Positions 1 to 64,000 of a stretch of DNA of 64,000 bases are shown here, piece after piece. This stretch comes from Bacillota bacterium (GTDB lineage: Bacteria > Bacillota > Clostridia > Christensenellales > Christensenellaceae): NCBI GenBank assembly GCA_023393165.1, contig JAEWMJ010000057.1:94500-158499 (forward strand), given 5' to 3'. The notes below the pieces were generated by a model, which made no database searches, had not been told where the DNA came from, and saw only the letters and a list, made by a program, of their open reading frames with translations. The position numbers and the translations under genes were made by a program. Positions within the stretch are counted from its first letter, which is position 1; the number at the start of each line of letters is the position of its first letter.

Positions 1-391
1 AAAAAATCATTGACACCGCAAAAAGCGTATAACATTTCATCAGGATCTCGGTTTGATCCCCCGAATCATTCATGATGCCGAATACTGTACTCATGAGCAG
101 AGAAATCACGGTTCCAATTCCGGTCAGAATCAAAGCCAGGATGTATTTGCTTAAAACGACGTCCTTCCTGGTTACAGGCAGTGACAGCACGTATTTATCC
201 CATTTCGCGGCAGCGTCGCAGGAAAAGGAATTGATCACCATCGTGGAGCATAGCAAAACAATCATCAATTGGATTAAATCGGTCGTACCCCTTAGTGCAA
301 ATCCAAAGAACATAAAAAAAGCTATAATGAAGAAAACCGTGCGGCTGTTTTTGGACATTGTGATAAAATCTTTCAGCAACAAACCTTTCAT
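1..391 (-). CDS. ABC-2-type transporter permease, partial (C-terminal part lies beyond window start)
   Basis: The minus-strand frame stays open to the window edge, so it is absent from the ORF track. The ATG at 391-389 overlaps the TGA of the upstream ATPase gene (ATGA). The translation MKGLLLKDFITMSKNSRTVFFIIAFFMFFGFALRG...LALILTGIGTVISLLMSTVFGI is rich in TM helices. It is the third gene of a GntR-ATPase-permease arrangement. Confidence 0.6.
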   Translation of the reverse strand, partial: MKGLLLKDFITMSKNSRTVFFIIAFFMFFGFALRGTTDLIQLMIVLLCSTMVINSFSCDAAAKWDKYVLSLPVTRKDVVLSKYILALILTGIGTVISLLMSTVFGIMNDSGDQTEILMKCYTLFAVSMIF

Positions 392-1248
392 TTCTGATCC
401 CCTTTCGCGTAAAACAGCATGATATCCTCAATGTTTATATGGTCGATCGCAAACCCGCGATACTTTCTTTCCATTTCCTTTTTGTCCCGGACCAGCGCCT
501 CGCATCCGAACCGGCTTTTCCGGTATCCCAGCACATCTTCAGCGGACAACCGGGCAAAATCGTCTTTTGCGCATTTCAGTATTCCATAATCGTTCAGCAG
601 GATATCTTTTGATTCGCTGAGTACGATTTCTCCCCCATGGATGTAGGTGACATAGTCCGCAAACTTTTCCATGTCGCTGGTGATATGGGAAGAGATCAGT
701 ATGCTGTTTTTATCGTCCTGGATATATTCGAGGAAAATATCAGTAAGCTCGCTCCGCGCAACCGGATCCAGACCGCTTGTCGGTTCGTCCAGTATCAAAA
801 GCCGGGGATGGTGGGACAGCGCCGCCGCTATCGAAAGCTTCGTTTTCATTCCTTTTGAATACTCCTTGATCAAAATTCCTTCGGGCAGGTTAAACTTTTT
901 TAAGTACTGTTTAAAAAGCGCGCGGTCCCATTTTTTATACAGCAGTTTCATGATCCTAGTAACATCGCCGGCTTTCAGCTGGTCGTGGAAATAACTGTCT
1001 TCCATCACCACGCCGATCTCGTTTTTAAAATTTTCGCCGTCCGTATCCGCATCTTTGCCCAGTATGCTGATCCTGCCTCCGTCTTTTTTGATCATATTCA
1101 GTATCAGTTTGATCGTAGTGGTTTTTCCCGCGCCGTTCTCGCCTATCAGGCCCATGATGCTTCCGCAGGGCAGCGAAAAGCCTGCCTTTTTCAGGCTGAA
1201 ATGATCATAGTTTTTCGTGAGGTCCCGGACCTTCAGCGCATATTCCAA
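388..1248 (-). CDS. ABC transporter ATP-binding protein
   Basis: Walker A GENGAGKTT, signature-like SKGMKTKLSIAAAL, Walker B LLILDEPTSGLD, H-loop ISSH. 3-nt gap to the upstream GntR gene. Confidence 0.9.
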   Translation of the reverse strand: MEYALKVRDLTKNYDHFSLKKAGFSLPCGSIMGLIGENGAGKTTTIKLILNMIKKDGGRISILGKDADTDGENFKNEIGVVMEDSYFHDQLKAGDVTRIMKLLYKKWDRALFKQYLKKFNLPEGILIKEYSKGMKTKLSIAAALSHHPRLLILDEPTSGLDPVARSELTDIFLEYIQDDKNSILISSHITSDMEKFADYVTYIHGGEIVLSESKDILLNDYGILKCAKDDFARLSAEDVLGYRKSRFGCEALVRDKKEMERKYRGFAIDHINIEDIMLFYAKGDQK

Positions 1249-1251
1249 TTC

Positions 1252-1653
1252 TTATTCCTCCTTGTATAAAACCTGAAGAATCTCCGTCAATTCTTCAAGG
1301 CTGATCCCGCTGCTTCTCGCAACGTTTACAGCATTCTGCAGGTATTCTTCCGCCTGCCTGAGCTGCGCCTCGCGTATCAGCGAAACATTCCTTACTGCGA
1401 CAAAACTCCCTTTCCCCGTTACGGTTTCAATAAAGCCGTCCCTCTCCAGATCTTCATAGGCGCGTTTGGTGGTAATCACGCTGATTCTGAGCTCCTTTGC
1501 AAGGAGCCTCATGGACGGCAGCGGGTCTCCTTCGGACAATGCGCCGCTTATAATCATATTTTTGATCTGCAATGTGATCTGTTCATAAATGGGCTTATCG
1601 CTCGCATTCCGGATAATAATATCCACCTGGTCCCCCCTGTTTGCCGCACTCAA
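1252..1653 (-). CDS. GntR-family transcriptional regulator (short YtrA-like subtype)
   Basis: Winged-helix segment PLPSMRLLAKELRISVITTKRAYEDLERDGFIETVTGKGSFV. Only 133 aa with a short C-terminal helix region, and it is the first gene of an ABC operon, as in YtrA-type systems. Confidence 0.85.
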   Translation of the reverse strand: MSAANRGDQVDIIIRNASDKPIYEQITLQIKNMIISGALSEGDPLPSMRLLAKELRISVITTKRAYEDLERDGFIETVTGKGSFVAVRNVSLIREAQLRQAEEYLQNAVNVARSSGISLEELTEILQVLYKEE

Positions 1654-1680
1654 AAGCTTTCAGCTTTTTAAAGCGTTAAA

Positions 1681-1709
1681 ATATTGTATATATACTATAT
1701 ATACAATAT
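1681..1709. promoter_or_regulatory. Perfect 29-bp palindrome (14+1+14), candidate YtrA/GntR operator
   Basis: atattgtatatata-c-tatatatacaatat is perfectly symmetric about C1695. It lies 28 nt upstream of the GntR start and overlaps the predicted -10. Confidence 0.5.
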
Positions 1710-1733
1710 ACTATGTTGATTTATGCCTGTCAA
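1705..1733 (-). promoter_or_regulatory. Sigma-A-type promoter of the GntR-ABC operon
   Basis: Minus strand reads TTGACA (1733-1728), a 17-nt spacer, then TATATT (1710-1705). Confidence 0.45.
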
Positions 1734-1758
1734 CTGTCTTTTATACCTTGGCTGAAAT

Positions 1759-1800
1759 AAAAAAAAGGCCCTCCCAAACAAACCGGCGTTCAGGAAGGCC
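1759..1800 (-). terminator. Rho-independent terminator ending the zinc-ribbon operon
   Basis: Minus-strand stem ggccttcc / gggagggcc (8 bp including one G-U) followed by an 8-nt T run. It lies 19 nt downstream of the stop at 1819. Confidence 0.5.
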
Positions 1801-1818
1801 AAAAGCATTTCAAATATT

Positions 1819-2295
1819 TTAAAATTTATATCCGCATTCACCGCAGAATTTTGTTTCAGGAGGGTTGCTGCCTCCGCAATCCGGGCAGACCAGGTTTGAC
1901 GGCAATCCAAGCCTGCACCCGCATTCGTTGCAGAACTTGACGCCGGGTTCAAACACGGCTCCGCACTGCGGACAGGTGGATGCCTTGCGCGCGTCTTCTT
2001 CCTGCTTTTCCTTCTGCGTTTTTTCGTCCTGCGCAGCTTTAAGTTCGTCTTCCACCCGGCACATCCTGGCCTGAACGCCGCCCAGCTCGTTTACTATGGC
2101 GGCGTATTCCGGATAATTGCAGATAGAACCGTATAATTTTTGCCCTATGCTGGCGTACAGGCCCGTTTCTTTTTCCTGCAGTTCATTCAGTTCGTTCTGC
2201 AGGGTAAATATCTTTGTGTTGGGGTCGTCCTGAGGCATAAATGCGCCCAGGCCTTTCATCAGTCCTCCAAGGCCTCCCAAAAAATCATTTGCCAT
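1819..2295 (-). CDS. Coiled-coil protein with Gly-rich amphipathic N-terminus and C-terminal double zinc ribbon
   Basis: N-terminus MANDFLGGLGGLMKGLGAFM, a central Q/E/K-rich helix, and C-terminus CPQCG..x..CNECG and CPDCG..x..CGECG. Last gene of a tightly packed six-gene minus-strand operon. Confidence 0.7.
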   Translation of the reverse strand: MANDFLGGLGGLMKGLGAFMPQDDPNTKIFTLQNELNELQEKETGLYASIGQKLYGSICNYPEYAAIVNELGGVQARMCRVEDELKAAQDEKTQKEKQEEDARKASTCPQCGAVFEPGVKFCNECGCRLGLPSNLVCPDCGGSNPPETKFCGECGYKF

Positions 2296-2329
2296 ACTTA
2301 TCTCCTCTCATGGTATCCTTATTTGGAAT

Positions 2330-2998
2330 TCAGTCCAGCCTGAAGCCGCATTCCCCGCAGAACTTCACCGTTTGGGGAACCTGCGCGCCGCATTGCGGAC
2401 ATTTTCTGAGCGAAAGGCTGGCTCCGCAATTGTTGCAGAACTTTCCTTCTCCCGACGGTTTCCCGCACACCGGGCAAACGGTGGTCTTCTTTTCTATACT
2501 GCCTGTAAAAACCGTGGTTTGTTCCGCCTTTTGCTGAATATCCCTGATCATTTTTTCGGATCTGGCTTTGGCAACCGCAACATTCTGCAGAGGCGCGCAT
2601 TCGACGCACAGGCCTTCTTCGTCATTGTAATCCGCGTCGCACACATACTGGTGGCAGCCGTGGCAGCGGTGGAAATGCTGCTTTGCCTCGTTCTGCGCTC
2701 TTTCAAATGCTTTTTCGTGCTCTTTCTGCCATTCCGGGCTCATTCCCTGAAACCGTTCGGATAAAATGTCCTCTCCCCGGCCGATCCCATAACCGATATC
2801 GCCGGCTACTCCGCCGAACATGCTGCCCAGCGCGGAAGCGCCCCTGCCCAATCCCCTGAGCAAAGAGCCTTTTTTATACGTTTGGGATTCAATAAAAGAC
2901 GATTTATAACCATCCTGGCAGATATCGCAGTAAAATGTAAACTGGAATCCCGCTTCCGTGCTGTTGTCCTCGTAATTCCGCGTAAATGATTTCAGCAT
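2330..2998 (-). CDS. Cys-rich domain protein (paralogue of 4750..5115) with C-terminal double zinc ribbon
   Basis: Start moved to the ATG at 2998, which follows AGGAGG by 9 nt; the ORF-track start at 3052 would overlap the upstream gene. Shares FT+N..DNST..GFQF.F.CD.C and HF.RC..C...VCD.D.N.E.G.C..C.P blocks with ORF 4750..5115. C-terminus CPVCG..CNNCG and CPQCG..CGECG. Confidence 0.7.
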   Translation of the reverse strand: MLKSFTRNYEDNSTEAGFQFTFYCDICQDGYKSSFIESQTYKKGSLLRGLGRGASALGSMFGGVAGDIGYGIGRGEDILSERFQGMSPEWQKEHEKAFERAQNEAKQHFHRCHGCHQYVCDADYNDEEGLCVECAPLQNVAVAKARSEKMIRDIQQKAEQTTVFTGSIEKKTTVCPVCGKPSGEGKFCNNCGASLSLRKCPQCGAQVPQTVKFCGECGFRLD

Positions 2999-3018
2999 AA
3001 CAATTTGCCTCCTGAATT

Positions 3019-3348
3019 TTATTTTTTTAATTTTTTCCCGCAGGCGGTACATCTTTCATTCTGGAAAAACTGTATGCTTCCGCACCTTTTATACGAACAT
3101 ACAATTGTCAAAGACGCGCCGCATTTTTCACATTTGCTTCCCACAAACGTTTTTTGCCCGCATTTTGGGCAGTCGATTGTAAGCGGCCTGCCGCAGCCGC
3201 CGCAGACAATATCACCGCGTTTTATCTCGCGCAGGCAGGTGGGACAACTTAAGATAAAAGGGGATGTGCTCCCGCATTTTGGGCAGAAACGTACATCCCT
3301 GTCTATTAATTCCCCGCATTGCATGCACGGCTGTTTATAAAATGCCAT
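3019..3348 (-). CDS. Protein made of four tandem zinc ribbons (109 aa)
   Basis: Eight CxxC-type pairs: CMQCG/CPKCG, CPTC/CGGCG, CPKCG/CEKCG, CSYKRCG/CTACG. Confidence 0.7.
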   Translation of the reverse strand: MAFYKQPCMQCGELIDRDVRFCPKCGSTSPFILSCPTCLREIKRGDIVCGGCGRPLTIDCPKCGQKTFVGSKCEKCGASLTIVCSYKRCGSIQFFQNERCTACGKKLKK

Positions 3349-3368
3349 CGCAATGTCTCCTGCTTTAC

Positions 3369-4217
3369 TTAGTTATACTCGGTTCCTTCAACATAAGCGC
3401 TTAATTTCCCGTCTTTCAGGGTGTACCAGTCCTCCGAATCCGTGGCAAATCCGGCTCCAACGCCGTCGCCTTTCCCGAATATGGAAGCGGGCTCTGAAGA
3501 TCCGCTGCGGACAACGCCGATTGAACCCGCTGTGCCGTCCATATTGGTTACAACCTTTACGGTTTCGTACGTGCCGTCATCGTTTTGTATATAAACCTGG
3601 CCGGCATATCCGTCCTTGATCTTCGTATATTCCGAAAGCAGATAGAATTCACCGTTCTGCGTCAATGCAGAGCTCATCGATTGTAATCCCGCGTCATACT
3701 TTGATTCTATCTTTACGGTGCCGCCGTCCGCATCGGCGTACTCAACCGTATAGGTGTTTCCGTTATTCGAAATTTTAACGCCTTCCATTCCAAGCATTGC
3801 AAGCGCCGCGGCCGATCCGCTGCTGTCTTCCATGCCGCAAACCGTCAGAGGGATCAGCATGAGGTCGGCAAGAGATATTCCCAATATATCCATATTTGCG
3901 GTCATGGACATCTCCGCCAGTCCGGCGTCTTCGCCGAGCGCAGTGGACATGTTTGTAACCAGGTTGGATTTTGCTTCCGTATACTTTCCGTAGGATTCAT
4001 ACAGCGGCAGGCTTCCGCCCCCCGAAGTATCCGATACGGCGCTGTCCGCCGCTTCAGACGCTGTGCCGTCATCTTCCGGAATTTCCAAACTATCCCCATC
4101 TACCTGCATAGCGGATTTTACCGCGCTTTCCATTGCCTTGGGCAAGCCGCCCATACAGCCGGTGGCCGCAACAAGCAGCAACGAAAGGATAAGCGCGATG
4201 CATAGAATTTTTTTCAT
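3369..4217 (-). CDS. Lipoprotein of unknown function
   Basis: Signal peptide MKKILCIALILSLLLVAATGC with lipobox A-T-G-C, followed by a D/E/S-rich linker and a beta-rich body. Confidence 0.75.
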   Translation of the reverse strand: MKKILCIALILSLLLVAATGCMGGLPKAMESAVKSAMQVDGDSLEIPEDDGTASEAADSAVSDTSGGGSLPLYESYGKYTEAKSNLVTNMSTALGEDAGLAEMSMTANMDILGISLADLMLIPLTVCGMEDSSGSAAALAMLGMEGVKISNNGNTYTVEYADADGGTVKIESKYDAGLQSMSSALTQNGEFYLLSEYTKIKDGYAGQVYIQNDDGTYETVKVVTNMDGTAGSIGVVRSGSSEPASIFGKGDGVGAGFATDSEDWYTLKDGKLSAYVEGTEYN

Positions 4218-4247
4218 AAATTTACCTCCAAGCCATTATATAACTGT

Positions 4248-4727
4248 TTATTTATTGAGTTTGCCCGAGAATTTAGCGGCTAATTTACCGAAAACAGGCA
4301 TGGCATACTCTTCATATTTATAGGCCTTTACCATGGCAATGATTCCAAAAATCAGGAAAATAAGGCCGATAATGCCCATAATGATACTGGCGGCGGCTAC
4401 TCCCGCCCATGCGCCGAAATAGCTGTTCAGATCATAAGGATTCGATGCAATGGCTGCTGCCGTTGCGGCGCCTGCAATGCCGGCGATAATGTTGACAATG
4501 ACATCGATGATTGCGAAAATTAAGAAAAGCGCAAAAGCCTGAAGGGCGTGGAATTTTACGAGATTGCTGTTCTTTTCCAAATAGAAGAATATCAGCGGGA
4601 GCAACCATGAGACATATTGCACAAACGGTATAAAACTGAGAATGACGGCCGAGACATATGTCAACAACGCCATTACGTTTGCATCCATATTGCCTATTGA
4701 CGACTTGTGTGGTTCATAAATTTTCAT
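4248..4727 (-). CDS. Small multi-pass membrane protein, DUF4870-like
   Basis: At least three hydrophobic helices. The NVMALLTYVSAVIL and KFHALQAFALFLIF segments resemble my recollection of the DUF4870 family. Confidence 0.7.
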   Translation of the reverse strand: MKIYEPHKSSIGNMDANVMALLTYVSAVILSFIPFVQYVSWLLPLIFFYLEKNSNLVKFHALQAFALFLIFAIIDVIVNIIAGIAGAATAAAIASNPYDLNSYFGAWAGVAAASIIMGIIGLIFLIFGIIAMVKAYKYEEYAMPVFGKLAAKFSGKLNK

Positions 4728-4749
4728 TTAATCTTCCTCCTAAAATTAT

Positions 4750-5115
4750 TTATTTATTCAATCCGGCTTTTGAGCCGGCTTGTGTATCCAGTCCTAACGG
4801 CGAGCAACAAGCGCACATGCCTGTTTCGGCATTGAAGTCTTCGTCGCAAACAACCATTCCGCAGAAAGCACAGCGGTTGAAATGGTTTTTCGCTTCTTCA
4901 TTGGCAAAAAAGAGCGCCTGCTGATACTCGGATTTCATTACCTCGGCATATTTTTTGCCGAACCTTTTATACCACGGCTTCCGGCTCCCCGACGATTGAA
5001 TAAACACCGTTTCGTACGGTTTGCCGCACAGATCGCAAAAGAATACGAATTGAAATCCGTCTTTCGTACTGTTGTCTATGAATTTTTTTGTAAAGGCCTT
5101 TGTCATACGCGCCAC
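4750..5115 (-). CDS. Cys-rich domain protein (stand-alone copy of the N-terminal domain of 2330..2998)
   Basis: FTKKFIDNSTKDGFQFVFFCDLCGKPY and NHFNRCAFCGMVVCDEDFNAETGMCACCSP align block-for-block with ORF 2330..2998. First gene of the operon. Confidence 0.65.
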   Translation of the reverse strand: MARMTKAFTKKFIDNSTKDGFQFVFFCDLCGKPYETVFIQSSGSRKPWYKRFGKKYAEVMKSEYQQALFFANEEAKNHFNRCAFCGMVVCDEDFNAETGMCACCSPLGLDTQAGSKAGLNK

Positions 5116-5285
5116 CCCACAAATAAAAGGCGTTCGGATAACCGTATCATATTGGAATTTGCATAAAAATGCGTCACCCCGCGCTAAACATCCGTAATTA
5201 TTTTGGGGTGAAAACTATTTTAGGCAGGAAAAACTGAAAAAATGATTAAAAAAAGGTTAAATAATAAACAAATCACCATATTTTA

Positions 5286-5314
5286 TTGAAGAAAAACGAC
5301 AAATATCTTATAAT
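5286..5314 (+). promoter_or_regulatory. Sigma-A-type promoter for the SBP-sensor gene pair
   Basis: TTGAAG (5286-5291), a 17-nt spacer, then TATAAT (5309-5314), 60 nt upstream of the ATG at 5375. Confidence 0.45.
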
Positions 5315-5374
5315 GGTAACAGTTATAATTTCACTGGATTAAGCTATATCTGCTGACTAGGGGGACAAAGCCTG

Positions 5375-6865
5375 ATGAAAAAAATTATTCATTTTTTATC
5401 CTTCCTCATTGTTTTGGTTTGCCTTTTTCCGTTTTTGTTTGGCTGCACTTCCGGTTTTGTATTCTCGCAGGATCAGCCCACCACCATTACCGTATGGCAT
5501 TTTTATACTTCGGGACTCAAAACGGCGTTCGAGGATATGATAAACGATTTCAACAATACGTACGGAAGTGAACACAATATCATTGTGGAGGCTGAAAACC
5601 AGGAGGACCTGGACACGCTGGCCGCAAGCATCATCGACTCCAGCAAAAAAAAGGTCGGGGCAGACAAACTCCCCAATATCATATTCGCATATACGGGTAC
5701 GGTCCTGGAACTTGACCGTCAGGACTTTGTCGCCAATCTGGACGACTATTTCACAAAGGACGAACTTTCCAGATACTATCCTTCTTTTCTGGAGGAAGGG
5801 AGAATCGGTGAAGAAAACAAACTGGAATGTTTCCCTGTAGCCAAATCCACCGAACTGCTTTTTATAAACAAAGCGGATTTCGACGAATTTGCAAAAAGCG
5901 CGAATGATTCCGGATTGTACGGAAAAGTATCTGCCGACGATTTTTCCACATTTGAAGGCATTGCAAATCTCTCGGATATATATTACAAATGGACGGATGC
6001 AAAAACACCTTCCGTCCAAAATGACGGAAAATCTTTTTTTGGAATGGACGCCACGCCGAATTTCATATCTGTCGGCCTGCGCCAGTTGGGAAACGTCCCG
6101 GTAACCGTATCCGGTGCAACGGGAACATTTTCTATGGATAAGGAAGCCGCTAGACGCCTCTGGGGTTTTTACTACAGCAATATTGTAACCGGAAGGTTTG
6201 CGGAAATCGGACGCTACCGGGCGGATGATATGAAAACGGGCGATCTGGTCGCCTATCTGGGTTCATCGGGAGGCGCAACCTATTTTCCCGAAGAAATAAT
6301 GCCCGGCAGTCCGGAGGCCCGGAAGACCGATCTGCTGGTATTGCCTTACCCTGTATTTCAGGGCGCGAAAGCAGTTTCCATTCAGCAGGGCGCCGGAATG
6401 TCCGTGATAAAAACGGATAAGCAGCATGAAGAAGCGTCGGCGCAGTTTATTAAATGGTTCACCGACCCTGCGCAGAATGTTAAATTCTCCTATATGTCCG
6501 GTTACCAGCCGGTCCAAAAAGCGGAATTTATCCGTGACGCGCAGGAAAAAGAAATTGCCGGGCTTAAAAACGCCACGGATACGGCGCTTCAAAATACGCT
6601 TGCGGCGCTTCAGACGGCGTCCCGCCAGTTTAACGATTACGAGCTGACGGTGGATAAGGAATTCACCGGCAGTTATGATGTGCGCAACATGTTCGGCATG
6701 ACCCTCTCCGAGGCCGCCAAAAACGCAAGAAGTTCTCTTTTGGTTGACCTTCAGGCAGGCAAGACGCTGGATGAGGCCCTGCCCGGCTACCTTGACTCAG
6801 CGAACTTTGAAAACTGGTACAATCAGATTCAAAAGGAATTCAGTAATCTGACGGCCGGCGAATAA
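5375..6865 (+). CDS. Extracellular solute-binding lipoprotein (ABC family-1 type sugar binder)
   Basis: Signal peptide with lipobox LFGC. Size of 496 aa and the sequence style (ITVWHFYT, KLPNIIFAY, FYYSN) are typical of family-1 SBPs. No cognate permease or ATPase genes are adjacent. Confidence 0.8.
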   Translation: MKKIIHFLSFLIVLVCLFPFLFGCTSGFVFSQDQPTTITVWHFYTSGLKTAFEDMINDFNNTYGSEHNIIVEAENQEDLDTLAASIIDSSKKKVGADKLPNIIFAYTGTVLELDRQDFVANLDDYFTKDELSRYYPSFLEEGRIGEENKLECFPVAKSTELLFINKADFDEFAKSANDSGLYGKVSADDFSTFEGIANLSDIYYKWTDAKTPSVQNDGKSFFGMDATPNFISVGLRQLGNVPVTVSGATGTFSMDKEAARRLWGFYYSNIVTGRFAEIGRYRADDMKTGDLVAYLGSSGGATYFPEEIMPGSPEARKTDLLVLPYPVFQGAKAVSIQQGAGMSVIKTDKQHEEASAQFIKWFTDPAQNVKFSYMSGYQPVQKAEFIRDAQEKEIAGLKNATDTALQNTLAALQTASRQFNDYELTVDKEFTGSYDVRNMFGMTLSEAAKNARSSLLVDLQAGKTLDEALPGYLDSANFENWYNQIQKEFSNLTAGE

Positions 6866-6869
6866 AACG

Positions 6870-9800
6870 ATGGAACTATTCGGCAGATTCAAACGGAACC
6901 CGGGGTCTCTTCGGAAAAAAATAATAGGACCGCAGATTATATTGCTCTTCATTCAGCTTGCCATTATTTTGTCCTGTATTTCGGGACTCGGACTGCTCCG
7001 AAACGCGCGGGACAATGAATTTGACAAGCTTGCCGCTTCCGTTCAAAGCCGCGCCCTTCAGGTGCAGAAATATTTCAATAACATTTCAATCAACGCCGGT
7101 TACGCATCCGACAAAATTCAGAACAGCATGCAGGATATTCTTTCAGAAAAGCGCCTTGAATCCGCAGATGAATTGCTGCAAAACCAGGGTCTTGTGGAAG
7201 CATTTGAGAAAGATTCCCTGCCCGCTCTGGTAAACGCTCTGGAATACTCTGAAACTTCCGGAGTTTTTATCGTACTCGATACAAACAACAACCCCGGCAC
7301 CAAGGCCGCGCTTTATCTGCGCGATACCCGGCCGGAAACCGTAAGCGCATCGGACTTGCTTTATGTGCGCGGACCTTATTCCATCGCAAGGGACCTGTCC
7401 ATCCCACTGGACAGCGATTGGAGCTTTGAGCAGAAATTTACCGGTTCGGAGAGCGATTATTATGTGAATCCCTGGAATGCAGCGCTGAATAAGAAAACCG
7501 ATATATCCGACCAATGCGGCTACTGGAGCGGCGCATATCAATTTTCAGAGACCGGACAGAGAATCATATCGTATACCCTTCCGCTTTTGGACCCAAACGG
7601 TAAACCTTTTGGCGTTTTCGGATTTGAAGTGAATGAAGATCTGCTGATAAAAAAACTGCCCTCGGACGAAATTCCATATCAAAACGGGTTTTACGCATTA
7701 TATAAAAGTGCTGATCCCGGCAGCCTGTCCGATAGTACGGTTTTCAGCGGAGCATACGCAAGCATTCTGAAGGGAGACCCGGTTTCCATCCGTCCGGCAG
7801 GTTACGGCACTCCCGCCCTCATACAACTTGCAGTGGACCGGGATCACCCGCCCATGCTAGGAATAAAAAACATACTGGAATTATACAGCCCGGGTTCCTG
7901 CTTTGCCGGCGATCAGTGGATACTGGCGGGTATCGTGCCGGAATCCCAGCTTTTATCGCTCTGGTACGGGATCATTCAGGTACTTGCGATCGCTTTTATT
8001 TTATCATTTGCCATCGGCCTGGCCGGTATATTCGGCTCAGGCTGGGCTTTTGCGCGTCCCATAGCCGCACTTGCCAAAAAGGTCCGGGCGGCCAATCCAA
8101 AAGAACCTATTGCACTCGGTAAAACAAACATCGTGGAAATTGACGATCTGACGGCGGCCCTGGAAAAAATGAGCAGCGACGTCGCGCAGGCGGCTTCCCG
8201 TATGTCCAAAATAATCGGTCTGGTGGGTTTGCCGCTTGGAGGGTATGAAGCGGATTTTCAGAACGGAATTGCTTATTTGACAGATTCCATGTTCGACCTT
8301 TTTGGGCTGCACAAGGAAAAATCCGGATCTAATACCCTGCCCCTGTCCGAATGGAAGGCCCTCCTGACGGGCATCTTAAACGACAAGGAAGAAGGGTTTG
8401 AGGACGTCTACCGCTATAATCCTTCGCCCAAGAATGTTCGCTGGCTGCGAATCAAAACGGCCGTCATTTCGCCGCAGATCGAACTCGGTATTGTTCTTGA
8501 CGTATCGGAAGAAGTCCTTCATCAGCGTCAAAATGAATTTGCAAGGGATTACGATTCGCTCACCGGCTTTATGAACCGGAAAGCGTTTTTAAACAAATGT
8601 ACCGAACTGATAGAGGCCGATCCGTCCGCCTCGGGTATTCTGCTTCTTGCCGATCTGTATTTCATCCGGAGCCTTCATGCGTCGGGCGAACTGGAAAACG
8701 AAACGCTTCTGCGTATCGCAGGACTTTTTGGAGAGTTCAGGCAATTCGGGGGCATATTGTCCCGTATTTCCGGCTATGAATTTGTGGTCTATATCCATGG
8801 CTGCGGCGATGCTCCGGGCATCATGGAATTTGCGCAGAAACAGTTCGGTTCCCCGCTTGCAATCAGGCGGATGGATGGGCAGATCCAGGAGTTTTTCTTT
8901 TCAATAGGCGCATGCCGTTATCCCGAGGACGCCAGAAATGTGGAAGACCTCATTTATTTCGCAGATTTTGCCCAAAACGAAGCCCAACGCCAGCCCCGGA
9001 AAGGTATCGTACCCTTCCAGATGGAAAACTATAACCAAAACAATATTATGGCGCAAAAAAACAACGCGTTTTATGAAATATTGTCTTTAAGGCAGCTTAA
9101 TATCAATTTAATTCCTATTATGGACGTCAATACGGGAAATATCATGGGTTACGACGCTCTTGTGGACTACCGCAACAGCTTTATAAAAAAAGCGGAGGAC
9201 ATGATTGCAATGGCGCGCATCCACAACCGCCTTTTTGAACTCGAGCGGCTTACGATGATCAGCATACTCGAGTATATCCGTGAAAACTATCATGAACTGA
9301 ACGGCGCAAAAGTTTTCTTTTCTTCCCTTACGAACGAGGTCATACCGCAGAGCGAAATTCAAAAGGTAGACAAAATTTACGGGGCCCTTTACTCCTCCAT
9401 CGTATTTAATCTGACCGATACCGAACACTGCGATAAACAGATATTCATAGATAAGAACAGAGAACTTAAAAAACGCGGTGTTGCAATTGCGATTGACCGG
9501 TACGGTACGGTCAATGCCAGCGAACTGCTGCTTCTAGATTTAAAACCGGGTTACCTGCGCATGGATCCTTCCATCATACAGGACGTGAACCTGGATCCCA
9601 ACAGGCATCAGCTTCTCCAGGCGCTCCTCTCCTACACCACCACCCGTGGGATCAGGACAATGGCCGTGGGCATAAGAACCAGGGAAGAACTCGAAACCGT
9701 TATCAAAATGGGCATCGATTATGTACAGGGCCCCTATCTTTGCGAACCCATGTCCGGGATCATTTTGCCGGAGAGTACCGCCGCACAGAATATCCGTATA

Positions 9801-10256
9801 AAAATCAAGGATGTTGAAAACTATAAATTCACACTTTCCGACGGTGACGAGCGGTACGCGCGTCTGCTAAAACTATTGCCGGCAGGTTCGCAGCTGACCG
9901 AACGCGAAAAAATGATTCTGCATCAGATTTGCATGGGAGAACTGAACAATGTGATCTCATCCGACCTCGGCATATCCGTCAACACTTTGAAAACGCATAT
10001 CCGCAACATTTACAGTAAATGCGGCGTAAAGAACAGAAAAGAACTGCTGATGTTGTCAGAATCCGGTGAAAGCCCGGACAGCGAACTCACCCTCAGGGAA
10101 AAAGAGATCCTTCGTTTGATCATTCTGGGCAAAACGAATCAGGAAATCACATCAGCGCTTTGCATCAGCAACAATACGGTACGCGTGCACATCTGGAACA
10201 TCTGCACCAAACTGGGCGTAAAAAACCGGAACGACCTGATGGAGATACGGCTATAA
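6870..10256 (+). CDS. Membrane sensor: TM-Cache-like-TM-linker-PAS-like-degenerate GGDEF-degenerate EAL-2x LuxR HTH
   Basis: TM helices at aa ~20-43 and ~362-394. Periplasmic segment with the Cache-like motif ISYTLPLLDPNGKPFGVFGFEV. The domains below were identified by motif. The start lies 4 nt after the SBP stop. Confidence 0.85.
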   Translation: MELFGRFKRNPGSLRKKIIGPQIILLFIQLAIILSCISGLGLLRNARDNEFDKLAASVQSRALQVQKYFNNISINAGYASDKIQNSMQDILSEKRLESADELLQNQGLVEAFEKDSLPALVNALEYSETSGVFIVLDTNNNPGTKAALYLRDTRPETVSASDLLYVRGPYSIARDLSIPLDSDWSFEQKFTGSESDYYVNPWNAALNKKTDISDQCGYWSGAYQFSETGQRIISYTLPLLDPNGKPFGVFGFEVNEDLLIKKLPSDEIPYQNGFYALYKSADPGSLSDSTVFSGAYASILKGDPVSIRPAGYGTPALIQLAVDRDHPPMLGIKNILELYSPGSCFAGDQWILAGIVPESQLLSLWYGIIQVLAIAFILSFAIGLAGIFGSGWAFARPIAALAKKVRAANPKEPIALGKTNIVEIDDLTAALEKMSSDVAQAASRMSKIIGLVGLPLGGYEADFQNGIAYLTDSMFDLFGLHKEKSGSNTLPLSEWKALLTGILNDKEEGFEDVYRYNPSPKNVRWLRIKTAVISPQIELGIVLDVSEEVLHQRQNEFARDYDSLTGFMNRKAFLNKCTELIEADPSASGILLLADLYFIRSLHASGELENETLLRIAGLFGEFRQFGGILSRISGYEFVVYIHGCGDAPGIMEFAQKQFGSPLAIRRMDGQIQEFFFSIGACRYPEDARNVEDLIYFADFAQNEAQRQPRKGIVPFQMENYNQNNIMAQKNNAFYEILSLRQLNINLIPIMDVNTGNIMGYDALVDYRNSFIKKAEDMIAMARIHNRLFELERLTMISILEYIRENYHELNGAKVFFSSLTNEVIPQSEIQKVDKIYGALYSSIVFNLTDTEHCDKQIFIDKNRELKKRGVAIAIDRYGTVNASELLLLDLKPGYLRMDPSIIQDVNLDPNRHQLLQALLSYTTTRGIRTMAVGIRTREELETVIKMGIDYVQGPYLCEPMSGIILPESTAAQNIRIKIKDVENYKFTLSDGDERYARLLKLLPAGSQLTEREKMILHQICMGELNNVISSDLGISVNTLKTHIRNIYSKCGVKNRKELLMLSESGESPDSELTLREKEILRLIILGKTNQEITSALCISNNTVRVHIWNICTKLGVKNRNDLMEIRL
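8532..9014 (+). other. GGDEF-like domain, degenerate
   Basis: DSLTGFMNRKAF entry motif. The signature is SGYEF (nt 8769-8783) instead of GG(D/E)EF. The metal and GTP-contacting ND..GH..GD block is replaced by LHASGELENETL. Confidence 0.75.
9051..9755 (+). other. EAL-like domain, degenerate
   Basis: YDALVDY (nt 9150-9170) replaces EAL. IDRYG replaces DDFG. RMD replaces K.D. AVGIR replaces AEGVE. The terminal YVQG is retained. Confidence 0.75.
9882..10055 (+). other. LuxR/FixJ-type HTH domain 1
   Basis: LTEREKMILHQICMGELNNVISSDLGISVNTLKTHIRNIYSKCGVKNRKELL. Confidence 0.85.
10077..10247 (+). other. LuxR/FixJ-type HTH domain 2
   Basis: LTLREKEILRLIILGKTNQEITSALCISNNTVRVHIWNICTKLGVKNRNDL. Confidence 0.85.
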
Positions 10257-10333
10257 TTATCAGATTGATAATCAAGTATTTTTTGAGCCATCCATAAACT
10301 AAATGGACCGTTTCCTTAAATAAATGAAGGCTA

Positions 10334-10447
10334 CTGAAAGCCCCAAATACAAGGCATTTTGAGCATTGCGACGTAAGCGTAGTACATCCTACGCTGAGGA
10401 GCAAGCGGAAAAATAACACAGTAGTTGGGGTTTATCAGCAGCCTGAA
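10334..10447. repeat. Intergenic repeat element, short copy (~114 nt)
   Basis: Shares three blocks with 26540..26790: 39/41, 14/14 and 39/43 identical by hand alignment. Internal hairpin agcgtagta/ctacgct. The ends are mutually complementary (ccccaa/ttgggg, ctga/tcag, gct/agc). It sits between two convergent gene ends. Confidence 0.75.
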
Positions 10448-10517
10448 TCTTTCTTTTGAAAAAAGAAAGATTCTACCAAAGAAAACCAATTATAATTTAT
10501 ATATGTCCCGGCAGCGC

Positions 10518-12038
10518 TCACATGCTGGCTTCATTCAAGTGATTCTGTATATTTTCAAGCACGTCTTCTTCCTTTATAAGCTCCAGGAAGTTGTTTACCA
10601 CATCCGCGTCAAACTGCGTCCCGATTCCCAGCTTCAGCTGGTCGATCGCTTCCTGCAGGGTAAAACGCATGCGGTACTGCCTGTCCGAGGTCATGGCGTC
10701 AAAAGCGTCCGCCACCGAGATGATCCGCGCCGCAAGCGGGATCGCATCGCCCCTCAGCCCGTCGGGATATCCCGTTCCGTCAATTCTTTCGTGATGGTGG
10801 CGCACAATAGGCACAACATCGCTGAACATGGAAACAGCTGAAAGTATCAGCGCGCCTTTCATCGGATGCCTTTTGATCTCCTCATAATCGCTGCTGCTCA
10901 GCTTATCGGTTTTCAGCAATATATCGTCGGCCGTTCCGATCTTTCCTATATCGTGGAAAACCCCGCCGATGCGCAGAATCTCCAGTTCGTTATCACTCAG
11001 GGCAAACCTTTTTCCGATCTGCACGGAAAAATAGGCGACCCTGTCCGAATGGCCCCGCGTGTATACGTCCTTGGCATCCACCGCCAGCCGCAGGGCTTCA
11101 ATCGTATCCATATACCTGGTTTTCAGCTGGGCATACGTACGGTTGAGTTCCTCATTCTTTACGTTTACAAGGGAATGCAAAAACGCGTTGTTGATGGAGG
11201 ATGCGGCCTGGCCCGCGTAAATCTCCAAAAGTTTCATGCCTTCTTCCGCCACATCCCTGCTGCTCACATAAATTACGCCGATCGCCTTACGCAACTCGTT
11301 GATAAGCGGAAGTATCACGCCGTCGGGCAGAATAGTGATTTCCAGTTTCATGCGCGCGGTGCCGATAGCTTCCATCAGCTTGGGGTCAAGCATGTTCATA
11401 AAGCTCTGGACATTCACGTTGTACATGCCGATTCCCCTGAATATACTCTTATCCGTACTGCCGATCTCGGTCAGGTTATCCATGAGGATAAAAGCGTCCG
11501 TGCTGTTGACCAGAGGCAGTATCCTGACCAGAATCTCTTCCAGAATATTGCCGATGGGCTGCAGCTGGTATATCTTGGGCACAGCCCCAAGAATGCTGTT
11601 GAGTCCGTCCCTGAATTTCTTGATCGTCCGCATCTGGGAGATGGATTTTATCCCGGATTCTACTAGAAGCAGCAGTTGATCCAGCCTTTCGCTTTTTTCG
11701 CAGTAAGCCTGGATATCCAGCATTTTAATGGTGTCGATCGGCGGAGCCAGATCCTTGTATCCGGTCAGAAGCAGGATGTAAAGTTCCTTGTCGAAACTCC
11801 GTATATTTTCCACCACTTCGTCCCCGTGCATGGGAAGCATGAAATAATCCAATATCAAAAGATCGTAATGGACTTCTTTCAATTGCTTTAACCCCTCCAC
11901 GGGGTTCGTATAGCCGTCTATTACGTACCCCATTCTTCTCAAAAGCGAGGATACCGAATCGATGATGCCTTCGTCATCGTCAATGATCATCAACCTGTAA
12001 TCTTCATTAATCTCTTCCTGAAGCTTATTCTTACGCAT
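10518..12038 (-). CDS. Response regulator: REC - GAF-like linker domain - HD-GYP phosphodiesterase
   Basis: REC motifs IIDDDEG, LLILDYFMP, LLLTG and YCEKS. HD-GYP motifs RGHSDRVA, FHDIGKIG and HHHERIDGTGYPDG. The start overlaps the kinase stop by 8 nt. Confidence 0.9.
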   Translation of the reverse strand: MRKNKLQEEINEDYRLMIIDDDEGIIDSVSSLLRRMGYVIDGYTNPVEGLKQLKEVHYDLLILDYFMLPMHGDEVVENIRSFDKELYILLLTGYKDLAPPIDTIKMLDIQAYCEKSERLDQLLLLVESGIKSISQMRTIKKFRDGLNSILGAVPKIYQLQPIGNILEEILVRILPLVNSTDAFILMDNLTEIGSTDKSIFRGIGMYNVNVQSFMNMLDPKLMEAIGTARMKLEITILPDGVILPLINELRKAIGVIYVSSRDVAEEGMKLLEIYAGQAASSINNAFLHSLVNVKNEELNRTYAQLKTRYMDTIEALRLAVDAKDVYTRGHSDRVAYFSVQIGKRFALSDNELEILRIGGVFHDIGKIGTADDILLKTDKLSSSDYEEIKRHPMKGALILSAVSMFSDVVPIVRHHHERIDGTGYPDGLRGDAIPLAARIISVADAFDAMTSDRQYRMRFTLQEAIDQLKLGIGTQFDADVVNNFLELIKEEDVLENIQNHLNEASM

Positions 12039-13884
12039 GAATCACTTCCCCTTCCACGTCCATAGGAATCGATATAAAGAACTCCGTGCCCACATTTTCC
12101 TGCGATTCAAACCACATGTTTCCCCTGAACATACCCTTTATTGTTGAATACGAAATATAAAGGCCTATGCCCGTCCCGTTTTTCCCTTTGGTCGTAACCA
12201 TTTTTTTAAACAGGCTGTCCATTACGCTTTTATCCAGCCCGCCTGCGAAGTCTTTGATGGAAAACACAATATTATTGTTATCCTGGTTGATGCGGAGAAT
12301 AATTTTGCCTTTTTTTCCCTTATATGCCTGAATGGCGTTCACAATGATATTGTCAAATATCTGAACCAGGCTGTTTACATCGCCTTTGATTGTAATTTTA
12401 TCATCTATATTGATTTCTTTCAACAATACGCAGTTCTGCCGGATCAATTCGTACTTCATCAGAATATCCACGCGGTGTATCAGTTCATGCAGCGTAAAAA
12501 CCCCGGTTAATGTGGAATTCAGTTTTACCGCCTGATCCTTTACCGTTGAGATTACATCCGACATATAGGCGATATAGGTCCGGATTTTTTTAATTGCGAC
12601 ATCCATTTCTCCGGCTATTTCATGATGGTCTTCCACTGTCACTTCAGGATCTCCCACGGATTTATCGTATTCCTGCACAAGCACTTCAAGTTGTCCAAGC
12701 GCTCCCGACGCAGATAGGATGGGCGTTTTGAGGTTGTGCGCGATCCCGCCTACCAATTCTCCCAGAGAAACCAGACGTTCTTTTTCCATCATGATCGCCT
12801 GGTTTTCCTGAATGGTGTCAAAGTCTTTCTTGCGCTGTGTGATGTCTTTTAAAAGAATAATTGTCGCAACATACTGGTTGCCTGCAAACACAGGCGTAAA
12901 CTCAACTTCAAAATATTTATTATATTCCTTCCCTCTTTTTAAGTTAAGTTCAGTTTTCACGATTTGATTCGTTTCCTTGGTTAGTTTTACGTCTTTTAGC
13001 ACCATATCTGCGCTGATCTCGACAGGATCAAAATATATTTTGAGCAGATTATACAGATTTTCATTCTGTTTGATATTATGAAAGGCCGAAAAATTTTTAA
13101 TAAAACTTTTATTAAAGTCAATGATATTTAGTTTTTCATCCACGACAATATAGCTGTCTGATATCCGGTTTACAACTGTTTTCAGGGCTACGGGAGTGAT
13201 CTTCATCAGGTTGAACTTAAGCATGCCTACCATATAACATACGATCGCGGTCAACATGGCGATGGGCGTGGCAAATATATTCAGCCACGGCACACCCAAG
13301 GTATACAGCAGGTTAACTAATAACGGCAATATGCTGCCTATAATCATCACAGAGGCTTGTTTAACCGATATACCGGTATTTTTAACAGAAAAAAACAACA
13401 CATATCCCAGCCCCATCAGCAGCATAAAATAAGAATATATGGTGTGAACATAAAAATACCATCCCATTACGATCGTAGGCCTTACAAACCCAAACGTATA
13501 TTGTATGTAAAACCAGTGATGATAATTATTTGTGAACGCCACTACGAGCGTTAAAGCTGGGATTACAAATAAAAATATATACTTCCAGTTGAAATCTATT
13601 CTGGAATAAGCAAAGGAACGGCCGATCAAAAAAATTTGTACAGGCAGCAAACTGGATCCGATATATGTAAAATACTCCATCCATATAATTAAAGGACTGT
13701 CGGGATCTTTATCCGCAAAAAACGCTTCAAAAAAAACAAAAAGACAAATGACGGTTATTTCCATGACAGCAGCAAGAAAAATCCGGTGAAGCTGCGTCTT
13801 GTTTCTTGTCAGGGCGATCAGAACCATAAGAAATACCGAAATGCCTATGCAAAAAATCAGTAGTAAATAAGTTCCCGAATCCAT
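12031..13884 (-). CDS. Sensor histidine kinase with N-terminal 7-TM domain and PAS-like domain
   Basis: About seven hydrophobic helices in aa 1-230. H-box LVGGIAHNLKTP. ATPase motifs NIIVNAIQAY, DFAGGL and GTGIGLY. Starts 8 nt after the NRPS stop. Confidence 0.9.
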   Translation of the reverse strand: MDSGTYLLLIFCIGISVFLMVLIALTRNKTQLHRIFLAAVMEITVICLFVFFEAFFADKDPDSPLIIWMEYFTYIGSSLLPVQIFLIGRSFAYSRIDFNWKYIFLFVIPALTLVVAFTNNYHHWFYIQYTFGFVRPTIVMGWYFYVHTIYSYFMLLMGLGYVLFFSVKNTGISVKQASVMIIGSILPLLVNLLYTLGVPWLNIFATPIAMLTAIVCYMVGMLKFNLMKITPVALKTVVNRISDSYIVVDEKLNIIDFNKSFIKNFSAFHNIKQNENLYNLLKIYFDPVEISADMVLKDVKLTKETNQIVKTELNLKRGKEYNKYFEVEFTPVFAGNQYVATIILLKDITQRKKDFDTIQENQAIMMEKERLVSLGELVGGIAHNLKTPILSASGALGQLEVLVQEYDKSVGDPEVTVEDHHEIAGEMDVAIKKIRTYIAYMSDVISTVKDQAVKLNSTLTGVFTLHELIHRVDILMKYELIRQNCVLLKEINIDDKITIKGDVNSLVQIFDNIIVNAIQAYKGKKGKIILRINQDNNNIVFSIKDFAGGLDKSVMDSLFKKMVTTKGKNGTGIGLYISYSTIKGMFRGNMWFESQENVGTEFFISIPMDVEGEVIHA

Positions 13885-13892
13885 TTCCCCTC

Positions 13893-16800
13893 CTACGGCT
13901 CGCAGATTGTTGTAAGAAAACGTGTTACATATTCAGAAGATACCTGCGGCCAGTCAAACCCACAATGATGGAGTAATTCTGCGGTTTTGTCAGACCGGAC
14001 TTCAATATTTTGTCCCATGACATCTTGCCTGGAAATATCGTTAATAATACCTGATAGTTTTTTGCCTTCATTCTGCCGACTGATGGCGCGTATGGTCCGA
14101 TCAAAAACTTTCGTTGGAACAAACGCCGGCGCCGGCAAGATCTCTCGGGACCAAGCGATTAAATCTTTCATGAAGATCCTGTTAGGATTATATAAATGGT
14201 ATACAACAGGGCAAATTCCGCCCACTTGTGATAAAATCAGCATTGCTTTTGCGCAAGAGTCCACAGGGGTCAACTCCAGCAGCAGATCCTTTAACTTTTC
14301 CGGCAGAACCCCGATTTCAAATATGGATTTTAATCGGTTTGCAAAGGCATTGTTCTCCTTTGCCATCTGAAACTTTCCATCGATTGTACGGGCGGTCAGG
14401 TTTCCGGCTCTAAAGATCCGGGCGTCCAACCCCTCTTCACGGGCCTTGTGCACTATTCCTTCAGCAAAAAACTTGCTTTTCACATATTCGTTTGAACCGT
14501 ACTCCTGGCCGATGTAGTAACAGGTTTCGTCAAACACGAACGTCTTGGCGTCTTCCCGCACATACTTCCCGGATACGCTCATTGTGGAAACATGCAATAG
14601 TGGCTTGCTTTCCCTCAAACAAAATTCAACAATATATTTTGTTCCCAGAACATTGATTTCTTCAAATTTCTCGGGCATTCCATAATGGCTGGTGATCGCC
14701 GCGCAGTGAATCACGGTTTTAATATCAGCAGCGATTTCCGCACTTCTTCCGTCGGGCATTCCAAGATTGGGACTGCAAATTTCCCCGCTCACCGCCTGCA
14801 CATTTTTAAGAATCTTTTCCGCCGCGTCTTTCCCGAAGTAAAACACAAGGGAATCCTTCAATTTTTGCCGGGCGTTCTCGTCATTATCCGCTCTAATTAT
14901 ACAATAAACACGCGATTGATACAAGCCGACAAGCTCGGATAGAACATGCGCGCCTAAAAATCCGTTTGCGCCGGTCAGCAGCGTACAGCTCAGGTCCGCC
15001 GGCTGGCAATCCGCACTTCTGGGCGTCAATGGAATGCCTTTTTTAGAGGACGCATAAATATCATATTTAGAAGGCGCCGCTTGTTTTAAAGAATGTTTGC
15101 TGTCGATATGTTCGCAAATTGATTCAAGCGTCTGCATTTCGTAAAAATCCTGCGTCCCAATTTCAAATCCATATTTCCATATGGCGGCTTGCACCTGGAT
15201 CACCGCGAGGGAATCTCCGCCCAAATGGAAAAAGTTGTCCGCAGGGCCGACGCTTTGAACCTTTAAAACCTGCTTCCAGACTTTAGCCATTTTCTTTTGG
15301 GTATCGCTCGTCAACACCTTTTTCCGGACGGTATTCTTTCGGCTGCCGGTCTCTGTCCCGGGATTGGGCAGTGCTTTCCTGTCCAGCTTTCCGCCGGGAG
15401 TCATGGGGAAGCTTTCCAGCGAAATAAAATGCGAAGGGATCATATAAACCGGCAGGCGTTTTTTCAGGCTTTCCCTAAGCGCCGTCTCATCCACATCCCC
15501 ATTTTGGGTGAAATATGCGCAAAGATATTTGTTCTCTTCTTTTCCACAAGCCAAAACAACCGTTTTATCAACGCCTTTTATATCCAGTATTGCACTTTCA
15601 ATCTCTCCAAGTTCTATGCGTAGACCGCGGATTTTTACCTGAAAATCGCTGCGTCCCAGGCAAACGACTTCGCCGCTTGGCTGGTAGGCGCAGATGTCGC
15701 CCGAATTGTACATGATTCCCTCGGCAAACGGATTCCTCAGATATCGCTCCCGGGTCAGATCTTCCCGGTTAATGTACCCCCGAGAAACGCCTTTTCCCGC
15801 AATATACAGCAAACCCGGGCACCCAAGCGGAACAGGGATAAGGTCGTCGTCCAGTATATAGTACTGCAGATTGGCTGCAGCTTTCCCCACAGTGATATTC
15901 GACGTATGCGTCAAATCCTTAAAAGACGAATAAACGGTCGTTTCAGTAGGCCCGTATACGCTGACGATGCGCGCGCGGGAATATTTTTTAAGCTTCCTTA
16001 AAAGATCAGGCGGGAATGGCTCTCCTCCGTGAACGATCAGTTTTAGATGAATCAGATTTTCCCTGAAAGTTTTGTCACTCATCAATATTTGCATGCGCGA
16101 CGGTGTGGTCTGCAAAAAATTTGCTCCGCCCAACCGCATCGCCGGGACCAGAAGATGCGGCTGACGGCATTCGTCATCAGTGCACATGATTACGGCCGCG
16201 CCAAAAAACAATGAGATAAGGGAGTCCGAAACAAAAATATCAAACGAAATAGATGATATGGACGCAACTACCGTGTCTTCGGAATAAAATTTATTTTGTC
16301 CGATCATTTCATACAGATTCAGAAGGCCGGATACTGTAACCATCACCCCTTTGGGCCTGCCTGTCGATCCAGAGGTATAGATCACCAGTGCCAGATCGCC
16401 GGGCCCGCTTGCTATCACAGGCCGGTACTCACCCGCATTTTTATCCACAGTTCCTGAAAACAATATGGTCCCCTGAAAGCCGCACTTATCGGGATCGTCC
16501 GTAATCAGCACATCGGCTTTGCTGTTCTGAAGCATATAGGTTTTCCGTTCTTCAGGATAAAAAGGATCTACCGGCATATAAGCGGCGCCCGCCTTCAGCG
16601 TTCCCAGTATGGCGCACATCATATCCAAAGACCGGTTCACGCTGATTCCGACGATGCGGTTCCTTCCAACCCCAAGCTCTATTAATTTTTTTGCATAGGC
16701 TCCGGCCGCACGGTCGAGCTCCGAAAAAGTCATTCTCCGGCCTTTGCAGATCAGAGCGATTTTATCAGGATACCGGTCGGCCGCCCTCTCAAACAGGCGG

Positions 16801-19800
16801 ATCACTGGAATGCCTTCATCATATTCATAACCGGTCCGATTAAAATCCACAAGTATTTTCTTCCGTTCCGCAGGCGTCAGCAGGCAGATCTTTTTGATTT
16901 CAATTTCAGGATTGCGCAGCACCATCTTAATCAAATTTTTAAAATGCAGCGCAATAGCCTTCAGGGTGCTTCTTTTAAATAATTTCGTACAATACTCAAA
17001 TTCGCATTCCAGCGTCGCGCTTTTATCGTAAACTTCCAGTGTAATGTCAAATTTGGAAATAGGCTGGCTCAATCTGACTACCGTTGTTTTCAAATCTTTT
17101 AATTCCAAGGAGGCCAGATCGAAGGTATTGTAGCTCAGCATAGTGCCGAATACCGGGTTCCGGCTGGCGTCCTTTTCCAGTTTCAAATCGTTTACCATGA
17201 GTTCAAAAGGATAAGTCTGATTCTGGAACGCCGCCAAGCAACCTGCGCGGACCCTCTCCAGCATTTCGGTAAATTTTTCGTCGCCGTCAATCCGGGTTCG
17301 CATTGGGAGTGTGTTCACAAACATTCCTACAATATCCATAAGTTCATGCCGGTTGCGGACCGAAACCGGCGCGCCCACAATAATATCCTTCTGACCCGTA
17401 TACTTGGAAAGAACAACCGTATACAAACTTAATAGCAGCATAAACATTGTAACGCCCGAGCGCTGCGCAAACGTCCGGAGCTGTAAAGTCAGGTCCTTCG
17501 GGATGGAAAAGGAAAGTCTGTTACCTTCCATGCTTTGCACCGCTCCCCTTGGATAATCGGTATTCAGATTCAAGGTTGGCAGGTCGCCTCCCAAGGTGTC
17601 CATCCAGAATCTGCGCTGAAAGTCAACATGCCCGGACGCAAGGTGCTCTTCTTGCCAGACCGAATAATCCTTATAGCTGACCATATTGGATGGGATACTC
17701 TTTCCAGCGTACAGGCGGGATAGCTGCGATAAGACGGTCTCGACTGAAGTTCCGTCCGCAATAATGTGATGCATATCCAAAAACAGAATAAATTCATCCG
17801 CTTCCATCCGAAGCAGATTTGCGCGTAAAAGAGGCGGAGCCTTCAGATCAAACGGCCTGGCGAGCGAATTCAGTCTCTTTTGCATCTCGCTTTGGGCGCA
17901 GTCTTCCACATTCAGTATGATTTCGGCCCTCGGAACGATCCGCTGACGCAACTCGCCATTCTTCATTTCAAAACGGGTCCGGAACGACTCGTTTTTCGCA
18001 ACAAGCCTTGTTAGGGAGCGCTGAAGCGCCTGTATATCCAGGCTGCCTTTGATATAATAGGCTCCGGGCATATTATAGACCGTATTCTGTCCAAAAAACC
18101 CTCCGGATACAATGAAAACCTGTCTTTGAGCGGCGGATACCGGATAATCTTTTCTTCCCCGTACGCTTATAATTGGACGGCTATCGGTTTTTTTAGTTTC
18201 GCCGTCTATGAGCTTTGCATAATTTTCCAAAGTAGGATTTTCATACACTTTTTCCAGGGATACTTCCACCTGAAAACGTTTATATACCTCGGCCGATACC
18301 ATTACAATAGAGAGGGAATCTCCGCCTATATCAAAAAAGTTATCTTCTCTTCCAATCTTTTTAAGTTTCAGAACGTTTCCCCAAATTTCCGCCAGACCCT
18401 TCTCGGTTGCAGTAGAAAGCGAAGCGTTTTCATCCCTGTTGGCCTGCCGCTCTTCTTTATCAGGCTCAGGCAGCCCTTTTCTGTCCACCTTTCCGCTTAC
18501 GCCCAGGGGAAGGCTGTCCATCCAGATAAAATAGGATGGAACCATATACGCGGGCAGTTCTTTGGCCAGTTCACCCCTTAACTGGTTGACGTTTTTTCTG
18601 CGGGTTCCGCAGATATATGCGCACAGGTACTTTCTTCCGGTGTCGTCCTGCCTGTCCACCACTGCGCACGCGCTGATTCCGTCTATCTGCAGCAGTTTTG
18701 CTTCAATTTCACCTGGTTCGATACGGAATCCTCTGATTTTAACCTGCTGGTCCACCCTGCCGAGGTATTCGATCTCGCCCATCGGGAACCAGCGGGTCAT
18801 ATCTCCCGTTTTGTAAATCCTCCAGCCGGGTTTAAAAGGATCGGACACAAAAGACTCTGCCGTTAATTCAGGCCTGTCCAGATACCCTCTTGAGACGCCA
18901 TCCCCTCCGATATACAGTTCTCCGTGCACGCCGATGGGAACCGGGTTTTTATGCTTATCCAGAATATATGCGTATACACCGGGAAGCGGTTTTCCTATGT
19001 TGACCGTGTTGGAATCGGTCAGTTCCTTGTATGATGCGGCGATTGTAACTTCAGTCGGTCCATAAAAATTAAATATCCTGGCGGCAGTTTTTTCCTTGAT
19101 TTCGTTTAAAAGACGCACGGGAAGGACGTCCCCTCCCAGCATGATCTCTTTCAAGCTCTTTAGGCATTCGTCCGCGCCTTTACCGGACATAAAAAGCTGC
19201 ATTCTTGAAGGAGTCGTCATGATTTTATTGATCCTGGTCCTGATGATAAGACTGACCAGATTCTGCGGTATGTTGTGCTCGGTTTCTCCGGCCAGAACCA
19301 CGGTGCCTCCGTTCAGAAGCGTAGGAAATGTTTCCATAATAAACAGATCAAAAGAAACGGTCGCTGCGGACAGAACAATATTTCCGGGCGTAAAATCCAT
19401 TATTTCGGAAAGGGTATGCATAAAATGAACGATGGAATGATGCTCCACCATAACGCCCTTGGGCTTTCCGGTTGAACCTGACGTGTAGATGACATAGGCC
19501 AGATCGCGCAAACGATTGCCAGGCTGAATCGCTTCCCCGCATTCGGGCAGTGAGACAAGGATGTCCGCCGGTATCACTTCGCAGATATCGTCGCACTTTT
19601 CCGCAAGCTGCAAAGAGGCGATCACGCATTTGGCGCCGCTTTCTTTTAGTTCATACTGCACACGGTCGGCAGGGAAATCTGGATCGATGGGCAAAAACGC
19701 CGCTCCGGCCCGCAGGACCGCAAGTATGGATACGATGAGAGTATATTCCCTTGCGATCATAATGCCCGCGATGTCATCCCTGCCCAGCCCCTTGTTTATT

Positions 19801-21296
19801 AAAAAATACGCTGCTTTATTTACAAGCGCGTTTAATTGGCGGTAAGTCAATACGTCCGTTCCCGAAATCAGGGCGATTTCATCGGGCGTTTTGTTCATTT
19901 GCTGCTGAAAAAGCGCGTCCAGGCCCCGGTCGGCGGTGAAATCCGTCTTGTTGGCATTAAATTCGTACAGCACGCGTTTGAGTTCCTCGGGCGGCATAAT
20001 GTTCATTTCAAAAAGCTTTTTATATGGATGCGAAATAGCGTCCGTCAGAATGGTAAGGCAATGATCGTGGATGTACTCGATCTCTTTTATTGAGAAAAGA
20101 GGGACCTGATGATCATAGTCAACAATCAGCCTTCCCTCTCCCTCACGGTCGTTGATATGGATGTTGAGGGAGTTTACCTGGCTTCCGGAAAAATGCCACC
20201 TGCCTTCATAGGTAAAGTTGTTCGTGTTTTTTTCAAACTGTACGTTCTGATAGGAAAGCGTAATATCATAAAGTGAATCCAGGCCCTTATGCTTTTTCCT
20301 GAGATCGGAAAGCAGCAGTTCGTACGGATATTTTTGGTGCTTTAAAATACGGAACCACTCGCCCGAAACCATTTTTACAAATTCATCGAAGGGCGTATCG
20401 TCCAGTAATTTAATGCGTATGGGCACAGTGCTGACAAACATGCCCACCGTGTTCCTTTCGTCCCTGGACCGGTTGAATACCGGTACGCCGATGACAATAT
20501 CGTCCTTGCCCAATATCCGGTTGATATAGATGCATAGTACCGATAAATACAGGGCGAAGATGGACACGTTTTGTTTTTCACAGTATGCCCTCATATGGTC
20601 GGCAACGGTTTTTGAAATGATACATGCTTTCCTGCGCGCCCGGGTGCTTACATAATTAGTTTTCTTTTGCTTTAAAACGGTTGGTTCCGGAATATCCGAA
20701 AATATTTCGTTCAGACAGAGCTTGTCCGTAAGAAAACGTTTGGAATTCAGGTATTCCTGTTCCCGCCGGATGTAACTGGTATAAGAATCCCCCTGAAATT
20801 CAGCCGGCTCACCCCCCGATAAATAAATATCGTAGTATTCCATTACCTGATTGCTGAACATGACAAGGGACCATGCGTCCGATATGATATGATGCACTTT
20901 TGCGTACCAGACAAATTCGTCATTGCTGATCCTGACGATGGCTATATAAAAAAGTTCCCGGTCCAGCAGGGGCAGATATGACTGCGATTGCATGCTGTCC
21001 CACTCGTAAAGCCCCTGCAATCCCTTTGCGCTGAAATCGAGATAATCGTATTGGCTGTAGGCAAACGGACTTACATACTGAAAAGGTTCGCCGTTGATTT
21101 CCGTGATGCGGATACGCATCGCTTCGTTATTTTTAATAAAAAGGTTAATGGATTTTACAATCAGATCAAGATTGAGCGGTCCTTTGATTTTTAATGTGCC
21201 TGCATTGTTCCACATGCTTGTGCCCGGATGCAGCTTCTCTGTATACCATATTCTTTGTTGAGGATGTGTCAAAGGATAAAATTTATTTTCAATCAT
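13893..21296 (-). CDS. Bimodular non-ribosomal peptide synthetase with terminal thioester reductase (C-A-T-C-A-T-R)
   Basis: A single 2467-aa ORF. The domain motifs are listed in the sub-features below. No thioesterase domain is present. Confidence 0.95.
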   Translation of the reverse strand: MIENKFYPLTHPQQRIWYTEKLHPGTSMWNNAGTLKIKGPLNLDLIVKSINLFIKNNEAMRIRITEINGEPFQYVSPFAYSQYDYLDFSAKGLQGLYEWDSMQSQSYLPLLDRELFYIAIVRISNDEFVWYAKVHHIISDAWSLVMFSNQVMEYYDIYLSGGEPAEFQGDSYTSYIRREQEYLNSKRFLTDKLCLNEIFSDIPEPTVLKQKKTNYVSTRARRKACIISKTVADHMRAYCEKQNVSIFALYLSVLCIYINRILGKDDIVIGVPVFNRSRDERNTVGMFVSTVPIRIKLLDDTPFDEFVKMVSGEWFRILKHQKYPYELLLSDLRKKHKGLDSLYDITLSYQNVQFEKNTNNFTYEGRWHFSGSQVNSLNIHINDREGEGRLIVDYDHQVPLFSIKEIEYIHDHCLTILTDAISHPYKKLFEMNIMPPEELKRVLYEFNANKTDFTADRGLDALFQQQMNKTPDEIALISGTDVLTYRQLNALVNKAAYFLINKGLGRDDIAGIMIAREYTLIVSILAVLRAGAAFLPIDPDFPADRVQYELKESGAKCVIASLQLAEKCDDICEVIPADILVSLPECGEAIQPGNRLRDLAYVIYTSGSTGKPKGVMVEHHSIVHFMHTLSEIMDFTPGNIVLSAATVSFDLFIMETFPTLLNGGTVVLAGETEHNIPQNLVSLIIRTRINKIMTTPSRMQLFMSGKGADECLKSLKEIMLGGDVLPVRLLNEIKEKTAARIFNFYGPTEVTIAASYKELTDSNTVNIGKPLPGVYAYILDKHKNPVPIGVHGELYIGGDGVSRGYLDRPELTAESFVSDPFKPGWRIYKTGDMTRWFPMGEIEYLGRVDQQVKIRGFRIEPGEIEAKLLQIDGISACAVVDRQDDTGRKYLCAYICGTRRKNVNQLRGELAKELPAYMVPSYFIWMDSLPLGVSGKVDRKGLPEPDKEERQANRDENASLSTATEKGLAEIWGNVLKLKKIGREDNFFDIGGDSLSIVMVSAEVYKRFQVEVSLEKVYENPTLENYAKLIDGETKKTDSRPIISVRGRKDYPVSAAQRQVFIVSGGFFGQNTVYNMPGAYYIKGSLDIQALQRSLTRLVAKNESFRTRFEMKNGELRQRIVPRAEIILNVEDCAQSEMQKRLNSLARPFDLKAPPLLRANLLRMEADEFILFLDMHHIIADGTSVETVLSQLSRLYAGKSIPSNMVSYKDYSVWQEEHLASGHVDFQRRFWMDTLGGDLPTLNLNTDYPRGAVQSMEGNRLSFSIPKDLTLQLRTFAQRSGVTMFMLLLSLYTVVLSKYTGQKDIIVGAPVSVRNRHELMDIVGMFVNTLPMRTRIDGDEKFTEMLERVRAGCLAAFQNQTYPFELMVNDLKLEKDASRNPVFGTMLSYNTFDLASLELKDLKTTVVRLSQPISKFDITLEVYDKSATLECEFEYCTKLFKRSTLKAIALHFKNLIKMVLRNPEIEIKKICLLTPAERKKILVDFNRTGYEYDEGIPVIRLFERAADRYPDKIALICKGRRMTFSELDRAAGAYAKKLIELGVGRNRIVGISVNRSLDMMCAILGTLKAGAAYMPVDPFYPEERKTYMLQNSKADVLITDDPDKCGFQGTILFSGTVDKNAGEYRPVIASGPGDLALVIYTSGSTGRPKGVMVTVSGLLNLYEMIGQNKFYSEDTVVASISSISFDIFVSDSLISLFFGAAVIMCTDDECRQPHLLVPAMRLGGANFLQTTPSRMQILMSDKTFRENLIHLKLIVHGGEPFPPDLLRKLKKYSRARIVSVYGPTETTVYSSFKDLTHTSNITVGKAAANLQYYILDDDLIPVPLGCPGLLYIAGKGVSRGYINREDLTRERYLRNPFAEGIMYNSGDICAYQPSGEVVCLGRSDFQVKIRGLRIELGEIESAILDIKGVDKTVVLACGKEENKYLCAYFTQNGDVDETALRESLKKRLPVYMIPSHFISLESFPMTPGGKLDRKALPNPGTETGSRKNTVRKKVLTSDTQKKMAKVWKQVLKVQSVGPADNFFHLGGDSLAVIQVQAAIWKYGFEIGTQDFYEMQTLESICEHIDSKHSLKQAAPSKYDIYASSKKGIPLTPRSADCQPADLSCTLLTGANGFLGAHVLSELVGLYQSRVYCIIRADNDENARQKLKDSLVFYFGKDAAEKILKNVQAVSGEICSPNLGMPDGRSAEIAADIKTVIHCAAITSHYGMPEKFEEINVLGTKYIVEFCLRESKPLLHVSTMSVSGKYVREDAKTFVFDETCYYIGQEYGSNEYVKSKFFAEGIVHKAREEGLDARIFRAGNLTARTIDGKFQMAKENNAFANRLKSIFEIGVLPEKLKDLLLELTPVDSCAKAMLILSQVGGICPVVYHLYNPNRIFMKDLIAWSREILPAPAFVPTKVFDRTIRAISRQNEGKKLSGIINDISRQDVMGQNIEVRSDKTAELLHHCGFDWPQVSSEYVTRFLTTICEP
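13896..14990 (-). other. NRPS terminal reductase (SDR-type) domain
   Basis: NAD(P)-binding TGANGFLGAHV (aa 2108) and catalytic YVKSK (aa 2271). Confidence 0.85.
15102..15305 (-). other. NRPS carrier (thiolation) domain 2
   Basis: FFHLGGDSL, with Ser at aa 2029. Confidence 0.85.
15363..16814 (-). other. NRPS adenylation domain 2
   Basis: LVIYTSGSTGRPKG (aa 1637), FDIFVSD, SVYGPTE, GLLYIAGKGVSRGY, YNSGD, GRSDFQVKIRGLRIELGEIE, GKLDRK (aa 1969). Confidence 0.9.
16872..18155 (-). other. NRPS condensation domain 2
   Basis: MHHIIADGTS at aa 1175-1184. Confidence 0.85.
18201..18413 (-). other. NRPS carrier (thiolation) domain 1
   Basis: FFDIGGDSL, with the phosphopantetheine Ser at aa 994. Confidence 0.85.
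18462..19934 (-). other. NRPS adenylation domain 1
   Basis: LTYRQLN, YVIYTSGSTGKPKG (aa 601), FDLFIME, NFYGPTE, GELYIGGDGVSRGY, YKTGD, GRVDQQVKIRGFRIEPGEIE, GKVDRK (aa 935). Confidence 0.9.
19992..21287 (-). other. NRPS condensation domain 1 (leading/starter position)
   Basis: HHIISDAWS at aa 135-143. Boundaries are approximate. Confidence 0.8.
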
Positions 21297-21624
21297 GATA
21301 TTTGCTCCATGTGCCGAATGATGTTTAAATAATTTTCCCTTTTAAAGAATTAACCCGGAGTTAATACTTGTTCAATTATGGTCTTTTAGATTAACACCCT
21401 GACTCTTATTTTATTTTAATATTAAGGAATCATTTCATAATATTTTCAAGAATACTTAATGTAGTCTATGTTTGGCTTTTTGATCCTTTATATTGTATCT
21501 TATCATATTTAATAGTTTTTTGTCTACAAATTATGCCGTATTTCTTCTAAATTTTGTAAATTATTGAATGCCTTATCATAATTTGTCATAAAATAAATTC
21601 AGGCGCTTTATAATCAAATTCAGG

Positions 21625-21649
21625 CAAAAAAATACCGCAAGAGCGGTAT
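21625..21649 (-). terminator. Rho-independent terminator
   Basis: Minus-strand stem ataccgc-tctt-gcggtat (7 bp) followed by a T run, 65 nt downstream of the stop at 21714. It separates that gene from the NRPS promoter region. Confidence 0.65.
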
Positions 21650-21713
21650 GATTGATCACAAAGTATTATTCTCAGCAATCCATAATCAGACGGGCCGTTA
21701 TTTAAACTGTATT

Positions 21714-22196
21714 TTACGCATATCCAAGTTCTTTGAGCATGGCGCCCAATACGCGCAGACGCTCGCTGATCATTTCGTCGTCTTCAGTCAGAACTTTTTC
21801 AAACAAACGGATATCTTCGTCGATCATTGGATTATCCGCGCAAACGGCCACCGTCATGGCGTCTCCCTGCATCCCCACTCTGTCGATCACCGGCTTTTCA
21901 GGATCAAAGAGGCCTTTTTGCCTGTACGCCTCCCTGAAATACATCTTTGTCCTGCAAATCAAAATTGCCAGATCGATTACGCGGTGCATGGGCAGTTCCT
22001 CGGACTGCCGGGACCATTTCTCCCCGGTATACCTCCAAACCTTGGCGGAAATGTCCACCTTCCCCCGGTCATTCCATTGCGCCAGGCCCAGAGACAAACC
22101 TTTTGCATCGGAATTGTACGCGTACCTGCCGTCAATATTTTCATAATTCTCGGAGACGATAACGGGCTTATGTTTTAGTATTGTCGGTATTTTCAT
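21714..22196 (-). CDS. Conserved hypothetical cytoplasmic protein (160 aa)
   Basis: Protein-like composition, own terminator, and no motif I can name with confidence. The + strand ORFs over the same span look like antisense artefacts. Confidence 0.6.
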   Translation of the reverse strand: MKIPTILKHKPVIVSENYENIDGRYAYNSDAKGLSLGLAQWNDRGKVDISAKVWRYTGEKWSRQSEELPMHRVIDLAILICRTKMYFREAYRQKGLFDPEKPVIDRVGMQGDAMTVAVCADNPMIDEDIRLFEKVLTEDDEMISERLRVLGAMLKELGYA

Positions 22197-22326
22197 TTTC
22201 TTTGCCGCCTTTTACTGATTTAGTAATTTACTGTATTTACAATAGCAGAATGATGTTCCTCTGTCAAGTATAAACAGGGCTTCTCTGCCGCAAAAGTGAA
22301 TTTATCCTCCAAATTGAGCCTTAATA

Positions 22327-22355
22327 TTGACATTTCCGAGTCTTTTTAATAAAAT
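22327..22355 (+). promoter_or_regulatory. Sigma-A-type promoter for the M23 peptidase-bactofilin pair
   Basis: TTGACA (22327-22332), a 17-nt spacer, then TAAAAT (22350-22355). Confidence 0.4.
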
Positions 22356-22411
22356 TTTTACATAACCCTCGCAATGAATTCGCTATAATGATTATTGAAT
22401 AAGAGAAATTA

Positions 22412-23440
22412 TTGAAAAGAGCGTTGATGAATAACAAAAAGCCTTTGGAAAATTTTCAGGTTATAATCACCTCTGGCACTGACGCACGTAAAAAGCCGGT
22501 CTGTTTCAACATTCGGAAAAGAACGCTTGTTATTATTATTGCTGTTTTTTTTCTGTCTATCGCGGCTTCTCTCATAATTTCAGCCACGGCGTTTATGCAG
22601 ATTTCCGATTCCCGAAAGCAAATTCAGGATCTGACGCAGAAAATGGAAAACCAGTCAAAGCTGCTGGACGAATATGCCGGCGAGACGGCCAGTCTTCAAA
22701 AATCCCTTCAGGACGGCGGAAGCAGGGCATTTTCAAACCCGGTCTCAAGATCCGCACCCAACGTTTCAGAATATCAGAGCGGCCGGCAGCCCTTCATAAC
22801 AAGCGAGCCGGGCGGCGATACCACACGGGAACCGGGACAATCCGCGGAAGCCGCGGACAAGTCCTCTGCTGAAATTAACGCACAAACAGAAGAAGGCGGG
22901 ACATCCGGCCAGACTTTGCAGCAGTCCGCCGGGGAAACAGGGCAATCTTTTTCCGGCTATCTTGCCCAAGCTAAAATCCTGGACGATAAAGACCTCGATT
23001 ATCTTGTATGGCCCTTTCAGGGCCCGGACAGCGGGTATGATACGGACTGGCCGGGCCCGGACGGATATTATCACGCCCCCAGGGACGGCGGGCAGATTCA
23101 CGAAGGCGTGGACATCTGCGCCCCTCATAAAACGTCCGTCTCTGCCGTTACGGACGGCACGGTTGTTTCGAACGGATGGAACAACGACGGAGGATGGATG
23201 GTGGAAATACGTTCCCCCCAAGGCTATACATTCAGGTACCTGCACTTGGCGGATCAGTCTTCCCTGGACATGGGGACAAGCGTTCAGGCCGGCATAACCG
23301 TTATCGGATATTGCGGGAACACGGGGGGAGATTACCCGAATCATCTTCATTTAAGTATTTATCTGCCGGATTCAGAAGGAACAGCCGATCCTACGCCCTA
23401 TCTGAAGGCCGCAGAGGAGCGTTTTATATCAGGTGAATAA
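22412..23440 (+). CDS. M23-family metallopeptidase with N-terminal TM anchor and coiled coil
   Basis: HEGVDICAP (HxxxD) and NHLHLSIY (HxH) motifs. TM segment LVIIIAVFFLSIAASLIISATAF. The start is ambiguous: TTG at 22412 or ATG at 22427. Confidence 0.85.
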   Translation: MKRALMNNKKPLENFQVIITSGTDARKKPVCFNIRKRTLVIIIAVFFLSIAASLIISATAFMQISDSRKQIQDLTQKMENQSKLLDEYAGETASLQKSLQDGGSRAFSNPVSRSAPNVSEYQSGRQPFITSEPGGDTTREPGQSAEAADKSSAEINAQTEEGGTSGQTLQQSAGETGQSFSGYLAQAKILDDKDLDYLVWPFQGPDSGYDTDWPGPDGYYHAPRDGGQIHEGVDICAPHKTSVSAVTDGTVVSNGWNNDGGWMVEIRSPQGYTFRYLHLADQSSLDMGTSVQAGITVIGYCGNTGGDYPNHLHLSIYLPDSEGTADPTPYLKAAEERFISGE

Positions 23441-23465
23441 ATAAAAACCCAAAAGGAGGTTTATC

Positions 23466-23843
23466 ATGAAAAACGAAAGACGCAGTCCGCAGTCCGGCAT
23501 GGACGTATATATCTCCGCTGAATCGCAGATTACGGGCGACTTGACAACGCAAAACAATATCGTGGTGGAAGGCCAGGTAAACGGAAAAATAACCGCGACC
23601 GGAAACGTGCATATTGGGAGCGCCGCCAAAATCGAAGGCAACATTGCAGCCGCCGATATCCAGATCGCCGGCAGGGTGCAGGGGAACGTATCTTCCTCCG
23701 GCGTTATCGTTCTATACAGCGGCGCCCAGCTTGAAGGGGATGTCCGCGCAAGCGGCATCACGATTGAAAAAGGAGCGTCCTTTAAAGGGGCGACTGAGAT
23801 CGACGCGGAAAACGCCGCTGCCGGAATGCAGCCGGAATCATAA
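23466..23843 (+). CDS. Bactofilin (polymer-forming cytoskeletal protein)
   Basis: Repetitive beta-helix pattern ITGDLTTQNNIVVEGQVNGKITATGNVHIGSAAKIEGNIAAADIQIAGRVQGNV. 125 aa. 25 nt after the M23 gene. Confidence 0.8.
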   Translation: MKNERRSPQSGMDVYISAESQITGDLTTQNNIVVEGQVNGKITATGNVHIGSAAKIEGNIAAADIQIAGRVQGNVSSSGVIVLYSGAQLEGDVRASGITIEKGASFKGATEIDAENAAAGMQPES

Positions 23844-23849
23844 TATTAT

Positions 23850-24293
23850 TTATTTGTAATCAGCCGGTGGCAGCCATTTTTCAAACGCCTGCAAAAAGCT
23901 TATATCCGCCTCTTTTGTTCTTTTAGGCCCGCCTTTCAGCCTGCCGCCCGCTTTCCGTATCTTTTTTGTCTGGTGGCGCGACATCAGAAGCCCGTCGATA
24001 TTGTCGGCGGTATACGCGCGTCCGTTCTGGTCCATGCACAGCGCCCTTTTGGCGAGGGCCAGCGCGGCGAGGCCATAGTCCTGCGTGACAACGATATCGC
24101 CCGGCTCTATATTGTTGACAAGCGCAATATCAGCGCTGTCCGCCCCCTGTGAAAGAGTTACGGTCAGCGCCCCCTCACGCTCAAAAATATGAGAGGTATC
24201 GCAAAAAAGAACAACCTCCGTATGGTGTTTTTTCGCCGCCCGGATCGCTATATCCACCACCGGGCAGCCGTCGGCATCAATCAAAACGCGCAT
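23850..24293 (-). CDS. YaiI/YqxD-family protein (UPF0178)
   Basis: MRVLIDADGCPVVDIAIRAAKKHHTEVVLFCDTSH is the typical family N-terminus. 147 aa. Confidence 0.75.
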   Translation of the reverse strand: MRVLIDADGCPVVDIAIRAAKKHHTEVVLFCDTSHIFEREGALTVTLSQGADSADIALVNNIEPGDIVVTQDYGLAALALAKRALCMDQNGRAYTADNIDGLLMSRHQTKKIRKAGGRLKGGPKRTKEADISFLQAFEKWLPPADYK

Positions 24294-24326
24294 CTTTTTT
24301 CCCTGACCGAGTTTATTTCGTTTAAA

Positions 24327-26504
24327 TCAGCTGCTCTTGGGGCTGTTTCTCATTGAAAGAGAAATACGGCCTTTTTTTACGTCCACATCCAGCACCGTTA
24401 CGGAAACGATGTCGCCCACAGCGGCCGCCTCGGACGGATGCTTCAGATACCGTTCAGCCATCTGGGATATGTGCACGAGTCCGTCCTGATGGACGCCGAT
24501 ATCCACGAAAACGCCGAAGTCCACCACATTCCGCACGGTCCCTGTCAGTTCCATACCGGGCTTTAAATCTTCCATACTCAGAACATCCGTTCTTAAAATG
24601 GGCGGCGGAAGCTCATCCCGGATATCACGCCCGGGTTTTTTGAGTTCCCCCATAATGTCCCGCAATGTAGGCACGCCGATTCCGCAGGCATGGGCGATCT
24701 TTTCCTCGCCGGCCTCCCGAATGCCCAATTCTATTGCCGTGGTTTTGCGCGCGCCCATATCCGCGGCGGAAATGCCCAGCAGACCGAGCAGTTTTTTTAC
24801 AGCGCCGTAGGACTCCGGATGAACTGACGTATTATCCAGCATATCCGCGCCGCCGGGGATCCGCAGGAAACCCGCGCACTGTTCGAACGCCTTTGGCCCC
24901 AGGCGAGGCACCTTTTTCAGTTGGGAGCGTGACGCAAACGCGCCGTACTGGTTGCGGTATTCCACAATCTTCTCCGCAACCGACGCGTTCAGTCCGGATA
25001 TATAAGACAAAAGAGAAACGGACGCGGTATTGAGGTCTACGCCAACGCTGTTCACACAGTCTTCCACCACCCCGAACAGCGCCGAATCAAGCTCCGCGCC
25101 CGGCATATCGTGCTGGTATTGGCCCACGCCTATAGATTTTGGATCGATCTTCACCAGTTCGGCCAGCGGATCCTGCAGCCGCCTGGCGATGGAAACCGCG
25201 CTCCGTATGGAAACATCAAGTTCCGGAAACTCTTTGGCTCCAAGAGGGGACGCGGAATAAACCGAAGCGCCCGCTTCGTTCACAACCATATAGCTGACCT
25301 TTTCCGGCAGTTCTTTGATCAGTCCGGCGACAAAGAGCTCGGATTCGCGGGAAGCGGTGCCGTTTCCTATTGCAATGCACGAAACGCCGTGCTTTTGTAT
25401 CAGTTTTTTGAGCGCCGTTTTGGCTTCTTCCTGCCTGTTCTGGGGCGGCGTGGGATATACGACCGCGCTCTCCAGCAATTTGCCCGTACCGTCCACCACG
25501 GCTATCTTGCATCCGGTACGGTATGCCGGATCAAACCCCATCGTAACCTTTCCCTTGACGGGAGGCTGCATCAGCAGGGGTTTTAAGTTCAGGGCGAACA
25601 TATGGATGGCACCTTCCTCAGCTTTCTCCGTGAGTTCGTTTCTGATTTCGCGTTCCAGGGACGGCCATAAAAGCCTGCTCCACGCGTCGTCAATCGTTTT
25701 CAGGACGCACTCTCCTGATTCGCCGCCGCCTTTCACGTATTTGGAGCGGATAGCGGCTATGGCCAGGGACTCATCCATGGATATATCGATCTTTAAAAAA
25801 CCTTCCTTCTCCCCGCGGTTCATGGCCAGGATCCTGTGCCCCGGGGTCTGCAGAAGGGGTCCCGAGAAATCGTAGTAGGTCTTATATACGGAATCTTCCT
25901 CTTTTGCAGCCCGTGATTCGATCTTTCCGTTCTTCCGGATATGTCCCCGCAAGACTTTCCGCAATTCCGCATCGTCCGATATCCGCTCGGCAAGAATATC
26001 CTGCGCGCCCGAAACCGCGTCTTCCCAAGTTAAAACGCCCTTTTCCGCGTCCACATAAGGCGCAGCCGCCTCCATGAGCGTACATTTCATGTTCTGCGCA
26101 ATGATCATATCGGCCAGAGGTTCCAGGCCGCGTTCGCGCGCCATGGTTGCGCGCGTGCGCCTTTTTTGCTTGAACGGCCGGTAGATATCCTCCACCTCGG
26201 CCAGCGTCGCCGCGCGGGCGAGCTGCTCCCCGATTTCCTCAGACCATTTTCCCTGTTCGGTGATACTTTGCTCTGCCTGCTGTTTCCGTTCCTCCAGATT
26301 GCGCAGGTATGTGAGGCGTTCTCCAAACTGCCGCAATACCTGGTCGTCACAGGAACCCGTCATCTCCTTGCGGTACCGCGCGATAAAAGGTATGGTATTG
26401 CCTTCGTCTATCAGCGAGATGATGTTGCGGCTGTACTCAATCTTTACGGCGAATTCTTTTGCCAATACTTCTGCAAGTTCCATTCTATTCTCCTGTTTTT
26501 TCAA
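24327..26504 (-). CDS. tex: Tex-like transcription accessory protein (YqgF/HhH/S1 domains)
   Basis: N-terminus IISLIDEGNTIPFIARYRKE, MGFDPAYRTGCK (YqgF-like), and a C-terminal S1 domain GTVRNVVDFGVFVDIGVHQDGLVHIS. 725 aa. Confidence 0.9.
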   Translation of the reverse strand: MKKQENRMELAEVLAKEFAVKIEYSRNIISLIDEGNTIPFIARYRKEMTGSCDDQVLRQFGERLTYLRNLEERKQQAEQSITEQGKWSEEIGEQLARAATLAEVEDIYRPFKQKRRTRATMARERGLEPLADMIIAQNMKCTLMEAAAPYVDAEKGVLTWEDAVSGAQDILAERISDDAELRKVLRGHIRKNGKIESRAAKEEDSVYKTYYDFSGPLLQTPGHRILAMNRGEKEGFLKIDISMDESLAIAAIRSKYVKGGGESGECVLKTIDDAWSRLLWPSLEREIRNELTEKAEEGAIHMFALNLKPLLMQPPVKGKVTMGFDPAYRTGCKIAVVDGTGKLLESAVVYPTPPQNRQEEAKTALKKLIQKHGVSCIAIGNGTASRESELFVAGLIKELPEKVSYMVVNEAGASVYSASPLGAKEFPELDVSIRSAVSIARRLQDPLAELVKIDPKSIGVGQYQHDMPGAELDSALFGVVEDCVNSVGVDLNTASVSLLSYISGLNASVAEKIVEYRNQYGAFASRSQLKKVPRLGPKAFEQCAGFLRIPGGADMLDNTSVHPESYGAVKKLLGLLGISAADMGARKTTAIELGIREAGEEKIAHACGIGVPTLRDIMGELKKPGRDIRDELPPPILRTDVLSMEDLKPGMELTGTVRNVVDFGVFVDIGVHQDGLVHISQMAERYLKHPSEAAAVGDIVSVTVLDVDVKKGRISLSMRNSPKSS

Positions 26505-26539
26505 TTTTTATGATAAATATAATGTGTCCTCTATATGAA

Positions 26540-26790
26540 GGCCGATGAAAAGCACAAATACAAGGCATTTTGAGCACTGCGACGGAAGCGTAGTAAGAAC
26601 TAAGAACCTACGCTGAGGAGAGCGGAGCCGACCGCCGCCAGTGGCGGAAAAAGGAAGGCGAACGCTCACTGAACGCGAGATGAATACAAGCGCTAATCCC
26701 CAAAGAATACCTTACGCGCAGTATGAATCCGCTGTGAAGTGGGAAGGGCGGAAAAACAACACAGTAGTTGGGATTTTTCAGCCGCCTGAA
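26540..26790. repeat. Intergenic repeat element, long copy (~250 nt; short-copy blocks plus ~127-nt internal extra segment)
   Basis: Blocks 26555-26595, 26607-26620 and 26748-26790 match copy 10334..10447. Segment 26621-26747 has no counterpart there. The last block overlaps the final codons and stop of the ABC-F gene. Confidence 0.75.
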
Positions 26791-28574
26791 ATATCCCGCA
26801 TTTTTTCCGCAATCTCCTGCAGGTAGACCCATCTTTCCATTTGCCGCCCGAGCTCCTCTTCCAGTTGTTCCTTTTCCCCGTTCAGCTTTTGAAGCGCGAT
26901 GTAATCGGATGCGTTTTGGATGATTTCCCGTTCTTTATTCTCAAGCGCTTTCTCCAGTTCTTCGATCACCCGGTCTATCTTTTCATATTCAAGCTTTTCC
27001 GCATAGGTAAACTTCACCTTTGCGGGAGACGGGCTTTTTTTCTGTATTTTCTCCTCCGGCGGCTCCGCGCCTGACTTTTCCGTCCTTATTTGCCGGCGGA
27101 TGTTTTCGAAATAAGCCGAATAACCGCCCGTATACTGTTTCAGAACCCCGTCTTCTTCAAATATGAAAACGCGCTCGGCCACTTTATCGATAAAATACCT
27201 GTCATGGGATACAACCACCACAATGCCTTCAAAATTTTCTATATAATCCTCCAGCACAATCAGCGTTTCGATATCCAGATCATTGGTGGGCTCGTCCAGC
27301 AATAAAACATTGGGCGCGCGCATCAGTACCCGGAGCAGCGCAAGCCGCCTTCTCTCCCCGCCCGAGAGCTTTGCGACGGGACTGTACTGCATTTCTGATG
27401 TGAACAGGAATTTCTCCAGCATTTTTGTTGCGGAAACCGTACCCTCCGGCGTTTCTATATACTCCCCCGCATCGCGGACAACATCGATCACCCGCCTTGC
27501 AGAATCGCTCTCATGCAGTTCCTGGGTGTAATAGCCTATCCGGATGGTATCGCCCCGCTCGATTTTTCCGCTGTCCGGGCTTACGTTCCCTGCGATCATA
27601 TTGAGCAAAGTCGTTTTGCCTGTGCCGTTTGCCCCAATCAGCCCGACTCTGTCCCCGCGCGGGAACGTGTAGGAAAAGTTCCTGATCAATTCCCTGTCTC
27701 CGTAGCTTTTGGAGACGCCGCTTAATTCAATGGTTTTTTTGCCCATCCGCGTTTTGACGGATGAAAGGGACAACCCAGGTCCCTGCGCCGGTCCCTGCTT
27801 TTCAGAAAGCTCGTAAAACCGCTCCACCCTGGATTTATCCTTTGTTCCCCGCGCCCGGACGCCCCGCCGGATCCAGGCAAGCTCCTTTTTCAGGAGGCTT
27901 TGCCTTTTTCGTTCTGAAGCCAGCTCCATCTCTGTACGTTCCGCTTTTATCTCCAGATATCTGGAATAGTTCGCCTGGTACAGGAAAAGGTCCGCGCGGT
28001 CGATCTCCGCTATCTTGCCGGTCACCCTGTCCAGAAAGTAACGGTCGTGCGTCACCATTAAAAGCGCGCCTGAAAACCTTTTTAAATAATCCTCCAGCCA
28101 TGCCGCCATATTTCCGTCAATATGGTTGGTGGGTTCGTCCAATATCAGCAGATCGCAGGGACGTATCAAAGCGCCCGCAATGGCCAACCTGCGGCGCTGC
28201 CCTCCCGAGAGCAGCGATATATCCGAATCAAAATCATAGATGCCAAGCCTGGTCAGTATGGTTTTTGCTTCGTATTCGCCCGCGTCCTTCCATTCGGACG
28301 GCGCGCCCGAAAAAACCTGCTCAAGCACCGTCATTCCGGGTTCAAATACAGGATTCTGAGGCAGATAACCGATCTGCATGCCCGGAGTTTTTGCAATCAC
28401 GCCCTCGTCAGGTTCCTCCACACCGGCAATTATTTTAAGGAGCGTCGATTTGCCCGTACCGTTGACGCCTATCACGCCGATCTTATCTTTTTTTTCTATA
28501 TAAAGGGTTATATTTTGCAAAGCGGCCTTCAGGCCGTAGCTTTTTTTGATGCCTTCGGCAGATAATAAAGCCAA
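26778..28574 (-). CDS. ABC-F family ATPase (two ABC cassettes, no TM domain)
   Basis: Walker A GVNGTGKST and GANGTGKTT. Signatures LSGGQRRR and LSGGERRR. Walker B LLILDEPTNHID and LLLDEPTNDLD. Coiled-coil C-terminus. Confidence 0.9.
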   Translation of the reverse strand: MALLSAEGIKKSYGLKAALQNITLYIEKKDKIGVIGVNGTGKSTLLKIIAGVEEPDEGVIAKTPGMQIGYLPQNPVFEPGMTVLEQVFSGAPSEWKDAGEYEAKTILTRLGIYDFDSDISLLSGGQRRRLAIAGALIRPCDLLILDEPTNHIDGNMAAWLEDYLKRFSGALLMVTHDRYFLDRVTGKIAEIDRADLFLYQANYSRYLEIKAERTEMELASERKRQSLLKKELAWIRRGVRARGTKDKSRVERFYELSEKQGPAQGPGLSLSSVKTRMGKKTIELSGVSKSYGDRELIRNFSYTFPRGDRVGLIGANGTGKTTLLNMIAGNVSPDSGKIERGDTIRIGYYTQELHESDSARRVIDVVRDAGEYIETPEGTVSATKMLEKFLFTSEMQYSPVAKLSGGERRRLALLRVLMRAPNVLLLDEPTNDLDIETLIVLEDYIENFEGIVVVVSHDRYFIDKVAERVFIFEEDGVLKQYTGGYSAYFENIRRQIRTEKSGAEPPEEKIQKKSPSPAKVKFTYAEKLEYEKIDRVIEELEKALENKEREIIQNASDYIALQKLNGEKEQLEEELGRQMERWVYLQEIAEKMRDISGG

Positions 28575-28588
28575 TAATGTTCCCCCGT

Positions 28589-28789
28589 TTACTCAGTTAT
28601 GATATTCTTGACTCTCCCCACGGCGTCTCCCTCAACGAGCATCACCTTGATGCCGTGCGGATGAAAACTGCTGTTTGTAAGTATCTTTTTTACATGGCCG
28701 CGGGTAAGAATCCCTGTCCTCTGGTCCTTTTTCAACACAATATCTACCAGGGCGTTTATTTTGATATCCGCCCGTACCTGTCCGTTCAT
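28589..28789 (-). CDS. YwbE-family small protein
   Basis: 66 aa. The segment VDIVLKKDQRTGILTRGHVKKILTNSSFHPHGIKVMLVEG matches my recollection of the YwbE/DUF2196 family. Confidence 0.65.
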   Translation of the reverse strand: MNGQVRADIKINALVDIVLKKDQRTGILTRGHVKKILTNSSFHPHGIKVMLVEGDAVGRVKNIITE

Positions 28790-29099
28790 GCTTTACCTCC
28801 CACGCAAATACCCTATCCATAGTAGCATACCCATAATACGGGCCGCCGTCAATAATTTCTGTTTTCAATGTCGCCTTTCGCTGCAAAACCCTGCGGTTTA
28901 ACAAAATCTTAATACGCTATTCGAGGAATTCGCCTTGACAAGCGGTTCCTTAAGTTTTACACTTAATCTATGAATTGCTAAATTTTACGCAATATGCTTT
29001 TTTACTCTATTTTATGCGTATTTGATTGCTCAGAAATTGAAAAAGAGAAAGTCTGTCTTTTATCAATCTATTTGGTGTACGTTTTTAGGGTGGGTAATA

Positions 29100-30814
29100 T
29101 GAATCTGAATCATACAGATGAAACTTTGACCGGAATCATGACGGACATCTTGGAATCCGACAATTATGATATCATTAAAATATTTTGCATAGACCCGCAA
29201 ATCAAGTCCGTTTACGAATCCAATTCAATAGACCGGTCGGGCGCCGTTTCGGATGCGGATGCTTTTTCATACGGAAGATTGGAACCGGTTATCTTATTGT
29301 TGTCATCGCAAAGGGACACGGTTGTTTTTGACAAAGATAAAACCCTTTACGGCAACGTATTTTATCACAAACTAAACAAACAACTTATGAGAGAAATTTT
29401 TGTTCCGGTCTTTGACTATAATTCCGAGGTGGTCGGCTTTATATATCTGGCAAAAAAGGACGGCGGCCCGGTTGACCTTTCGCATCAGAAGTATTTAAAT
29501 AAAATGAATCAGCTGATCCATTTGATAGAAAAAAATATTTTCAGCTTTAAAATTAACGAAAGCCTGTTTGACACGGTATTATTGATGTGCGAGATCATTA
29601 ACGCGAAAGAACCCTATCTGATCGGCAACCTTTACGCAATATGCCATTGGGCCGTTAAAATAGCAAAATATCTGAACCTTCCGGCAAAAGACATACAAAA
29701 GCTGCAGCTGGTAACGCTGATGCACGATCTTGGGAAGATATACATTGATGACAGAATCCTGAATAAAAAAGGAAAATTGACCTCGCAGGAATACGAAATC
29801 ATGAAAACGCGCGTCATTCACAGCTACGAGATCGCTTTAAAGCTGGCCCAGTTATACGAACTGGAAGACATTCCGCAAATCATACTGAGCTACCAGGAAC
29901 GGATCGACGGAAACGGTTATCCGAACGGCATTATGGGGCAAGACATACCTGTGTTAAGCAAAATTCTTCTGGTGGCCAAAGCCCTTGTATCGATGCTCAC
30001 CAACAAGCAATACAGAAATGCCAAACCGATCGACGAAATCATTAATGAATTCAAGATCTATTCCAATACCCAATTTGACGCCGATGTCGCCGAAGCCGCC
30101 ATACTTTTGCTTATATACGAAAAAGACGAATATAACGACTGTTTTGAAGGAATAGGCAATTATGTAACAATGAATATCACCCTGAAAAGCCATGATCCGG
30201 AAGTCATTACCATGTGGGGCAATATTCGAAAAACCGGCAATTCGTATGTTTTCTCTTCAGTAGGAAGAATACCCGACTTTAAAATCAGCCAGGTCGCAGG
30301 ATGCGATATCTATCTGAACATCAACGAAAGAATTTATCACTTCAAACCGGTTTTGCAAAACATCACTTTTAATAAAATTCTGATATCGGATATAGAGATA
30401 CAAAATGAGGATAAATCGGTTTCAATAAAATGGTTTTTGGAAGGAAATTTTATACCAAGAACAAGAAGCCCGTTTAAGATATTCATCAATTTATTCGGCG
30501 GCGATTTTCTTGACTTTTATGTTTTTGATGCCGAAGTTCCCGAACCCATTACGAATGGGATCATTCAGATCAGCTTAAGCGACGGCAAGGATACCAATCT
30601 GCCCGGCGTAATCGTTTTTAGGCAACAGTTGGAAGACAAAGTTTTTTATAGATTTAAATACGCCAATGTTTCGAATTCGGTCAGCAGGGAAGTGTTTTCG
30701 AGTATTTTCAGGAAGCAGCTTGAGATCCGGAATCTCATTAAAGACACAAATTATTTTAAAACGGCCGCTCCATACGCCTCCAGGAAACGCAGGCAGGATT
30801 TCCTGAATGTTTGA
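29100..30814 (+). CDS. HD-GYP domain protein with GAF-like N-terminal region and ~200-aa uncharacterised C-terminal extension
   Basis: I prefer the start at ATG 29100 (GGGTGGG RBS) over 28994. HD-GYP motifs HDLGKIYIDD and YQERIDGNGYPNG. Confidence 0.8.
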
Positions 30815-30817
30815 AAA

Positions 30818-31558
30818 TCAGCGGACAACTGCCGAATAATTTCCGGAAAACGGGCTTTTGCGCAGAGCAAGCGAAAAAAGGTAAGGATACTTTTCATTTA
30901 AATGTTTCATATAAAATATCCATTCCACCACAAGCAAACGGTATGCCCGTTCGATATCGCCGGACAAATGGTCCAGGTCCGTCCCCGGAAGAGAAGAAAA
31001 ATCCTCTCTGTTTTTAAATTCGTCCATCACATGGTAAACCGCCCAAAGCATGGATGTAAACCGGTTGTTTTCCAGAAGGTTCGGATTCTGGAACATGCCG
31101 AGGATCATGTCTTTCTTTCCGTATAAAAAATCACTTGTTTCCATAAGATTTCCGGCGCGGCTGTCCGCATGAAAGGGATAACGCATCACGGCGTCCGCCG
31201 CGCTCTTAAAATCCCCGGAGGCGTATGCCCCGCTGATTTGGAGCCGGTCCAAAATCCCTTCCGGATTGGTTATAAACGGATTCATACGGCGGATGGCTTC
31301 CGACCCGAGTTCGCTGAAAAACGCGCTTACCACAATGTTGATTTCATCCAGCCTCTCCCGTTTTTCCCGCGCCTTCATGATTCCGTCCAATATCAGCGTA
31401 ACAAACAATACCTGCAGGGGCAGAAACGCCAGATCCTGAAAAAAGTAAAATCCCGACTGGTCCGGCCGGTGGAATATGGTGATCTGCAGCCAGTAGAATA
31501 ATATTGAAAAGCCGGTTAAGACAGCCGCAACCGCAAGTTTTCCAAATGGTTTCTTCAA
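30818..31558 (-). CDS. Hypothetical membrane protein (two N-terminal TM helices plus cytoplasmic domain)
   Basis: LAVAAVLTGFSILFYWL and LAFLPLQVLFVTLILDGI helices. No recognisable motif. Convergent with the HD-GYP gene at 3-nt spacing. Confidence 0.55.
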   Translation of the reverse strand: MKKPFGKLAVAAVLTGFSILFYWLQITIFHRPDQSGFYFFQDLAFLPLQVLFVTLILDGIMKAREKRERLDEINIVVSAFFSELGSEAIRRMNPFITNPEGILDRLQISGAYASGDFKSAADAVMRYPFHADSRAGNLMETSDFLYGKKDMILGMFQNPNLLENNRFTSMLWAVYHVMDEFKNREDFSSLPGTDLDHLSGDIERAYRLLVVEWIFYMKHLNEKYPYLFSLALRKSPFSGNYSAVVR

Positions 31559-31580
31559 GCAGTTTTCCTCCGCAACAAAT

Positions 31581-32402
31581 CTATTCGCCCGTATTCCATG
31601 TCCTGATATATTCGAGTCCGCCTACCGCACGCATGCTTTCCATATATTCCCATTTGCCGGGCAGGCGGAGGCTCTCCGCCATCAGCTCAAAGTGGCACAT
31701 GGCTATGCCGATGTCGTTTTTCTGTACGTCTATGGGCAGCGCGTCTCCGTAGCCTTTGTTGCGCTTCAGGCAGAAATGAAACCCGTTTTGGTCCGCAATC
31801 AACCTCCAGGGCTGTTTGTTTGATGCGGACGGCGCGAGCCTGACCATTTCGAGCGGAAGCGCAAAGTCCCCAGCCGCAGCCTGCGTCAGCGGAACGCCGG
31901 GCTTTCCGTCAAAGAAAAGCTCTTCCCAGGGTTTTCGCTTATCCGCACTCACAACACGCCGCACAAGTCCTTCTTTGAAACCGATATTCTTCGCGTATCC
32001 AACCGGGGAAGCCACGGCAACCAGTTCGTCCGGAGCAAGGCCGACCATCTGGTCAAGCAGTTTGCGGTTGATCCCCGCAAGCCAGCAGGTGCCCAGTCCC
32101 AGACCGGTTGCAAAAAGGATGATTTTTTCAAATTCAAAGCCGAAGTCCGTAATATCGCCGTTTTTATTCATGATCCCGACAACATAGTTTTGAGCCCCGG
32201 CTATCATCCCGTAGCTGCCCACCTTTCCATTCGTGTCCTTCTGTTCAAGATATACGAAACGGAAATTGCTGTTTTTTTGATTGCACTCTTCTAAAAAAGC
32301 TTTCAGCTTTTCCAGTTTCGGCGCTTCTATCGCCTTGTCTCCGTAAGCCCGGCAGGACCTGCGTTCTCTGATTATTTTCTCCAGCGGTTTTTCCCATTCC
32401 AT
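31581..32402 (-). CDS. Nitroreductase-family protein
   Basis: N-terminal IIRERRSCRAY motif and a SASNKQPWR segment. 273 aa. Confidence 0.7.
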   Translation of the reverse strand: MEWEKPLEKIIRERRSCRAYGDKAIEAPKLEKLKAFLEECNQKNSNFRFVYLEQKDTNGKVGSYGMIAGAQNYVVGIMNKNGDITDFGFEFEKIILFATGLGLGTCWLAGINRKLLDQMVGLAPDELVAVASPVGYAKNIGFKEGLVRRVVSADKRKPWEELFFDGKPGVPLTQAAAGDFALPLEMVRLAPSASNKQPWRLIADQNGFHFCLKRNKGYGDALPIDVQKNDIGIAMCHFELMAESLRLPGKWEYMESMRAVGGLEYIRTWNTGE

Positions 32403-32569
32403 TGATCAATACCTCTCCTTCAGAAATATTTTAAACAAAACTCTACACTCTAAAAACAATTATTTATATTGATGATACACCCATATAATACCGCTTACAA
32501 TAATACTTTATCAATCTGCCGATAAAAAAAACGCCCGGATACCGGACGCTTTTTAGGGTGTGTATAAAT

Positions 32570-33649
32570 TTATTTATTTTTATTTCCATTGTTGCCTTTA
32601 TCGTTATTCTGTTGGCCGTTGCCCTTTTCAGAAGTATCATTCTGTTTATCCTTATTGGAATTGGCATTGGCGGTTTCAGACGGGGCGCTGCCTGCGGATT
32701 GAGTTGCGCTGGCTGTAGGCGCCGCAGCCTCACCGGAAGAGTTTTTGCCTTTGTCCTTATCTTTATCCTTTTCCTTCCCGTTAACCGCGCTCTCCGAAGG
32801 CTGGCTTTGCGTCTGCAGATTCTGCTGCTGATCTCCAGTAGCGGGGGATCCTGTTGGCGCAGCCTCATTTTCATCGCCGGTATCGGTAGTTCTGTTCAAC
32901 TTGTCTTCTTTTTTGTTTTCTTTTATTTGCTTCATGATGTCCTTCACAGGACGGTCAATCCAATCTGTTATCACAATGCTGTCCGGATCATCCGTACTTG
33001 CCTGCAGCTTTTCAATCAGATTCAGCTTGCCCGGCGTCACTTCCAGGCCTTGTGCTTCCAATTCCTGTGCTTCCAGTACGCGCTCGCGTCCAACGCCCAT
33101 AATCTCAAGATCGGCCTGAACGCCGTCTTGATTCAACTGGTCCTGCGCTCCGTCCTGGATCGCATCCTGCAATTCTCCGGATTTATCTTCATTTTCGCTG
33201 TACGTTGCGATCACAACGCCGCCCTGCCCGTCGTCCATAAAAAATCCTTCGTTGCTGATTTCATTCAGGGTCTCGCGCACCGCATCATTGATATTCTTGC
33301 CTTTCAGCTCAATATTCGAAAGAACCTTTTTTCCGTCTTCATTTATACCGTCCGCTTTCAGCACTTTATCAAAACGGTTTACCGTATAGGCTATGGACGG
33401 ATTTACATCCAGGCTTACATAGGAATACGGATCATTGTAGGCATACGCCGTTGCCCCTGCAGTGGATACAACGGCTGCCACAACAACTGCCATTGCCACC
33501 ATTTTCTGTTTAAAACGATTGTTACTTTCATTTTTCAAGTATACCACCTGCCCGATCTCATAATTTTGATTTGCGACACGGACTATCGAACCGTCATCAT
33601 ACAGGGCGGCAGCATGTTTATTTTTAATTTCAACAATAACTGCTTTCAC
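32570..33649 (-). CDS. rsgI: Anti-sigma-I factor RsgI-like protein
   Basis: I prefer the GTG start at 33649, preceded by AGAGGAGA and lying 1 nt after the SigI stop. RsgI N-terminal domain KAVIVEIKNKHAAALYDDGSIVRVANQNYEIGQVVYL, one TM helix (MVAMAVVVAAVVSTAG), an extracytoplasmic domain and a K/D/N/Q-rich low-complexity tail. Confidence 0.75.
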   Translation of the reverse strand: MKAVIVEIKNKHAAALYDDGSIVRVANQNYEIGQVVYLKNESNNRFKQKMVAMAVVVAAVVSTAGATAYAYNDPYSYVSLDVNPSIAYTVNRFDKVLKADGINEDGKKVLSNIELKGKNINDAVRETLNEISNEGFFMDDGQGGVVIATYSENEDKSGELQDAIQDGAQDQLNQDGVQADLEIMGVGRERVLEAQELEAQGLEVTPGKLNLIEKLQASTDDPDSIVITDWIDRPVKDIMKQIKENKKEDKLNRTTDTGDENEAAPTGSPATGDQQQNLQTQSQPSESAVNGKEKDKDKDKGKNSSGEAAAPTASATQSAGSAPSETANANSNKDKQNDTSEKGNGQQNNDKGNNGNKNK

Positions 33650-33650
33650 T

Positions 33651-34370
33651 TTACGTCTCCTCTCTGATGAACCGCATATACTCCGCCAGGTAGGGATAAT
33701 CGCCGGCAAGAATCTCTACCGCCGCTATTATATATTTTCGGTGGTTCTCAAGTAATTTTCGGGGTATATCCGTATTCTTATGAATGACCTTTATTGGAAG
33801 TAATTTGGAAGCTTTTAATTGTTCCAGTATAATCGGATTTTTCAAAATAAACCGGACCGCTTTCGCGCAGGCGGCTTTTGTCTTATATGATTTAGGGGAA
33901 CAAGCGGTAAGATCGAAAAAAGAAAACCCATACGTGCCGAATGCTTCGTTAGCACTGTCTATTTCATAACAAAGATTTTTTTGATCTTCCCCGTCAGACG
34001 ATGCAATTCTTCCCGTAATCTCGTTCTTTATACTTGCAGTGTTTTCCTCAGCCTCTCCGTCGCCGAAAAGTCCCGGGTCAACCGAAAACTCAGCTTCCTT
34101 CCGTTTTTGGGACCTTTTATAATCCGCGCATCTGCGTTTGATCACAAGCCCGGCAAAAGAAAGAAAAGAGCCTTTATCAATGGAATAGTCGAAAACAGCC
34201 TCGGAAAAAGCCGTAAGCGAAACAGACCATTCGTCATCCGTCCTGTAAACGAATTTGCCGGTACATTTAGACGCCGTTTTTAAAATAAATGGTTCAAACT
34301 GCCGGATAAAATCATCCAGCTTGATTTCGCCTCTGGCAGCAGAAACTGCCATTTGGTCAATATGCCTCAA
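33651..34370 (-). CDS. sigI: RNA polymerase sigma factor SigI
   Basis: 239 aa. The N-terminus FIRQFEPFILKTASKC...DDEWSVSLTAFSEAV and the RsgI partner immediately downstream are typical of SigI. Confidence 0.75.
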   Translation of the reverse strand: MRHIDQMAVSAARGEIKLDDFIRQFEPFILKTASKCTGKFVYRTDDEWSVSLTAFSEAVFDYSIDKGSFLSFAGLVIKRRCADYKRSQKRKEAEFSVDPGLFGDGEAEENTASIKNEITGRIASSDGEDQKNLCYEIDSANEAFGTYGFSFFDLTACSPKSYKTKAACAKAVRFILKNPIILEQLKASKLLPIKVIHKNTDIPRKLLENHRKYIIAAVEILAGDYPYLAEYMRFIREET

Positions 34371-34411
34371 GCTTTTTGCCTCTCCAGTTAGTAAATTGCA
34401 TTGCGGAAATG

Positions 34412-35167
34412 CTATCTTTCTTCTTTGTTTCTGATATAGTTATGGTGCGTGTTGGAATCGCCGATCTTGCGGGACTGAACTTCAAAAATTTTCAGGGACG
34501 CAATAAATGGCGTCAGCTTGGAATACCCGTAGTTTCTGGTATCAAAATCTGGGTACCTTCTGCTGAGCGTACTTCCCACGGCGCCAAGCCCTGCCCAGCC
34601 GTCCTCATCCGATATTTCGGTGACGATTGTCTGGATCGCTTTGATGATCTCCTTTTTGCTGGACATTCCGGCCTTTTGTCCGCCGTTCTTCTCGGTTTCT
34701 TCTACATGGTTTTTCGCAACGTTCGTGGTCGCCGATTCAAGCACTTCCAGGTATTTGAATTTTTCACAGGCCGCGATAAAAGGCGTGGGCGTTTTCTTCT
34801 CACCCATGCCGACAACATACATGCCGGCCTCGCGCAGACGGGCGGCAAGTTTTGTAAAATCCCCGTCGCTGGAAACAATGCAGAACCCGTCCACATTCTT
34901 GGAATACAGAATATCCATCGCGTCTATGATCAGCGCGGCGTCCGTGGAATTTTTACCGGTCGTATAATTATACTGCTGAATGGGGGTTATGGAAAAATTC
35001 AGAAGAACGTTTTTCCACGATGCAAGCTGCGGTTTTGTCCAATCCCCGTAAATTCTCTTATACGTCGGCGTCCCGTGATTGGATATCTCATCGAAAATAA
35101 ATTTTATATATTTGGACGATACATTATCGGCGTCAATCAAAACAGCGATATTCTTATCACTTTCCAT
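34412..35167 (-). CDS. NYN (LabA-like PIN) nuclease domain protein with C-terminal OST-HTH/LOTUS domain
   Basis: IAVLIDADNVS, YGDW and CIVSSDGDFTKLAARLRE (NYN acidic residues). C-terminal WAGLGAVGSTLSRRYPDFDTRNYGYSKLTPFI (LOTUS-like). Confidence 0.8.
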   Translation of the reverse strand: MESDKNIAVLIDADNVSSKYIKFIFDEISNHGTPTYKRIYGDWTKPQLASWKNVLLNFSITPIQQYNYTTGKNSTDAALIIDAMDILYSKNVDGFCIVSSDGDFTKLAARLREAGMYVVGMGEKKTPTPFIAACEKFKYLEVLESATTNVAKNHVEETEKNGGQKAGMSSKKEIIKAIQTIVTEISDEDGWAGLGAVGSTLSRRYPDFDTRNYGYSKLTPFIASLKIFEVQSRKIGDSNTHHNYIRNKEER

Positions 35168-35271
35168 TTATATTCTCCTTTTATCCGAATATTAAAATTA
35201 TAACATATTTTATCCAAAACATAAAACTTTTAAATAATTCCCCGTTCAGTTGATTTTTTCGGCATTTGATT

Positions 35272-35301
35272 GTAAAAAAAAAAAGAGAGCCTGTGCTCTC
35301 T
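35272..35301 (-). terminator. Rho-independent terminator
   Basis: Stem agagagc-ctgt-gctctct (7 bp) with a long T run on the minus strand, just downstream of the stop at 35310. Confidence 0.7.
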
Positions 35302-35309
35302 TTTAAATT

Positions 35310-35492
35310 CTACCATCTGTTGGATGAATTTCTGTTTCCATAATTGTTTCTCTGCTGTTTTCTTGCTTTTCTGCAAGCAGGGCATCTTTGCGGTTCGTTT
35401 TCAAAACCTTTTTCTTTGTAGAATGCCTGCTCGTTTTCGGTGAAAATGAATTCAGCGTTGCAGTCTTTGCATATTAACGTTTTGTCTGCCAT
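35310..35492 (-). CDS. Small zinc-ribbon protein (60 aa)
   Basis: CKDC-x26-CPAC with a basic tail. Strong RBS AAGGAGG. Confidence 0.75.
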   Translation of the reverse strand: MADKTLICKDCNAEFIFTENEQAFYKEKGFENEPQRCPACRKARKQQRNNYGNRNSSNRW

Positions 35493-35613
35493 AAAAAAAT
35501 ACCTCCTTAATTATTCGATTTAACAGGTTCTTGACATATCTCTCAAATAACTTGGAAGAGTATTTTGGAAGAGGCAAAAACATATTAAAACCACAGCTTT
35601 TAGCTGCATGTCC

Positions 35614-35641
35614 ATTATAGCACAACCTGCAATAAATGCAA
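35614..35641 (-). promoter_or_regulatory. Extended -10 promoter of the small zinc-ribbon gene
   Basis: Minus strand reads TTGCAT (35641-35636), a 16-nt spacer ending in TGC, then TATAAT (35619-35614). This leaves a ~115-nt leader. Confidence 0.5.
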
Positions 35642-35655
35642 GCATTAATACAAAA

Positions 35656-35677
35656 GACGCGCATAAGCGCGTTTTTT
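35656..35677. terminator. Terminator hairpin after the PadR-HAAS operon (possibly bidirectional)
   Basis: acgcgc-ataa-gcgcgt stem flanked by A and T runs, 12 nt beyond the stop at 35689. Confidence 0.55.
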
Positions 35678-35688
35678 AGATATTCTTT

Positions 35689-36738
35689 TTAAAATTCCCT
35701 GTACGTTACGCTGTACCTTACCGCATGGTAGAATACCTTGACGGTATCCACAATAAACCCCAGCACCAAGAGCCAGACAAAGACCGTTTTGAATATATTC
35801 ACAAAGAATGCAAGATCAAAATCGGATGACATCCCGAATGCGTGTATGGAGGTGAGCGTGGAAACAAAATCAGGATTCCATATGGCCGGATTGGTAAACA
35901 GGAGCACAGCCATCACGAGAGACACGATATTTATGAGAGTCACCGAAATTGCAAGCGTCATATTATACCGCCCAAACAGCAAACGCACGAATTCCTTTGC
36001 GATTCCCAGCACAAACAGGGTATTGAACACGCTTATAATGCTGGGCCAGATTTCAAGATTGAATATGGGCACAACAGTGAGCTCTTCTCCCGCCACATAA
36101 ACGCTCAGGATCTGAGGGGCAACATTAAATATGATCATGACAATTAAGGTAAATATTATACCCGCAATGGGTTCCGAGCGCCTGATGGTCGCTTTTTCCA
36201 CAGGCACGGGCGGAAGATCCGAAGGCTTCCATTTGTCATCCGGGAATTTAAAATTGATTTTCTTATCACTGTATCTTTCCGCCATCGCAAATCCGAAAGT
36301 CAGCCATGCAAACGCCTGCAGCAGAGCCATAATGATTGATCCTAAAAAGTCGGCTATGCCCGAAACAATATCCGTTGGGGGCGAGGTAACCAGGCTAACG
36401 GTCATGGCTATGATCATACCGAACGCGGTGGCCCCCAAGACGATCTTTAAGATAAAAATATAAAATTCATAATACTGCGGCCCGATCAGATACCGTTTGG
36501 AATCCCGGTACTTGTTCGCTAGCTCCCACGGCCTTCCAAGTTCCATCAATACGGCGTCAATATCTTCTTTGGTCGGATTGTCCGTCCGCTCGGAGAGCAT
36601 ATCTTCTATCAATCCCTGCAGCTCCTTTTTGATATCCTCCCTTTGCCCGGGCGGAAGCCGCCTTACTACCTGGTAGAAATAACGCTCGATAACATCCTTT
36701 ACATACTTCCCATTATTCTCCATCCCTTTTTTCACCAC
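35689..36738 (-). CDS. Membrane protein with DUF1700/HAAS-type N-terminal domain
   Basis: N-terminus YVKDVIERYFYQVVRRLPPGQREDIKKELQGLIEDML, followed by about six TM helices. Overlaps the upstream PadR gene. Confidence 0.75.
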   Translation of the reverse strand: MVKKGMENNGKYVKDVIERYFYQVVRRLPPGQREDIKKELQGLIEDMLSERTDNPTKEDIDAVLMELGRPWELANKYRDSKRYLIGPQYYEFYIFILKIVLGATAFGMIIAMTVSLVTSPPTDIVSGIADFLGSIIMALLQAFAWLTFGFAMAERYSDKKINFKFPDDKWKPSDLPPVPVEKATIRRSEPIAGIIFTLIVMIIFNVAPQILSVYVAGEELTVVPIFNLEIWPSIISVFNTLFVLGIAKEFVRLLFGRYNMTLAISVTLINIVSLVMAVLLFTNPAIWNPDFVSTLTSIHAFGMSSDFDLAFFVNIFKTVFVWLLVLGFIVDTVKVFYHAVRYSVTYREF

Positions 36739-37069
36739 TTTCCAATAAACTATTCATACTGTCCACCATGCCGGCCCATTCGCTGCAGAGTCTTTTGTAT
36801 ACTTCCAGACCTTTTTTACTTAAAACATAATATTTTCGGGGCTTTGTTCCGGAAACTTCCCACTCGCCGCTTAAAAGGCCCTGTTTTTCAAGCCTGCGCA
36901 ACAGCGGGTATAATGTGCCCGCCTCTATCCTTACGTTTTTTTCTTCCAGGCTCTGCACCAGTGAGTATCCGTAAGTCGGGCGGTCCAGCTGGCTCAAGAC
37001 ACTCAGTACGAGCGTTCCTCTTCTAAGTTCTAAAAGCAGATTTTCCACAATTTCCGTGGTATCGTCCAT
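36713..37069 (-). CDS. PadR-family transcriptional regulator
   Basis: I prefer the start at ATG 37069 (RBS AAGGTGGTG); the ORF-track start at 37159 would lie upstream of the promoter. The motif LVLSVLSQLDRPTYGYSLVQSLEE...AGTLYPLLRRLEKQGLL is classic PadR. Confidence 0.85.
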   Translation of the reverse strand: MDDTTEIVENLLLELRRGTLVLSVLSQLDRPTYGYSLVQSLEEKNVRIEAGTLYPLLRRLEKQGLLSGEWEVSGTKPRKYYVLSKKGLEVYKRLCSEWAGMVDSMNSLLESGEKRDGE

Positions 37070-37090
37070 CCTTATCACCACCTTGATGTC

Positions 37091-37120
37091 ATTATACTGT
37101 ACGACGTACACTATTGTCAA
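37091..37120 (-). promoter_or_regulatory. Promoter with embedded palindromic operator (PadR autoregulation candidate)
   Basis: Minus strand reads TTGACA (37120-37115), an 18-nt spacer, then TATAAT (37096-37091). The spacer holds the 13-bp palindrome tgtacg-n-cgtaca (37098-37110). Confidence 0.5.
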
Positions 37121-37197
37121 TGTAATACTATTAATTTTTTTATAATATTTTTGATCCAACTTTATTGTTGGTTGTCCAGTTTGTTTTTATCTAATTT

Positions 37198-37227
37198 AAA
37201 AACCCGCCGGTTAAAAAACCGCCGGGT
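37198..37227 (-). terminator. Rho-independent terminator after the yyaL-like gene
   Basis: Minus-strand stem cccggcgg/ccggcggg (7 of 8 paired) followed by TTTTT, 21 nt after the stop at 37248. Confidence 0.55.
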
Positions 37228-37247
37228 CATCATAAAATGAAATGCCG

Positions 37248-39271
37248 TTATCTCTTCTCTTCCAGCAATTTTTTGAATTTTTCCGCGCCGAATGCGGGCG
37301 GCAGGCAGGTCTGCCCCCTGCACACATACGCCGTGGGTCTTTCGTCCTGCATCTTGTATCCGGAAAAATAATCCCGCAAATTTTCTGGAATTTTTTCATC
37401 CGCCGCTATCACAACAACGTCCGCGTCCCTCCCCCTGGCAAGTTCAATCATCCCCTGCAATTCTTCCTTTGTTTTACCAACGAGAACTATTTTTATTTTC
37501 TCCCGGCTGTCCTCCAGCATCGCGTGCATCATATGGGCATACGCGCCCGGACTCCGGGATATATCATCCGCAAATGCGCGGAATATATCCACAGCGCGTT
37601 CCCTCATTTCAAGATCCCCCGTCAGACCGGACAAGCGCAATAAATTTCCAGCCTCAACGGAATTTGCCGAAGGCGTCGCTCCATCGTAAACCGTTTTGGT
37701 GCGGGCGATCAGCATCTCGGAACTCGTACCCGAATAAAACAGGCCGCCGGTTTCATTGTCCCAAAAATCTTCCATAAATACTTCGTTCATCCGCACCGCG
37801 GCTGAGAGTACGTCCGCGTCAAACGCAGCGGCATACAGTTCAAGCAATCCCCATATGAGATACGCCCAGTCGTCCGCATGCGCGGGATTTTTCGCCTGTC
37901 CTTCGCGGTAAGAGGATTTCAAAGCTTTTCCTTCCATCAGCTTATTCTGGACGAACTGCCAGCATTCGGCTGCGGTCTGGATAAAACTGTAATTCTTTAA
38001 TACTCTTCCGGCAAACGCGAAGGCCGCCATGGCCAGTCCGTTCCAGCAAGTAAGGATTTTGTCGTCCAGAAACGGATGGACCCGTTTTTCACGGGCGTCA
38101 AACAATATTTTTCGCTCTTTTTCAAAATCCGGCATTTCTTCCAGGCCTAGCGGATTGCCTATCAGATTGGGGATGTTTTTACCTTCAAAATTACCCCCAT
38201 CCGTTATATCGAAATTGCCGCAAAAATTCTCCGCAGCATCTCCCAGAAGTTCGCCTGCTTCGGACCGGTCCCAAAGGTAAAACTTGCCTTCCACGCCCTC
38301 CGAATCCGCGTCCTCCGCGGTATAAAACCCGCCTTCGGGTGAGCGCATCATCCGCTCCAGATACGAAAGGGTGCTTTGGGCGGTATTCTTGAGGCTCTCT
38401 CTGCCCGTCCGGGCATAGGCCCCGGTATAGGTGTATGCCAGCAATGCGTTGTCGTACAGCATTTTTTCAAAATGCGGAACCAGCCATCTTTGGTCGGTAG
38501 AGTAGCGGCAGAAACCGTACCCGATATGGTCGTGGATGCCGCCCCTGTCCATGGCGTCCAGCGTCTTGAGCGCCATTTGAAGCGCCTGCGGCTTATCGTG
38601 CGCCTCCGCGTATTCCATCAGAAACAGCAGCAGATGCGGAGAAGGGAACTTGGGCGCATAGGAAAATCCGCCGTAATTTGTGTCAAAACTTCTCTTCAGT
38701 TCCCCGTATGCGACATGCGGCAGGTTTCTGTCCTCGTCTTTCTTTTGAGCAGTCCTGCTGTTCAGATATTTTAATACCTCCTGCGAAGCTTCTTCCAGCT
38801 TGCCCCGGTCCGAATCCCAGATTTTACGAATCTGTAAAATGAGGCTTTGAAACTGCGCGTTTGTAAAATAAGTTCCGGTAAAAAAAGGGCGCCGCTCCGC
38901 ATCCATGAATATGGAAAGCGGCCATCCGCCGCTGCCCGTCATGGCCTGGCATACGTCCATATACACATGGTCCACATCCGGGCGTTCCTCCCGGTCCACC
39001 TTGATGCTCACAAAATTGTCGTTCAGCATCCGTGCCGCCGCCTCGTCCTCGAACGTTTCACGTTCCATCACGTGGCACCAATGACAAGTGCGTCATAGTA
39101 GACAAGTCAGCTATACCCAATAGATAGGAAAACAGGCTTATCCTCAAGCCTTGCTTTCTCAAACGCTTCTTCTCCCCATGGGAACCAGTCCACCGGATTA
39201 TACGCATGCTGCAACAGATAAGGAGATTTCTCATTGATTAATCTATTGGGTATTTTCTTTTGATTGTCCAC
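37248..39271 (-). pseudogene. yyaL: YyaL-like thioredoxin-domain (DUF255) / six-hairpin glycosidase-like protein, interrupted by a 20-nt insertion
   Basis: The 5' piece (39107..39271/39289) ends ...[10 protein letters not shown] then TGA. The 3' piece (37248..39071) starts at VMERETFEDE. The expected TCHWCH active-site codons (39072-39089) lie between them in the 3' frame, behind a stop. The frames differ by 2 nt. Confidence 0.8.
39090..39109. other. 20-nt extra segment / candidate recombination junction inside yyaL
   Basis: The + strand reads atGACAAGTgcgtcatagtaGACAAGTcagctata. A 7-nt direct repeat GACAAGT sits at 39083-39089 and 39101-39107. By hand count, GC is 68/120 on the host side (38941-39060) and 78/183 on the other side (39107-39289). 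Confidence 0.6.
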
Positions 39272-39330
39272 TTGACCACCCCCTTTCAAAAAACAGAGAT
39301 TATAATATTCTAATAATTTTTTTGATCATC

Positions 39331-40845
39331 CTATTTGAAATTGATCTTTATTCTAATATCGTCTCCGTTCTTATACCATATTATACTATCCAGAATAGTA
39401 CGATACAGATCATTTCGAGCTGCATTATCCGTAGTAATAGTAATGTTTTCAAAAAAATCGGATAATGATTTTAATCTCTCCGTATTGGATAGTGGCTGAT
39501 CATTATCGGATAGTTTTTTTAGCGTATAAATTTCATCTGAAATGTTATTTATTTCAAGCTCTCTCTTCCTTTTTCTCTCAAGCCATTCTTCGCGACAATA
39601 ATCACCCATTTCATATGCATCATTTACTAAAGTCAAAGCCTTTTTTTGCTTGGATAAAAGAAGCTCTTTTTCTTTTATGAGGACTTCCAGCATATTTAAA
39701 TCGTTATCTTCTTGTTCAACAATAGTCAGAAAACTATCTTTATACTTCGCAATTTCGGCAAAAACCTTTTCTTCTATAACGGATACAACAATACCTTCAT
39801 TATGACATTTTGTACCGTAGGGATCAATATACCAGCACGGTTTCATATGATACTTATTATCTCTAAAGTAAAAAGTATGGGTATGACCGCATCTACCACA
39901 CTTGATTAAACCAGAAAACATAAAAGTTTGGTGGCGCGCTTTTGTCGCTATCTGCTTCCTATCATTTATAAATTGAATAATCTTGTCATGCTCTTCCTGA
40001 GTTTTTACAGCTTCATGGCAATTTTTAACTACTACCCATTCGCTTCTGGGTAAAACTTTATAATCTTTTGCATTGGGCCGTTTATTTTTATGAGCATCTC
40101 CTTGAGTCTTGTTGCTTATTATTTTTCCAAGATGCGTTTCGTCGAATAAAAGTCTTTGGATTGAAAATCCGTTCCAGTATTTAGATTTAACTGTTAATAT
40201 GCCTTTTTGATTAAGACTATTCGCAATTTTTTGTGGGGGTACCCCTTGCAGAGCTTGATTAATCATACTCCTATAAACCTTGTATCTCTCATCATGAACA
40301 ACAAGTCCTTTAGGATTGAACTTATCTTTATATTGTTGATAGACATAAGGAAATGGTGGGATACCATTTGTCCATTGACCGCGCCTAGAACCGATTTTCT
40401 TGCCCTGTCGCAACCTCTTAGTTATCATTTTATATTCCTGACGTGCAAAAAAGCCCTTTAAATCTGCATAAGTATCATCAATATCATCATTGAGATCATA
40501 GATTTTATCGGGCGTTATTATGAGAGTATTTGACCTTTGAAACGCCTTTTTTATTCGATCTTGTTCTCCAAGGTCACCTCTCCCCAACCTGTCATATTCT
40601 ACAACGCATACTGCATCATATACCCCTTCTTCGACTTCCTTTAATAGTTTACTGATTTGGGGACGCATATCTATACTATCGGAAGTACCCACTTCCATAT
40701 ATTCTACGTATTTGAAATTGTTTTTTTGACAAAGGTCAATAAGAACTATTCGATGCTTTTCTAAATCTTCCATGCTTTCCGCACGGGATTTTCTGATGTA
40801 GATCGCAACATAACGGATAATGTATTTTTTGTTTTCAATATCCAA
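39331..40845 (-). CDS. Large serine recombinase
   Basis: Resolvase catalytic N-terminus YVAIYIRKSRAES and EYDRLGRG, a recombinase domain, a zinc ribbon CGRCGHTHTF...C..C, and a C-terminal coiled coil. TTG start 8 nt after GGGAGG. Confidence 0.9.
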   Translation of the reverse strand: MDIENKKYIIRYVAIYIRKSRAESMEDLEKHRIVLIDLCQKNNFKYVEYMEVGTSDSIDMRPQISKLLKEVEEGVYDAVCVVEYDRLGRGDLGEQDRIKKAFQRSNTLIITPDKIYDLNDDIDDTYADLKGFFARQEYKMITKRLRQGKKIGSRRGQWTNGIPPFPYVYQQYKDKFNPKGLVVHDERYKVYRSMINQALQGVPPQKIANSLNQKGILTVKSKYWNGFSIQRLLFDETHLGKIISNKTQGDAHKNKRPNAKDYKVLPRSEWVVVKNCHEAVKTQEEHDKIIQFINDRKQIATKARHQTFMFSGLIKCGRCGHTHTFYFRDNKYHMKPCWYIDPYGTKCHNEGIVVSVIEEKVFAEIAKYKDSFLTIVEQEDNDLNMLEVLIKEKELLLSKQKKALTLVNDAYEMGDYCREEWLERKRKRELEINNISDEIYTLKKLSDNDQPLSNTERLKSLSDFFENITITTDNAARNDLYRTILDSIIWYKNGDDIRIKINFK

Positions 40846-40924
40846 TATGCCCGCCTCCCAATAATATATCTAGGATTATTATGAGTTTTAAGACAGATAG
40901 AGTCAAAGGTGCCAATTAGATCTC

Positions 40925-41083
40925 CTATGGTATAACCACTTTTTTATCTTGGACTTGAAAAACTATTTTATCTGATTTGCTACTTCCATGAAGACGGCAT
41001 AACATTTTCTGAAAATTCTTTAAGGCTTCGTTTGATGGTGTGTTTGAAATAACAACTATTTTTAATTTGATGTTTTCACACAT
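40925..41083 (-). CDS. Small hypothetical protein (52 aa), possibly TnpW/orf5-like accessory protein
   Basis: I prefer the start at ATG 41083, preceded by AGGAGGAAAACTT. Its position directly upstream of the recombinase supports an accessory role. The family assignment is only a guess. Confidence 0.4.
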   Translation of the reverse strand: MCENIKLKIVVISNTPSNEALKNFQKMLCRLHGSSKSDKIVFQVQDKKVVIP

Positions 41084-41117
41084 AAGTTTTCCTCCTATCC
41101 GATTAATGTTATAGAGG

Positions 41118-41178
41118 AAATAGGAAATACCCATGTTTTAAGAAGATATGACTTATAGGTGTACCGTATTTCCTATTT
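41118..41178. promoter_or_regulatory. Perfect 13-bp inverted repeat with 35-nt spacer
   Basis: aaataggaaatac (41118-41130) pairs with gtatttcctattt (41166-41178), immediately upstream of the small ORF's RBS. Confidence 0.35.
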
Positions 41179-41331
41179 TAAAAAAGGTATAAAAATGGGC
41201 CAGAATCTATATTTTAAGCCAGTTTTTTGTATCAAGCTATTTATTTAAACATTTATATCTTATGACTAATCTGTAATGAATTTGTTTTCGATATAAAGTG
41301 TAAATGCATGACAATTCAACTTTATCATTAG

Positions 41332-41579
41332 GATACCGGACAACAGCGGGCCGCTGCCTCATAGGAATCACACCTCCCCCCATTCTGATGGCGGGCCGTC
41401 CCTTGACATCATGTTAGCCAGACGGAAGTATCATTATCCGGTTCGTGAGATCATCGCCTGCAGGCTTGCCACAGCCTGCCTGAGGCACAATATTTGTCGC
41501 TCTCCCCATTACTGGAGGTCCTGGCGTATCTGCCGCATAGCTTGTCCTTTCGGCTCACGCACCGAAGGTATCCGGTATC
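41332..41579 (-). ncRNA. Candidate structured non-coding RNA or cis element (~250 nt, GC-rich island in AT-rich DNA)
   Basis: Stops occur in all minus-strand frames. Closing 8-bp helix 41332-41339/41572-41579. An 11-bp bulged hairpin 41456-41486. Hairpin 41376-41395. Long-range 6-bp helix 41444-41449/41554-41559. 5-bp hairpin 41344-41356. Strand was chosen from flanking gene orientation and a GAAA loop, and is not secure. Confidence 0.4.
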
Positions 41580-41649
41580 ATATATTGAATTTTCAAAGTC
41601 CAGAAGTATGATCTACTGATCATAAACAAAGTATTAAAAGGATTTTGAT

Positions 41650-41892
41650 TTAAAATATTTTGAAACTTATTATTTTTGTTATTAACTTCGTCTGCAGTTG
41701 TCGCCGCATTTCTTCGTCTACAAAGTTATAGGTATTGCCTGATTCATCAAAAAGTTTTTTAATCGATAGTTTTAATATATAGCTATCATAATGGTCAACA
41801 ATTTTATTAATTGCAGCTACGTTACCTTTTACCGCTAACAAAATTGTTGGAAATGGAATCCTTTGGATTTTCTTCTGAGCAGTACTGTTCAC
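41650..41892 (-). CDS. Tn916 Orf8-like helix-turn-helix protein
   Basis: AAINKIVDHYDSYILKLS...FVDEEMRRQLQTKLITKII resembles my recollection of Tn916 Orf8 (…YEPYIAKLS…FVDETIRRRLETKLITKIL). Confidence 0.7.
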   Translation of the reverse strand: MNSTAQKKIQRIPFPTILLAVKGNVAAINKIVDHYDSYILKLSIKKLFDESGNTYNFVDEEMRRQLQTKLITKIISFKIF

Positions 41893-42229
41893 TGTTAGCC
41901 TCCAGATACTTTTTAAGTAATTTTAGCGCACTAGACCTCATATAGCTTACAGTCCAATGAACGAGATGAAGAAAACTGGATATTTCTTTGTCTGTCATGT
42001 TCAGCCAATAACTTAATATAACGATATCCCGTTTTATATCAGGTAGAGTATTGATAGCCTCGAGCAAAGTCTCGTTTTCTATTTCAAATACAAAACCAGC
42101 GGCAGCCAACTGGCCTCCTAGATTATATTTATCGATTGAATATAGTTGATTCATTTCATTTGGTGTCAGTTCACTAAATGCTTTTTCATGCTCGAGTAAA
42201 TATGATTCATGTTGCCGAATATCTTTCAT
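41822..42229 (-). CDS. Tn916 Orf7-like sigma-70 region-4 protein (N-terminus probably extends to ~42307-42313)
   Basis: LLEAINTLPDIKRDIVILSYWLNMTDKEISSFLHLVHWTVSYMRSSALKLLKKYLE is a sigma region-4 HTH. The frame is open upstream to a TGA at 42314-42316. Confidence 0.75.
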   Translation of the reverse strand: MKDIRQHESYLLEHEKAFSELTPNEMNQLYSIDKYNLGGQLAAAGFVFEIENETLLEAINTLPDIKRDIVILSYWLNMTDKEISSFLHLVHWTVSYMRSSALKLLKKYLEANSEQYCSEENPKDSISNNFVSGKR

Positions 42230-42397
42230 TTCATTGGCGACTACAAGCTTACAAAAATAGTCAAACTGTTTTTCAACCCTTTGTTTATTGGATAAAGAAA
42301 TTTCTATTAAAATTCACCTCCTCCTTAATTTTTAGAAAAGACTAATTTTTAGTTATTAATAGAACGAATCGAAATGTATAATTTTGTAATAATTTAG

Positions 42398-42428
42398 AAA
42401 AAAACAAAAAAAACCGCTTATTGCGGTT
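42398..42428 (-). terminator. Rho-independent terminator
   Basis: Minus-strand stem aaccgc-aataa-gcggtt followed by TTTTTTTTGTTTTTTT. Confidence 0.6.
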
Positions 42429-42480
42429 AAAAGAATTTATAAATCCATTTTTAAAATAGCTCTTAGATTTTTTTAGCTTG

Positions 42481-42660
42481 CTAGATAATATGTCTGGTCT
42501 TTTCATAGTCCATGTTGAGTAAAACAGAAATCTGCTTTAAGTTTCTGTTTTTAAAAATATTTATATATAAAGCTTGTTGAATAGAGGGACCAGGGTGCTT
42601 AAGTAATCATTTACTGTTTTTTTTATTTCCATTCAGCTTTGATGTCTCATAAACCGGCTT
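42481..42660 (-). pseudogene. Remnant of an XRE-type HTH gene (no start, internal stop)
   Basis: The frame reads KPVYETSKLNGNKKNSK*LLKHPGPSIQQALYINIFKNRNLKQISVLLNMDYEKTRHII*. It resembles the C-terminal half of Cro/CI-type HTH proteins such as Tn916 Orf9, which contains ...[21 protein letters not shown]. Confidence 0.3.
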
Positions 42661-42804
42661 TCACCCTGGACTTAGGGGTTCTTTTAAATATGGTTTCATT
42701 TCCTCTGAGGTTCGGAAAACAACTTTCTCAGCATGAGCCATTCATTTCGTATACAAGTGAGATCACTTACAAGGATTACAACCAAGCGTAAAATAACTGC
42801 ATAA

Positions 42805-43587
42805 TTAGTCGGGTTTACAGCATTGCAAAACGTCGCGAATAATTTCGTTAAATTTATCAGCCTCCCACGCGCTCCTTCCGATAAACAAGCCATCGATATT
42901 TGGTATTTGCATCAACTCTTGTGCATTCTGCCGATTAACGCTTCCCCCATAAAGAATAGGTATTTTTAGCCCTTGAGTTTCTCCAAAGAGTTCTACCAGT
43001 ATTTTACGAATAACCTTATGTTTTTCTGCTGCATATATCGGGGAAGCAGGCGAACCATTAACTCCTATGGCCCATACCGGTTCATATGCAATCCAGACAC
43101 GCTCTGCCTGATCTGGCAAAATTCCATTCAAACCGATTCTAAGTTGAATGCGCAATATCTCATCCGATATTCCCACTCCTTTCTGCTGTCCTGTTTCCCC
43201 TATGCACAGTAGCGCGGTTAATCCATGCGCAAGCGCGCATCTCATCTTTAAATTCTCTTCTTCGTCAGTCTCATGCAGGATGTGTCGACGCTCGCTGTGC
43301 CCAATCTCAGCAATATCAATTCCTATTTCCGAAAGCATCAGTGGTGAAATTTCTCCGGTAAATTGACCCCGTTCCTCCCATCCGATGTTCTGCGCACCCA
43401 AGCGGATGCTTTCGGTAGGAACACATCTGCGGCTGCTCTCAAGCGAAGTAAACGACGGGATTACAAACAGCTCCAGCCATTCGCGGTCAATATCTCTGGT
43501 CAATTCATGAAGCTTCATTAAATATTCTCTTGTTTCTACCGCAGTTTTGAACATCTTGGTATTCGTTCCCAGATATAGTTTTTTCAT
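42805..43587 (-). CDS. tpiA: Triose-phosphate isomerase family protein (operon-embedded paralogue)
   Basis: Catalytic Lys in GTNTKMF, His in EIGHSERR, Glu in AYEPVWAIG. 260 aa. Confidence 0.85.
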   Translation of the reverse strand: MKKLYLGTNTKMFKTAVETREYLMKLHELTRDIDREWLELFVIPSFTSLESSRRCVPTESIRLGAQNIGWEERGQFTGEISPLMLSEIGIDIAEIGHSERRHILHETDEEENLKMRCALAHGLTALLCIGETGQQKGVGISDEILRIQLRIGLNGILPDQAERVWIAYEPVWAIGVNGSPASPIYAAEKHKVIRKILVELFGETQGLKIPILYGGSVNRQNAQELMQIPNIDGLFIGRSAWEADKFNEIIRDVLQCCKPD

Positions 43588-43595
43588 GTTATTAC

Positions 43596-44054
43596 CTATT
43601 TCATATTACCTTTTTCGATTTCGATAATGTTGTTCACCTTCGGCGTTGATGCACCATCTTTGAATTCAAGCATGATCCATGCATCCAGTATACGCTTTGC
43701 CAACTCCACGCCAATAACACGTGCGCCAAAACAAAGCACATTACAGTTGTTGCTTAATACAGAACGCTCCGCGGAATAGATATCATGTCCGACTGCCGCC
43801 CTAATGCCCTTAAATTTATTTGCGGTGATCGCCATGCCGATTCCTGTCCCACAAACCAAAATCCCTTTTATCTGATATCCGCTAGCAACAATCCTTTCAC
43901 ATACGTGGGCCGCAACGGTCGGGTACATCGTCGGATCATTTGCGTTGCCGCAGCCCACATCTTCCACTTCAATTCCCTTTTCCTTAAGAAACGCAATTAG
44001 AGCTTTCTTGAGATCTACAGCCGCGTTATCACAGCCAATAATAATATTCCTCAC
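43596..44054 (-). CDS. rpiB: RpiB/LacA/LacB-family sugar-phosphate isomerase
   Basis: MRNIIIGCDNAAVDLK and GILVCGTGIGMAITANKFKGIRAA. 152 aa. Confidence 0.85.
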   Translation of the reverse strand: MRNIIIGCDNAAVDLKKALIAFLKEKGIEVEDVGCGNANDPTMYPTVAAHVCERIVASGYQIKGILVCGTGIGMAITANKFKGIRAAVGHDIYSAERSVLSNNCNVLCFGARVIGVELAKRILDAWIMLEFKDGASTPKVNNIIEIEKGNMK

Positions 44055-44128
44055 ATTATCCTCCTCAAAAGAATTCTTTTCCCTCTGTATCCTATTTCCG
44101 CTAAATGCCGCTATATTTTAGAGTCTAA

Positions 44129-45574
44129 TTATTGATCCATCACTAATTTAACTCCATAAAAATTGCACAAATATTTCAACTCATCCGAAAAATCACCATA
44201 AACGATTGAGTAATGATGGCCAGTTGCATTTCTAAGGAATGAATCTGGGTTTTCCAACTTTATCCCACAGCCGGGCCATCTGGTGCCACCTGTAAAGCTA
44301 TTGTTGGGAGCTTCTTCGTTATTATTCAAACGGAATGTTGTTTTGGCTATAGCCGCATGAAAACGCAGTGTGCTGTCATTGCCACCCAGTCGCAATAGTG
44401 TGACGGTCTTTTCTCCTTCAAACTCAAATTCAATACAAGCACCGCCGGAATCACCATTTAAGTAAGGCTTAGCAACCGCTTCATCTGGTACTAGCTGAGG
44501 AATAGGCCATAGAGTATACCCATTACTGTTTGCCATTGAAACCGGTCCGGAGCCGCAGTTAAAAAAATTGATCACGCCCTCTTTCTCATTCAATCTAGAG
44601 ATATCCGCAAACATGACAGGTTTATGTGAGAGCTTTTTTAGGATATACATAGAAATGCCGGCAGGAATATCCCCCTCGCAAGCCGCAATGGTGGACTCCT
44701 CCTCGTTGAGCATTGCAGTTGCAAGGCAAGCGCCATAACTATAGCCATAACACTTGTTCACAAGCTCCGGCATACATTTCGTCGCGAACATGTCAACTTC
44801 ATATAACTTTTGGAAACGTTTGTATGCCAGATACAACCGCATTTGTGATATAATTGCGTCAGGATTGATCTTTTCCCCATTGTCCAGATTCCAATTCACC
44901 TTCTGGCAGCTAGCAATGAAAGATTCCGTTAAGCGTTTTGCTTCAGTTTCATCAATCTTCTCCAACTCTTTAAATATTTCGACATGATCATATTGCGGAA
45001 AATCGATTCCGAAAACCTTTTTCCAGTTGAACTCATTCACTTGCGTCTGGTACATCATCATGCACTTGCCGCCGATAAGCGCAATATTCCTGCCGACAAG
45101 ATCGTTTTTTGTCCATGCAGCGCGTAAGGCCTTTTTTATTTCGTCTGCGCGTTGCTTGTCATCAATCTTGCCATACATATATACAAACGGCAGCTTCATC
45201 TCTTCCATCACGTATCTGAGCTGTACCGAAACTCCTAAGGAACCATTGGCGATTTTATCACAAAGGCCATATATTACGCAAGGCTTGTTATTCAGCGCGT
45301 TAACAGCCGTAGTCACCAGCGATGTATACATCCAAGAACCAATCACAAACAAAAACATATCGCAATTCGCTTTTTCCATTTCCGTACATGTTTCCATAAG
45401 CTTGTCCAGCTCAAACAGCGGCTCATCCGGTATCATGATTTCGATATCAGTATCGCTGCCAAAGGTCTCCTTGGCCACATCGATATACTTCCATATGTTG
45501 CCCTGATATTGATTGGTTTTCGCAACAGGCAAAATGCCCATCTTTAGCTTTTCGTTGTGATTGAATTTACTCAT
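44129..45574 (-). CDS. L-fucose/L-arabinose isomerase-family protein (tentative)
   Basis: 481 aa. The N-terminal flavodoxin-like layout (KMGILPV..., FLFVIGSWMY, VIYGL) and the operon context fit. The assignment is by resemblance only. Confidence 0.5.
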   Translation of the reverse strand: MSKFNHNEKLKMGILPVAKTNQYQGNIWKYIDVAKETFGSDTDIEIMIPDEPLFELDKLMETCTEMEKANCDMFLFVIGSWMYTSLVTTAVNALNNKPCVIYGLCDKIANGSLGVSVQLRYVMEEMKLPFVYMYGKIDDKQRADEIKKALRAAWTKNDLVGRNIALIGGKCMMMYQTQVNEFNWKKVFGIDFPQYDHVEIFKELEKIDETEAKRLTESFIASCQKVNWNLDNGEKINPDAIISQMRLYLAYKRFQKLYEVDMFATKCMPELVNKCYGYSYGACLATAMLNEEESTIAACEGDIPAGISMYILKKLSHKPVMFADISRLNEKEGVINFFNCGSGPVSMANSNGYTLWPIPQLVPDEAVAKPYLNGDSGGACIEFEFEGEKTVTLLRLGGNDSTLRFHAAIAKTTFRLNNNEEAPNNSFTGGTRWPGCGIKLENPDSFLRNATGHHYSIVYGDFSDELKYLCNFYGVKLVMDQ

Positions 45575-45586
45575 GGGAATATCTCC

Positions 45587-47113
45587 TCAGAGTTTAATTT
45601 TGTTGAATGTTTTCAGTGAATCATATAGATGCGTGTACTTTTGAAACGTAGATTCATACCCTTCCGTCTGCGAAGTATCAGGGGCGTAGACTCGATCTAT
45701 TTTAACGCAAGCTTTTACCGCCGCTCCACAGCTGTAGTAGATACCTTTGCTGCACATCGCGATAATGGCTGCGCCCAGACAGGCTGCATCCTTTTCTTTC
45801 AATGTAGAAACTGTGCGATTGAGAATATTCGCTTTCAGTTGCATCCAATATGAAGACTTTGAAACTCCGCCTACTACTCTCATTTCCTTGAAATTAAAGC
45901 CCATACTTTCGTAAAAAAGCATGTTGATTTTAAACTCATAAGTTAAAGAATCCATTATTGCTTTGACGATATCGTGCCGGGTACTATCAAACGTCAATCC
46001 AACGATTGCACCCTTTGAGTCTAGATCATTCCATGGCGGCCCGCTGCCGATAAAGTGTGGAAGCACCATTACACTACTGGGCTTATCCACAACGTGCTCG
46101 GTCATCACATCGTAAACATTCATGCCCCGCCTTACCGCTTCATCAACTTCCGGAAAAGAGAAATTGTTTTTAAACCATTTCAGCAACAACCCTCCAACCT
46201 GACTTGAGGACATCAGAAAGTAAGCATCGGGCATTGTATATGTATAGCAGGAGACACCGGAACTCAAGGCAATTTCATCAGTCACTTTACGCTTGGACAT
46301 CACGCCGATACCTTCAATCGTTCCGTGAGAATCCATGCCTATGGTTTCATCTACAAGCCCCGCGCCGAGAGCTGCACAAGTCTGGTCTTGCCCGCCCGCT
46401 ATAAGTTCAACTTTATCTGTCAACCCAAGTTCTTGTGCTATTCGGCTGCTAATACGGCCGACTACCTGGCCAGGGTAAGATGCCTTGCAAAAGAAACTGC
46501 TATCCAATCCCGCAGCCTTCAATAGCATATCTGACCATCGTTTGTTTTCAATATCAAAAGCCATTGTTCGTCCGGCCTGAGGAAAGTCAATATAGCCTTC
46601 CTCAGCTCCCAGACCTTTCATGATATATTCCGTAAAAGTCACGTATTTATAAGTATGTTCTAACAACTCCGGCTCATTTTTCCGAATCCACATAATAGTC
46701 GGTAAAGATGCCATAGGATGCGGTACGAAGCCTGTGATATTATATATTTCTTGTGCTGGGATGAGCTCTGTAAGTTCCTTTGTCTCCAGACTGGCACGAT
46801 AATCCATACCCAAAATGGCATTACGGAGGGGACGATAGTTCCTATCCACAGGCATGATTTCTTCGCCAAGCACAGACGTGCTCAGTGCCACGATCTCCTC
46901 AGTTCTTATACCGTTTTCCTTCGCACGGTGAACCGATTCCCTCAAAACATGCTTCACCGAGTCTAATACTAATACAGGATCCTGCTCGGCCCATACTGGT
47001 TTTCTACAAATAATATCAAACTCTTCGTAGTACTTCCCAAATGAATTTCCTGATTCATCAAAAACAGCAGCTTTACAGCCGGTAGTGCCAACATCTAAGC
47101 CAATAAAGTACAT
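45587..47113 (-). CDS. FGGY-family carbohydrate kinase (1)
   Basis: YFIGLDVGTTGCKAAVFD N-terminal ATPase motif and C-terminal VVGGVSKSSYWMQLKANIL. Confidence 0.85.
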   Translation of the reverse strand: MYFIGLDVGTTGCKAAVFDESGNSFGKYYEEFDIICRKPVWAEQDPVLVLDSVKHVLRESVHRAKENGIRTEEIVALSTSVLGEEIMPVDRNYRPLRNAILGMDYRASLETKELTELIPAQEIYNITGFVPHPMASLPTIMWIRKNEPELLEHTYKYVTFTEYIMKGLGAEEGYIDFPQAGRTMAFDIENKRWSDMLLKAAGLDSSFFCKASYPGQVVGRISSRIAQELGLTDKVELIAGGQDQTCAALGAGLVDETIGMDSHGTIEGIGVMSKRKVTDEIALSSGVSCYTYTMPDAYFLMSSSQVGGLLLKWFKNNFSFPEVDEAVRRGMNVYDVMTEHVVDKPSSVMVLPHFIGSGPPWNDLDSKGAIVGLTFDSTRHDIVKAIMDSLTYEFKINMLFYESMGFNFKEMRVVGGVSKSSYWMQLKANILNRTVSTLKEKDAACLGAAIIAMCSKGIYYSCGAAVKACVKIDRVYAPDTSQTEGYESTFQKYTHLYDSLKTFNKIKL

Positions 47114-47125
47114 AAGTTTACTCCG

Positions 47126-47803
47126 TTACACATTTTTCTTACTTGCGTTTAATATCTCCTGTACGCCCGCGACTTCTTCGGAAGTCATCTTATATGCACC
47201 ACCAAGCATATTCGTGACAAGAATGGCCGTTCCAACAGCTTCCAGACATTCAAGCTTATAGCATGCATCCAGGATATCAACCGACGAGAAGCACAATGCG
47301 CCATGTCCTTTCAGAATGAGAGCCCTGACATCGGGATTTTTGACGATTGATTTGCGTACTACCGCCGGAACTTGTTCGGTAGTAGGCACTGAAAAATCTG
47401 TAACTTCGATTCCGCCAATATCCAGCATAGCCTCCGGCATACAAAAATCATCAAAGTTATAGTTTGACATCGCGAATCCGGTTATTATCTTGGGGTGACT
47501 GTGCACGATTGCCTTAATCTCTGGCATCGAACGATAAACCTCAAGGTGCATACGAATGTCCAAGGCCGGTTTCAGACCCCTTAGGAGATTACCATCTTTA
47601 TCTATAAGACTGATTTGATCTGTATCAATCTCAGATTTATCAAATCCCGAAGCTGTCAAAAGAATATGGTTTTCATCAATACGAACACTATAATTACCGC
47701 CTTTACCGATAAGAAGGCCTTTGTCAGCCAACCGTTTGCCAACTGCCAGCATATCATTTTTTGTCTGTAAAATCGCTTGTTCAAAAATAAAATCATTATA
47801 CAT
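47126..47803 (-). CDS. Class II aldolase/adducin-family protein (fuculose-1-P aldolase or ribulose-5-P 4-epimerase-like)
   Basis: GKGGNYS, the metal-binding stretch AIVHSHP, and LILKGHGAL. 225 aa. Confidence 0.8.
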   Translation of the reverse strand: MYNDFIFEQAILQTKNDMLAVGKRLADKGLLIGKGGNYSVRIDENHILLTASGFDKSEIDTDQISLIDKDGNLLRGLKPALDIRMHLEVYRSMPEIKAIVHSHPKIITGFAMSNYNFDDFCMPEAMLDIGGIEVTDFSVPTTEQVPAVVRKSIVKNPDVRALILKGHGALCFSSVDILDACYKLECLEAVGTAILVTNMLGGAYKMTSEEVAGVQEILNASKKNV

Positions 47804-47814
47804 CGTTTTTCTCC

Positions 47815-48432
47815 TTAATTGCTTTTGATGTCACGTAGTGCTTCGAATATTAAAACGCCCACCACAGAGCCACCATCCAATGTGCCAATACTTTTATCAC
47901 CATAATAAGCTGCGCGTCCCCAAACAGCTTTCATTTTCTTTGTGTTCTCACTGCCGTCCCTTGCGGCGTCAGCCGCCAATACAAATGCAGTAGATGGGTC
48001 ACCAGAGCTAGCTTTGAGAGCCTCGATCCCTGGGGAAAGTGAATCGAGAATCGTCTTCTCGCCCGGTTTGGATCCGGCTTTACTCATTACATTCTCCAAA
48101 CCCAATTGCATCGCTTCTGAAAGATTCTCTAAGTTACACTCTGTTTTGCCCATCAAGGCTTTCGCCATACCTTTAAATGCAAAGGCGATAATGGTTCCCA
48201 GCGAGCTGGGGGCTGCCTCATTAAAAGCGTTTCCGCACCTGTTTAGAACTTTTCCCAAATCGGTTTCTTGGTTGTCGTTCAAGTATTGTAAAACGGCATG
48301 AAAACCATCGCTCATGGAAATACCCAAATCGCCGTCGCCATTTTGCTGATCCAAAGAAACCAAATAGTCTTTGTTTTCATCTATTCTTGCAGAGATGGCA
48401 AGAATTGCTTTCGTTAACTCTTTCGTTGTCAT
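47815..48432 (-). CDS. dhaL: Dihydroxyacetone kinase subunit L (nucleotide-binding)
   Basis: LDQQNGDGDLGISM motif, WGRAAYYGDKSIG. 205 aa. Confidence 0.85.
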   Translation of the reverse strand: MTTKELTKAILAISARIDENKDYLVSLDQQNGDGDLGISMSDGFHAVLQYLNDNQETDLGKVLNRCGNAFNEAAPSSLGTIIAFAFKGMAKALMGKTECNLENLSEAMQLGLENVMSKAGSKPGEKTILDSLSPGIEALKASSGDPSTAFVLAADAARDGSENTKKMKAVWGRAAYYGDKSIGTLDGGSVVGVLIFEALRDIKSN

Positions 48433-48441
48433 AAAGTTCTC

Positions 48442-49449
48442 CTATTTATTTGTATTTGTATAAAATGGTGTACTTGCTGGTGCAGAGAGTAATTCCTTTA
48501 GTTCAGCATCCAGCTTAAATATCGTAATTGACAGGCCGGCCATTTCCATGGATGTCGCATATTCTCCGATATGCGGCATGAATACTTTTACTCCAATTTC
48601 CTTTAAAAATGAGGCTACACGTCGATAAACAATGAGCTGTTCCTCTAGTGGCGTTCCACCTAAGCCATTGATCATAACGGAAACCTCTTCATCCTTTTTC
48701 AGCGGCATATCATCAAGGAGTTTCTGCATTACAGTATCCGCTATCTGATCTGCCGTCATTATTTTGCTTACGCTAATACCTTTTTCGCCATGGATTCCCA
48801 TTCCAATTTCTATTTCATCATCTTCTATAGTAAAGGTAGGCTTACCGGCTTCAGGGACTATACAAGGAGAAAGTGCAACCCCCATGGTGCGAATATTCGC
48901 CAATGCTTTTTCAGCGACGACAGCCACATTGTCCAAACTTCTCATCTGGTCGGCTGCGGCTCCCGCGCATTTAAAAGCATATATCAATCCCGCTACGCCC
49001 CGTCGTTTCTCTGCGGTTTCTTTTGGGCTTGAGGCTACGTCATCACAGGCCAGGACCGACTTGCAGCGAATGCCGTCGAGCTCACAGTCCTCTATCGCCT
49101 GGTTGAAATTCATTTTATCGCCGCCATAATTGCCATACAGGCACAAAACACCAGCACCACGATTTACAGCGCGTATCGCGTCCGCCATTTTTGTATAAGC
49201 CGGAGATGCAAACACATTACCAACAGCGCAAGCATCCACCATTCCGGCGCCAACATAACCTAAAAACACAGGCAAATGTCCGGAGCCTCCTGCGGTTACG
49301 ATCCCTACCTTTCCATCTTTCGCCGGATAACTGGATATGAGTATCCTCTTATCCCCATTTAAAAGATGAACTTTATCACCAAATGCAGCTATGATGCCCT
49401 CCATGGTTTCATCCACAAAATTTGTTGCCTGATTTATAATTTTTTTCAC
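48442..49449 (-). CDS. dhaK: Dihydroxyacetone kinase subunit K (substrate-binding)
   Basis: TAGGSGHLPVFLGYVG, LYGNYGGD, GIHGEKG. 335 aa. Confidence 0.85.
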   Translation of the reverse strand: MKKIINQATNFVDETMEGIIAAFGDKVHLLNGDKRILISSYPAKDGKVGIVTAGGSGHLPVFLGYVGAGMVDACAVGNVFASPAYTKMADAIRAVNRGAGVLCLYGNYGGDKMNFNQAIEDCELDGIRCKSVLACDDVASSPKETAEKRRGVAGLIYAFKCAGAAADQMRSLDNVAVVAEKALANIRTMGVALSPCIVPEAGKPTFTIEDDEIEIGMGIHGEKGISVSKIMTADQIADTVMQKLLDDMPLKKDEEVSVMINGLGGTPLEEQLIVYRRVASFLKEIGVKVFMPHIGEYATSMEMAGLSITIFKLDAELKELLSAPASTPFYTNTNK

Positions 49450-49460
49450 TGCAAACTCCT

Positions 49461-51002
49461 TTAGTTTTTATACTTCTCTTCAAATTGCTTTAAGTCAACG
49501 AAAAATGCCTTCGAAGTAGCGTATATTTTTTTATAAATATCGTATAAATCGTCATACAAAGCTTTTTTATCCGGATTCGGTTCAAACACGGACTCGATCT
49601 GAACGTTTCTATACATATTCTCCGTCTCATCAAAATGGTTCATTGCATTAAAAGCAAGAATAGCCACGCTCAGTGCACCGCAGACAGAATAATTACGTAC
49701 GCGACAGACCTGTGTTTGAAAAACATCCGCAAATATCTGGCACCAAAAACTGCTGTGAGCGCCTCCGCCGGAAATATGAATGCGCTTCACAGGCCCGCCC
49801 ACATGTTCCAGCTGAACGCAGACATCCCTCATACCCAGCGTTATTCCTTCAAGCAACGAGCGATACATATGTTTTTTGGTATGAACCGGTTTTAGTCCAA
49901 TCATTATGCCTTTTGCAAACGGATCGTCCACCGGATTACGCTGCCCCATCAAGGTAGGATAAAAAACAAGTCCGTCGCAACCGCTAGCAACCGTAGCCGC
50001 TTCCTTTTCCATCTGTATATAAACATCTGTAGGACTTTGTTGAGCTTTTGCCTGATACAAATTGTTTTTAAACCAGTCGACCGAAGCGCCCACGCTCATT
50101 AATCCCGCATAAGCCACCCACTGATTCCGGATTCCACTGCAGTATATCTGGAGCTTTGCATCCTCGTTTTTCTTAAACGTCTTCAATGACGTGGAAATCA
50201 AACCGCCGGTGCCAAGAATGATACTGTATATTCCCTCGTCAACTGCGCCGGTACCCAGCGTCTGCATGATGGCATCGCCGCCCCCAGCAACTACCAAGGC
50301 GTCCTTGTCGATACCAAGATACTCTGCTATTTCCGGCAGCACCTTGCCAACGATTTGATCGGAGAAATATACCTGTGGTAATATTGATTCAGGAATGCCT
50401 ATAAGCTTTAGAAGCTCTTTATTCCAACTATGATTTTTCACATCATAAACGCCATATCCACTTGCATCCGATTCATCGGTGGCGGCAACCCCCGTCAAAA
50501 CCATGCGGAGAAAGTCCTTAGGGTTTACTACCGTTCTGACATGAGTAAATAGTTCCGGCTCGTTCTCCATCATCCATAAAATCTTGCCACTGGTACAGGA
50601 TGGGACCATTTTATTATTTGTAAACCTAAGCAAGCCAGCTTTCCCACCTACTTTTGCATATATTGCATCAATTTGTTTTTCATTTCGGAAATCAACGCAG
50701 CTAATAACCGGACGTATAGTTTCAAGATTATTGTCTAACGCTACCAAACCATGCATCTGTCCTGTAAACCCCAAAGCAACCACCCGATAATCCGGCCCCA
50801 TTTTCTCAGTGAGCTTCTTTATGCATTCCATGCCCGCATTCTTCAACACCTGTTCAGATTGATCATATTTGCCATATCCCGTGTAAATAATCGTACCTTC
50901 ATAGCGGACGTAATTAGTCTCAATTGTCTCAAGCTCCCCGTTGATTGCTATCGCTTTACAGTTGGATGATCCAACGTCAATTCCAAGATATACATCTTTC
51001 AT
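49461..51002 (-). CDS. FGGY-family carbohydrate kinase (2)
   Basis: VYLGIDVGSSNCKAIA, and ISGGGAHSSFWCQIFADVF. Confidence 0.85.
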   Translation of the reverse strand: MKDVYLGIDVGSSNCKAIAINGELETIETNYVRYEGTIIYTGYGKYDQSEQVLKNAGMECIKKLTEKMGPDYRVVALGFTGQMHGLVALDNNLETIRPVISCVDFRNEKQIDAIYAKVGGKAGLLRFTNNKMVPSCTSGKILWMMENEPELFTHVRTVVNPKDFLRMVLTGVAATDESDASGYGVYDVKNHSWNKELLKLIGIPESILPQVYFSDQIVGKVLPEIAEYLGIDKDALVVAGGGDAIMQTLGTGAVDEGIYSIILGTGGLISTSLKTFKKNEDAKLQIYCSGIRNQWVAYAGLMSVGASVDWFKNNLYQAKAQQSPTDVYIQMEKEAATVASGCDGLVFYPTLMGQRNPVDDPFAKGIMIGLKPVHTKKHMYRSLLEGITLGMRDVCVQLEHVGGPVKRIHISGGGAHSSFWCQIFADVFQTQVCRVRNYSVCGALSVAILAFNAMNHFDETENMYRNVQIESVFEPNPDKKALYDDLYDIYKKIYATSKAFFVDLKQFEEKYKN

Positions 51003-51069
51003 TTGATCATTCCCGTTATTTTTGGTTAATTATTCTTGCAAATACACATTATTGCATACAATAGGCGGA

Positions 51070-51897
51070 TTATTGTAATTTCAGTTCATTACATGCATAC
51101 TCCACACTCAGTCTGACGCATTCTTCCTCGTAAGCGCACGTTTCCTTGTAATCCTCAAAGCGGTCGATATACAGCTCAAGAAAGATGTTTCCGTCGTAAC
51201 CGTTTTCCTTCAAAATTTTCAACATAAGATTAAAATCGACATAACCTTGCCCAAGCGGGACGCCTGTGATAATGTCCCCACGGTTATTTAATTTGACAAC
51301 ATAATCCTTGAAATGCACAGACTTGGCATATGGAGCTAAGGTACGCACAACTTCTTCAGTAGGTGTTATGAAGCAGGTTGAATTACATGTATCCACAGCG
51401 CACCCGAAGAACGGGTCATTTACTCCGTCAATAATCGCCTTGACTTCGTATATATCGTTAAGTTTACCGTTTTCAATGGCGACTTGAATACCATATTCGT
51501 GAGCAATGGTCATCAAGGATCCAATTGTTTCTATACCATTTTGAACTTGTTTCTGAATGCTCTTTTCATCGGCATTGCGATCCATATCCCAGCCAATTCT
51601 GATCACCTTGGATCCAAGAAACCGGGAGACTTCCAACATTCGCTTAAAGTAGTAAAAGTCAGTTCCGCGTGAGCCTGTCTCTGCTTCTATACCTTCTTTA
51701 TTTAGGCGATCCTTAATCACCGTAAGCTGTGATTCTGTAAACTCATGCAGGGGAATGTTGTTACACAACAAAACAGACTTTATATTATAATGGACACAGC
51801 GATCTATCAATTGATCAACGGTCATAGGCTTCTCCGGCCTGTAATAAGGCCTTCCCATAGACCATCTATAAGCAAACGAACCAATACCTAATTTCAT
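51070..51897 (-). CDS. Sugar-phosphate isomerase/epimerase (xylose isomerase-like TIM barrel)
   Basis: 275 aa. A barrel-style alternating pattern, with VAIENG and FLELY segments typical of this fold family. Confidence 0.6.
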   Translation of the reverse strand: MKLGIGSFAYRWSMGRPYYRPEKPMTVDQLIDRCVHYNIKSVLLCNNIPLHEFTESQLTVIKDRLNKEGIEAETGSRGTDFYYFKRMLEVSRFLGSKVIRIGWDMDRNADEKSIQKQVQNGIETIGSLMTIAHEYGIQVAIENGKLNDIYEVKAIIDGVNDPFFGCAVDTCNSTCFITPTEEVVRTLAPYAKSVHFKDYVVKLNNRGDIITGVPLGQGYVDFNLMLKILKENGYDGNIFLELYIDRFEDYKETCAYEEECVRLSVEYACNELKLQ

Positions 51898-51943
51898 AAT
51901 AATTATTTCCTTTTTTATCTTATTTCTATTGCAAAATTAATAC

Positions 51944-52990
51944 CTACATCCTAAAGCGCTTCTTCTCAATAAAGCCAAGAAGCGTCATCGTGAAGACTAT
52001 TACGATACCATATGCGATTTGCTGTATCGAAAGGCTAAAACCAAGGAATGTCATTGCATTCATAAGGAATATGATAGACAGTATACCGAGTCCGGCTTGA
52101 AGCATATTTCCATAACCGCCACTTTGGCTGATGCCGCCAATGGTAACCGCCGCAACCATCGGCAACAGAAAATTACCGCCCATAGCTGGATTTACAGCAC
52201 CCATGGACATGATAACGAATATTCCTGCAATGCCTGAAAATAAGCCAGAAATTAAATAAACTAAAATATATATCTTTTGAACCGGAATGCCTGCATGGCG
52301 CGCGCCTTCCGGATTGCTGCCCGTCAGGATAATTTGTCTACCAAACGTTGTTTTAACCAAAACGACGGCCATGACAATTAATAGAATTATCGGAATGATT
52401 GCAGCATAGGGCACAATTGTTTTTCCGAAGTAGATGCCGGTCAAAGTAGAAAGTTTTGCAAGCTCCCTTGGAGCTCCGGAAACCGTATAACCATTAGTCA
52501 GCACTAAACATAGGCCATTCGCCAAAAGTTGGGTCGCCAATGTTATAATAAACGGTGCAATTTTGAACTTTGCGATCACAAAACCATTAAGTAATCCAAA
52601 TGCACAACCAATTACACAAGCTACGACTACTCCAATTAGAATAACAATCCAGGGATTCATGCCAAGCTGGTCGTTCGACAACGCAGCCATGGCCTTTGTT
52701 GATACAATTGCCGAAAATGAGATTACATATCCGACGCTTAAATCAATGCCACAATTTCCTGAAAGAAACACAAAGGCTAGTCCAATCGACCCCACTATAA
52801 AATATGAATTGGATGTGAATATCGATATGATATTTGAAGGTGTATAGAAGTCTCGGTTAAGAAAGTACATGACGATGCAGATAGCCAGCAGCATATATAC
52901 CACCGGATAGTCAAGTGAAAACTTATTAAAGCCTGTCCTTACTATAGTTTTGTATCCACTTATTTCTGACTTATTCATTATTGGCTCCAT
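51944..52990 (-). CDS. Ribose/xylose-type (CUT2) ABC sugar permease
   Basis: About 9-10 TM helices. GIDLSVGYV and ILTGSNPEGARHAGI motifs are characteristic of RbsC-like permeases. Confidence 0.85.
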   Translation of the reverse strand: MEPIMNKSEISGYKTIVRTGFNKFSLDYPVVYMLLAICIVMYFLNRDFYTPSNIISIFTSNSYFIVGSIGLAFVFLSGNCGIDLSVGYVISFSAIVSTKAMAALSNDQLGMNPWIVILIGVVVACVIGCAFGLLNGFVIAKFKIAPFIITLATQLLANGLCLVLTNGYTVSGAPRELAKLSTLTGIYFGKTIVPYAAIIPIILLIVMAVVLVKTTFGRQIILTGSNPEGARHAGIPVQKIYILVYLISGLFSGIAGIFVIMSMGAVNPAMGGNFLLPMVAAVTIGGISQSGGYGNMLQAGLGILSIIFLMNAMTFLGFSLSIQQIAYGIVIVFTMTLLGFIEKKRFRM

Positions 52991-53047
52991 AGCACAGTGA
53001 CCTTTCGTATATATTCTCTCGGCTCAAATACTCAGCGTATTTGTTTC

Positions 53048-53083
53048 AGTGGTGCGGGCTGCACTATATCTGCCCGCACCACT
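53048..53083 (-). promoter_or_regulatory. 12-bp intra-operon stem-loop after the SBP gene (no T run)
   Basis: agtggtgcgggc pairs with gcccgcaccact, with a 12-nt loop. It lies between the SBP stop (53147) and the next permease start (52990). Confidence 0.45.
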
Positions 53084-53146
53084 TACTTCATTTCTGCGAA
53101 ATATTACAATTGTTCAAACACTAAATTTTTGCAGAGTATTAAATAA

Positions 53147-54244
53147 TTATTTGCTCATCAGATCAGCATACTTGATTGACCAAATTTGATCAGACTTTGC
53201 TTTCAATTCATCCGGTCCCACACCGAAGGTAGGCATGTAGAAGACATCACTCTGAAGCGTTCCGCCGGTCATCAACGTCATAGCAGCGTCATAGAGTGCT
53301 TTGCCTGCGCTATCCGCCGGAATAACGAAGAGCTTATCGGTGTAACCTTGCTCCATATAGGATACCGACGGTGGTTCACCAGAGAGAGAAGTGTAGTATA
53401 CATGTCCCGGTTCTCCACGCTTAAACAGCAGGCCGGCCTCTTTCAGAGCCTGAAAACAAGAACCGTCCATGTGGGATGATACGTTTGCAACTGCCCAAGG
53501 TTTCTCAACCTGCAAAGCATTCTGCATATTGGACAAGGCTTGGTCGACTTTCCAATCGGTCATAATCTCGGTAATCTTCAAATTGGTATGACCGGAATTT
53601 TTAATCGTATCTTCAAAGCCCTGGCGACGTGCGATACCATTCGGGTCCGCCAGTGAACCAACGGTCAGGAAGATAGTATGATCTTTACCATCATCCACAG
53701 AAAGCAAGTATTCTGCCAGCTGTTTTGCATCGCTGTAAGAATCGTACATGGCAGTGAATTTTACATCGGGATGATCCACCTTACGGTCGTAGTTGAGAAT
53801 TGGAATGCCCGCTGCCTGAGCGTAATCATAAGCAGTTTGAATAGCATCCTTATCAATTGCGCAGCAAACGATGACATTAACTTTCTGATCAACCAAAGAC
53901 TTTAACTGGTTAGTCTGAGTCGCTGTATCGTCATTAGCGACCAGTTCAGTGATGTCCACATTGCCCGCTGCCTCAGCCGCATCATAAAGACCCATAAGTT
54001 CGATCTTACGGAATACCGTAACAGCGGTGTCTGTTGAAATTCCTATTTTGTAACGAATGGCTCCTGCCGCTCCCTGAGAAGCCGCAGGCGAAGATTCTGC
54101 AGGTGCCGCAGATGAAGCTGCAGGTGCCGCGGATGTAGCTTCGGGTGCTGCGGATGGAGTTGTAGGCTGTGTTGCACATCCCGCCAATGCAACAGCAACC
54201 ATGGCTACAACTAGAATCGCAGCAATTAAGGTTTTCTTGAACAT
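53147..54244 (-). CDS. Periplasmic-binding-protein-type sugar-binding lipoprotein (RbsB-like)
   Basis: Signal peptide with lipobox LAGC, an Ala/Ser/Pro linker, and a type-I PBP body. Confidence 0.85.
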   Translation of the reverse strand: MFKKTLIAAILVVAMVAVALAGCATQPTTPSAAPEATSAAPAASSAAPAESSPAASQGAAGAIRYKIGISTDTAVTVFRKIELMGLYDAAEAAGNVDITELVANDDTATQTNQLKSLVDQKVNVIVCCAIDKDAIQTAYDYAQAAGIPILNYDRKVDHPDVKFTAMYDSYSDAKQLAEYLLSVDDGKDHTIFLTVGSLADPNGIARRQGFEDTIKNSGHTNLKITEIMTDWKVDQALSNMQNALQVEKPWAVANVSSHMDGSCFQALKEAGLLFKRGEPGHVYYTSLSGEPPSVSYMEQGYTDKLFVIPADSAGKALYDAAMTLMTGGTLQSDVFYMPTFGVGPDELKAKSDQIWSIKYADLMSK

Positions 54245-54304
54245 GTTTTTTCCTCCTTTAATAAGCTTATTTTATATTTCACGGCAAGCCGTGTAATATA
54301 CAAA

Positions 54305-55312
54305 CTAATGAATCTGCAGTATACGACGTTTCCTTTCATTGACCATAGCAGCTTGTGAGCGGGAAGATGTAACAGCATCAATGGTAATTACGGCCAGCAT
54401 GATAATGGCTCTTGCAAACATCTGATAATAGCTGGAGATTTGGAGCATCGTCATGGCGTTTTCCACAAGATACAGGAATAAGCATCCTAATACCGCCCCG
54501 ATCACGGAGGATTTCCCTCCGCTCATCTTCGTGCCCCCCAACACAACGGCAGTAATAACGGTAAATTCGTAACCCTGGGCGGAATTAGGAGCAATGGAGC
54601 CTATGCGTCCAGCATAAACGATACCGCCGACTGCAGCACAGATACCGCAAATGACATATGCCCCAATACGAATACGTGTAACGTTTATTCCCGAATAAAT
54701 TGCAGAGTTTCTACTTCCTCCAACGGCCAATACATAGCGGCCAAATCTTGTATATCGAAGCACACAAAAGCCGATTACGGTTATCAGTATCATCAATAAA
54801 GCGGGGGTTGGAACTATGTCAAAAATTTTCGTATTTCCGATCACCCGCATAGGGTCGGGGACAAATTTCTGTGAATTATCCAATAATAAGAAGGCACCTC
54901 CACTTAAAATTGACATACTGGCAAGCGTTGCAATCATATCAGGGAAGTTTAGAACGCTCGCCATAAAGCCATTAAGAAAGCCGATCAGGCAACCGGTTGC
55001 TAATGCAATCAAAAACACAACCGGCACGGGAAAAAACTGAGACAGTTTATACATCAGCGCCATCGTAAAAAGCGCATTCATGCCAACAGATATATCAATG
55101 CCACCGGTCGAAATCACAAATGTCATGCCAACGGCCATAATTCCATAAAGGCTACACTGGCCGATGATATTCATCAGATTTGTAACCTGAAGGAATGCCG
55201 GCTGGAATAAAGCAAGGATAGAAAACAACAGAATAATGCCAATCAAGACGGCTGCCCATTGCTGATTTTGCAGGTTTTTTATCGGATTTTTCTTATAGAT
55301 TTCTTTTTCCAT
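54305..55312 (-). CDS. Ribose/xylose-type (CUT2) ABC sugar permease (second)
   Basis: I prefer the start at ATG 55312 (GGAGG RBS, 19 nt after the ATPase stop) over 55456, which overlaps the ATPase gene. GIDISVG and AVGGSRNSAIYSGI motifs. Confidence 0.85.
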   Translation of the reverse strand: MEKEIYKKNPIKNLQNQQWAAVLIGIILLFSILALFQPAFLQVTNLMNIIGQCSLYGIMAVGMTFVISTGGIDISVGMNALFTMALMYKLSQFFPVPVVFLIALATGCLIGFLNGFMASVLNFPDMIATLASMSILSGGAFLLLDNSQKFVPDPMRVIGNTKIFDIVPTPALLMILITVIGFCVLRYTRFGRYVLAVGGSRNSAIYSGINVTRIRIGAYVICGICAAVGGIVYAGRIGSIAPNSAQGYEFTVITAVVLGGTKMSGGKSSVIGAVLGCLFLYLVENAMTMLQISSYYQMFARAIIMLAVITIDAVTSSRSQAAMVNERKRRILQIH

Positions 55313-55331
55313 GAATTTTTTCCTCCAGTAA

Positions 55332-56819
55332 TTACTCATCTTCCTGCTTAGAAGATGCAAATGACAGTATTCTTCGAACGTCAAATTCTTCTCTTTTACA
55401 TTCGGAAACCAGCCTGCCTCTACGCATGATAATAATTCTATGCGCCATCGAGACAAGCTCGTTAAGGTCGGAAGATACCAGAATTACGGCTGTACCCGTT
55501 TTGGCTAATTCCACGATTTGAGAGCCAATCTCTTTTCTTGCACCAACATCAACACCCCTGGTTGGGTCATCAAACATACAAACCTTAGGCGCGTGGCTGA
55601 GCCATCTGCCTACAATGATTTTCTGTTGATTCCCTCCGCTGAGCTCGGTAATGTAAGCATCGACCCCAGGACATGCAACACGAAATCTTTCTAAGACCTC
55701 CTGAGCGTGTTTTCTTTCATTTTTAAAACCAAAAAACTTGACCTTACGATCCACAAACTTGTTAATCATTGCCGCTGTTATATTCTCTTTCAAATCGCGG
55801 CGTGGAAAAACGCCGTGATTCTTTCGGTCCTCCGGAATCATGACAACGCCTTTGGCAATTAGTTGTTTGGTGCTCCATTTGGTCAGCCGTTCACCCATTA
55901 TCTCGATCGTACCCTCGCATTTTCTCAAGCCGAATATGGATTCCATCAGTTCTGTGCGACCAGCTCCAATTAAGCCAGCCAATCCCAGTATTTCTCCTTG
56001 TTTTACTTCAAATTTGATGTCTACAAAATTCTCTGACTGTAGGTTTTCCACTTTCAAGGCGACCTCGTTTCGAATATCTCCAAGCACATATTCAGACCCC
56101 TGCAACGAATGCCCAACCATATGTTCCTCGATTTTATGTATCGTCACATTGCTGACAAAATCATCACAAACCTTTTCTCCATTACGGAGAACGACTACCT
56201 TGTCACAAATGGTAAACACTTCATCCAAAAAGTGTGTAATAAATATCAAGCCAATTTTCTGTGTCTTCAATGCGCGGAGCACTTCAAATAAACGTTCGCG
56301 TTCAGGTGCGGTTAGCGATGCAGTTGGCTCATCCAAAATCAGAACGCGCGGATTCAATCGAATCGCTTTTGCGATTTCAATTAATTGTTGCTCCCCTGGT
56401 CCCAGCGTTCCAACGATCACATCTGGATCAAGTGCAATATTAAGAATACCCATGTATTTTTGCGCTTCTTCTTTACATTTCTTCCAATCGACAATCGGTT
56501 TGCTTCCCGGAAAGTCTTCAATACATATATTTTCTGCAACCGTTAAGTTTAGAAACAAGCTCAGTTCCTGATGCACCGCAACAATAGGAAAGTTCCCCAT
56601 CTTGATTTCCTTCATTTCTACACCATCGAACGAAATCGTACCTTCTGTAGGTTCATAAAGCCCTACAAGCATGTTTTTAAAAGTAGATTTTCCGGCTCCG
56701 TTTTCGCCTAAAAGCGCAGTAATCTCTCCCTCACAAACCGTAAAATCAACATCAGAAACAACTTTCTTGCTTGCAAAGGTCTTGGTCAACTTCTTAGTTT
56801 CCAGAATAACGCCGCTCAT
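55332..56819 (-). CDS. Sugar ABC transporter ATP-binding protein (fused double cassette, RbsA-like)
   Basis: Walker A GENGAGKST. Walker B ILDEPTASL. Second cassette LSGGNQQK and FDDPTRGVDVG. Confidence 0.9.
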   Translation of the reverse strand: MSGVILETKKLTKTFASKKVVSDVDFTVCEGEITALLGENGAGKSTFKNMLVGLYEPTEGTISFDGVEMKEIKMGNFPIVAVHQELSLFLNLTVAENICIEDFPGSKPIVDWKKCKEEAQKYMGILNIALDPDVIVGTLGPGEQQLIEIAKAIRLNPRVLILDEPTASLTAPERERLFEVLRALKTQKIGLIFITHFLDEVFTICDKVVVLRNGEKVCDDFVSNVTIHKIEEHMVGHSLQGSEYVLGDIRNEVALKVENLQSENFVDIKFEVKQGEILGLAGLIGAGRTELMESIFGLRKCEGTIEIMGERLTKWSTKQLIAKGVVMIPEDRKNHGVFPRRDLKENITAAMINKFVDRKVKFFGFKNERKHAQEVLERFRVACPGVDAYITELSGGNQQKIIVGRWLSHAPKVCMFDDPTRGVDVGARKEIGSQIVELAKTGTAVILVSSDLNELVSMAHRIIIMRRGRLVSECKREEFDVRRILSFASSKQEDE

Positions 56820-57295
56820 AAATTACCTCACTCATACACGAAAATTAAAAGTTTATATTTGTTTCATCGAACCGATTCTATTCAATAACTAGACGTTCGG
56901 GTCCAGGAAGTGCTTTTCGCGATGTCCTTTTATACTACTAGCTTTTCGACTTTCGTTTTATTTTTTAGTTTTTGAACTTTACGTTTGATATACTATAATA
57001 TTTTTTCATTTTTGTCAATATATTTTATGAAATTTTTTATACTTAAACAATATAATATTACATAATTTTATCATTTATATAGAAATTAATATTAGGTTCT
57101 TATAAATCCACCATAGTAAATATATCAAAGCGATCGAATAGTTAAATTCAATTGCAGAGCCTTATAATAGCTTTTGACAAAGCCTCTGTAATATCTTTCC
57201 AGTGCAAAGATTCTGTATTTTTTTTACAATTTTTTATTTTATTTTGTATTTATTTTTTTCATTTTATATTTTTTTTATTGAAATTTTATTTGCAT

Positions 57296-57324
57296 TTGAC
57301 TAGTTCTTAAAATTGTTATATTAT
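57296..57324 (+). promoter_or_regulatory. Candidate promoter of the RpiR gene
   Basis: TTGACT (57296-57301), a 17-nt spacer, then TATTAT (57319-57324), inside a ~600-nt extremely AT-rich divergent region. Confidence 0.35.
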
Positions 57325-57424
57325 ATTTAAGAAAGATTCCAATAAGAGGATCTGGGTTATAAAAAAGTATTTGAAAAATCGAAAGACCATGATATTTTGT
57401 GTCTTTTGCAGAAAGGCTATACGT

Positions 57425-58321
57425 ATGTCTTATCCTGACTCCAGCCAGAATTTAAATAATTCAAATATACTGAATACCAAATTACAGTTTTTGCTGCCTA
57501 CGCTTTCCCGCAGTGAAAACGCAGTCGCTTTATATATGATTGAGAATCTGGATCAAATAGGATACCAAAACCTGGATTCGATTTCAACGAAAACGAAAGC
57601 CAGCAGTGCTACCATCATTAGATTATGTAAGCGCATGGGTTATAAAGGTTTTTTGGACTTTAGGAACGATGTTAGACAGATGAGTGCCGCACCCGAATCA
57701 ATCCACACTGAAGATTCAGTGGAGCTTTCTTTTTCCCGGAGATTAATGTTGCAAACTATTGAAAAGAATATAGAAACCATGCGGAATACTTACGCACTGT
57801 TTTCAGAACAATATGACAAAGCTACCGATGCCTTACGGAACGCAAATGTTATTGCTATGTTCGGAAACGGGGATGCAATTATTCCGTGCCAACTCATCGC
57901 CATTAAACTTTTGAAAATAGGTAAAGCTTGTGTTTTATATAACGATCAGGATTTACAAGTATTCTGTGCATCTTCAATTCATGTTGGAGATGTTGCGTTA
58001 GCGGTTTCTCATACGGGACGTTCAAAATCAGTAGTTGAGGCAATGCGGATCGCTCAAGAACGAGGCGCCATTACTATTGGGATTACTGGCACGGCAAAAT
58101 CTCCATTGCTTAAATACTGTCTTATCGCTTTGCACACAGCGACATCTGATGACACCTATGCTGGTGATATTATTTCCCGCAGAATTGCTGAGCAGACCAT
58201 TTTAGAAACGCTCTATCAGAATTTACTAAACAATAGCGAAAAGGATCTTACAGAAGTTAAAAAACAAGGTGTTGAAAATCTTAAAATGATGAAACTTATA
58301 GATGATGATAATATATCATAA
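57425..58321 (+). CDS. MurR/RpiR-family transcriptional regulator (HTH + SIS domain)
   Basis: I prefer the ATG at 57425 over the TTG at 57371. LSRSENAVALYMIEN...ISTKTKASSATIIRLCKRMGYKGF (HTH_6) and the SIS segment VALAVSHTGRSKSVVEAM. Confidence 0.85.
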   Translation: MSYPDSSQNLNNSNILNTKLQFLLPTLSRSENAVALYMIENLDQIGYQNLDSISTKTKASSATIIRLCKRMGYKGFLDFRNDVRQMSAAPESIHTEDSVELSFSRRLMLQTIEKNIETMRNTYALFSEQYDKATDALRNANVIAMFGNGDAIIPCQLIAIKLLKIGKACVLYNDQDLQVFCASSIHVGDVALAVSHTGRSKSVVEAMRIAQERGAITIGITGTAKSPLLKYCLIALHTATSDDTYAGDIISRRIAEQTILETLYQNLLNNSEKDLTEVKKQGVENLKMMKLIDDDNIS

Positions 58322-58791
58322 TCGTTTTTTCATCCCCACGGAGGAGATCCATTTGAATCGCTTTTGAAATATAACCGGATCGTTGTAATTTGCACTATTG
58401 AAATTCATGAGCAAAGCGAGCTTTGCTTTGCGGATCGCGGCACGTTGCTTCCATACTGCTTAAGATTTTTAATACCATCACCAACTAATATGCGCGATGA
58501 ACTCGTCTGCGTTCATAATCTGCATGTTCTTTTTTGGAAAATCAACTTAGTTCTACTGAAATTTAATCTTAGGCTTTACAAGAAAATCAGTTTTATAAAA
58601 TGGATATATTTTTTATATTTATAATTATATCAACCTCCGTTTTAATTTTTTTAGAGAACCCCTTCCTCATTCCGGTAAACTTTAAGGGAATCACTGATTA
58701 GAGAAAAAGCTTTTTCTTCTTTGAATCCTTTAATAGGCATTTGCCAGGCAATTAACATTAAAACTATAAATATTTTCACTTGGTATTTTTA

Positions 58792-59685
58792 CTATCCGCC
58801 AATTTTTACAACTATACCCATATCCTCTAGAACTTTTTTATCAGTCTCTACAATCTCATTAGATGGTGTTTTACCTTCAAATGTATAGCTTCTTCCGAGT
58901 TTTTGGTATTTAGGTTCACCAAATTTATGATACGGAAGCAGATGAACTTCCTTAATATTTAATTGATTAGCAAGTTTGCCTATCTCCTCAATATGCTTTT
59001 TTTCCGAGTTAACACCTTCAATCAAAGGAACTCTAATTATTATCTTATCAGGTACCTGTTTAGCTAATTTTTTAATATTATCAAGTATCTTCTCATTGCT
59101 TATGCCTGTATACCGTTTGTGAGTAGCGTCATCCATATGCTTAATATCATACAAAATTTCATCGCAAAACTGAGCAGCTTCCCATAACTTGTCCCAGTTA
59201 GCAAATCCTGTTGTTTCAATCGCAGTTTGCATATGGTGTACTTCGCGTGCCTTTTTTAGTATTGCCGCAGCAAACTCCCATTGCATCAGTACTTCGCCAC
59301 CAGATAGCGTTATGCCTCCGCCCTGCATATAAAACAGCCTGTCTTTTTCAGCTTCATGCAGCACCGCATCTACTGTCATCTCTTTCCCAACCAGCTCCAA
59401 TGCCCCCGTAGGACAAACGTTTACACAGGACTGACACCGTGTGCAGCGTTCATGGTCGATATTATTTGGAAGATCCAATTCTATCGGGCAAGATTTATGG
59501 CAACTCATACAACCGATACATTGCATTTTGCTGAATAATACTTGCGGGGTAATGCTTTGCGTTTCCGGGTTAGAACACCATTCACAACGCAATGGGCAGC
59601 CTTTAAAGAAGATAACCGTACGAATACCTTTTCCATCATTTATACTGTAACGTTGAATATCTGTTATTATACCTTTATCCTTCAT
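58792..59685 (-). CDS. Glycyl-radical enzyme activating protein (radical SAM)
   Basis: CPLRCEWCSNPE (CX3CX2C) plus two ferredoxin-type clusters, CIGCMSCHKSCP and CTRCQSCVNVCP. GGITLSGGE. Confidence 0.9.
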   Translation of the reverse strand: MKDKGIITDIQRYSINDGKGIRTVIFFKGCPLRCEWCSNPETQSITPQVLFSKMQCIGCMSCHKSCPIELDLPNNIDHERCTRCQSCVNVCPTGALELVGKEMTVDAVLHEAEKDRLFYMQGGGITLSGGEVLMQWEFAAAILKKAREVHHMQTAIETTGFANWDKLWEAAQFCDEILYDIKHMDDATHKRYTGISNEKILDNIKKLAKQVPDKIIIRVPLIEGVNSEKKHIEEIGKLANQLNIKEVHLLPYHKFGEPKYQKLGRSYTFEGKTPSNEIVETDKKVLEDMGIVVKIGG

Positions 59686-59768
59686 CGTTCTGCTAACCTT
59701 TTTTATTATTTGGAGAAGAAGAATGATACAAGGCTATTTCTGATAGCCTTGTATCAAAATGAAGCAAC

Positions 59769-61625
59769 TTAAATCTTATGTTCAGTTCGTGCAATAATAG
59801 TATCCTGAACTTCCTCGGAAAGTTCTGTAAAGAACGCACTATACCCAGCTACACGCACAACAAGCCCCCTATGCTCTTGAGGATTAGCCTTTGCTGCTTT
59901 TAACGTTTCGCCATCCACAATATTTATTTGAATTTGCATTCCTTTTAAGGTGATATAGGTTTGGACAAGTTGTGCAAATTTTTTCATCCCCTCGGGTGTA
60001 CGTACCGTCGAAGGATTAATCTTAAAATTATACAGCAATCCATTCGGCACAAAGTAATGATCCAGTTTTACAACAGATTTAAAGGCTGCGGTTGGTCCAT
60101 TTAAATCAGTCCCCATGCTAGGTGAAATCCCGTCAGACAGAGGTTCGTGTGCATGACGTCCATCCGGCGTAGCGCCTACAGCGTGACCGAGAGGAATATA
60201 TCCTGATACCGGCGCGTATGATGCAGTAAAATGTCCACCTCTATAGGTCTCGTAATGATATAATGCTTCCAAAAGTACATCCGTAGCATATCTCGCCATA
60301 TAGTCTACTTCATCAATATCATTTCCGTATTTATCCACACGGTTGATTAAATACTGCCGCATAGCTTCGTTATCTTTGAAATCGTTATCCAGCGCATCAA
60401 TCAATTCACTCATTGAATAACGTTTATCTTCAAATACAACTTTTTTTACCGCGTAAAGCATATTGCCTAAACTTGCGGGACCAGTCATAACCGGTCCAGT
60501 CCAATTATACTTGGCCCCACCTGATGTTACATCTTTTCCAACCTCCATACAATCATCCAACAGTATGGACATTAACGGAATCGGCATACGTGTTTCGTGT
60601 ATATGGTCAAGTGTATTATTCCAGGTCACTATAAGGCGCGCTGAGTGTTCTACCTGTTTTTCATATGCATCTAATACATCTTCGAATGTTTTAAATTTCC
60701 GCGGGTCCCCTGTCTTTGGGCCAACTTGCTTACCTGTAATACGGCAGACGCCATCATTGAGCGCAAGCTCAAACATCTTGCAAATATTAGTAAAACCGCC
60801 ATTGCCACGTCCCCAGGCATTGAGGGGCGTTCCTTCAACACAACCTTCAGGGGCATAATTACGCGCATCATGAAGAGAAACACCAAGAGTTAATAAAGCA
60901 GGAATATATACTTCGTCGTTTAGAATTTGCGGTAAGCCTCCACCCTCAGCAACAATTTCACATACCTTTGATAAAAATTCGTAGGGAGTGCCAATATGCA
61001 TACGCACAGCAAAATTTGGCTGAGAGAATCGTATATGTTTTTGACACTCTAAAAAACGATATGATAGATCATTTGTTGCATCCAATCCTTCTGGGGTTAA
61101 TCCACCTACGCAGACGTTTTGCCCCATAGGAAAGCCAGAATGTATCTCTGCATCTGCAGCCCGATATAATTTTGTTGGCTCACAAAATTTTATCCAGAAG
61201 GTTTCAAGCAGCCCTTGACACTCCGCCTTACTCTTCCCTTGCTCTAATATTTCACTTTCATAAAAAGTATATAACCATTGATCTATACGACCCGGAGAAA
61301 TTGATACACCGTTATCCATAACCTGAAGTAAAAGCTGAATAAACCATACAGTCTGGAGTGCTTGCTGTAAATTCTCAGCCGGATGCTCGGGAACTCGCCG
61401 ACAGGTTTTTTCTATTTCTAATAACTCCATTTTACGTACAGGATCTTGTTCGTTTTCAGCCATGCGTTTCGCTTCATTGGCATAACGATTAGCATAAGCC
61501 ACAACAGCATCAACAGTAATAATTACGGCTTCGTAAAATTCTCTTTTCTTAGGACTGTCATGTTGCCAAAGCTTAATAGATTCCAGTTTTTCTATTGCTT
61601 GTTTTTTTATGTGCCCTAAAGGTAA
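59769..61625 (-). pseudogene. Glycyl radical enzyme (PFL2/dehydratase-lyase type), 5'-truncated
   Basis: Glycyl motif VVRVAGYSAFF and Cys loop APEGCVEG. Family-like sequence (LGHIKKQAIEKL...KREFYEAVIITVDAVVAYANRYA) continues upstream of the GTG at 61502 with no start codon, then runs into antisense deoC. About 200 N-terminal residues expected for this family are missing. Confidence 0.75.
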
Positions 61626-61960
61626 TATTGGAAAACTATTTTTTAACTGACGAAGAGATAAAAATTGGATGTCAATTAATAGAAAAAGCTGGCGCTGACT
61701 TTGTTAAAACATCAACTGGTTATGCAGGAGGCGGGGCAAAAATCCATGATTTACAGATCATGCGAAGTGCAGTTTCCGCACATGTTCAGGTCAAGGCTGC
61801 TGGCGGGGTGCGTACATTAGATACTGCTTTGGCAGTAATCGCAGTAGGTGGAACGCGTATGGGCAGTACTGGAACAGCGGCAATAATTGATGAAGCTGTT
61901 CAACGTGAAAAGATTGGTACACTATGTATTCCTACGTACGTTGCAGATGATGCCATCTAA
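61613..61960 (+). pseudogene. deoC: Deoxyribose-phosphate aldolase, C-terminal fragment only
   Basis: LKVILENYFLTDEEIKIGCQLIEKAGADFVKTSTGY (Schiff-base Lys) and VKAAGGVRT...GGTRMGTS. The N-terminal ~100 aa of the family are absent. Confidence 0.75.
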
Positions 61961-62344
61961 CAAGTTATGTGAACTGTTTTGGCGGTTCGACTTTGTGTTT
62001 AACTAAAAATTACAAAAAATATATCAGTATAAATCTTAGAAAAATTCCATTGATTGGTATAATAATGGATGATTGGTAAAATTATACTAAAAAAGACGAG
62101 AACACATCTTACAATTGTTAAATAGTATGATGTTGTTAATCGGCAAAGGTGTACTACCACAGAATATCAGCTATGAAACGATTACGCAGCATTTGGAGTG
62201 AGGGTACATTTGCAGCATAAAAAAAACCAGTATAATCTGAAGCGAATACGAAAGAGGCATTCACCGAGCTACGGAAGAATGCCTCATGTCATCGATAGCA
62301 TTAAATCTACACACTCACTAAGTGGTATCCTAGTCTTGTAAAAG

Positions 62345-62974
62345 CTACTTGGAATCCGCTACCAACTGAAGCTTTTCTCGGGTAATTTGCTGCCCATATG
62401 GAATACGGGAAGCAAGGCACGTAAGGGGTTGCTTATCCCAGGTAGGTAGACCCATCTCTTTGGATAAGAACGTGATTTCCTTCTTGTTTAATTCCGCTAT
62501 CTGCAGGGGGCTTTCTACTCCTAGCTCCATTAGTGCCAACTTGCCCGGAACGTAATCGTAAGTATCATCTGCGTTTGAGCCGCCAGCGACGGTGTCAATT
62601 CCTAGTTCATTTGCAATTTTCCATATCTTTCGAAATAGTTCTTGCTTGCAAAAATAACAGCGGTTTCTTTGGTTTTCCGAAAAGTTAGGAATCTCCAGTT
62701 CTTCAGATTCAAATACGATATGCCGTACACCTATGCTTTTTGCAAATTTCTTAGCCTCATCAAGTTCCTGCACGGGATACGTGGATGAACGTGCAGTGAC
62801 CGCAATCGCCTTTTCTCCCAGCATATCCAAAGCTACCTTAATCAAAAACGCACTGTTCACACCGCCTGAAAAAGCTACCGCAATACTATCATACCTTCGG
62901 ATGGTCTGCTGCAAATGTATTAATTTTTCATTTTCATTCATAACTTGTCCTAAAAACCTGCTGTTATTACTCAC
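62345..62974 (-). CDS. larE: LarE-like PP-loop ATP pyrophosphatase (sulfur transferase family), apparently C-terminally short
   Basis: PP-loop VAFSGGVNS and the conserved Cys segment LTCLASRIPYG. 209 aa, against the ~270 aa I recall for the family. Confidence 0.6.
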   Translation of the reverse strand: MSNNSRFLGQVMNENEKLIHLQQTIRRYDSIAVAFSGGVNSAFLIKVALDMLGEKAIAVTARSSTYPVQELDEAKKFAKSIGVRHIVFESEELEIPNFSENQRNRCYFCKQELFRKIWKIANELGIDTVAGGSNADDTYDYVPGKLALMELGVESPLQIAELNKKEITFLSKEMGLPTWDKQPLTCLASRIPYGQQITREKLQLVADSK

Positions 62975-63378
62975 AGCCTGGTTTTACAACTCCTTTTCAA
63001 TTATTCCATAACTTATGTAATAGTATGCTGTAGATATTCGATCTATTCGACCTTCTTTATCCGCTTTTAATGATGAAAAGCTTAAAGAGTTCCAACGTGT
63101 CTAATTATAAATGATTTCTCACCAAATACAATCAACTTTGATTCTTATCCTGTCCCGGATAAAAGTTTCACTTCGCTTTTAAAATCAATTAGCGCTTCGC
63201 CTATTGCAATTAATTTTTCATAATAACTCAATTAAAAACTGAAACCTTTTTGAAATAAAAAGAAGTAAATTCCATATTTCGCCGAATGGTATTCGTTACA
63301 AAGCAGCCGGTAAAGATGGTTCATCCTCTTTTATGCTCAGGAACCGGCTTAACTCTTTATAAATGTGGTTGTCTGTTT

Positions 63379-63633
63379 TTATCGTCGTTGCAATAGATAC
63401 CTAGCCCAGCAGTACGGTTCCGGTACCTTTCTCCACTTAAAAATCGTGATACAGGTACGGATATATAGATATGCTTTCACCTGTTTCAGGCAAACTCGCG
63501 TACCTGCCAGAACAGTAAATGAGCGCCCGTCACATTTGAGTTGTTCTTCCTGCTCCGAAAGTCCGCTTTCCGCAATTGCATTGTAAACGCGGATCAATAA
63601 ATTTCCCCCGCTCTTGTTTATGATGCCTTCCAT
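63379..63633 (-). CDS. Hypothetical ORF (weak)
   Basis: An 84-aa ORF. Only the first ~50 residues look protein-like. There is no RBS or motif support. Confidence 0.2.
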   Translation of the reverse strand: MEGIINKSGGNLLIRVYNAIAESGLSEQEEQLKCDGRSFTVLAGTRVCLKQVKAYLYIRTCITIFKWRKVPEPYCWARYLLQRR

Positions 63634-64000
63634 TTTGTTATAACGACAATCCCCATTATATTTTCATGTCCCTCTTTCAAAAAGTATACACCTCAGCCCT
63701 TAGTGGATCAACGCTTTTTTTATGGATCATTCTCTGCTCTCAAAATGTTTTCCGCTTCACCGATATTTTCTTAGAATTTGAATTTGTTATATCTGGAGAG
63801 GAATAAAAATTATTAGCAGGATTGAATTTAAATTAATAAAGAGTAGACTGATAATATTCATGCCCTGGCAAGTCGTCAAAAAACATGTCCAATATCTGGA
63901 AACATTTAAATATCATTTTCGGCCAGGGTCCTTTTTGAGCAACGATACCCCGTTTTTTTCTGATCTTAGTGATATCATCTTTGAAGAGCATAAAATATCA

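Follow-up and report, generated by a model that had tools for sequence, protein, structure and literature searches.

A pemK-containing structured RNA next to a serine recombinase gene belongs to the same family as the Tn916 antiterminator canT

Introduction

What is a short GC-rich, non-coding island doing between an orf8-like gene and a serine recombinase gene in otherwise AT-rich bacterial DNA? The island lies in a 64-kb stretch of a Christensenellaceae (Bacillota) genome, which was analysed as a whole and is referred to here as the window. The neighbouring genes resemble those of Tn916-type elements, a family that spreads tetracycline and vancomycin resistance. An earlier note on this DNA, made from the letters without database searches, had proposed that the island is a multi-branched structured RNA of a mobile module or, alternatively, a DNA site for transfer or recombination. 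It matched the island to no RNA family, and it named a search of Rfam, folding energy and covariation among homologues as ways to check the idea.

We find that the island is a real GC-rich, multi-helix, non-coding element that lies on the minus strand, contains the Rfam pemK motif and shares a full-length structural model with canT, the antiterminator of Tn916.

Results

A recombinase module without conjugation genes

The island is part of a low-GC module of ~3.4 kb, the ends of which (~39300-42700) are set by the drop in GC alone (Table 1). The module is flanked on the right by a host sugar-catabolism and ABC-transporter operon and on the left by host thioredoxin-like and PadR genes. Conjugation genes were found neither in the module nor on either side of it. 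A Pfam scan of five ORFs from the module and island returned only Sigma70_r4/Sigma70_r4_2, HTH_16 and Resolvase/Recombinase/Zn-ribbon domains, plus a weak, sub-threshold match to DUF3010. The orf7-like protein is 36-41% identical to orf7 of other elements. Its frame remains open upstream to ~42330 and encodes a conserved FDYFCK motif there, in a region with no canonical start. The orf8-like protein is ~50% identical to Tn916-family Orf8; a word-indexed protein search with this ORF found nothing, as the ORF is not called in public assemblies. The best relative of the serine recombinase (locus L097, 43% identity) is likewise encoded downstream of an RNA of the family described below.

The small ORF between the RNA and the recombinase gene (52 aa in public assemblies) was considered as a conserved excisionase-like gene and rejected, as it belongs to no Pfam family and has no homologue in ~150 related loci. 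It is possibly not a gene.

A consensus scan of the RNA strand for terminators gave no match in the interval from the RNA to the recombinase gene. The strong terminator-like hairpin upstream of orf7 (42428-42403 on the minus strand) would be downstream of the RNA only in an excised circle; it may terminate the host operon or serve the module as a T1-like insulator. Only one genomic context of the module was seen, on 4 contigs. A search for the empty site found the exact TpiA and recombinase proteins only in this same context, and a metagenome scan for that site returned only relatives at 41% identity or less.

Table 1. Positions of the RNA, its parts and the neighbouring features in the window.
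Feature	Coordinates	Strand	Basis or remark
Structured RNA core, canT-type, ~10 helices (P1-P9 and P2')	41327-41582	-	Full-length match to model R1
P1, 5' strand (closing helix)	41570-41581	-	Pairs with 41328-41341
P1, 3' strand	41328-41341	-	Model R1 and family covariation
P2, 5' strand	41556-41568	-	Pairs with 41432-41447, into the AAUG of conserved AUAAUGAUAC
P3-P4 long hairpin, with invariant blocks CGCCAnGAC and GAGCGA	41483-41535	-	Helices 7-10
P5 hairpin, core of the 7+4-bp hairpin of the earlier note	41460-41479	-	Helix 11
P9 hairpin, the 5-bp hairpin of the earlier note	41342-41358	-	Helix 18
pemK RNA motif RF02913	41359-41437	-	Rfam, 59.4 bits, gathering score 34.8, E 2.3e-9
pemK part of the RNA: single-stranded AUAAUGAUACUUC (41437-41425), then hairpins P6, P7, P8	41359-41437	-	
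boxA-like box TGGACTTTGAAAATT	41588-41602	-	~20 nt upstream of core, in AT-rich flank
orf7-like sigma-70 region-4 protein	41822-42229	-	PF08281, 7.8e-6
orf8-like HTH_16 protein, directly upstream of RNA	41650-41892	-	PF12645, 3.1e-24
Small ORF between RNA and recombinase, 69 aa	40925-41134	-	
Large serine recombinase, 504 aa	39331-40845	-	Pfam domains Resolvase, Recombinase, Zn-ribbon
Intrinsic-terminator-like hairpin and T tract between host tpiA and orf7	42403-42428	-	Terminator scan

The island contains the Rfam pemK motif

The sharp local rise in GC described earlier is borne out (0.52/0.505 at 41300-41599, compared with 0.26-0.37 in the flanks). Folding energy, by comparison with chance, does not set the island apart: z-scores of its single-sequence folds are not significant on either strand (-1.26 on the plus and -1.60 on the minus strand), and we therefore left folding energy out of the evidence for structure. 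A blastn search with the island found no match in plasmid and phage collections, and no relative exceeds about 60% identity to the window copy.

An RNA family does match. The pemK RNA motif (Rfam accession RF02913; Weinberg et al. 2017, PMC5737381), which Rfam types as Cis-reg, aligns to the minus strand of the island over model positions 1-61 of 61 and passes its gathering score. The aligned sequence has the unpaired 5' AUAAUGAUACUUC and three hairpins, the last of them GGUGAAAUUCC-like, and reads AUAAUGAUACUUCCG, then P6, CCCGCCAUCAGAAUGGGGGG and AGGUGUGAUUCCU. The dinG RNA motif (RF03082), which begins with the same 5' consensus AAUGAUACUUCC and continues in hairpins, gives a weak overlapping match (24.3 bits) below its gathering score of 46.9. 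No assigned function for pemK was found in the searchable literature.

pemK is the 3' part of a larger, covarying RNA

Sequence-based alignment, whether by MAFFT alone on all 111 sequences or with anchor segments, yielded poor consensus structures, so that clustering, a one-cluster seed and a covariance model were needed. The resulting model, R1, has 271 positions and was built from 13 unrelated Tn1549-like sequences. R1 matches the window exactly once in 64 kb, at 41327-41582 on the minus strand (92.2 bits, E 1.6e-28), over model positions 1-271 of 271; across 100 sources searched it gave 97 matches. The end-to-end matches in the window and in Tn916 (below) show that the 61-position Rfam motif takes in only the 3' portion of a larger, ~10-helix RNA. 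All 22 pemK-containing sites examined, 10 with Rfam matches and 12 fetched by a pemK-only pattern, carry the extra 5' domain and closing helix. The full RNA was recovered at 12/12 of the pattern-fetched loci, in 11 at full length and in 1 cut by the end of a contig.

The structure is supported by the pattern of substitutions in 93 distinct sequences. In an alignment fitted to the model itself, 90.5% of cells are paired (shuffles 64.1%, slid controls 36-40%), two-sided changes occur at 64 of 81 pairs, and the covariation score is 0.551, against 0.156 for shuffles and ~0.06 for slid controls; none of 500 shuffles reached the observed covariation values. The termini also pair in the sequence's own minimum free energy structure in 73 of the 79 non-seed sequences. 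G-U and U-G pairs outnumber A-C and C-A mismatches by 3:1 when the minus strand is read (554 vs 180), a strand-specific signal. The minus strand is the active one, and orf7 and orf8 are encoded on it too. This comparative evidence is decisive for a structured RNA.

In P1 (model helices 1-2) all 10 pairs show two-sided changes, with 88.6% (helix 1) and 96.3% (helix 2) of cells paired. The same is true of 9/9 pairs in helix 4 of P2 (helices 3-4), of 6/6 pairs in P5 (96.7% of cells paired) and of 5/5 pairs in P9. The RNA of the window is ~255 nt long (41582 to 41327). Among the 70 model pairs with both positions present in this copy, 64 are canonical and 6 are mismatched. Compared with Tn916, the window has shorter P4 and P6 elements and an 11-nt insertion after the P2 5' strand.

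These results also bear on what had been seen by eye. A direct check placed every helix quoted in the earlier note in the sequence at the position given for it, and each recurs as a covarying helix of the family: the closing helix gataccgg/ccggtatc (41332-39/41572-79) is the conserved P1, the long-range pair cgtgag/ctcacg (41444-49/41554-59) lies in the conserved P2, and the hairpins at 41456-86, 41376-95 and 41344-56 coincide with P5, P7 and P9. The direct repeat gcgggccg does occur twice on the plus strand, with its first copy starting at 41346 rather than 41347; it appears to be incidental, its copies falling in the P9 hairpin and at the junction of P6 and P7. The plus-strand ORF at 41411-41611 had been described as the only one on that strand, and we found a second, of 41 aa, at 41494-41619. 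The proposal of a multi-branched RNA belonging to the mobile module is upheld by the Rfam match, the full-length model match, the covariation and the genomic context.

The RNA recurs beside recombination genes of many elements

Nine further plasmid loci carry an orf8 gene; in six of them the pemK motif follows it at a distance of 185-305 nt on the same strand. A seventh locus (L006) has a diverged copy, and the other two loci are disrupted. Genes upstream of the RNA include an orf7-like gene in 53 and an orf8-like gene in 37 of the 86 matches with enough upstream sequence. Downstream, a tyrosine recombinase gene is present in 25 and a serine recombinase gene in 13 of the 60 matches with enough sequence. 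The RNA is internal to the elements, away from their ends.

The pemK motif falls within the core of canT

canT is a conjugation-associated processive antiterminator of Tn916 (Wirachman & Grossman 2024, PMC11658703). In a reporter at the chromosomal amyE locus it works in cis and only in one orientation with respect to the promoter; it needs no element protein and overcomes heterologous terminators as well as a series of three. The structure of canT was not resolved by its discoverers' single-sequence folding (PMC11658703).

In Tn916/Tn925 on pCF10, we identified pemK at 3993-4093 (plus strand, 55 bits), inside the 452-nt canT fragment (3836-4287). R1 matches 3851-4119 at full length with 125.4 bits, defining a core of 269 nt. 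The loss-of-function substitution canT(S3), ATA to TGC at orf8 stop +283, corresponds to 3993-3995 (coordinates from PMC11658703), which are the first three nucleotides of the pemK consensus; the nucleotides that S3 alters are conserved in the window (AUA, 41437-41435). The deletion canT(Δ162) (3939-4100), likewise a loss-of-function allele, eliminates the whole pemK motif. It extends from the P3 3' strand through the P9 5' strand and leaves the 3' strands of P9 and P1 downstream. The pemK motif coincides in position with, and lies within, the mutationally defined core of canT, and the homology to functional canT in sequence and structure takes in the sites of both S3 and Δ162.

Two published observations were weighed on the other side. 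S3 had little effect in a 400-bp fragment, and a 291-nt fragment with the Δ162 region was inactive (PMC11658703). In view of both, the 269-nt core is at most a candidate for a sufficient unit. Coordinates of the sub-fragments are absent from the text of that paper, and their activities were consequently not mapped onto helices.

The window RNA resembles canT in being a full-length match to the same model (92 and 125 bits, respectively), in containing the Rfam pemK motif and in its setting: in the window, in Tn916 and across the family, the RNA follows orf7/orf8 and precedes recombination genes on the sense strand. The two differ in sequence (at most about 55-60% identical) and in the genes that follow, which are xis/int in Tn916 and a serine recombinase gene, as in Tn5397, in the window. 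The window module also differs in having no conjugation genes and no identified downstream terminators.

A boxA-like box precedes the structured core

A short box upstream of the core (Table 1) has the family consensus uGwwCyUUGAmAAyU, with near-invariant G2, C5, U7-A10 and A12-A13; in Tn916 it reads TGTTCTTTGAAAACT. Just upstream of the core, a match of at least 10/15 to TGTTCTTTGAAAACT is present in 93 of 116 unique family members, compared with 9 of 116 shuffles. The motif occurs twice in the 64-kb window. The rrn operons of C. difficile, Listeria and Priestia carry it too, both in the leader of 16S and in the 16S-23S spacer, at sites that we take, from established knowledge of rrn operons, to be boxA; in consensus, the box is identical to this boxA position of Firmicute rRNA operons.

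The window, Tn916 and most family members have such a boxA-like box next to the structured RNA, and in the window this box, ~20 nt upstream of the core, is the probable start of the functional unit. A family RNA would be ~215-370 nt long, with pemK as its 3' domain and the box before it. The sequence of the box suggests an involvement of Nus factors (NusB/S10). The active 452-nt fragment of Tn916 begins at 3836, inside the box (3830-3844), and is missing its first 6 nt, so an intact boxA is not strictly required in a short-range reporter.

Discussion

The island is likely to form the structured core of a processive antiterminator RNA of the canT type. It belongs to the canT family, it has the covarying structure, strand and genomic position of that family, and canT mutations coincide with its conserved parts. 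Antitermination has been shown for Tn916 only (PMC11658703), and this copy would, by analogy, have the same activity.

In the mechanism that we propose, a minus-strand transcript would span orf7, orf8, the RNA and the recombinase gene, with the boxA-like box (41588-41602) made ahead of the ~255-nt RNA (41582-41327). The closing helix P1 is predicted to enclose a 5' domain (P2, P2', P3-P4 and P5) and a pemK domain consisting of single-stranded AUAAUGAUAC, hairpins P6-P8 and P9. By homology with canT, the nascent RNA would bind and remain attached to the RNA polymerase that made it, and would for that reason act in cis. The polymerase would become resistant to intrinsic terminators, allowing expression of downstream genes: the small ORF and the serine recombinase gene in the window and, in complete elements, the conjugation genes, to which transcription would run through the joint of the excised circle. 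The box may recruit host NusB/S10, as in rRNA operons, probably for long-range processivity.

With conjugation genes and a downstream terminator both lacking, antitermination has no obvious target in the window, and this copy may be a relic: a true canT homologue that is now dead, left where the right end of a Tn5397-like conjugative element has decayed. The flanking host genes, the single genomic context of the module and the orf7-like frame, which has no canonical start upstream of its conserved N-terminal motif, agree with such decay. We nonetheless judge it unlikely. A neutral relic is expected to lose pairing, whereas this RNA is intact over all 271 model positions with 64/70 canonical pairs; the orf8 and recombinase ORFs are intact with their full domain sets, and the boxA-like box is kept. 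Quite improbable is a cis-regulatory leader, either a riboswitch or a protein-binding RNA, that serves the next gene and is not a processive antiterminator. The Cis-reg label on RF02913, the constant position upstream of recombination genes on the same strand and a large multi-helix fold with invariant single-stranded blocks, as in ligand- or protein-binding RNAs, speak for a leader. Yet the Tn916 homologue works on heterologous and on three serial terminators with no element protein (PMC11658703), the boxA-like box points to modification of the elongation complex, and the RNA in the window is followed by neither a terminator/anti-terminator alternative nor an RBS-sequestering platform.

Structures in single-stranded DNA and in RNA are indistinguishable by comparative analysis, as the discoverers of such motifs noted (PMC5737381), and strand-specific covariation is expected of both. 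Together with the association with mobile elements, this could fit folded DNA used in transfer or replication, such as a single-strand origin, an oriT-like site or a recombination accessory site, the alternative that the earlier note had also raised. We found it unsupported and consider it very improbable: canT functions in cis and in one orientation at chromosomal amyE, where there is no transfer or rolling-circle stage (PMC11658703), and G-U pairs exceed A-C mismatches threefold. Both tyrosine and serine recombinases accompany the RNA, which lies inside elements and away from their ends. In Tn916, sso916 maps downstream of orf19 and oriT 41 nt beyond orf21 (PMC9154091, PMC11658703), and the homologue sits elsewhere, between orf8 and xis. 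A protein-coding explanation, either a gene fragment or the 66-aa plus-strand ORF (41411-41611), has a negligible probability, even though that ORF spans part of the island and an antisense orf5 is annotated at the same place in Tn916. The ORF has no Pfam hit and no similarity to Tn916 Orf5 despite the homology of the underlying RNA, substitutions follow compensatory base pairing rather than codons, and start- and stop-codon mutants of Tn916 orf5 conjugate normally (PMC11658703).

A canT-type antiterminator thus remains our preferred reading. Antiterminators of this kind were already known. The link between pemK and canT, the extended structure and the boxA-like box appear to be new; the searchable literature yielded no report of the link or the structure and no prior report of the box preceding this RNA. 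A GC island can now be annotated as a regulatory RNA of a mobile-element remnant or mini-element, and a widespread Rfam motif with no function assigned in the searchable literature is tied to the core of canT. canT in turn gains a covariation-supported architecture of ~10 helices, of which Rfam models a third, and the results point to exact mutations with which to test an RNA that controls transfer-gene expression. We tentatively suggest, as a possibility that we favour less than its converse, that the pemK-containing RNA is the general canT antiterminator of the Tn916/Tn1549/Tn5397 superfamily in well over 100 Bacillota species, and that it hijacks the host's rRNA-type Nus machinery (boxA-NusB-S10) while its large fold holds RNA polymerase. 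The copy in the window might then serve expression of the recombinase or read-through into host genes rather than conjugation.

Several known systems invite comparison. The Rfam pemK model (61 positions) differs from the RNA described here in covering just its 3' third. The RNA-only or RNA-centred antiterminators put of phage HK022, EAR of the B. subtilis eps operon and conAn2, with ConAn1, of pLS20 are cis-acting nascent RNAs that make RNA polymerase resistant to terminators, as the window RNA would, and conAn serves a conjugation operon of Gram-positive bacteria. None of them is similar to the window RNA in sequence or structure, and put consists of two small hairpins, as opposed to ~10 helices. 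pLS20 conAn2 was ruled out as a relative: it has no pemK or R1 match, pLS20 has no boxA-like box, and none of the five module and island ORFs scanned against Pfam matches ConAn1 (PF17362). The antitermination systems of rRNA operons and of lambda nut, in which NusB-S10 binds boxA and hairpins accompany it, differ from ours in that the structured part here is far larger than boxB or boxC and no N-like protein is present. They resemble it in placing a boxA-consensus box ahead of the structured RNA, ~20 nt 5' of it in most members of the family, and in their outcome, processive, cis-acting antitermination, which the window RNA would share.

pemK is part of the Tn916 antiterminator canT

An Rfam search of the 64-kb window returned exactly one family, pemK (RF02913), at 41359-41437 (-), scoring 59.4 bits (gathering score 34.8); a weak dinG match overlaps it. 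The earlier note on this GC-rich island had matched it to no RNA family. The pemK motif originates from a 2017 screen (Weinberg et al., PMC5737381), and we found no paper in the searchable literature that assigns it a function.

In Tn916, the region between orf8 and xis is canT, a processive antiterminator that acts in cis, depends on its orientation, is most likely an RNA and requires no other element gene (Wirachman and Grossman, 2024, PMC11658703). Its authors did not obtain a convincing structure from single-sequence folding, and their paper makes no mention of Rfam, pemK, boxA or NusB (PMC11658703). Published canT coordinates were converted to the Tn916-type element of pCF10 (L001) by counting from the orf8 stop at 3710, which places the 452-nt canT fragment at 3836-4287. 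Rfam identifies pemK in L001 at 3993-4093 on the sense strand (55 bits). The loss-of-function allele Δ162 (L001 3939-4100) deletes the whole motif, and a second such allele, S3 (ATA to TGC at +283, L001 3993-3995), alters nucleotides 1-3 of the pemK consensus AUAAUGAUACUUC. Read on the opposite strand, the S3 site gives a Tyr codon in the frame of "orf5", in agreement with the authors' description (PMC11658703). Two published results complicate the picture: within a 400-bp fragment S3 has little effect, and a fragment of 291 nt is inactive (PMC11658703).

pemK is the 3′ part of a larger RNA

Of nine other plasmid loci with orf8, six have pemK on the orf8 strand, 185-305 nt 3′ of that gene, and one has a diverged copy; the remaining two show an erm(C) disruption or different sequence at that place. 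Alignment of the orf8-downstream plasmid regions revealed conserved blocks far 5′ of the Rfam model. A pattern derived from these blocks matches at least 119 sites in species-representative genomes, and hosts among the pattern matches listed include Clostridia of many families, Streptococcus, Enterococcus, Peptoniphilus, Paenibacillus and others.

We built a covariance model, R1 (271 positions, 81 pairs), from a seed of 13 Tn1549-like sequences and identified 97 matches across 100 sources. R1 matches Tn916 at 3851-4119 (125.4 bits) and the island, its sole match in the window, at full length (41327-41582, -; 92.2 bits, E 1.6e-28). The R1 match reaches beyond the previously proposed boundaries, 41332-41579, by 5 nt and 3 nt at the two ends. 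Ten of ten Rfam pemK matches observed lie in the 3′ part of an R1 match, and the whole RNA is present in all 12 loci fetched by a pemK-only pattern (11 full length, one cut by a contig end).

Several genomes carry two RNA copies within a few kb (L011, L013, L014, L039, L077). These lie at 1343-1560 (-) and 3405-3622 (+) in L011, on opposite strands in E. faecalis loci and ~580 nt apart in L014; in L077 each orf7-orf8 module has its own copy. This pairing suggests adjacent or nested elements. The full canT-type RNA also occurs on twelve IMG/VR 'viral' contigs (L147-L158). These contigs may have been wrongly filed as viral and be integrative elements, or they may be phage-like elements sharing the same antiterminator.

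Covariation supports a multi-branched structure

The local GC rise is real, with ~0.51-0.52 across 41300-41599 against 0.26-0.37 for the surrounding stretch. All helices listed in the earlier note were found where it placed them and correspond to P1, P2, P5, P7 and P9 of the R1 structure; the direct repeat gcgggccg is likewise present, with its first copy beginning at 41346 rather than 41347. Single-sequence folding energy is unexceptional (z = -1.26 for the + strand, -1.60 for the - strand), so the case for the island must rest on comparative evidence.

In an alignment of 97 sequences (93 distinct) that was fitted to R1, a bias in its favour, standard pairs occupy 90.5% of cells; shuffles reach 64.1% and slid partners 36-40%. 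As to covariation among homologues, which had been named as decisive, 64 of 81 pairs have two-sided changes, and the covariation score is 0.551 (shuffles 0.156, slid partners ~0.06). No shuffle reached the observed values. Many pairs are represented by large numbers of four to six pair types (for one pair in P1, GC 38, AU 36, CG 6 and UA 3), RNAalifold recovered the same helices from MAFFT-only alignments that predate the model, and minimum-energy folds pair both ends in 73 of 79 non-seed sequences versus 25 of 79 shuffles, which together argue that the signal is real. The multi-branched RNA proposed earlier is borne out by the full-length R1 match and by covariation. Since G-U pairs outnumber A-C mismatches (554 versus 180), the structure forms on the strand sense to orf7 and orf8.

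A boxA-like box precedes the core

A box, uGwwCyUUGAmAAyU(rAAUA), lies ~20 nt 5′ of the core in 93 of 116 unique family members, compared to 9 of 116 at the same match level in shuffles, and eight of its positions are near-invariant. It reads TGTTCTTTGAAAACTGAATA in Tn916 and TGGACTTTGAAAATTCAATA in the window (41602-41583); none was found in pLS20. The core motif occurs exactly twice per rrn operon in C. difficile, Listeria and Priestia, in the 16S leader and the 16S-23S spacer, the established, classical sites of the rrn boxA antitermination element. The 18-mer GTTCTTTGAAAACTGAAT, a nested-PCR primer, is directed at the 16S-23S spacer. The primer is used for mycoplasma detection (PMC3019172).

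The sequence of the box suggests that it may recruit Nus factors. The active 452-nt Tn916 fragment starts 6 nt inside the box, which therefore cannot be essential at short range. By analogy, it may matter for long-range processivity, a role of boxA known for lambda N. The only other match to the core (G..CYTTGAMAA) in the window, where ~0.5 are expected by chance, is CAGCGAACTTTGAAAACTGGTACAAT at 6798-6823 (+), ~60 nt before a 1128-aa ORF (6870-10256) begins.

Genomic context

The island lies within a ~3.4-kb low-GC module (~39300-42700) whose genes are all on the minus strand. Host genes (GC 0.45-0.57) flank it, with tpiA, rpiB and a sugar-kinase/ABC-transporter operon on one side and a thioredoxin-like gene on the other. 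An identical module occurs in the same setting on four public contigs.

Features of the module and helices of the island RNA (window coordinates)
Feature	Position	Strand	Remarks
orf7-like sigma-70 region-4 protein	41822-42229	-	
orf8-like HTH_16 protein	41650-41892	-	PF12645, E 3e-24
P1	41581-70 / 41341-28	-	closing helix
P2	41568-56 / 41447-32	-	
P2′		-	one further helix
P3-P4	41535-41483	-	long hairpin; invariant CGCCAnGAC and GAGCGA
P5	41479-60	-	
Single-stranded segment	41437-28	-	AUAAUGAUAC
P6-P8		-	Rfam motif
P9	41358-42	-	
Small ORF	40925-41134	-	no family
Large serine recombinase	39331-40845	-	504 aa

Counted with small home-made HMMs, and hence as lower bounds, same-strand upstream orf7-like and orf8-like genes accompany 53 and 37 of the 86 R1 matches with enough upstream sequence, while a tyrosine integrase (often after xis) or a serine recombinase follows 25 and 13 of the 60 with enough downstream sequence. 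The window's orf7-orf8-RNA-serine recombinase order recurs in L007 (a tet(M) element), L077, L078 and L097, the last of which has the closest recombinase (43% identity). Tet(M)-carrying Tn916-like elements also have Rfam SQ2397 (RF03532, 'cis-regulator of HTH transcription factor') 5′ of orf7 (L007 2062-2297, 171 bits; L010 2021-2277, 108 bits); no equivalent exists in the window module.

The strong terminator-like hairpin at 42428-42403, 5′ of orf7, may terminate the host operon; more speculatively, it may instead be a T1-like insulator, which polymerase would meet on circling an excised element. The orf7-like frame stays open for ~30 codons 5′ of its first ATG (42229-42330, -). This stretch encodes the conserved N-terminal motif KQFDYFCKLVVANE and contains no ATG, GTG or TTG, yet has a strong RBS, AAGGAGGAGG, at ~42326-42317; the start could be non-canonical (ATA/ATT) or decayed.

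The thioredoxin-like (Thioredox_DsbH/YyaL-type) gene 3′ of the recombinase is broken at 39083-39112 (-). A 20-nt insertion, TGACTTGTCTACTATGACGC (39109-39090), bordered by the 7-nt direct repeat ACTTGTC, separates ...IGYS from TCHWCHVME..., bringing in a stop and shifting the frame; in public assemblies the gene is likewise called as two ORFs, of 54 and 593 aa. In the Logan assembly of SRR13243524 (L134, L004), the tpiA-orf7 contig stops and the recombinase contig starts inside P6 (41405-41414), overlapping by ~10 nt; strain heterogeneity or a repeat could cause this break.

The island as a probable antiterminator RNA

The evidence best supports reading the island as a canT-type processive antiterminator RNA, which would act in cis upon the polymerase transcribing it; we infer this activity for the window copy. 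A DNA cis-site, the alternative raised in the earlier note, or specifically a single-stranded DNA site, is unlikely given that canT functions in a chromosomal reporter and that the Tn916 sso and oriT map elsewhere. A riboswitch-like leader of a single gene is similarly unlikely, as canT affects heterologous and serial terminators.

A protein-coding role can in practice be excluded. The earlier note recognized one + strand ORF in the island, but a second small one exists; the island ORF belongs to no family, the window and Tn916 antisense ORFs lack similarity, and genetic data show that no protein product of orf5 is required. The sole resemblance between Tn916 'orf5' (L001 3936-4187, -) and the window ORF at 41411-41611 (+) is YHY, which both read across the antisense of invariant AUAAUGAUA. 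Where such elements have an 'orf5-like' gene annotated, it is probably a by-product of the RNA.

Comparison with known systems

The RNA of the island is a divergent, newly found member of a known RNA family. The identification of pemK as the canT core, the full ~10-helix architecture and the boxA-like box go beyond what was known, and we found none of them in the searchable literature. pLS20 conAn2, considered as a relative, has no pemK or R1 match and is analogous in function, nothing more.

In Tn916, the RNA carries Porf7 transcripts past terminators into the conjugation genes after excision (PMC11658703). The window module differs in that neither it nor its flanks contain conjugation genes and that a scan found no terminator-like site between RNA and recombinase. 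The window copy may be a relic, although the pairing that it has kept intact points to selection that is recent or still acting.
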